A DNA stretch of 26,955 bases, taken from NCBI GenBank assembly GCA_013375475.1, contig JABXKD010000050.1:1-26955 (forward strand), written 5' to 3'. Shown here one piece after another: positions 1 to 26,955 of this stretch; position 1 is the stretch's first letter, and every line of letters starts with the position of its first letter. A program made the translations under genes and the position numbers. This stretch comes from Promethearchaeota archaeon (GTDB lineage: Archaea; Asgardarchaeota; Lokiarchaeia; Sigyniarchaeales; SOKP01). Under the pieces are notes generated by a model. That model was given only the letters and a program-made list of their open reading frames with translations, made no database searches and had not been told where the DNA came from.

Positions 1-444
1 TGTGAAAACGCACTGATTGCATTTAGCTTTTAGAGCGTATTCGTTAGCGATTTCGAAATCGACTTCATGGTTTCCCAGGTCCCATTTCATCCCCATGAGG
101 ATAATTGGGATAAATCCTGCTTTTTGGCGTATAATCTTTAGCCACACTGGAATGTCTCTGAATGTATCGTAATCTGTTATATCAAAGCAAATTAATCCTC
201 CACTAGCGCCTTTGCAATAATCTGGTAAGAGTTCTCTGAATCGTTTTTCGCCTGCAAAATCCCATAATTGCATTTTAACTGATTCCCCGCTATCAAGTGT
301 TTCAGATTTTGTGTGGAATCCTGCTCCAATCGTCATTTTATACCCTTCTTCAAATCTTCCAGTGCAATATCGAGTTACCATAGCGGTTTTCCCCACACCG
401 CCTGCTCCCGCTACAATCACTTTAAAGATCCATGAACTCATCAT
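1..444 (-). CDS. Rab/Ras-like small GTPase (3' end runs off window)
   Basis: Not in ORF track. Manual translation from ATG at 444: MMSSWIFKVIVAGAGGVGKTAMVTRYCTGRFEEGYKMTIGAGFHTK...VKMQLWDFAGEKRFRELLPDYCKGASGGLICFDITD...IILMGMKWDL. G1 GAGGVGKT, G2 TIG, G3 WDFAG, G4-like MKWD. Confidence 0.93.
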   Translation of the reverse strand, partial: MMSSWIFKVIVAGAGGVGKTAMVTRYCTGRFEEGYKMTIGAGFHTKSETLDSGESVKMQLWDFAGEKRFRELLPDYCKGASGGLICFDITDYDTFRDIPVWLKIIRQKAGFIPIILMGMKWDLGNHEVDFEIANEYALKAKCNQCVFT

Positions 445-640
445 GTCATATTTCAAGTACGTTTTTTTTTAAATATTATAAATAAGAATTTGTTTTTATA
501 ATAATGCTAAACCAATCTACACTTTTTATAAAACTTAATATTTTTAAAATTATTTAAAACTAAAATAAAAAAAGGTTTTTATAAGATTTAGGTCTATTAT
601 TTTTTAGTATTGTATTTTTAAATGTTTTAATATAAAGGTT
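445..640. promoter_or_regulatory. AT-rich divergent promoter region between GTPase and aIF1 genes
   Basis: Very AT-rich intergenic stretch with several TTTTATA/TTTAAA TATA-like boxes between head-to-head genes. Individual boxes cannot be assigned. Confidence 0.4.
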
Positions 641-653
641 GTGAAAAAAGAGT

Positions 654-983
654 ATTAAAGACGACGATATTTGTGCGATATGTAGTTTTCCAAAAGACCT
701 ATGTATATGTGATAGTTTAAGCGCAGATGAGCAACAAATTATTATTTCTAATGCCCGCCGTAAATGGGGCCGTGTTGTTACCGTTATTACATTTGAAGGA
801 GATATAGATGCGAATTTAAAAGATATTCTTACGCAAGCTAAAAAGAAATGTGCTTCCGGAGGGACTGTTAGAGGGAAAGAGATCGAACTTCAAGGGGAAC
901 ATAAATTCAAACTAAAAAAATTCCTAATTGACTTGGGATTTCCCGAGGAAAACATTCTTATTCAGGAACGGATGAGAAATTAA
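654..983 (+). CDS. sui1: Translation initiation factor aIF1 (SUI1/eIF1 homolog), apparent ATT start
   Basis: Not in ORF track. Frame reads (I)KDDDICAICSFPKDLCICDSLSADEQQIIISNARRKWGRVVTVITFEG...LKDILTQAKKKCASGGTVRGKEIELQGEHKFKLKKFLIDLGF...*. Archaeal aIF1 Zn knuckle (CxxC..CxC) and SUI1 motifs KCASGGTV and IELQGEH. In-frame TGA at 642-644, so ATT at 654 is the best start. Confidence 0.92.
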   Translation: MKDDDICAICSFPKDLCICDSLSADEQQIIISNARRKWGRVVTVITFEGDIDANLKDILTQAKKKCASGGTVRGKEIELQGEHKFKLKKFLIDLGFPEENILIQERMRN

Positions 984-1070
984 TAACAACAATAAAGTAG
1001 AATAATAATTTAAACATCATTTGCTTCTCTTTAAATATCGTAGTTTCAATAAAAAATAAATTAGATTTCA

Positions 1071-1508
1071 ATGAGCACAATATTCTATAAGGTAATTTTT
1101 AAAGGATTAATAGGAGATTCATCTGAATCGTATTCACTAACCTTTAAAAACATCATTCAAGAGAAACTTATTCATGTACCCTCTCAATTTTTTTCTTCCC
1201 TAAAATTACTAAGTCAAAAACAAACAAATGTAATAAATTTTCAAAACATTAGGGAAGTTGTAAAAATTGGAGATTCCTACACTAATTACGATTTTAATTA
1301 TTATATAGTTGTCCTTTACACAAGTTTATCAGATGGAAAAAAGGAAGGATTTTTGGTCGGAAATTTAAAAAAACTTGGCGATATTCTTATTGGAATTTGG
1401 CCTTTTAATCAAGAGGATACTTCTCTATCTTCAAAAGACTTTTTAAAACAACTAAACCTTTTAACTGAAGGAAGTAAATTTAAAGATATAAGTGTGATTT
1501 ATTCTTAA
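1071..1508 (+). CDS. Hypothetical protein
   Basis: 145-aa ORF with ATG start filling the gap; no recognised motif. Confidence 0.65.
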   Translation: MSTIFYKVIFKGLIGDSSESYSLTFKNIIQEKLIHVPSQFFSSLKLLSQKQTNVINFQNIREVVKIGDSYTNYDFNYYIVVLYTSLSDGKKEGFLVGNLKKLGDILIGIWPFNQEDTSLSSKDFLKQLNLLTEGSKFKDISVIYS

Positions 1509-1535
1509 ATCAAACCAGTTTCATAATTATAAGAT

Positions 1536-2471
1536 TTAAAAGTAATTTTCTTCGTGTTTCTTTAAAAAAGCTTTTAATTCTGTTTCATTCGGCATTCCAG
1601 ATCTCGCTCCAAGTTTTTGAATTTTTAAAGAGGCTGCTGCGTTAGCGTATATACAAGATTTTTCTAAATCCCAACCTTTTATCCAATAAGCTAAAGAAAA
1701 TGCACCATTGAAGGTATCTCCTGCTCCTGTTGTGTCGACAATGTTTTTTATTTCATAAGTTGGTATCCTTTTTTGAAAGTCGTTTGTAGTTATTAATACG
1801 CCATTACTTCCTAGGGTAATAATTACAATTGGAATCCCTTTTTTCACTAAAATTTCAGCTGCTTTTTTGGGATTATCACTTTTTGTAATAACTTTTGCTC
1901 CCTCTTTATTTGGAAGTAAAACATCAGCTTTTAAAAGCACATCTTTTATGTTGCTCCATCCTCTAAGGGCAATTTGGGATTCTAAATCTATGCTGATATT
2001 AACATCATTTCTTTGTGCAATTTCGAGGGCTTTTTCGGTCAATTTTTGATGAATATTTGTAGTGTGCAGGAGTTTAGAATCTGCTATATAAGATTCATTT
2101 AAATCGTGGGGTTTTATTTTAGTTGTATACATGTGAGGAGATTGGATTATCGTTTTTTCTCCTTTAGCTACGAATATAAAATTAACCGGAGTTTTTTTAT
2201 TTGCTAGTTTCTTAATATTAGTCGTATCTACGCTTTCTTTATTAAAATCATCAATTAAGAGTTCCCCGTATGAGTCGTCTCCAACTGCACCTATGAAACC
2301 GCTTAAACCGCCTAGTCTAGCCACTGCTACCAAATAATTTGCGGTAACTCCCCCGGGGAAATAATTCTCGCTTAACGCATCGATCTTTTCATCAGGTTTT
2401 GGAAAATGTGGTATTTCAGTAACCCAATCTAAAACAATTTCCCCTAACCCTACAATGTCAACTTGTTTCAT
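1536..2471 (-). CDS. PfkB/ribokinase-family carbohydrate kinase
   Basis: PGGVTANYLVAVARLG, GAVGDD, PNKEG, ITLGSNG and the DTTGAGDTF signature. Confidence 0.93.
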   Translation of the reverse strand: MKQVDIVGLGEIVLDWVTEIPHFPKPDEKIDALSENYFPGGVTANYLVAVARLGGLSGFIGAVGDDSYGELLIDDFNKESVDTTNIKKLANKKTPVNFIFVAKGEKTIIQSPHMYTTKIKPHDLNESYIADSKLLHTTNIHQKLTEKALEIAQRNDVNISIDLESQIALRGWSNIKDVLLKADVLLPNKEGAKVITKSDNPKKAAEILVKKGIPIVIITLGSNGVLITTNDFQKRIPTYEIKNIVDTTGAGDTFNGAFSLAYWIKGWDLEKSCIYANAAASLKIQKLGARSGMPNETELKAFLKKHEENYF

Positions 2472-2564
2472 GGTTTCTATCGATACCTCAAAATTCTATC
2501 TAATTTCAAGTTAAGGATTAGAAACCAAAAATAGTTTAAAAAATATTCTAAAAGAAAAATTGTT

Positions 2565-4289
2565 TTAATTTATAATTTCGTTTATTCTATTTTCTAGTTC
2601 TTCTTCTACTTTAATATCTCGAAAATCTGAAGCAGTTATCTCGTAGGAATCGCTATAATCACTAAATTTTACCCTTCCTTTAATCGTTATATCTCTTCCA
2701 ACAATTTCAGACGAGAAATTCTCTAATAATTTTTCATAATCAGGGGTGTCTTTAACTTTAGCAATCAGATCCGCTTTGCTGCCCACTAGCTTCTCTGCCG
2801 CTTCCCCGATAAATGTAGCTCTAATTCTACCGCTTTCATCTTCGATAAAATGACTGATGATCATTGTCAGTTTGCTATCTCCTTTCTGGTCACAAGTACA
2901 GTTATCAACTTTCCTTCTGCAATTAGTGCACGCTTCATAGAATCTAATATTCTTTAATTCACTTGAAATTAAACCTTTTATCTCGAAAAACCCATCTGAT
3001 TGTATTGAATTTATTTCTGTAATATTATTTGAAAAAGAACCTTGTTTTCCTTTCGAGGAGGTTTCAGCGAGTTTCACATTTGGAATCTTTAAATCTATTT
3101 TATCAATACTGGAGTCTAATGTTACCGTTGCTTCGTTTTTTTCCCAATAAGTACTGAACCTTAAAGCCGCATTCTTTAGAGATACACCCTCTCCATTCTT
3201 TAAAGATTTCGATAATTCATCTGCTTTATCCCGCCATGCTGTCACTCGTATGCTATCGGTATCGTCACTCACTGTAAAACTTAATAAAGAAACTTCATCT
3301 CCAGATTTTAGTGTAACCTTTTTTAAGTCTTCTATTGTAGTGATGACTCCTTGAAATGTAGCAAAATCCTTCTCTTGTTGGAGTTTTTCGATCTTATCGA
3401 CAAATTTTTCTTCTATTTTCAATTCTTTATCTTTTTTCGTTATTTTTGTCCACGAAGTTGCGTGCACATCGATTCTACCTTCAGCAAAGTTACTTTTTCT
3501 TGGAGTTAGGTCAGTCAGGGATATAAAATCCCCAACTTCAACATTTTCGATTTTTTCAATATCTTCGTTCCATAAAGTAATTCGAATCTTGCCAGTCGAG
3601 TCTCTCAGTATTATTGAGCTTACTCTACCATTTTGACCATCTTTTCTAATAAAATCTTTTACAGGAAAACGATTTATTACTTTTCCCTCTGTAGATATAG
3701 ATCCTAAATCTTCGTTAATATCCTGTATTTTTACGAATTTTTCTTTAATTTTTGGGAATTTTTTGTGATCAACATCCTCAGGAGCTATACTGATTTTGCT
3801 ATATCCTCCAACATGAATTTCGACTCCACTGTACCTTCCAGTTTTCGCGCTACCATTAAAAATCTTAACAATCTCGTTTCTTTCAAAGCGTTCGTCTTTA
3901 TAAATACTCACCTGGTTATCCCATAACACAACTTTTATATCACCGGTATTATCATGCAACACAAATGATCCTACATATCCAGTTTCCCCATTATTTTTAT
4001 TAAAACTCTTAACATTGTTTATATTCTTAATTCTACCAACAAGTACGATATTTTTCATGTTTACTGTAATATCAGATATATTTAACTCAACATCGTTGAG
4101 TAATTCTTGATTCTCACTTGCGACATCGACGCCTAACTCTTTGGCAATCACAAATAAAGCTCCTTCCTCCGAGATTAGACCCTTCAGTTCTTCCTTTTTT
4201 TCTTCCACTAAAGTTTGAATCTCACTTTTAGATAATCCCGTTTCTTCTATAATTTTCTTAATATAGGCTTCAGTTTTCATTTCTTTCAC
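2565..4289 (-). CDS. rpa1: Replication protein A large subunit (RPA70/RPA1-like ssDNA-binding protein); start may be ATG at 4280
   Basis: N-terminal helical domain (GLISEEGALFVIAKELG), three tandem OB folds (DNTGDIKVVLW, DSTGKIRITLW, DDTDSIRVTAW) and a fourth OB fold with Zn finger (CTNCRRKVDNCTC; DESGRIRATF). Confidence 0.88.
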   Translation of the reverse strand: MKEMKTEAYIKKIIEETGLSKSEIQTLVEEKKEELKGLISEEGALFVIAKELGVDVASENQELLNDVELNISDITVNMKNIVLVGRIKNINNVKSFNKNNGETGYVGSFVLHDNTGDIKVVLWDNQVSIYKDERFERNEIVKIFNGSAKTGRYSGVEIHVGGYSKISIAPEDVDHKKFPKIKEKFVKIQDINEDLGSISTEGKVINRFPVKDFIRKDGQNGRVSSIILRDSTGKIRITLWNEDIEKIENVEVGDFISLTDLTPRKSNFAEGRIDVHATSWTKITKKDKELKIEEKFVDKIEKLQQEKDFATFQGVITTIEDLKKVTLKSGDEVSLLSFTVSDDTDSIRVTAWRDKADELSKSLKNGEGVSLKNAALRFSTYWEKNEATVTLDSSIDKIDLKIPNVKLAETSSKGKQGSFSNNITEINSIQSDGFFEIKGLISSELKNIRFYEACTNCRRKVDNCTCDQKGDSKLTMIISHFIEDESGRIRATFIGEAAEKLVGSKADLIAKVKDTPDYEKLLENFSSEIVGRDITIKGRVKFSDYSDSYEITASDFRDIKVEEELENRINEIIN

Positions 4290-4449
4290 TATATATAGTT
4301 TTATCTATTCAAAGATAAATTTAGAATTTATTCTTTAAAAATAAAATTATTTAATAATTAATTAATCAGTATTTTTAAAAAAAAAGAGTATTTCATATTG
4401 GTAATTTGTCGATGTTATTTTAATTCAAAATTAATATTTTTGTCGAGTT

Positions 4450-5193
4450 ATGATAAAATTTAAAATTATACCAGTAATTGACATCCTAAATTCTGAGGCC
4501 GTTCACGCTATAAAGGGTGAACGAGATAAATATAAGCCATTAAAATCAGTTGTAGTAAAAAGTACTGAACCTGTAGAAATAATAACGAAAATTAAAAATG
4601 ATACATTAATTCACGAAGTGTATATTGCGGATTTAGATGCCATACTTAAAAGGGAACCCAATTATTCATTATTCGCTAAAATTTTAAAAATTCCTGATAT
4701 TAAAGTTCTAATTGATCCTGGCATCATCTTTGCAAAAAACATATCAGAGTATTCAGACTATGGTTTAGACTCGTTAATTTTAGGTTTAGAAACCATTGAA
4801 AATTTAAGCGTTATTTCCGATTGTTTAGAAATCATGGGAACTCATAAAACAATTGTAAGTATAGATATGTACAAAGAAGCAATTATAACTAATGTAAAAG
4901 AAATAAGGAACCAACATCCAACTGAAACCATAAAAAGAATTGAAGAATTAGGCGTAAAAAAAATTATCTTACTCGATCTTTATAAAGTAGGCCAAAAAAT
5001 AGGTGGGATTCCACCTCTTTATCTAAAAATTAGGGAACAATTCAACGGACAAATTCTGGTAGGAGGGGGAATTAAGGATATTAGAGATATTGAAATGTAC
5101 AAACATCACAACTTCTCGGGAGTCCTAGTAGGGACTGCGTTACATGATGGTACCATAGAACTAGAAAAATTAAGGAAGATTAATATAAATTAA
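4450..5193 (+). CDS. HisA/HisF-related TIM-barrel protein (type associated with methanofuran/H4MPT C1-transfer gene clusters)
   Basis: IIPVIDILNSEAVHAIKGERDKYKPL, YIADLDAI, LGLET, ILLDL..VG, VGGGI, VLVGTALH. Confidence 0.8.
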   Translation: MIKFKIIPVIDILNSEAVHAIKGERDKYKPLKSVVVKSTEPVEIITKIKNDTLIHEVYIADLDAILKREPNYSLFAKILKIPDIKVLIDPGIIFAKNISEYSDYGLDSLILGLETIENLSVISDCLEIMGTHKTIVSIDMYKEAIITNVKEIRNQHPTETIKRIEELGVKKIILLDLYKVGQKIGGIPPLYLKIREQFNGQILVGGGIKDIRDIEMYKHHNFSGVLVGTALHDGTIELEKLRKININ

Positions 5194-5720
5194 TCGATAA
5201 AAACCACGCCAGACCCAGAAACATTTAGCGATTTTTTACACACGGGACAAGCATGCTTCATTCTAACCCAATCTGTAAAGTGATCTTTATGGGCTTTCGC
5301 TTCACATATTGGACACCCCGCTACTTCATCAAAAATCTCAATATTCTTTCCACAAACAGCACATTTTGTTTTTGATGCAGTAGATATCCTAACCGTCTCC
5401 TTTTTTATGTCAAGCGTAACGTTTTCGGTGTTTTCAGCAGTAGGATTTACCTGTTTTAATTCGGTTTTAGTATCAACACAAAAGATAGTTCCTTCACTAT
5501 CGTCCTTCCGATTACCAATCCAAACTACTTTACCTTTGAAATAACTGGAGCCTTCATTTTCTAACGAGAGGTTTAATCTTCGATCTTCCATTACAAATGT
5601 CTGAATTACTTTAGTATATTTTAACCCATCTAAATTTGAGGATATTTGTTTAATCACTTCAAATGGCTCTCTAAAAACCTCATTTGTTATGTCTACTTTT
5701 GTGATTTCTTTCGGGGACAT
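5190..5720 (-). CDS. Protein with C-terminal RING-like zinc finger
   Basis: CAVC-x12-CPIC-x4-H-x2-H-x3-W-x6-CPVC pattern, including the RING-type W and CPxC. Confidence 0.75.
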   Translation of the reverse strand: MSPKEITKVDITNEVFREPFEVIKQISSNLDGLKYTKVIQTFVMEDRRLNLSLENEGSSYFKGKVVWIGNRKDDSEGTIFCVDTKTELKQVNPTAENTENVTLDIKKETVRISTASKTKCAVCGKNIEIFDEVAGCPICEAKAHKDHFTDWVRMKHACPVCKKSLNVSGSGVVFID

Positions 5721-5920
5721 AATAAATTCATAATTTTTTTGATATTTAATAATAATTATTTAATTTAAATTTTTATATCACATTGTTCTTTATATATTTT
5801 GATTAAATTTCGTTTATCTTAAAACAAAAGAAATTTTATAGCTTGGAAGATAAATTATCTAATAATAATTGAACCTCTTGACTATTATAAATTAATTTTT
5901 AAGATTCAAATCTTACTCGA

Positions 5921-6661
5921 TTGATAATGCAAAAGAAAATTAAATTGCTGGTGAGCCCTAAAACCTTGGAAGAAGCTAAGGTAGTAGTTAAATATGAAGA
6001 AGTTGATTTTATTGACTGTAAAAATCCCAGCGAGGGATCACTTGGAGCAAATTTTCCTTGGATTATAAAACAAATGAAGAATTTAATACAATTTAGCGGC
6101 TCTCAATTATTAAGCGCAACGATTGGAGATTTCCCGAATTTACCTGGAACAGCATCATTAGCAGCTCTTGGTGCTGCTGTAGCCGGGGCAGATATTATAA
6201 AAATAGGACTTAAAGGTCCGACAACAGAAAATGAATGTATATTTTTAATGAATAAAGTTGTAAAAGCTGTAAAAGATTATAAAAAAAATATAAAAGTAGT
6301 AGCGGCAGGTTATGCTGATAAGATAAGGATGGAAAGTTCTCCCGATTTTTTATCCCTACCTTTTATAGCAGCTAAATCAGGTGCGGACATCGTGATGCTC
6401 GATACTTATGTCAAAGATGGAAAGGGATTATTTGATTTTCTAACCGTTGAGCAATTAAAACTGTTTAGAGATAAAGCAAAAGAATTTAATCTTGAAGTCG
6501 CGCTTGCTGGAAATCTAAGGAAGAATTCACTTCCTAAAATAAAAGAAATCTTGCCAGATATAATTGGCGTTAGGAGCATGGTTTGTGAAGGTTACGATAG
6601 AAATAACGGATTGATTAAAGGACATCTCATAGAAGAACTTAAAGCGGAGTTATATCGATAA
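5921..6661 (+). CDS. mfnB: (5-formylfuran-3-yl)methyl phosphate synthase (methanofuran biosynthesis)
   Basis: KLLVSP, IDCKNPSEGSLGANFPW, SATIGD, PGTASLAALGAA, MLDT.VKDGK.LFDF, ALAG, DIIGVR. Confidence 0.92.
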   Translation: MIMQKKIKLLVSPKTLEEAKVVVKYEEVDFIDCKNPSEGSLGANFPWIIKQMKNLIQFSGSQLLSATIGDFPNLPGTASLAALGAAVAGADIIKIGLKGPTTENECIFLMNKVVKAVKDYKKNIKVVAAGYADKIRMESSPDFLSLPFIAAKSGADIVMLDTYVKDGKGLFDFLTVEQLKLFRDKAKEFNLEVALAGNLRKNSLPKIKEILPDIIGVRSMVCEGYDRNNGLIKGHLIEELKAELYR

Positions 6662-6758
6662 GTTTTTTTTAGTCGAATTTCAAAAGATTTCTCTAAAATT
6701 ATCCTCTTTTTAGTTTGTTTTAATAAGATTATTTTGGTTACATTGATAAATTTATATT

Positions 6759-7592
6759 ATGTATAGAAAAGAATTAGGAATCATTGGAACTGGAAAAATT
6801 GGATCTGCCTTATTGAGAAGGCTGATTTCCACCAATACGATTGATAAGAATAATATTATTGCTTTTGATATAGACGAAAATAAACGGAATAATTTATCTG
6901 AGGAATGCATGGTAGAATACGCGGAAAATAACAAGGAATTGGTAAAAGCCTCTAAATATATTATAATTGCCGTCATACCCCAAGTCATAGATACAGTTCT
7001 AAAGGAAATTGAACCGATAATTACAAACGAACAAGTAATAATTTCTATTGCTGCGGGAGTGTCCTTTAAACACATTAATAAAGTTATAAATCCCGCAGTA
7101 GGATTAATAAGAATAATGACTAATACGCCAGCGCTTGTAGGTGCTGCAGCTACAGCAATAGCTCATAATGAAAATGTCAAAGAAGATCAACTAGAATTCG
7201 TCAAAGGAATATTTAGTGCTGTAGGAATGGTAGTCGAATTAGAAGAAAGGCATTTGGATGCGGTAACGGGTTTGTCTGGAAGCGGCCCAGCATACATATT
7301 TATTATTATTGAAGCTTTAGCCGATGGGGGCGTAAAAATGGGGTTGCCTAGGGCTATCGCTCTAAAACTAGCAGCTCAGACCCTTTTAGGTTCGGCAAAA
7401 CTTCTATTAGAAACTGATATACACCCTGCAGCGCTGAAAGACATGGTAGCTACACCGGGAGGAACAACAATAACTGCGATACACGAACTTGAGTCCGCAA
7501 AAATAAGAGCAACTCTGATCAGAGCGGTCGAAGCTGCTACGTTAAAATCAAAATCGTTAAATTCGACAAAAACAAATAATAATCAAATGTAA
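6759..7592 (+). CDS. proC: Pyrroline-5-carboxylate reductase
   Basis: GIIGTGKIG, ISIAAGV, RIMTNTP, TGLSGSGPAY, LKDMVATPGGTT. Confidence 0.96.
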   Translation: MYRKELGIIGTGKIGSALLRRLISTNTIDKNNIIAFDIDENKRNNLSEECMVEYAENNKELVKASKYIIIAVIPQVIDTVLKEIEPIITNEQVIISIAAGVSFKHINKVINPAVGLIRIMTNTPALVGAAATAIAHNENVKEDQLEFVKGIFSAVGMVVELEERHLDAVTGLSGSGPAYIFIIIEALADGGVKMGLPRAIALKLAAQTLLGSAKLLLETDIHPAALKDMVATPGGTTITAIHELESAKIRATLIRAVEAATLKSKSLNSTKTNNNQM

Positions 7593-7607
7593 TTTTTTCC
7601 TTTCTTT

Positions 7608-8579
7608 TCATTTTTCTTTAAAATTGATTGTCTTTTGATTGTTTATTGTTAAGTTAAATGTTTTTATATCCGGTTTATATGTGTTAAAGATTTCATTCGA
7701 TTCATTTTCTTTTCCTTTTTTACAAAACGCATATACAGAGCGACCTAATTGATTCATACTTGCTCCAATAATATCTGATTTGAATAAATCGTTTAATAAC
7801 TCTTTAGTTTTATTTAAATCTAAAATTTCCATAATATTAGTATCTTCTACGAATTGGAATGAGATTTTAATGAAATTTTCGTAATGTGGTTCTAATAATA
7901 ATTTGTCTAAAGCAAGTTTCCCAGCTTCTTTTATTTTTGAACTTAGTTTCTCATCGGATAAGATTGATTTGGTTTGTATCGTTCCGAAAGTTCCACAAAG
8001 GACTAAAATATCATTCGGACTTTGTAAACGCTCGTAGTTACAAGGATAACCCGGCTCTTTTAAAACGCACAAACCTCTTCCTAATTGACCACAAACAGTC
8101 CCCAACCCCGTTTTATTAACAACTTCTGCAATATGAGCTATCCTTCCGCTTTCAAAATTGGTCAAGCCTAGGTTAAGAAGTTTATTCAGTCCAAAAATCG
8201 TTCCTAATGCTCCTGAACCGCTTGCACCATACCCACAACCAACCGGCAAATCAAAAGTGTGTTCAATTTTTACTTTTATGGGGTATTTAATTAGATTTTT
8301 AATATAATCAAATATGAAATATGTTGTTTCTGCTTTTTTATCCAATTTATCTTCGTTAATATAAATCGTACACCGACTTTCTTCATCTCTTTCAAGCTTT
8401 TGGTAAGAAATAGCTGTTTTTCCTACTCCACTTACGTTAAATCCGGCTCCTCGAGAACCTATCTTTTGCGGATTGTCAATTGGAATACCATTTTCTTTAT
8501 CTACAATTTCAAAAAATCCCGAAATACGATGGGGAACTTCAACAATTATTTTATTAGTGCTGCTTACCATATCCCGCAA
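7608..8579 (-). CDS. Pantoate kinase (GHMP kinase family)
   Basis: VPHRISGFF, GSRGAG, LPVGCGYGASGSGAL, AHIAEV...TGLG, ASMNQLG. Confidence 0.85.
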   Translation of the reverse strand: MRDMVSSTNKIIVEVPHRISGFFEIVDKENGIPIDNPQKIGSRGAGFNVSGVGKTAISYQKLERDEESRCTIYINEDKLDKKAETTYFIFDYIKNLIKYPIKVKIEHTFDLPVGCGYGASGSGALGTIFGLNKLLNLGLTNFESGRIAHIAEVVNKTGLGTVCGQLGRGLCVLKEPGYPCNYERLQSPNDILVLCGTFGTIQTKSILSDEKLSSKIKEAGKLALDKLLLEPHYENFIKISFQFVEDTNIMEILDLNKTKELLNDLFKSDIIGASMNQLGRSVYAFCKKGKENESNEIFNTYKPDIKTFNLTINNQKTINFKEK

Positions 8580-8643
8580 AGTTTTACTTTTATCAATTTA
8601 ATTATATGTATAATTAAAAAATAAAAGTCAATTATAGTTTATT

Positions 8644-9351
8644 ATGACAAAGAATATTGTGATAAAGTTTGGGGGCTCTCTTCTCTTTTCTGATGGGGGA
8701 AATATAAATTCTCAAAAAATCACTGAATTTTGCAATATAATAAAAAGAAACAAAAACTACAATTCAATCGTTATCGTATGCGGAGGTGGAAATGTAGCCA
8801 GACATTACATTCAAGCAATAAGAGCCTCTACCGAGAATGAAGTATTATGTGATTTGATAGGAATTGAAATTTCGCGCATAAACTCTCGATTAATCATAGC
8901 TGAAATGAAAGAGTTAGCTTATCCTCAAGTACCAAAATCGTTCGAAGAACTATCGGTAGCTATGAGTTCGCACAAAATCGTAGTAATGGGGGGTTTACAA
9001 CCAGGACAATCAACTACATCAGTAGCTATAACAGTTGCTGAGTATTTAAAAGCAGAAAAATTAGTCATTCTTACGGATGTTGACGGTATATACGATAAAG
9101 ATCCAAATCTTCATAAAGACGCAAAATTATTAGAGAGAATTTCGTACGATTCCCTACAAAAATTAATTTTAGAATCCTCAGTTAATACGCAAGCATCCGC
9201 TGGAGAATATCGTATTTTTGACGCCGTTTCCCTACAAATTTTAAAAAGAAGTGGATTGAGTGTGTTGGTAATGTCAGGAAAGAAATTAAATCAATTTAGT
9301 AAATTTTGGAACAACGAAAAAGAAATTATCGGCACAATTATATCAAAATAG
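8644..9351 (+). CDS. pyrH: UMP kinase
   Basis: VIKFGGS, VCGGGNVAR, MGGLQPGQSTTSVA, TDVDGIYDKDP. Confidence 0.93.
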   Translation: MTKNIVIKFGGSLLFSDGGNINSQKITEFCNIIKRNKNYNSIVIVCGGGNVARHYIQAIRASTENEVLCDLIGIEISRINSRLIIAEMKELAYPQVPKSFEELSVAMSSHKIVVMGGLQPGQSTTSVAITVAEYLKAEKLVILTDVDGIYDKDPNLHKDAKLLERISYDSLQKLILESSVNTQASAGEYRIFDAVSLQILKRSGLSVLVMSGKKLNQFSKFWNNEKEIIGTIISK

Positions 9352-9429
9352 GATTTTAAATGATAAATTATTAAAATTTGCATTAATTTACTAACTTAGT
9401 AAACAAGTTCATAAATAAGAGAAAAAAGC

Positions 9430-9663
9430 ATGTCTCAATCTACTTGGAAAGATCAAATTAAAAAGAAGTGGGGACCCCATAGTCATTGTCCAATCTGTGG
9501 AAAAGCAATGCCAACAGATAAGCAGTTTTGTAGTCAAAATTGTCGAGACAACTATCATGGAAGCCAAAAAAAGCAGAAGAAAAAAAGTAGAATTCAAATG
9601 TTATTAATGGTTGGTGTTATGGCTGTTTTATTCGTGTTTCTGTTCATTTCTTCTGGATTTTAA
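9430..9663 (+). CDS. DUF2116-type Zn-ribbon membrane protein
   Basis: PHSHCPICGKAMP..KQFCSQNC followed by a basic stretch and a C-terminal hydrophobic helix. Confidence 0.8.
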   Translation: MSQSTWKDQIKKKWGPHSHCPICGKAMPTDKQFCSQNCRDNYHGSQKKQKKKSRIQMLLMVGVMAVLFVFLFISSGF

Positions 9664-9750
9664 TATTGAAAAACCTATTTATAATTTTAATAATTTAAAT
9701 CAAAATATATAGAATATAAAAATAGAGATAAAAAAATATAAGAAATCTAA

Positions 9751-9910
9751 GCAGGGATAACCAAGTTGGTCAACGGTGCCGGACTTTTGTGAGAAAAATT
9801 CTCACAACACGGATTCAAGATCAATAATCAATATTTCCGTTGATTAACAGAGTTTCTGATGAGATATCCGGTGAGATAGCTCTACGTGGGTTCGAGTCCC
9901 ACTCCCTGTA
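9751..9910 (+). tRNA. tRNA-Leu(CAA) with two introns (32/33: 9785..9814; 37/38: 9820..9865)
   Basis: Acceptor GCAGGGA/TCCCTGT with discriminator A. D arm ACC..GGT, anticodon stem CCGGA/TCCGG, long variable arm GAG-ATAG-CTC, T arm GTGGG-TTCGAGT-CCCAC. CAA lies at 9816-9818 between two hairpin-containing inserts. Canonical BHB at 37/38. CCA not encoded. Confidence 0.88.
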
Positions 9911-9940
9911 TTACTCGTTTTAGCATCTATCATTAAACAG

Positions 9941-10309
9941 TTAATTATCACTATCTTTTGGGATGTCAGTTAATACCTCATTTAAAAATAAACTCAAGGG
10001 TTTAGAAATCTCGTGATCATCGCTTATAGATTTTAAGAACAGCAATAATAATACAGGGGCATTGAAAAAAGAAGAAATTTTTTCTACTATAATATTGCTT
10101 AATATTTTTTGTTGAATTCCGAACAATTGATGGGTGGCTGCTGATACTTTCATACCTTCAATTGTAGGGGGGATTCCTAAAGTTACATTGCCTATACCCA
10201 TAGTCTCTTGGTCGGAAATAAGTACAAGATAGCTTTTATGTAATTTGAAGATTGAAATAAATAACGTAATTCTATCTAATTGCTTTGATCTTTCGATGAT
10301 AAGTTTCAT
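9941..10309 (-). CDS. Proteasome assembly chaperone 4 (PAC4/PSMG4)-like protein
   Basis: Size and pattern (ISIFKLHKSYLVLISDQ..GIGNVTLGIP...THQLFG...LSNIIVEKISSFFNAPVLLLL) resemble the PAC3/PAC4 fold; recognition by eye. Confidence 0.6.
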   Translation of the reverse strand: MKLIIERSKQLDRITLFISIFKLHKSYLVLISDQETMGIGNVTLGIPPTIEGMKVSAATHQLFGIQQKILSNIIVEKISSFFNAPVLLLLFLKSISDDHEISKPLSLFLNEVLTDIPKDSDN

Positions 10310-10346
10310 TTCTCGAGATAATACTAAAATATTTTTTAAATTAGGT

Positions 10347-11150
10347 TTATAATCTCAATTCTTTTATAGCTTCATTTACATCATAATTCTCATGAACGAT
10401 TAAATAAAGCGCTTTTACGACCTTTCTAGGGTTTTCCGCTTGAAACACATTTCTACCGTAAGCGACTCCTGCACCACCAACATCTATTGATTGTTTTGTT
10501 ATTTCTAATAGATCACTAATACCGGCTTTCACTCCTCCTGCAATAATTACAGGGGCCATGCACCCGTCCACAACTTCTTTAAAAGAATCAGGATCTCCTG
10601 TCCAATTGGTTTTTACGATGTCTGCACCGAGTTCCGCAGCAACTCGAGCAGCAATTTTGACAACCTGAGCGTCGTGTTCGTCTTCGACATTTTCACCCCT
10701 AGGATACATCATAGCTAAAAGGGGCATCCCGAATTCTCGGCATTCTCGCGAAACTTTACCTAAAATTTCCAACATTTCCGGATCTGTTTTTGTTCCTATG
10801 TTAATGTGTAAAGAGACGCCATCAGCACCTAGCTTTACAGCTTCTAATACGTCGTTGACTAAAACTTTGTAATTAGCATCTGGACTTATTGAAGTCGAAC
10901 CCGATAAGTGCAAAATCAAGCCAATATCTGGACCATAACCTCTGTGGGCATAAAGTGGAATCCCTACATGACCTAAAACTGCATTTGCTCCTCCTAAAGC
11001 AACTTTATTAACCACATCTCCTAAATTTCTGTCAATTCCTTTAATTGGGCCCTCAGTTAAACCATGATCCATGGGAATTATGATTGTTCTTTTTGTTTCC
11101 CGGTTGAAAATCCTCTCTAATCTAATTCTTTTACCTATATAACCAGAAAT
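10347..11150 (-). CDS. aroA': DhnA-type class I aldolase, probably 2-amino-3,7-dideoxy-D-threo-hept-6-ulosonate synthase (AroA'); apparent ATT start at 11150
   Basis: MDHG, LILHLSGST, MMYPRG, AAELGADIVKT, IAGG, GRNVFQ. The frame extends 26 codons upstream of the track ATG (11072) as ISGYIGKRIRLERIFNRETKRTIIIP, the conserved family N-terminus, bounded by in-frame TAA at 11156-11154. Confidence 0.85.
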   Translation of the reverse strand: MSGYIGKRIRLERIFNRETKRTIIIPMDHGLTEGPIKGIDRNLGDVVNKVALGGANAVLGHVGIPLYAHRGYGPDIGLILHLSGSTSISPDANYKVLVNDVLEAVKLGADGVSLHINIGTKTDPEMLEILGKVSRECREFGMPLLAMMYPRGENVEDEHDAQVVKIAARVAAELGADIVKTNWTGDPDSFKEVVDGCMAPVIIAGGVKAGISDLLEITKQSIDVGGAGVAYGRNVFQAENPRKVVKALYLIVHENYDVNEAIKELRL

Positions 11151-11156
11151 CGATTA

Positions 11157-11163
11157 ATCACCT
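11157..11163 (-). promoter_or_regulatory. Shine-Dalgarno motif AGGTGAT for aroA'
   Basis: 7-nt match to the archaeal consensus (AGG)AGGTGAT(C), 6 nt before ATT at 11150. Confidence 0.7.
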
Positions 11164-11264
11164 ATAAAACAATGTCTTTATTATTTAAATTATCTTTAAA
11201 ATTATATAATATAGTATAGAGCATTTTTTTAATTCTTTTAAAAAATATTAATCATTGATTTTTA

Positions 11265-11495
11265 ATGTCTGAATCTAAAGAAAGCTTTCCTACTGATAAA
11301 AATAAAACATTGAAAAGCTGTTATAACTGTAGTATTCAAATCAATGACGCAAGTCAGAAGGTTTGTCACAATTGCAATACAATTTTAAATCCGAACGATT
11401 TAAAATGGAGAAACAGCTTTATTTCTCTTCTCTGCTTATTGTGCTTTATTCCATTTCTTATAGCATTTATATCTGTCTTAACTTTGAATTTATAA
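11265..11495 (+). CDS. Small Zn-ribbon protein with C-terminal transmembrane helix
   Basis: CYNC-x10-CHNC followed by a hydrophobic C-terminus. Confidence 0.7.
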   Translation: MSESKESFPTDKNKTLKSCYNCSIQINDASQKVCHNCNTILNPNDLKWRNSFISLLCLLCFIPFLIAFISVLTLNL

Positions 11496-11531
11496 CGAAA
11501 AGTTTAGATAGTATTAATATTACGATAAAAT

Positions 11532-12059
11532 TTACTTAGGAGAAAAAACTACATCAGAAATTCGTTGCCTACGTATGTCAAAATCATGATCGAGATAAAG
11601 AGTAATACAGTGTTGATCTTTTTTCTTAGAATTTTTGTGAACATAACTTACGGGAACAACTGGTAATTCAGACTTTAACACAAAAGCTCTCGGGATAGGT
11701 ACAGCAATTATTTCTTTACATCGTTCACAATTAACTAATACGACTTTATTTTTTCCAGAATCGAGCTTCTTCATTTTAGTAACTAAGTCCGGAGAAAGAC
11801 CAGGAGAATTTATTGTTATTTTATCTTTTTGTTTCGGTGATTCAGGGACTAAAGGAATATCCAATTCAAAATCTTCTTCAGTTGAGAGACTTTTTTTCCC
11901 CTTCTTAACAGTTTCTTTTTTTGGTTTTGCTCCACTCATTTGTCCCTTAGTTTTACTAGTATCTTGATTTTTGGACGATTCATTTTCTGATTTGTGCTTA
12001 TCGTCTTTGTTTTTTAATGTGGTATTAGCTTTTTTGCCTGGATTCTCCAATACTCTCAC
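11532..12059 (-). CDS. Hypothetical protein: Lys-rich disordered N-terminus plus putative Zn-binding C-terminal domain
   Basis: K/S/N-rich first ~100 aa, then VNCERC...YVH...HCITLYLDHDFDIRR (CxxC..H..H). Confidence 0.7.
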   Translation of the reverse strand: MRVLENPGKKANTTLKNKDDKHKSENESSKNQDTSKTKGQMSGAKPKKETVKKGKKSLSTEEDFELDIPLVPESPKQKDKITINSPGLSPDLVTKMKKLDSGKNKVVLVNCERCKEIIAVPIPRAFVLKSELPVVPVSYVHKNSKKKDQHCITLYLDHDFDIRRQRISDVVFSPK

Positions 12060-12136
12060 TAACCTTAGTATTTTAACTCTATGTGAATATACCTAATATA
12101 ACTTGATTAAGACTCCTGTTTAAATAAAGAATAAAA

Positions 12137-12742
12137 CTATACCCCAAATATCTGCCTTAACTCGGCATATATCTTTGAAAGCTCGGAAATGATAGGTGCA
12201 TTATTTTGTTGAAGATAATAATTGATGTATCCTGATAACCCCTCACCATCCTTAATCCATTCTAAGAAAGATTGAACTTCACCTTTTAATTGTGGGTCGA
12301 TGTTTACTGCGGCTGATACGGAAGGTCTACTTGCGCCCCCTAGTTGAGAACTACTATCTAAATAGTTTTGTTTTGAGCTTAGCTGTGAAAGCGCTCTCGC
12401 TGTATCCATCGTTGCTCCCATAGGCTCACCGTCAGGTTCAAGATAAATAATTAACTTATGTTCTTCATCCTTTGCTCCAAGAATGTGTCCTTCACCTCTA
12501 ATTGAAGTTGCTACCAATCTTTCCGAGGTACATTGAAGAACAGAGTATTTTACGCCTGAAATCATAATGAATTGCGCTGTCATACTATTCCAGCTTGATA
12601 TGACTTTACTAATGTCAGCGCTAACATCCCAATTATCTGTTGAGTAAAGAATGGTATCTCTTCCTTGAACTAGAGCAGCAGCAATAATACTGGGATCTCT
12701 TTGTAATAATTTGTTAACAACAGTGGCTGGATCAATGGGCAT
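12137..12742 (-). CDS. Asgard profilin-like protein with C-terminal extension
   Basis: AAALV...YSTDNWDVS...ISGVKYSVLQCTSERLVATSIRGEGHILG...IIYLEP matches the Loki-profilin pattern as recalled (TENWNIS, IQGIKY, ERKIGT, GKGH). ATG at 12742 preferred over TTG at 12754. Confidence 0.8.
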   Translation of the reverse strand: MPIDPATVVNKLLQRDPSIIAAALVQGRDTILYSTDNWDVSADISKVISSWNSMTAQFIMISGVKYSVLQCTSERLVATSIRGEGHILGAKDEEHKLIIYLEPDGEPMGATMDTARALSQLSSKQNYLDSSSQLGGASRPSVSAAVNIDPQLKGEVQSFLEWIKDGEGLSGYINYYLQQNNAPIISELSKIYAELRQIFGV

Positions 12743-12846
12743 TTTTATTTCCAATTTTTTAGATTTAATTAACCTAGTGTAAAAATAATAATAATATTAG
12801 TATAAATATAATTATAAAATTTGTATTAAAAATTTTGGTTAATTAC

Positions 12847-13371
12847 TTATTCTTCTTTTGAAGTCTTTATGTTTATTCTCCCAAACTTGGGTTTATATTG
12901 AAATTTATCGCTTTCAGAGTCTAGTTTATCCTTTTTGTTGAATTTATCTTCAAAAATTATTTTATCATTCGTAAATAAAAAATGCTCTAAATCGTTTTTT
13001 TTAAGTTCTTTGAAGTGATCTTGTAGTGACGATTCATTTTTAAAAATCTTCCCACACACAGGACAATTAAAATATGGGTCTTCTAAAAGACCTTTAGGTC
13101 GTTTGACTACAATTGGAAATTCTTTCCTCTTATTTAATAATCCATGTACTTTCCGACAATAATGCCTCTGTAATCTTCCATAAGGTGGGTACTCAAAAAA
13201 AATCTTGCTTCCGTGAGTACACTCCCAATACAACACATCTGCACCACATTTTTTACAAGATGTCTGAAAAGATCGTAGATAACAATGTTTCCCGTGGCTT
13301 TTATAATTATGTCGCATTATATAATTAGAAAATTCCATCTTATTAAAAATTTTTGGTGAAATGTCGTACAC
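12847..13371 (-). CDS. Zinc-finger protein (N-terminal CxxC..HxC module and C2H2-like finger); true start probably at a downstream ATG
   Basis: CKKCGADVLYWEC...RHYC and FNCPVCGKIFKNESSLQDHF...H. Confidence 0.7.
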   Translation of the reverse strand: MYDISPKIFNKMEFSNYIMRHNYKSHGKHCYLRSFQTSCKKCGADVLYWECTHGSKIFFEYPPYGRLQRHYCRKVHGLLNKRKEFPIVVKRPKGLLEDPYFNCPVCGKIFKNESSLQDHFKELKKNDLEHFLFTNDKIIFEDKFNKKDKLDSESDKFQYKPKFGRINIKTSKEE

Positions 13372-13485
13372 TAAAAATTCTAAATGTGAATTTTATCAAC
13401 TGATAAATCCATAAAACGCAAACATTTAAATGTATGACTTTAATTATAGAAATTAAGGATTTGAAATATATGTGGGTATAAGTAA

Positions 13486-14415
13486 TTGGATCTTTCAATG
13501 CCTCAAAATAATTTAAATTTATGCCCAGAATGTGGGAATGCTGATTTAGTATCTGACAACGCTCGCGGCGAAATCATATGCAATGTATGTGGTCTGGTTT
13601 TAAGTCAAAAAATCATTGATTCTGGTCCAGAATGGAGAGCTTTTTCTTCAGAAGAGGCCAGTAAAAAAGTTAGAGTAGGAGCACCAACAACTTTAACGTT
13701 ACACGATAAAGGATTGAGCACAATGATTGGTTGGAAAAACAAAGACGCATTTGGCAAAAGTATAACCCCCAAAATGAAAGCTGAAGTATATCGTTTAAGG
13801 AAATGGCATGTAAGAACGAGAACTAATAAATCTATAGATCGAAATTTAGCCTATGCGATGAATGAACTAGATCGCTTTTCTTCGCAACTTTCCTTGTCAA
13901 AAGAATTAAAAGAATCAGCAGCGCACATATATAGAAAAATGGCACACAAAAATCTCATTCGAGGAAGATCTATTGAAGCAATGCTTATCGCTTCAATATA
14001 TTTATCCTGTAGATTAAATAATATACCTAAAACTCTTGATGACTTTATTGAATTTGCTCTCGTTGATAAAAAAAAGATTGCTCGCTGTTATAGGCTTATA
14101 TTAAACGAATTAAAAATTAATATTCAAGTTTCCTCCCCAATAAATTTCATCCCAAGATTTTGTGCGGAACTAAACCTTTCAGGGAGAACTCAGAACCGAG
14201 CTGCAGAACTATTAAAATTAGCTAAAAAATATCACATTACCGCGGGAAAAGCACCCACTGGTTTAGCGGGGGCTGCTTTATATGTAGCGGCAATCCAAGA
14301 AGGAGAACGCCGAACTCAAAAAGAAATCTCATTAGCGGCAGGAGTTACGGAAGCTACAATAAGAAACAGGTATAAAGAAATGGTCAATCATTTAAGATTT
14401 GATTTAAAACCATAG
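13486..14415 (+). CDS. tfb: Transcription initiation factor IIB
   Basis: Zn ribbon CPECG..CNVCG, B-reader IDSGPEWRAF, LHDKGLST, two cyclin repeats (LIRGRSIE, GKAPTGLAGAALY, GVTEATIRNRYKE). Confidence 0.97.
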   Translation: MDLSMPQNNLNLCPECGNADLVSDNARGEIICNVCGLVLSQKIIDSGPEWRAFSSEEASKKVRVGAPTTLTLHDKGLSTMIGWKNKDAFGKSITPKMKAEVYRLRKWHVRTRTNKSIDRNLAYAMNELDRFSSQLSLSKELKESAAHIYRKMAHKNLIRGRSIEAMLIASIYLSCRLNNIPKTLDDFIEFALVDKKKIARCYRLILNELKINIQVSSPINFIPRFCAELNLSGRTQNRAAELLKLAKKYHITAGKAPTGLAGAALYVAAIQEGERRTQKEISLAAGVTEATIRNRYKEMVNHLRFDLKP

Positions 14416-14421
14416 AATGCC

Positions 14422-14444
14422 TTTAGAAGTGATTTGCTTCTAAA
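14422..14444. terminator. Inverted repeat between convergent tfb and rpoP
   Basis: TTTAGAAG-tgatttg-CTTCTAAA, a perfect 8-bp stem next to an A8 tract (T8 on the rpoP strand directly after its stop). Confidence 0.5.
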
Positions 14445-14453
14445 TAAAAAAAA

Positions 14454-14603
14454 TTATCGAACTTTTATTCTTTTTATTACATCTGGGCGTTTTTTATATA
14501 AGATGCGAAATCCACAGTGAGAACATTTAATTCCAGGTAAAGCGCTTAATTCTTTTTTAGATACTTCTTTCCCACAGCTTTTTCTAGCACATACATATTT
14601 CAT
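14454..14603 (-). CDS. rpoP: DNA-directed RNA polymerase subunit P (Rpo12)
   Basis: Not in ORF track (49 aa): MKYVCARKSCGKEVSKKELSALPGIKCSHCGFRILYKKRPDVIKRIKVR. The C..CGFRILYKKR signature is present. Confidence 0.93.
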   Translation of the reverse strand: MKYVCARKSCGKEVSKKELSALPGIKCSHCGFRILYKKRPDVIKRIKVR

Positions 14604-14703
14604 ACTTTTACTAATGAACTAAGGTTAAAATAATTTTCGCAAATAATCTAGAAAGCTAGTAGAATTCCTAAGATCTTTAATAAATTAAGGAAAATAATTA
14701 AAA

Positions 14704-15519
14704 TTAAATATACAATGACTTTCTCTTATCTTCAGTATCGACAAATTCAAATGTGTTTAGATCTTTTTCGAGTTGGTCTCGTTTATTCTGAAGATTTTTT
14801 GTTATATCATCAATATTATCGAGAGAGTATTTCTTTTTAATTGGCAATGTAAACGACTTCTTCAGCATTTCTAAAAGGGTTATTGAGGCTTTTAAATCGG
14901 TAATATCTTCATTTACCATGGCAATATTATCTGTCTCCGCCAAAAGAACAATACCATCTAAATTAAATCTCGCCTTTGCTAATGTAGGGATTAAACCATT
15001 AGCACCGATAATTACTCCCTTCTGGATTTTCTTACAATTGTTTTTCGTTAAAAATTCTGTCAGTAATTCTCGATTGGTTGAACTTGCATAAATTTTAGGA
15101 ATGTTTCCATTTATTTTACGACTATTCACTGGATACGCTCCTAAAGCTATAATTAAATTGACTTTGCATTGATATATTATCTCTGTAAGAAAGTTTGAAA
15201 TTCTATATATCCCTTTAGGTGTTAAGCTTTGCGCATCAGCAGTGATTAAAAAAATGTCTCTCTTTCGATTCGGATCTTTCCAATATAATATCTCTGCTTT
15301 GGGAGCAGATAGTAAACTATCATCAACTATAGCTCCCGCGGGATAGTCGTCAAAGATAAAATCCATAAAGTTCTTAGCATCGAGTTGTCCAATTAAAGAA
15401 TCTATTGCGAATTTTCCAACATCAGCTATTCCCGGCATCCCTAAAATACATATAGGGTCTACAAAATCATCCTCATTAAAATCACAATGTTTAATTACCC
15501 TTATCCCAGACTCAGTCAC
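14704..15519 (-). CDS. PAC2-family proteasome assembly chaperone (PbaA/PbaB-like)
   Basis: ILGMPGIADVGKFA, IIALGAY, IIGANGLI, LLAET, DLKAS. Ends in HbYX-type LYI. Confidence 0.88.
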   Translation of the reverse strand: MTESGIRVIKHCDFNEDDFVDPICILGMPGIADVGKFAIDSLIGQLDAKNFMDFIFDDYPAGAIVDDSLLSAPKAEILYWKDPNRKRDIFLITADAQSLTPKGIYRISNFLTEIIYQCKVNLIIALGAYPVNSRKINGNIPKIYASSTNRELLTEFLTKNNCKKIQKGVIIGANGLIPTLAKARFNLDGIVLLAETDNIAMVNEDITDLKASITLLEMLKKSFTLPIKKKYSLDNIDDITKNLQNKRDQLEKDLNTFEFVDTEDKRKSLYI

Positions 15520-15722
15520 TTTTTATACCCTACGTTTTATTGTTTTGCTATTATTAGAGTCATAATTATTTCTTTAAAATCAATGTGTTATCCTAATAGA
15601 CACGTAATTTATTGTAAAAGTAATATAATCATAATATCACAAAAAATATATTTTCTAAAGTACCATTAGATATATCGGAATTTGTACCGATTATTATAAA
15701 ATATTGTTGTAATCCTCAAGAA

Positions 15723-16316
15723 TTGACCGAGCTATACTATAAATGCCTAAAATGCGGGACTTGTTGTCATGAAATTGATTTCAAAAAGAGAATTCCGTTG
15801 TATCCCGATGAAGCAGATAGATTGATTGAAATCGCGAAAAAACGAGGTATTGCCTTTAAAATCATAGAAGATTTAGTTTTTCCTGATGTATTAAATGAAA
15901 AAATCCTTGTCGTGACCTATAAAATACGATTAGACAACGATACTCATGGGTGCCCGTTTTATGACGCAAATAAAGGCTGTACAGTTCAAGAAGTGAAGCC
16001 ATTAGCATGTAAGGCTTACCCCTTGGCTTTAAAACAAGTAGATGCATTTAATTTTCAAATAAGCGTTGATCCTTTATGCAATTATGTAGATGGAAATTAC
16101 GATTTATTAAAAAAAGCGGATTTTGCTAAAATTAAAGAAATTTTTAAAAATGAATATCCTAATGCTCAAGAACACTTAAGAAGAAATAAAAAACTAATGG
16201 TAAAGATCAAAAAGCTCGAATACAAGAATAAAATAAAAATATCAAGAGAAATTTTACTTAATGATTTCAATGAATATCTAAAAGAATGGGATAGAGAAGA
16301 ATTAACAGCAAATTAA
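15723..16316 (+). CDS. YkgJ-family cysteine-cluster (CxxCxxCC) protein
   Basis: CLKCGTCC, GCPFYD..KGCTV..VKPLACKAYP. Confidence 0.88.
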   Translation: MTELYYKCLKCGTCCHEIDFKKRIPLYPDEADRLIEIAKKRGIAFKIIEDLVFPDVLNEKILVVTYKIRLDNDTHGCPFYDANKGCTVQEVKPLACKAYPLALKQVDAFNFQISVDPLCNYVDGNYDLLKKADFAKIKEIFKNEYPNAQEHLRRNKKLMVKIKKLEYKNKIKISREILLNDFNEYLKEWDREELTAN

Positions 16317-16319
16317 AAA

Positions 16320-16967
16320 TTGGTGAGAATAATAAGAAAATTTATATCTTTACTCTCTGGCGGTTTGGATAGTCCAATCGCAGCATATGTAATGATAAAA
16401 AGGGGTTTTACTCCTGTTTTTCTCACGTTTTTAACTTCAGACGATTACGAAGATTCATTGAAAAAAAAAGTTATAAAAATTGTAAATAATTTAACAACCT
16501 TTACCGATGATAAGTTGAAAATATATTTCATTAACCACGACAATAACTTGGAAGGTTTTAAACAAACTTGCGATCGAAAATTAACTTGTGTTTTATGTAA
16601 GCGGTTAATGATTAGGATAGCTAAACAATTAGGAAAACTAGAAGGAACTAATATAATTGTTACAGGAGATATTCTAGGAGAACAAGCTAGTCAAACTTTG
16701 GACAATTTATATTCTTATAATAACATAATTCAAGATTTTATTCTATTACGACCCCTTATAGGATGCGATAAACAAGAAGTAATTAATATAAATAAGCAAA
16801 TTGGGTTATACAACACTTCTTCAGAATCTTCTGCAGGCTGTCAATTTAATCCTCAATACCCTGAAACTCATGCGAAGTTGTTTGAAGTAGAAGATTCAGA
16901 ATTAAAAGTCAACATATCTGATCTAGTCGAAAATTCAATAAATAGTGCCGAGATATTAGAATTTTAG
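16320..16967 (+). CDS. ThiI-like sulfurtransferase, PP-loop catalytic domain only
   Basis: LLSGGLDSPIAA, CVLCKRLM, VTGDILGEQASQTLDNL, LRPLIGCDKQEVI, AGC...PET. No N-terminal NFLD/THUMP domains. Confidence 0.85.
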   Translation: MVRIIRKFISLLSGGLDSPIAAYVMIKRGFTPVFLTFLTSDDYEDSLKKKVIKIVNNLTTFTDDKLKIYFINHDNNLEGFKQTCDRKLTCVLCKRLMIRIAKQLGKLEGTNIIVTGDILGEQASQTLDNLYSYNNIIQDFILLRPLIGCDKQEVININKQIGLYNTSSESSAGCQFNPQYPETHAKLFEVEDSELKVNISDLVENSINSAEILEF

Positions 16968-17348
16968 GTTTAAATCTTCAACAAAAGTGCTAAAATCTTC
17001 ATATTCTAGATCCAGTTCATTAAAGTCTCCTAATCCCTCGCAAATAGCCTGAGCTACTAAATGTTTACAGAAACTCCTTTTTCTTTGGATAACTACATTC
17101 TTATAAAAATCTTGACAGGAACAATATAATTTTGGATAAATCATATGTTCACAATCCTTTCCTAAAGCGACCCAAATAATTCGATTAGAAGGTCTATAAT
17201 TATACTTTGTTATTCCCCTCTTTATAACTTCCAAAACTTTATCTACTTTATTAGGAAAAATAGAATCAATAAAATTAATCAGCTCATCATCGATTACTTT
17301 TTTATTTTGAGCCATTGAGTATACATCAAATAATAAATCTTTAGACAT
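16956..17348 (-). CDS. SWIM zinc-finger protein (Sws1/ZSWIM7-like)
   Basis: YCSCQDF-x11-FCKHLVA SWIM motif in a stand-alone 130-aa protein. Confidence 0.82.
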   Translation of the reverse strand: MSKDLLFDVYSMAQNKKVIDDELINFIDSIFPNKVDKVLEVIKRGITKYNYRPSNRIIWVALGKDCEHMIYPKLYCSCQDFYKNVVIQRKRSFCKHLVAQAICEGLGDFNELDLEYEDFSTFVEDLNLKF

Positions 17349-17379
17349 TTGATAATCATATAGTAATTATAATTGATAA

Positions 17380-18702
17380 ATGAAAAGGATACTAAGTTTG
17401 TCTAATATTTTATATTTCCCAACAAGATATTTTCCTGCTATCTCGGGAGCGGAATTTTATATCCAAAGTATTGCAGAAATACTTTATTCGAAATATAATT
17501 ATGGAGTTAATGTATATACTTCTTCAGCAATCGATTTTAAAGGTTTGAGGGAACCAAACGGGAAAATTATTAATTTTGGAGAAAAATACTACGGACAGGT
17601 AAACAATTTAAAAATAACCCGTTTTCCAGTTAAATACAATATCTCTCTGGACGATAAACTTAAATTTATAAAAAGTATCAAATCTTACATGGATTTAGGA
17701 TTATCAGACGAGTGTTTGATAGGATACTTGAGGAATGGGCCATATTTGGAAAAATTTCTTGAAGAAATAGTGCTTCCCTTTAAAAATTCCTTCAATTTAA
17801 TCCATACCACTTTCTTTCCCTATTTCAATACGATCCTATCACTAATTTTAGGAAAGCTTGCTAATAGACCTACTGTTTGTACTCCCTTTTTTCATTTCTC
17901 AAATCCTAGGTATCTCAAAAAGGAGTATTTCGAACCCTTGCTAAAGTTTGATAAGATTATTGCTTGTACTCACATTGAAAAAAAAGTACTAACCGATAAA
18001 CTGAGTATTCCAAAAGAAAAAATAAAAGTAATTTCCATGGGAGTCGATTTCACGAAATTTATGGTACAACAGACACAGTTAACTAATAGATTTAAATTTA
18101 AGCAAAAGTACTTCAAACCAAATGAAAGAAATTACAAAATGGTATTATTCTGTGGATACAAAAATTACGAGAAAGGAGCAATTTCAATTTTAAAAGCAAT
18201 TCCCGATATAGTGAAAAAATACAGAAAAGTCTATTTTGTGTTCATCGGACCGTCTACTCTTGCGTTTAATAGAGAACTCTCAAAAATTCAGAAAATTGTT
18301 GATGTACGCGTTATTAACTTAACCCCCGATAATTTGAAAGGGTATTATGACGCAAAAAAGATCGCAGCGTTTAACGAAACCGATGTTTATTTAATGCCTA
18401 GCCGAAGTGATGCCTATGGTATAGCATTTCTTGAAGCATGGGCCTCTAGTAAACCCGTTATAGGTGCAAACATTGGAGCTACCCCAGAAGTTATAAGAGA
18501 TAAAATTGATGGGTTACTCGTTGAGTTTGATAACCCTATTGACATCGCAGATAAAGTTGGAACGCTATTGAAAAGGAAGCGATTAAGCAGAAATTTAGGA
18601 TTAGAGGGAAGAAATAAAGTTCACGAAAACTTTTCTTGGGATCAAGTAGCAAAAAGAACGCACGAAACTTATCAAGAATTAATTTTAAAACAAGGTGTAT
18701 AA
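17380..18702 (+). CDS. Glycosyltransferase family 4 (GT-B)
   Basis: YFPAISGAE, SMGVD, KNYEKG, MPSRSDAYGIAFLEAWASSKPVIG, FSWDQVA. Confidence 0.92.
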   Translation: MKRILSLSNILYFPTRYFPAISGAEFYIQSIAEILYSKYNYGVNVYTSSAIDFKGLREPNGKIINFGEKYYGQVNNLKITRFPVKYNISLDDKLKFIKSIKSYMDLGLSDECLIGYLRNGPYLEKFLEEIVLPFKNSFNLIHTTFFPYFNTILSLILGKLANRPTVCTPFFHFSNPRYLKKEYFEPLLKFDKIIACTHIEKKVLTDKLSIPKEKIKVISMGVDFTKFMVQQTQLTNRFKFKQKYFKPNERNYKMVLFCGYKNYEKGAISILKAIPDIVKKYRKVYFVFIGPSTLAFNRELSKIQKIVDVRVINLTPDNLKGYYDAKKIAAFNETDVYLMPSRSDAYGIAFLEAWASSKPVIGANIGATPEVIRDKIDGLLVEFDNPIDIADKVGTLLKRKRLSRNLGLEGRNKVHENFSWDQVAKRTHETYQELILKQGV

Positions 18703-19924
18703 GCTGAAAAGAATATCTGGAAATCCCTACTTGAACAAAAAAGATGGGGACGTTTTAATTGATAAAATCTCACATCACGAAATTTTGAAAACCAATACTA
18801 CTCCTCTCATCATATTTTTAGAAAATAGGATTAGAAATAATATAACCACCTTTCTTAAGGTTTTTAACTCTGTTTTTGATAATGTTCAGTGTTTTTATTC
18901 CTTCAAGGCTAATTTCCTCCCTGAAATTTGCAGTATTGTTCAGTCAGAAGGATTAGGTGCGGAATTAATTGGTTTACCTGAATTAAAATTAGCATTAAGG
19001 CTAAAATTTCCTCCAAGTAAGATAATTGTAGGAGGGCCTTATTTACCCCAAGAACTTATTGAAAAATGTGTCCAAGAAAAAATTAAAGAAATCGTAGTAT
19101 ATAATATAAAAGATTTAACCAGAATCAATTCAATAGCAAAGAAATATCAAATAGTACAAAATATTTGCCTAAGAATTAACACTCAAAAATACGGAGGCAA
19201 ACTAGGCATTGATTTAAAAAACTCAAATGTAACTAAACTAAAAATAAAAATCAACGAGTGTAAAAATCTTAAATTTACAACATTACTTTCTCATTACTCC
19301 ACTCAAATGAATAACTTTGACTTGTTTAAGAAAAATCTAAATACCCTCTTAGAAAAAATCAAAATCTTGTTCGATGCTGGTATTAGATTAGAAAACATAA
19401 ATTTGGGAGGAGGATTTCCTGAAGCAGTTATAATGCCGGAAAAACAATTAAGAGAATTAGCAACAAATATAAATTCCATTATTCAAAAATCTAATATTAA
19501 TTTTAAGAACATCTATTTTGAACCAGGGCGTTATATAGTTGGGGATGCTGGCTTGATCTTTGCAAAGATTATTCGAGTAACTGATGATAGATGGATTTTT
19601 TTAAATATCGGTAATCATATTTGTCCCAAATTTGCAAAGTCTTCCCTAAGATTTTACAATGCATCAAAAATCGAGGAACCGCACAAACATAAGACATCAA
19701 TAGCTGGAATAATACCTACTGATCAAGATGTTTTAGCTAAAGATTATTTTTTTACAAACGACCTACAAGAAGAAGACATTGTAATTGTTACAAATATGGG
19801 AGCTTACAATCTGACATTCTCTAATCGTTTTCCTTACCTTCTTCCTAACATCATTCTTGTAAAAGATAAAAACATTACAAATATTTTCAATCCTTCTTTA
19901 AATCGTGATTTTTCTATAATCTGA
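18695..19924 (+). CDS. Fold-type III PLP enzyme (diaminopimelate/ornithine decarboxylase family), atypical active site
   Basis: TP, YSFKAN (PLP lysine), LRIN, KLGI, INLGGGF, FEPGRYIV, MGAY. Confidence 0.85.
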   Translation: MYKLKRISGNPYLNKKDGDVLIDKISHHEILKTNTTPLIIFLENRIRNNITTFLKVFNSVFDNVQCFYSFKANFLPEICSIVQSEGLGAELIGLPELKLALRLKFPPSKIIVGGPYLPQELIEKCVQEKIKEIVVYNIKDLTRINSIAKKYQIVQNICLRINTQKYGGKLGIDLKNSNVTKLKIKINECKNLKFTTLLSHYSTQMNNFDLFKKNLNTLLEKIKILFDAGIRLENINLGGGFPEAVIMPEKQLRELATNINSIIQKSNINFKNIYFEPGRYIVGDAGLIFAKIIRVTDDRWIFLNIGNHICPKFAKSSLRFYNASKIEEPHKHKTSIAGIIPTDQDVLAKDYFFTNDLQEEDIVIVTNMGAYNLTFSNRFPYLLPNIILVKDKNITNIFNPSLNRDFSII

Positions 19925-20105
19925 AAAGCTGGGAAGAATATCATAACTCTTAAACTTCAATATTTTTATCTTTCTTTTTTTAAGGTATTTTAATTACCTA
20001 GAGCTTATCCAGGTATTTTGTAAGTAATATGTGAATATCATATTGATTCTAATTTTTTATTTATATTATTTCTATAACAAAAACAAAACGATCTGTTGTT
20101 TTTTA

Positions 20106-21218
20106 ATGGAATCTCTGATAAGGAATGCTAAAAAAAGAGAAGTGGTTCAACCTGCTCGAGAAAACTTTGGTTACGCTAATATAAAAATAGTAGGTTGTGG
20201 AGGAGCTGGAAATAATACTCTTAATCGATTAATGAAAATAGGAATTCGGGGTGCTAAGTGTGTTGCTGTGAATACGGATCTCCAACACTTAGAAAGCGTA
20301 GAGTCGCACATAAAAATGCTGATTGGAAAAAACTTAACGCGTGGTTTAGGTGCGGGAGGTAACCCAGACATAGGTAGAGCGGCAGCAGAAGAATCACGTG
20401 AAGATATAACAAAAGTATTAAGAGAAGCAAATTTAGTTTTTATAACTTGTGGAGAAGGAGGGGGAACTGGAACCGGAAGCGCTCCTATTATTGCAGAAAT
20501 TGCTAAACTTGAAGGGGCAATAGTGGTTGGTGTAGTCACTTTACCGTTTGAGACTGAAATAGGGAGGATTGATAAAGCCCAAACAGGTCTTAATGAACTA
20601 AAGAAGTATGCCGATACTTTAGTAGTGATCGATAACAATCGCCTTTTGGATATTGCTCCTGACTTACCTATAATAGAGGCGTTTAGTGTTGCCGATGAAG
20701 TCTTAGCAACGATGGTTAAAGGAATAACAGAAACAATATCTTTACCTTCACTGATCAACTTAGATTTTGCCGATGTTAGAACAATTTTAAGTACAGGAGG
20801 AGTAGCAATAGTAGGAGTAGGTGAATCTGGTAATAAAGATAATCGTGTAGAAGATGCTATCGAAGATGCACTCAACTCACCCCTGCTAGATGTCTCAATT
20901 GATGGTGCAAAGGGCGCTCTAATTCATATTTGTGGAGGAAACGATATGACTCTAGCAGAAGCAAATTCTGTGGCAAAGAAAATATCAGAAAAAATGGATG
21001 TAAACAATGCTATGGTAATCTGGGGGGCTAGAGTTAACGATGAGTTTGAAGGTTATTTAAGAGTTATGCTCCTCATAACAGGCATTAAATCACCTCAAAT
21101 TTTTGGACAAAATATATCGAGTGTTCAAACATTTGCTAGTAACGATATAACTAAGAATCTTAATGAAAGTAAATTATCAAATGACATTTTAAATATAAGA
21201 GAGCTCTCATTTGATTAA
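20106..21218 (+). CDS. ftsZ: Cell division protein FtsZ
   Basis: VGCGGAGNN, VNTD, GLGAGGNP, GEGGGTGTG, NLDFADV. ATG at 20106 preferred because the 25 upstream codons of the track ORF are AT-rich intergenic-like sequence. Confidence 0.97.
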   Translation: MESLIRNAKKREVVQPARENFGYANIKIVGCGGAGNNTLNRLMKIGIRGAKCVAVNTDLQHLESVESHIKMLIGKNLTRGLGAGGNPDIGRAAAEESREDITKVLREANLVFITCGEGGGTGTGSAPIIAEIAKLEGAIVVGVVTLPFETEIGRIDKAQTGLNELKKYADTLVVIDNNRLLDIAPDLPIIEAFSVADEVLATMVKGITETISLPSLINLDFADVRTILSTGGVAIVGVGESGNKDNRVEDAIEDALNSPLLDVSIDGAKGALIHICGGNDMTLAEANSVAKKISEKMDVNNAMVIWGARVNDEFEGYLRVMLLITGIKSPQIFGQNISSVQTFASNDITKNLNESKLSNDILNIRELSFD

Positions 21219-21265
21219 TCTTATTTTTCTTACTCCTTTTTAAATTCATTTCTTAAAATAATTAT

Positions 21266-21619
21266 ATGGATCATAAATTTAGTCTCGAAACTCAAAATGA
21301 AGTTAATGCGGTTTTAGATAACTTAGCGGAGTGGAAGAAGCTATTTTCTATCAATGTAGACTATTTTTATGAAGGTTGGGCAATTTATCTTAAAGAAAAA
21401 AGCATCTATCCAAGAAGTATCGTAATATTCAAGTCATACTCAGAAAATTACTACTCCATTAAAAGTTTTGAAATACATTCTAGTAATAAAAAAGAATTCT
21501 TTGAAGAGCTATACGTAAACGAAAAGATTGACACACTTTCAGAACTTAATGCTGAGATTAAGGAAATAATCTATGGAAAAGATCTTTTAGGGTCAATATC
21601 GAGTATGAAATATGATTAA
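21266..21619 (+). CDS. Hypothetical protein
   Basis: 117-aa ORF downstream of ftsZ; no recognised motif. Confidence 0.65.
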   Translation: MDHKFSLETQNEVNAVLDNLAEWKKLFSINVDYFYEGWAIYLKEKSIYPRSIVIFKSYSENYYSIKSFEIHSSNKKEFFEELYVNEKIDTLSELNAEIKEIIYGKDLLGSISSMKYD

Positions 21620-21656
21620 AAAGCTTCTAAAATTACAAAAAAAGATAGCCAATATA

Positions 21657-22214
21657 CTAAAATTGAGGTTTATACATTTTCCTAAATTCTTCCTTTTTCT
21701 TATCATTATATTTATTTTCTAAGAACTTAAGGACCGAGTGGTGAGGCATCCCGCTTAGCAACATATTTACAGCTTTTCTGGCGATTTGCAAATTATCGTA
21801 GTCAGAGATAATTGAAACCGTTTTTCCATAAACAGATAGATAGCTCTCTGCGAACCTTTCTATTGCCTTTCTCATCTCCCCGTTCCTACCTATAATTCTT
21901 CCTTTTAATCTTTTTATTTTCTTCTCAGATTTCCCTAATAGGTCGTAGAGATTAAAAACTTCTATATCAAAAGTTTCATCTAATAATTTCATAGCTTTTA
22001 CTGGGTTGAAACCTCTGTTTATTGCGTTAACTACTTTTTGTGCCGAAAATATGTTAAGTGGAGTGTAATTCGGATGTTCCAATATGGGTTTGAACTCGCA
22101 ATCCCCTGTTTTACTATCTAAAACGATTTGTATTCCTAAAGACTCTTCTATTTCTTTTTTAGTTTCTCCGTTTTTTCCAATTATTACGGCAATCCTATTT
22201 TTTCCAACTTTCAT
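21657..22214 (-). CDS. dim2: Pre-rRNA processing KH-domain protein (Dim2/Pno1)
   Basis: RIAVIIGKNG, AINRGF, RLKGRIIGRNG, SVYGKTV. Follows RIO1. Confidence 0.9.
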   Translation of the reverse strand: MKVGKNRIAVIIGKNGETKKEIEESLGIQIVLDSKTGDCEFKPILEHPNYTPLNIFSAQKVVNAINRGFNPVKAMKLLDETFDIEVFNLYDLLGKSEKKIKRLKGRIIGRNGEMRKAIERFAESYLSVYGKTVSIISDYDNLQIARKAVNMLLSGMPHHSVLKFLENKYNDKKKEEFRKMYKPQF

Positions 22215-22264
22215 AATATTCTTTTAAATTTAATAACTTCAATAATGAACAATTGTATTTTTAT

Positions 22265-23125
22265 CTATTTTAAATTAATTACTTCGTAGTAAAATTCTTC
22301 AGGATTAGGTACTTCTACTCCAATTTTTTCAAAGTAATTAAATATATTCGTGATATCTCTCACCAGATAGACTTCTGCTTTTGGATGATGAACTGTTACA
22401 GCTTGGGAAATATCAATTACAACCGGTTTTTGATTGTGATATAAAATATTAAATTCTGATAAATCGCCGTGAACTAAATTTGCTTTTTGATACAAATCCT
22501 TCATAAAATTAAGAACTTCATTTAAAAGATTAATGGGATCCTTTGGAGTTTTTATATCTTTAAGCTTTGGAGCTGGAATCGATTCAAAACCAATATATTC
22601 CATGATTAATATATTATTTTTTACATAAATTGGCTCGGGAACGCTTAAACCTGCCTTATACGCTCTCTTAAGATTTTTAAACTCTTTACTAGCCCAAAGA
22701 TAAATAATTTTAGATACATTGTTAGGTATTTTTTTAAATCGAGGATCTCCAATAATGTAATTTCTCATCCACCTTGAAGTGTTTGTATCAATTTTATATA
22801 TTTTTATTGCGTATTCTTCATTATTTTGACCATACGCAAGATAAACATTTGCTTCTTTCCCAGCTGAGATAATACCCTCAATTCGGTTTAGAGTTCCAGT
22901 CTTTAATAATTTATTCAGTTGTAGATACATTCTTTCGTCAAATACAGAATCAACCGTCGCTCGTTTCTTTGTTTGGTCTATTTTTTTAATTCGTTTAGAA
23001 TCAACATTCTTTTTTTCTAAATCATCAATATTTTTGTTAAAATCGTCAGCAATATTGTCATCACCAATTCCATTTTCGATTTCATCATCTCTCTCTTCTT
23101 CAAGTTCTCCTTGTTTCTTTTCCAT
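22265..23125 (-). CDS. rio1: RIO1 serine/threonine kinase
   Basis: ISAGKEANVY, AIKIY, YIIGDPRF, WASKEFKNL, VHGDLSEFNIL, IDISQAV. Confidence 0.95.
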   Translation of the reverse strand: MEKKQGELEEERDDEIENGIGDDNIADDFNKNIDDLEKKNVDSKRIKKIDQTKKRATVDSVFDERMYLQLNKLLKTGTLNRIEGIISAGKEANVYLAYGQNNEEYAIKIYKIDTNTSRWMRNYIIGDPRFKKIPNNVSKIIYLWASKEFKNLKRAYKAGLSVPEPIYVKNNILIMEYIGFESIPAPKLKDIKTPKDPINLLNEVLNFMKDLYQKANLVHGDLSEFNILYHNQKPVVIDISQAVTVHHPKAEVYLVRDITNIFNYFEKIGVEVPNPEEFYYEVINLK

Positions 23126-24046
23126 TTATTCCTCCTCCTCTATCTTTTTAATTGTAACTTTATCATCAAAGAAAAATGAAAAGTTTTTTACCAGCTTCGT
23201 TTGTTTTTCGTCTCTTAATATAACCCTGTTTTTAGTAAAATTCTCGATCAGATACTTTGAATCGTTGATTAAAATATATTCGTTTTTTCTAAATGGCATA
23301 AATTTTATAAGTGCTTTCAGTCTATAGATATTTCTTCCCTTTTGAGAATCTCTTCCTACCAGCTTTTTTGTCCTCTTTAAAATGAATTGACGCTTCACTT
23401 TAATATGCGAAATTATCCGGTTCATTAGCTCGTTTGTACTTAAATAAAGATCAACACCAAGTAGTTGATCCTCTATTTTTGCGATGTATTGCTTTTCGTC
23501 TCTACTAAATAAATTTTCAACTAGTAGAGAAATATCATCTAAAACATCTTTTATAATACCAAATTGAGTTTTATCGTTCACCCTTAATTGAACGATCGAA
23601 AGATAATACATTCCTCCTCTTAAATTGGTACAGTTTTTACACAGATCGTAATCTATAATTACTCTTAGTGTTTCTTGTTGTGTAAATTTATGATTTCCTG
23701 CCATCTCTCCTGATATAATAACATCTAAAGATGTTAAAAGATTCCGAGAAGAATATATTAATTTATCAAATGAAAAGGAAAAGGCGATTAAACCTTGTCT
23801 TGTGTATTTTTTTAATAAAAAACGAGTTAAAACCTCTTCGATGACGAGAAAAATTTCGTTTTCAGCAGGTTCGAACCATTCTTCTTTTTTTGAATATTTA
23901 AAGCAATCCATGCATAGCCTAAAATTATAACTTTTAGGTAATTCAAATAAAGGATTCTCCTCTAAATAACAATTAAGGCACATTCCAAAATGAGGTGCGT
24001 TTTCATCTAGTTCTGAACCACATATTGCACAAAATCTGTGAGGCAT
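23126..24046 (-). CDS. nmd3: NMD3 family ribosome biogenesis protein
   Basis: FCAICG..CLNC..CMDC..CKNC, YYLSIVQLR, GVDLYLST, KLVGRD..GRNIYR. Confidence 0.9.
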   Translation of the reverse strand: MPHRFCAICGSELDENAPHFGMCLNCYLEENPLFELPKSYNFRLCMDCFKYSKKEEWFEPAENEIFLVIEEVLTRFLLKKYTRQGLIAFSFSFDKLIYSSRNLLTSLDVIISGEMAGNHKFTQQETLRVIIDYDLCKNCTNLRGGMYYLSIVQLRVNDKTQFGIIKDVLDDISLLVENLFSRDEKQYIAKIEDQLLGVDLYLSTNELMNRIISHIKVKRQFILKRTKKLVGRDSQKGRNIYRLKALIKFMPFRKNEYILINDSKYLIENFTKNRVILRDEKQTKLVKNFSFFFDDKVTIKKIEEEE

Positions 24047-24342
24047 TAAAACATCATTTTCATTGCCATTGGTATACGATTTATTTTTCTTACTCCATCT
24101 TTCGGTAGGAGTTGAAGGGCTATAGCCTTATTAGTTATATTTTTCCCAACAATATTAAAATACGAGGCTTCCTTTAAAATCTCCATCGCTTGCTCTACGC
24201 TCAGAAGCTCTCCCCCATAAAAATTGGAGTTGATCTCAATTCTTAAATTCCCTTCCGTAAAAACTCGATTTAATAAATCCTCGTCACAACAAGCGACAGT
24301 ATCAATATCATTCCTTCTATGGATTTTAAGGTATACTTTCAT
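24046..24342 (-). CDS. DUF424 family protein
   Basis: VACCDEDLL, FYGGE, NIVG. Usual position between aIF2beta and NMD3. Confidence 0.88.
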   Translation of the reverse strand: MKVYLKIHRRNDIDTVACCDEDLLNRVFTEGNLRIEINSNFYGGELLSVEQAMEILKEASYFNIVGKNITNKAIALQLLPKDGVRKINRIPMAMKMMF

Positions 24343-24363
24343 TTAATCCTCAATATAACACAT

Positions 24364-24777
24364 TTATTTTTCTCTAATTTCTTCCCGTGCGCCGCAAGCG
24401 GTACATTTAAGATAATTTTTTTTACCTTCTCTTTGAATCTCTGTATCAGGTTTATTACATATCCTACATAATACATATGTTTTTGAATATTGTTCAATCA
24501 ACCTGTTCAATACTTGTTCTTTATAGATACCTTTTAGAAACAATTGTTGTCCTCTTATTTCTCCCATTGTTCCTACTTTTTTCAGAAAGACACCGATGAA
24601 ATGCTTGCGATCTCTAATTAAAGTATTAATTATCTTGTTAAAGTTTGTAATGTACGTATTTTTAGCTTCAATTCTTATTTCAACTTTTGGAATTTCGAAT
24701 CTAGACAATTTCTTCACGTTATCTGGAATCTTCTCGTAGGCTTTATCTATTAATTCGTCATAATTATTGATATCCAT
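24364..24777 (-). CDS. eif2b: Translation initiation factor 2 beta subunit
   Basis: YDELIDKAY, RFEIP, TYITNF, YVLCRICNKPDT, LKCTACGA. Confidence 0.95.
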   Translation of the reverse strand: MDINNYDELIDKAYEKIPDNVKKLSRFEIPKVEIRIEAKNTYITNFNKIINTLIRDRKHFIGVFLKKVGTMGEIRGQQLFLKGIYKEQVLNRLIEQYSKTYVLCRICNKPDTEIQREGKKNYLKCTACGAREEIREK

Positions 24778-24855
24778 ATTATTCTACCTATCTTTAATAG
24801 TTCTAATAATTAATCCTACAAAAAAAAATTTACGATTTTGAGAAATCAGACTTCT

Positions 24856-25623
24856 TCAATAACTTTGATAAATATTTTCTTCTGTAGGATAAATTCGTGA
24901 TTCCATCACTAAATCGTTAATATACGTTCTAAGCTTATTCTCGGGTATTTTTAATCTTGTTTGTAACTCTTCAAGGCTGATTCCATTTCCATCTTGAGAA
25001 TATTCGTATATTGTAGAAAAGATTTCTTCCTTAATAGTATCAACTTCTGAGGTTTTAGAAGGTTCGCTATCTCCAAATAATTGATCAATATCGATATCGT
25101 CCGAAAGATTATCAAAAAACGAGTCCTCATCAATATCTGAATCAGCTTCTTCGATTTTAGGAATTTCATGTATATCTCCTAATTTTATTTTCTTAATTAC
25201 TTCGGCTTCTCGTAGTAAAACGTAATTAGGTTCCTTTATTTTTCTAATTGATTTAATATACCTAATCTGTGTTTTTTCATTAAAATATCCCACTCCCCCT
25301 AAAATATCCACTAAATCTCCTATATTTATATCTCTATATTTTTCCGAATCAATATCCCACTTGACACCTGAGATTATTCCGGTACCGTCATCAAGCTCAA
25401 ATCGTAAGTTAGTGTTAACTGTTTCTGTTGGAGAATCAATATCATTTGGTCTGTTACTAACAAATTCTTCTTTATTAGTAATCGTAGCAACGAGTCTAAT
25501 TCTTTTAAGGGCGCCGAAGATCGTGAATAGTGACTTTTCTTTCGCGTTATACCTGCCTTCTACAAGGTGTTTAACCCAACAACGAATTGCGGGAGAAAAC
25601 TCAAAAGTTCTAGTTTCACTCAT
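24856..25623 (-). CDS. RPA32/RPA2-like subunit (OB fold, acidic linker, winged helix)
   Basis: RIRLVATI...FELDDGTGII..IGDLVDILG OB fold, D/E-rich linker, and C-terminal wHTH (GISLEEL...LRTYINDLVMESRIY). Confidence 0.8.
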   Translation of the reverse strand: MSETRTFEFSPAIRCWVKHLVEGRYNAKEKSLFTIFGALKRIRLVATITNKEEFVSNRPNDIDSPTETVNTNLRFELDDGTGIISGVKWDIDSEKYRDINIGDLVDILGGVGYFNEKTQIRYIKSIRKIKEPNYVLLREAEVIKKIKLGDIHEIPKIEEADSDIDEDSFFDNLSDDIDIDQLFGDSEPSKTSEVDTIKEEIFSTIYEYSQDGNGISLEELQTRLKIPENKLRTYINDLVMESRIYPTEENIYQSY

Positions 25624-25873
25624 AATTTATTTCATATGAAGAATCGTTTTTAAAATCAGTTACCTAATATCGATTATTCATTAATATAGAATTGATTATT
25701 AAGCGTTAAATATAACTTTTTTATCAAAAAAAATCTTTTTTAGAGGTTCTTAGTTTGACTAAATGTTTGCGATTTGATTTGAAAAAGACTATCACTAAAT
25801 GGATCCTAAGAAACTTTTAAATAAAAAAAAAAAGATAGAATTTATTTATTATTTTCGGTTTATGGTCGAATCT

Positions 25874-26955
25874 TTAACCAAATGGAGGATAAAGACCACG
25901 GTAGATTGGAAAGATTCTCAAAGAGCCCATAGCATTGTAAGGGAAACCATAAATGTTTGATCCATGCACGGTTAATACCCTAGAATGAAAGAGAGGTGCG
26001 TGGAAAAATCCTCTAGCTGCCATATACCATTGAATACTCTTATAGATGTCATTTCTTGCGTTATCGTCCGTTTCGGCTAAAGCTGCCTCCATTTGAGTAT
26101 TTAACCACGTATCATTGACTTGAGCTGAGTTTGAACCTGATACAGGGTTAAATAATGGATCAAGCATGTTGTAAGGATCGAGATAATCTGGACCCCATCC
26201 AATTGCGTAAACGCCTAGATGATCCACATCATCGTTTAGATAGGTAAGAAACTGAGTAAATTCGACCCCATCATCCACTACATCAACACCGATTAACTTA
26301 TACCAATTGTTCAAGGCAACAAACATGTCTTCTCTAAAGGAATTTCCGATATTATAGGTGTTTGGCACTGAAAGGAACGGACTTCCGCTATTTGCTACGG
26401 CTATCCATTGAGCATCAGTCCAGCCCATGCTACCAAATCCCATTGATACTATAATTTCCCTTGCTTTGGTGATATTATATTGAGGAGCAATAGCCTCTAC
26501 GCTTGCGTTATAGGGAGCACCAAAGCCAGGTGAAATAGCACCAACTGCTCTATTTGCGTTCCCTAGTCTTAATTCATCAACTACATAAGTGTAGTTAACC
26601 GCATAAGACATGGCTTTTCTCCATGTTACGTTATATTTTTGGTTATTGAAACCTAAATAATTGTAACTTAAACTTGGAGCTCCAGTCTCTTCAGTAAATC
26701 TATATACTGTAAGCTTAGGATCAGATTCATATAGAGCTAGATTCTGATCAGCAGGCATATTATTTTCATCAACTGCGTAGCTAAGAAAAGCGTTGTGTGC
26801 TGTAGTCACATCAGTATAGATTACAAAGATAACGGTTGGGAAATTAGCAGGAGCCTGCCAATATCGATCCCAGCGGTTTAATCGGACCTCTACATTAGGC
26901 GTATAACTGCCGTACGTAAAAGGTCCAGTACCAATTGGTTTTCCAGTAGTAAGGT
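25874..26955 (-). CDS. ABC transporter substrate-binding protein, family 5 (peptide/nickel); 5' end outside window
   Basis: Frame stays open upstream of the track GTG (KPIGTGPF...RWDRYW). YLGFN, RKAMSYAVN, YNITKAR, GWGPDYLDP. Confidence 0.9.
   Translation of the reverse strand, partial: LTTGKPIGTGPFTYGSYTPNVEVRLNRWDRYWQAPANFPTVIFVIYTDVTTAHNAFLSYAVDENNMPADQNLALYESDPKLTVYRFTEETGAPSLSYNYLGFNNQKYNVTWRKAMSYAVNYTYVVDELRLGNANRAVGAISPGFGAPYNASVEAIAPQYNITKAREIIVSMGFGSMGWTDAQWIAVANSGSPFLSVPNTYNIGNSFREDMFVALNNWYKLIGVDVVDDGVEFTQFLTYLNDDVDHLGVYAIGWGPDYLDPYNMLDPLFNPVSGSNSAQVNDTWLNTQMEAALAETDDNARNDIYKSIQWYMAARGFFHAPLFHSRVLTVHGSNIYGFPYNAMGSLRIFPIYRGLYPPFG

Follow-up and report, generated by a model that had tools for sequence, protein, structure and literature searches.

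The aIF1/SUI1 coding sequence lies at positions 654 to 983 on the forward (+) strand of the window, by which we mean the whole 26,955-nucleotide stretch of archaeal DNA that was analyzed. It comprises 109 codons followed by TAA at 981 to 983, matches the expected profiles over an intact frame, and is unbroken in every full-length relative that was looked at. The product of the stop-to-stop frame from 645 to 983, which is closed by the same TAA, has 112 residues and scores 55.8 bits against the SUI1 profile PF01253 (cutoff, 25.5) and 104.4 bits against NCBIfam NF002096 (cutoff, 98). Its best solved relative is the aIF1 of M. jannaschii (4MO0; E = 3.4e-20). The SUI1 domain occupies positions 729 to 944 (+), where residues 29 to 100 of the stop-to-stop product correspond to profile positions 2 to 77 of 77. 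A zinc knuckle of the form C-x2-C ... C-x-C is located at 672 to 710 (+), with Cys codons at 672, 681, 702, and 708. The knuckle aligns with the N-terminus of the M. jannaschii protein (residue 3 of 4MO0 corresponds to residue 8 of the product), and its cysteine columns are invariant in the aIF1 alignment (A2). The genome, 3.9 Mb in size and from a Loki-type Asgard archaeon, has no aIF1 match apart from this gene at positions 654 to 983. By homology, its product would bind the 30S subunit and reject non-AUG complexes, as is known for aIF1 of S. solfataricus and P. abyssi (excerpts of PMC6237735 and PMC4705826).

The gene is flanked upstream by a divergently oriented gene for a Ras-family GTPase, and its surroundings then include a 145-aa open reading frame (ORF) of no known function, a PfkB kinase, and an RPA-like OB-fold protein. 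These neighbors agree with a Loki-type Asgard origin.

The aIF1 frame offers no ATG, GTG, or TTG codon ahead of the zinc knuckle, as the initial annotation had pointed out. The first such codon of the stop-to-stop frame from 645 to 983 is codon 96 of 112, well beyond the knuckle, and the ORF listing of the window holds no canonical-start ORF of at least 30 aa in this frame. Positions 639 to 660 read TTG TGA AAA AAG AGT ATT AAA GAC, followed by GAC GAT ATT TGT; the frame had been read correctly at the outset, with TTG (639 to 641) and TGA (642 to 644) in the aIF1 frame and AAA AAG AGT ATT after them. The candidate start codon is the ATT at 654 to 656 (+), to which conservation, codon periodicity, and NCBI gene models all point. 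It lies 9 nt past a Shine-Dalgarno (SD)-like block, and initiation there would give a protein beginning MKDDDIC..., whose N-terminus extends 2 residues beyond that of the M. jannaschii aIF1 structure.

The 5′ end of the gene was compared among related loci, 30 of them from related genomes and 78 obtained by scanning species-representative genomes, two sets that overlap in part; the 105 pooled loci are those with a CxxC motif. Each was scored for the SD-like block, exactly 9 nt, ATT or ATC, and then AAA/AAG/AGY GA. In total, this arrangement is kept in 89/105 loci, with ATT in 86 and ATC in 3, and none of the 89 pattern-matching loci has a canonical start at the position of ATT 654. Of the remaining 16 loci, L071 and L108 fit the pattern on visual inspection despite a variant flank, L103 is truncated where its contig ends, and 13 come from other families or from another phylum. 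The start proposed initially is thereby borne out, and the aligned sui1 5′ ends, suggested at the time as a check, show ATT in the orthologs and not a uniform ATG. Sister families carry TTG, GTG, ATG, or ATA at the position homologous to ATT 654.

The 89 loci reduce to 63 distinct 72-nt regions or to 66 distinct 107-nt 5′ regions, and the pattern of variation among the latter locates the beginning of the coding sequence. Across the 66 distinct sequences, the seven columns of the block at 638 to 644 contain a single nonconsensus letter in total. The nine columns of the spacer at 645 to 653 contain 150, distributed 68/29/53 and therefore without 3-periodicity. The three positions of the ATT at 654 to 656 contain 0, 0, and 3, and codons 657 to 713 contain 68, 22, and 232 by codon position. 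Since the three-base periodicity of variation sets in exactly at 654, the coding boundary is placed at 654. The spacer at 645 to 653 (+), which is purine-rich and, judging from its variation among relatives, noncoding, occurs in 29 versions among the 89 loci while its length stays constant. Additional in-frame stops are present within it in 32/89 loci (e.g., TGA TAA GAG AGT ATT, TGA TAA TAG AGC ATT, and ...TAG CCT ATT). In some species these stops stand just one or two codons ahead of the ATT, which is then the first near-cognate codon after them. From this comparison, aIF1 is very probably translated from the near-cognate AUU at 654 behind an SD sequence, a statement that does not include feedback.

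A second ATT, at 669, directly precedes the first cysteine codon and is the nearest competitor for the start downstream of 654. It is likewise an ATH codon (ATT, ATA, or ATC), and in one relative the NCBI model has MCAICSF as its N-terminus. It is 24 nt from the SD-like block, though, and the corresponding Ile is internal in archaea that have an ATG start upstream. Codons 657 to 668 vary almost exclusively at third positions, with no stop and no change in length, so they are coding, which argues against initiation at 669. A start at this second ATT was rejected on the SD distance and on the coding-type variation of 657 to 668, and we consider it very improbable.

The SD-like block, AGGTTGTGA at 636 to 644 (+), was recognized by its match to the anti-SD sequence and by its near-invariance. 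It agrees at 7/9 positions with AGGAGGTGA, the complement of the 3′ end of the genome's own 16S rRNA (...GGATCACCTCCT). Across 2,832 long ORFs of the genome, GTGA is enriched from −13 to −8 relative to the first ATG, with 27 occurrences at −13 and a peak of 64 at −10 over a background of about 3 to 5. The GTGA of aIF1, at −13, lies at the long edge of this range. The initiation site of aIF1 is thus suboptimal in its ATT codon, in its 7/9 SD match with two internal mismatches, and in its 9-nt spacer versus the usual 5 to 7 nt.

Upstream of the block, an AT-rich box, TATTTTTT at 598 to 605 (+), is a candidate TATA box. The motif TATTTTTTA recurs among relatives, keeps a constant spacing to the SD-like block in most members of the family, and is 24 to 31 nt upstream of A629. 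The latter position is a weakly predicted transcription start (629, +) chosen for its near-invariance, as it differs in 1/66 distinct sequences and the adjoining columns differ in 13 to 21. Contigs assembled from RNA libraries cover 632 to 1172 and none covers 1 to 600, with one (run X20) ending at 632; such contigs prove neither the end, the start, the strand, nor the level of a transcript and offer a weak hint that transcription may start near A629. If the transcript started downstream of 644 instead, the SD-like block would lie outside the mRNA and would have another role, for example, as an operator. The leader shows no conserved RNA structure: the consensus fold of 26 sequences has −2.4 kcal/mol, with one weak hairpin within the coding part, and the fold of the single leader sequence has a z-score of −1.4. 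A search of positions 400 to 1200 against Rfam gave no family, the best being a subthreshold snoRNA-like match at 965 to 1047 (E = 0.3). A scan for sigma-70 promoters and terminators, models that do not apply to archaeal promoters, yielded nothing above shuffled sequences.

Two short frames around the SD-like block had been described in the initial annotation, and both are read here in the same way. One is an out-of-frame mini-ORF, GTG AAA AAA GAG TAT TAA, at 641 to 658 (+), which overlaps ATT 654; the other is an in-frame TTG-TGA start-stop at 639 to 644 (+), located within the block. In 84 of the 89 loci, the mini-ORF is five codons long, closed by TAA in 83 and by TAG in 1; it terminates sooner in 2 loci, and in the 3 with ATC it continues for at least 14 codons. 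It is absent from genus g22 and from a second aIF1 paralog, which has an in-frame GTG inside the SD sequence in its place. The stop of the mini-ORF follows automatically from an ATT that precedes A-A/G, and the TTG-TGA is invariant because the SD-like block is invariant. For the most part, then, the SD-like block and ATT-A account for both short frames as by-products, although the mini-ORF from GTG 641, co-conserved in 84/89 loci, may have an added role in coupling.

This co-conservation also bears on a different route to the aIF1 frame, in which translation would start at GTG 641 and pass either through a programmed +1 frameshift or through termination at UAA 656 to 658 and reinitiation at the overlapping AUU. 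The five-codon mini-ORF with a stop overlapping the ATT in 84/89 loci fits such a route, as does the alternation of ATG, TTG, and GTG at the equivalent out-of-frame position in genera g5 and g1. A +1 shift directly after the GTG would nevertheless run into TAA in 28/89 loci, and many species have an interrupted A run. In 5/89 loci the mini-ORF ends at another point, g22 and the second paralog lack it, and its stop follows from ATT plus A-A/G. Furthermore, the AGG is just 2 to 3 nt upstream of GTG 641, outside the SD range of the genome. Programmed +1 frameshifting of the prfB or antizyme type was rejected, as the loci show no conserved shift site with an open +1 frame. Overall, initiation at GTG 641 is a highly improbable explanation.

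A start at TTG 639 would require read-through or recoding of the UGA at 642 to 644 as selenocysteine or another residue. An in-frame NTG does stand ahead of the TGA in g1 (TTG TGA) and g5 (GTG AGA TGA and GTG AGT TGA), and one public model reads MWKKSIK. Against this, TAA or TAG follows directly after the TGA in 32/89 loci, with up to three stops in a row; TGA terminates 400/2,832 long ORFs in the genome itself; and no RNA family was matched near the gene (Rfam, 400 to 1200). The tandem in-frame stops after the TGA exclude both read-through from TTG 639 and a +1 shift directly after GTG 641. Recoding of the UGA is refuted by these tandem stops and retains next to no probability.

The canonical GTG would come into frame if the A run at 644 to 649 had five letters, giving MKKSIKDDD, and homopolymer runs are prone to sequencing and assembly errors. 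The run is six letters long, as originally read, and the shorter alternative, which had been raised from the beginning, was checked: no A5 allele was found, and a contig from an independent DNA sample (run X2, 478 to 730) has no indel at 644 to 649. The same frame relation holds in the 66 distinct 5′ regions of orthologs, which come from independent assemblies, and in relatives the run is replaced by AACAAG, AAAAGG, ATAAAA, AGAAAG, or TAAGAG, among others. The broken runs and the independent contig refute a homopolymer error, to which we assign a negligible chance.

The aIF1 gene is not the only one in the genome that appears to begin at an ATH codon. At least 15 other long ORFs lack a canonical start for 30 to 150 codons and open at an ATH codon 4 to 9 nt after GTGA or GGTGA. 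In five of these, a Pfam domain begins 1 to 15 residues from the ATH: profile position 2 falls at residue 2 for Metallophos_2, at residue 9 for AFOR_N, and at residue 15 for Acyl_transf_3; position 4 falls at residue 9 for CoA_trans; and position 1 falls at residue 8 for Rpp14/Pop5. In the 438 ORFs that lack a canonical start near their beginning, ATT was found 4 + 4 times and ATA 4 + 2 times at 6 to 7 nt after GTGA, versus about 0.7 per offset, and the control codons AAA, GAA, AAT, and TTA gave no peak after GTGA in the same ORFs. The enrichment of ATH is not visible in an SD-anchored codon table of unrestricted ORFs, a table that is uninformative because Ile codons just past the true starts swamp the background. 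Within the genus, the orthologs of four such genes differ in their behavior. Those of the metallophosphoesterase (n = 27) have ATT in 7, TTG in 6, and ATG in 14, and those of Pop5 (n = 26) have ATA in 7, ATC in 4, GTC in 5, GTG in 4, and ATG in 6. The CoA-transferase (n = 23) has ATH in 19 and ATG in 4, and the pterin-binding enzyme (n = 26) has ATT in 25, with 1 unclear. These orthologs show that ATT truly serves as a start codon in this lineage, being readily exchanged in some genes and retained in others. The idea that aIF1 alone keeps its ATT while other genes flip is weakened by the stable ATT or ATH of the pterin-binding and CoA-transferase genes, and because of such stable starts elsewhere, conservation alone does not mark aIF1 as special. 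Searches of the metagenome-assembled genome with aragorn (with and without introns), with an anticodon-loop motif, and among 36 RF00005 matches revealed no initiator tRNA gene, a result that does not imply its absence.

Across the class, aIF1 starts at ATT, ATA, TTG, or GTG, and ATG is rare. Within the family to which the gene belongs, genera g13, g15 to g17, and g19 to g22 have a GTGA-like motif, 8 to 9 nt, and ATT, and genus g14 has ATA CCT, preceded in 4/5 loci by an in-frame GTG. Some genomes contain the second aIF1 paralog, in which (G)GAGGTGA is followed by 8 nt and then ATT or ATA. Other families of the class have ATA (two loci each in f5 and f7), TTG (three in f6), ATG (two in f4), or a mixture (f2, with six TTG, one GTG, three ATA, and two ATG). 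For other archaea, the sample consists of the best 80 of 591 matches to one zinc-knuckle pattern and is heavy in Bathyarchaeia; in these 80, the start codon adjoining the knuckle is ATG in 68, GTG in 10, and CTG in 2, with L289 and L320 scored as ATG since the GTG there is a later codon. The 12 non-ATG starts among the best 80 of 591 fall on contigs labeled Thor (five GTG and one CTG), Heimdall (two GTG), and Promethearchaeota (one) and on three unlabeled contigs. All contigs in this sample with Odin, Jord, Bathyarchaeia, Thermoplasmatota, methanogen, and other labels have ATG. As a control, aIF2-beta of the same class starts with ATG in 45/45 scored loci (5/50 were short fragments without an alignment), and in the genome itself, the two aIF1A genes and aIF2-beta start at ATG. 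As shown by this comparison, a canonical start is apparently selected against in aIF1 over a wide span of Asgard lineages.

Genes for fidelity factors that reside on poor start sites are textbook feedback loops in both bacteria (IF3) and eukaryotes (eIF1). An analogous loop for the archaeal gene, in which start-codon stringency provides negative feedback of aIF1 on its own AUU, is a plausible but tentative proposal to which we would give somewhat less than an even chance. Through AGGUUGUGA (636 to 644), a leadered mRNA, with its predicted start near A629, would base-pair to the 16S rRNA 3′ end and so set the P site of the 30S subunit about 9 nt downstream, where Met-tRNAi would read AUU despite a mismatch at the third position. 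Three weaknesses of this region, all of them conserved in the family, would be its non-AUG codon, its SD sequence with mismatches at two positions, and a spacer whose length is at the upper limit of the genome's range. As aIF1 rises, initiation at its own AUU would fall. Such feedback would be expected because aIF1 destabilizes initiation complexes on non-AUG codons, as stated for non-AUG mRNA in excerpts of PMC6237735. It is plausible because Sulfolobus aIF1 rejects AUU: in the portions of PMC4705826 available, the 30S complex of S. solfataricus bound both AUG and AUU mRNA without aIF1 and AUG mRNA only with it.

The main competing explanation accepts the AUU start and dispenses with the loop. 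According to it, the weak start sets a low, constitutive level of aIF1, and the ribosomes of this lineage accept AUU, AUA, AUC, and perhaps ACG behind an SD sequence; its chance is, in our estimate, close to even. The other genes with SD sequences and ATH starts in the genome, at least 15 in number, speak for this explanation, and so do the 25/26 ATT starts of pterin-binding and the 19/23 ATH starts of CoA-transferase orthologs, neither of which is a translation factor. Two other ATH genes, however, flip to ATG, TTG, or GTG within the genus, and aIF2-beta stays at ATG in all 45 of its scored loci. The non-AUG start of aIF1, moreover, spans a far wider divergence, from the family and the class to Thor- and Heimdall-labeled contigs (among the best 80 of 591). 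Set against the background of the lineage, then, a start that is both weak and conserved in aIF1 is favored by the non-AUG starts in most genera of the class and disfavored by the two other ATH genes that are almost as conserved in the genus. Because aIF1 is the very factor reported, in the same portions of PMC4705826, to reject AUU, its synthesis can hardly be fully independent of the amount of aIF1 present.

The proposed feedback has a close bacterial counterpart in infC, the gene for IF3, which starts at AUU and is translationally autorepressed (Butler et al. 1987, as cited in the available part of PMC4705826). In both cases, a factor that rejects noncanonical starts begins at an AUU behind an SD sequence, and the AUU is conserved among relatives. 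The two factors are unrelated proteins, however, and the feedback was demonstrated genetically for infC, whereas for Asgard aIF1 it is inferred; in addition, a fair number of other genes in the Asgard lineage also use AUU, AUA, or AUC. The eukaryotic counterpart is eIF1, which limits its own translation via an AUG in poor context (Ivanov et al. 2010, cited in excerpts of PMC6237735; also excerpts of PMC3326321). Here the factors are homologs, and the initiation site of aIF1, too, is suboptimal and conserved, with non-AUG aIF1 starts confined to Asgard-labeled or unlabeled contigs in the samples, including the best 80 of 591. In contrast to eIF1, the weakness of aIF1 would lie in the codon and in SD quality and spacing and not in Kozak-type context, and its initiation would be guided by the SD sequence and not by scanning. 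Asgard archaea are the closest known relatives of eukaryotes. If true, the archaeal case would close the gap between the bacterial IF3 and eukaryotic eIF1 loops, and it would join a eukaryote-type factor with a bacterial-type signal (SD plus AUU) in those relatives.

Near-cognate starts can also tie the output of other genes to the level of a fidelity factor. The pcnB gene of E. coli has an AUU start. The GTC start of Streptomyces sigR is repressed by IF3 (excerpts of PMC5472188). Both examples resemble the present case in this link and differ from it in being bacterial and in that the gene under control does not encode the factor; by analogy, the other ATH-started genes of the genome could behave like sigR and pcnB. 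A still broader scheme, which we regard as speculative and rather unlikely, is that Loki, Thor, and Heimdall lines would retain aIF1 in a self-limiting loop on AUU, AUA, UUG, GUG, or CUG, in contrast to the AUG of other archaea, that feedback in the eIF1 family would predate eukaryotes, and that the level of Loki-type aIF1 would set a "stringency regulon" of genes starting at AUU, AUA, AUC, and perhaps ACG. The feedback proposal makes a directly testable prediction, namely, that leaders with AUU and AUG will differ under titration of aIF1.

The initial annotation had also held that such an arrangement is not known to have been described in Asgard archaea. This stands for the literature, insofar as a full-text search retrieved no description of a non-AUG start or of feedback for archaeal aIF1 in the passages it covered, including those of PMC6237735, PMC12993045, PMC7531240, and PMC4705826, and reviews, in the passages retrieved, give AUG, GUG, and UUG as the sole archaeal start codons. 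It does not stand for gene models, where the ATT is already in use: NCBI models of the orthologs begin at the equivalent of ATT 654 (MKDDDIC...), under the name "stress response translation initiation inhibitor YciH." Gene callers restricted to ATG, GTG, and TTG miss or truncate aIF1 and would also lose the N-termini of a number of other Asgard genes, and the start-codon sets used for Asgard annotation should add ATT, ATA, and ATC. The ortholog models from JGI and ENA are 70 to 90 aa long, with the zinc knuckle missing.

At least 15 long ORFs besides aIF1, distributed over contigs of the window's own genome, open with ATT, ATA, or ATC (ATH) located 4 to 9 nt downstream of GTGA or GGTGA. From there, the frames run for 30 to 150 codons before any ATG, GTG, or TTG could occur, and in five of the ORFs, a Pfam domain begins no more than a few residues from the ATH codon. 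Examples are C31:3978-5552, C222:57476-57805 (both reverse strand), C33:44834-46669, C273:8992-9501, C111:66851-67711, C214:2229-4058, and C221:13924-15198 (all forward strand). As judged from these sequences, initiation at near-cognate AUH codons appears to be habitual across the genome in this lineage. The control gene for start-codon comparison, aIF2-beta (window positions 24364-24777, reverse strand), starts with ATG, which was kept in 45/45 scored loci of the class.

Other codons were also observed at presumptive start positions. ACG may be an additional start codon in this genome, because it opens four ORFs immediately after an in-frame stop, 6 to 8 nt past GAGGTG or AGGTG(A). These ORFs are located on C11 (about 8204, forward strand), C281 (about 1924, forward strand), C111 (reverse strand, 93207 in reverse-strand coordinates), and C212 (31603-35088, reverse strand); the last is an SMC gene, in which an out-of-frame ATG lies one base off (ATGA ACG). 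In five species of genus g1 (L130, L134, L136, L137, and L139), the ortholog of the RNase P gene Pop5 has GTC at the position homologous to the start codon, 6 to 7 nt past GGGTGA, and in three of the five loci, the interval from the upstream stop to GTC includes neither an ATH nor a canonical codon. Two Thor-type aIF1 loci (L293 and L298) carry CTG where sister Thor-labelled loci carry GTG and otherwise lack a canonical start ahead of the zinc knuckle.

ATT is the start in NCBI models of aIF1. JGI and ENA gene models are cut to 70 to 90 aa and lack the zinc knuckle, and one public model translates TGA as W (MWKKSIK...); the public ortholog models concerned are P0046, P0090, P0109, and P0002. 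The window's genome has one aIF1 copy. A second, ∼55% identical paralog is present in some g1 and g12 genomes (L204-L209; relatives G005, G042, G055, G127, G007, and G140), with a leader composed of a perfect (G)GAGGTGA, 8 nt, and ATT or ATA.

Directly 3′ of aIF1 lies a 145-aa ORF (1071-1508, forward strand) without a Pfam match, which relatives carry in synteny. Contigs from RNA libraries extend out of aIF1 into this ORF, as far as 1172. An RF00005 tRNA match at 9751-9910 (forward strand) spans 160 bases, implying a long intron or introns; aragorn missed most tRNAs of this genome. Contig C263 (16,925 bases), bearing a bacterial-type 16S rRNA and bacterial tRNAs, is a contaminant of the bin, whose contamination is 6.4%.
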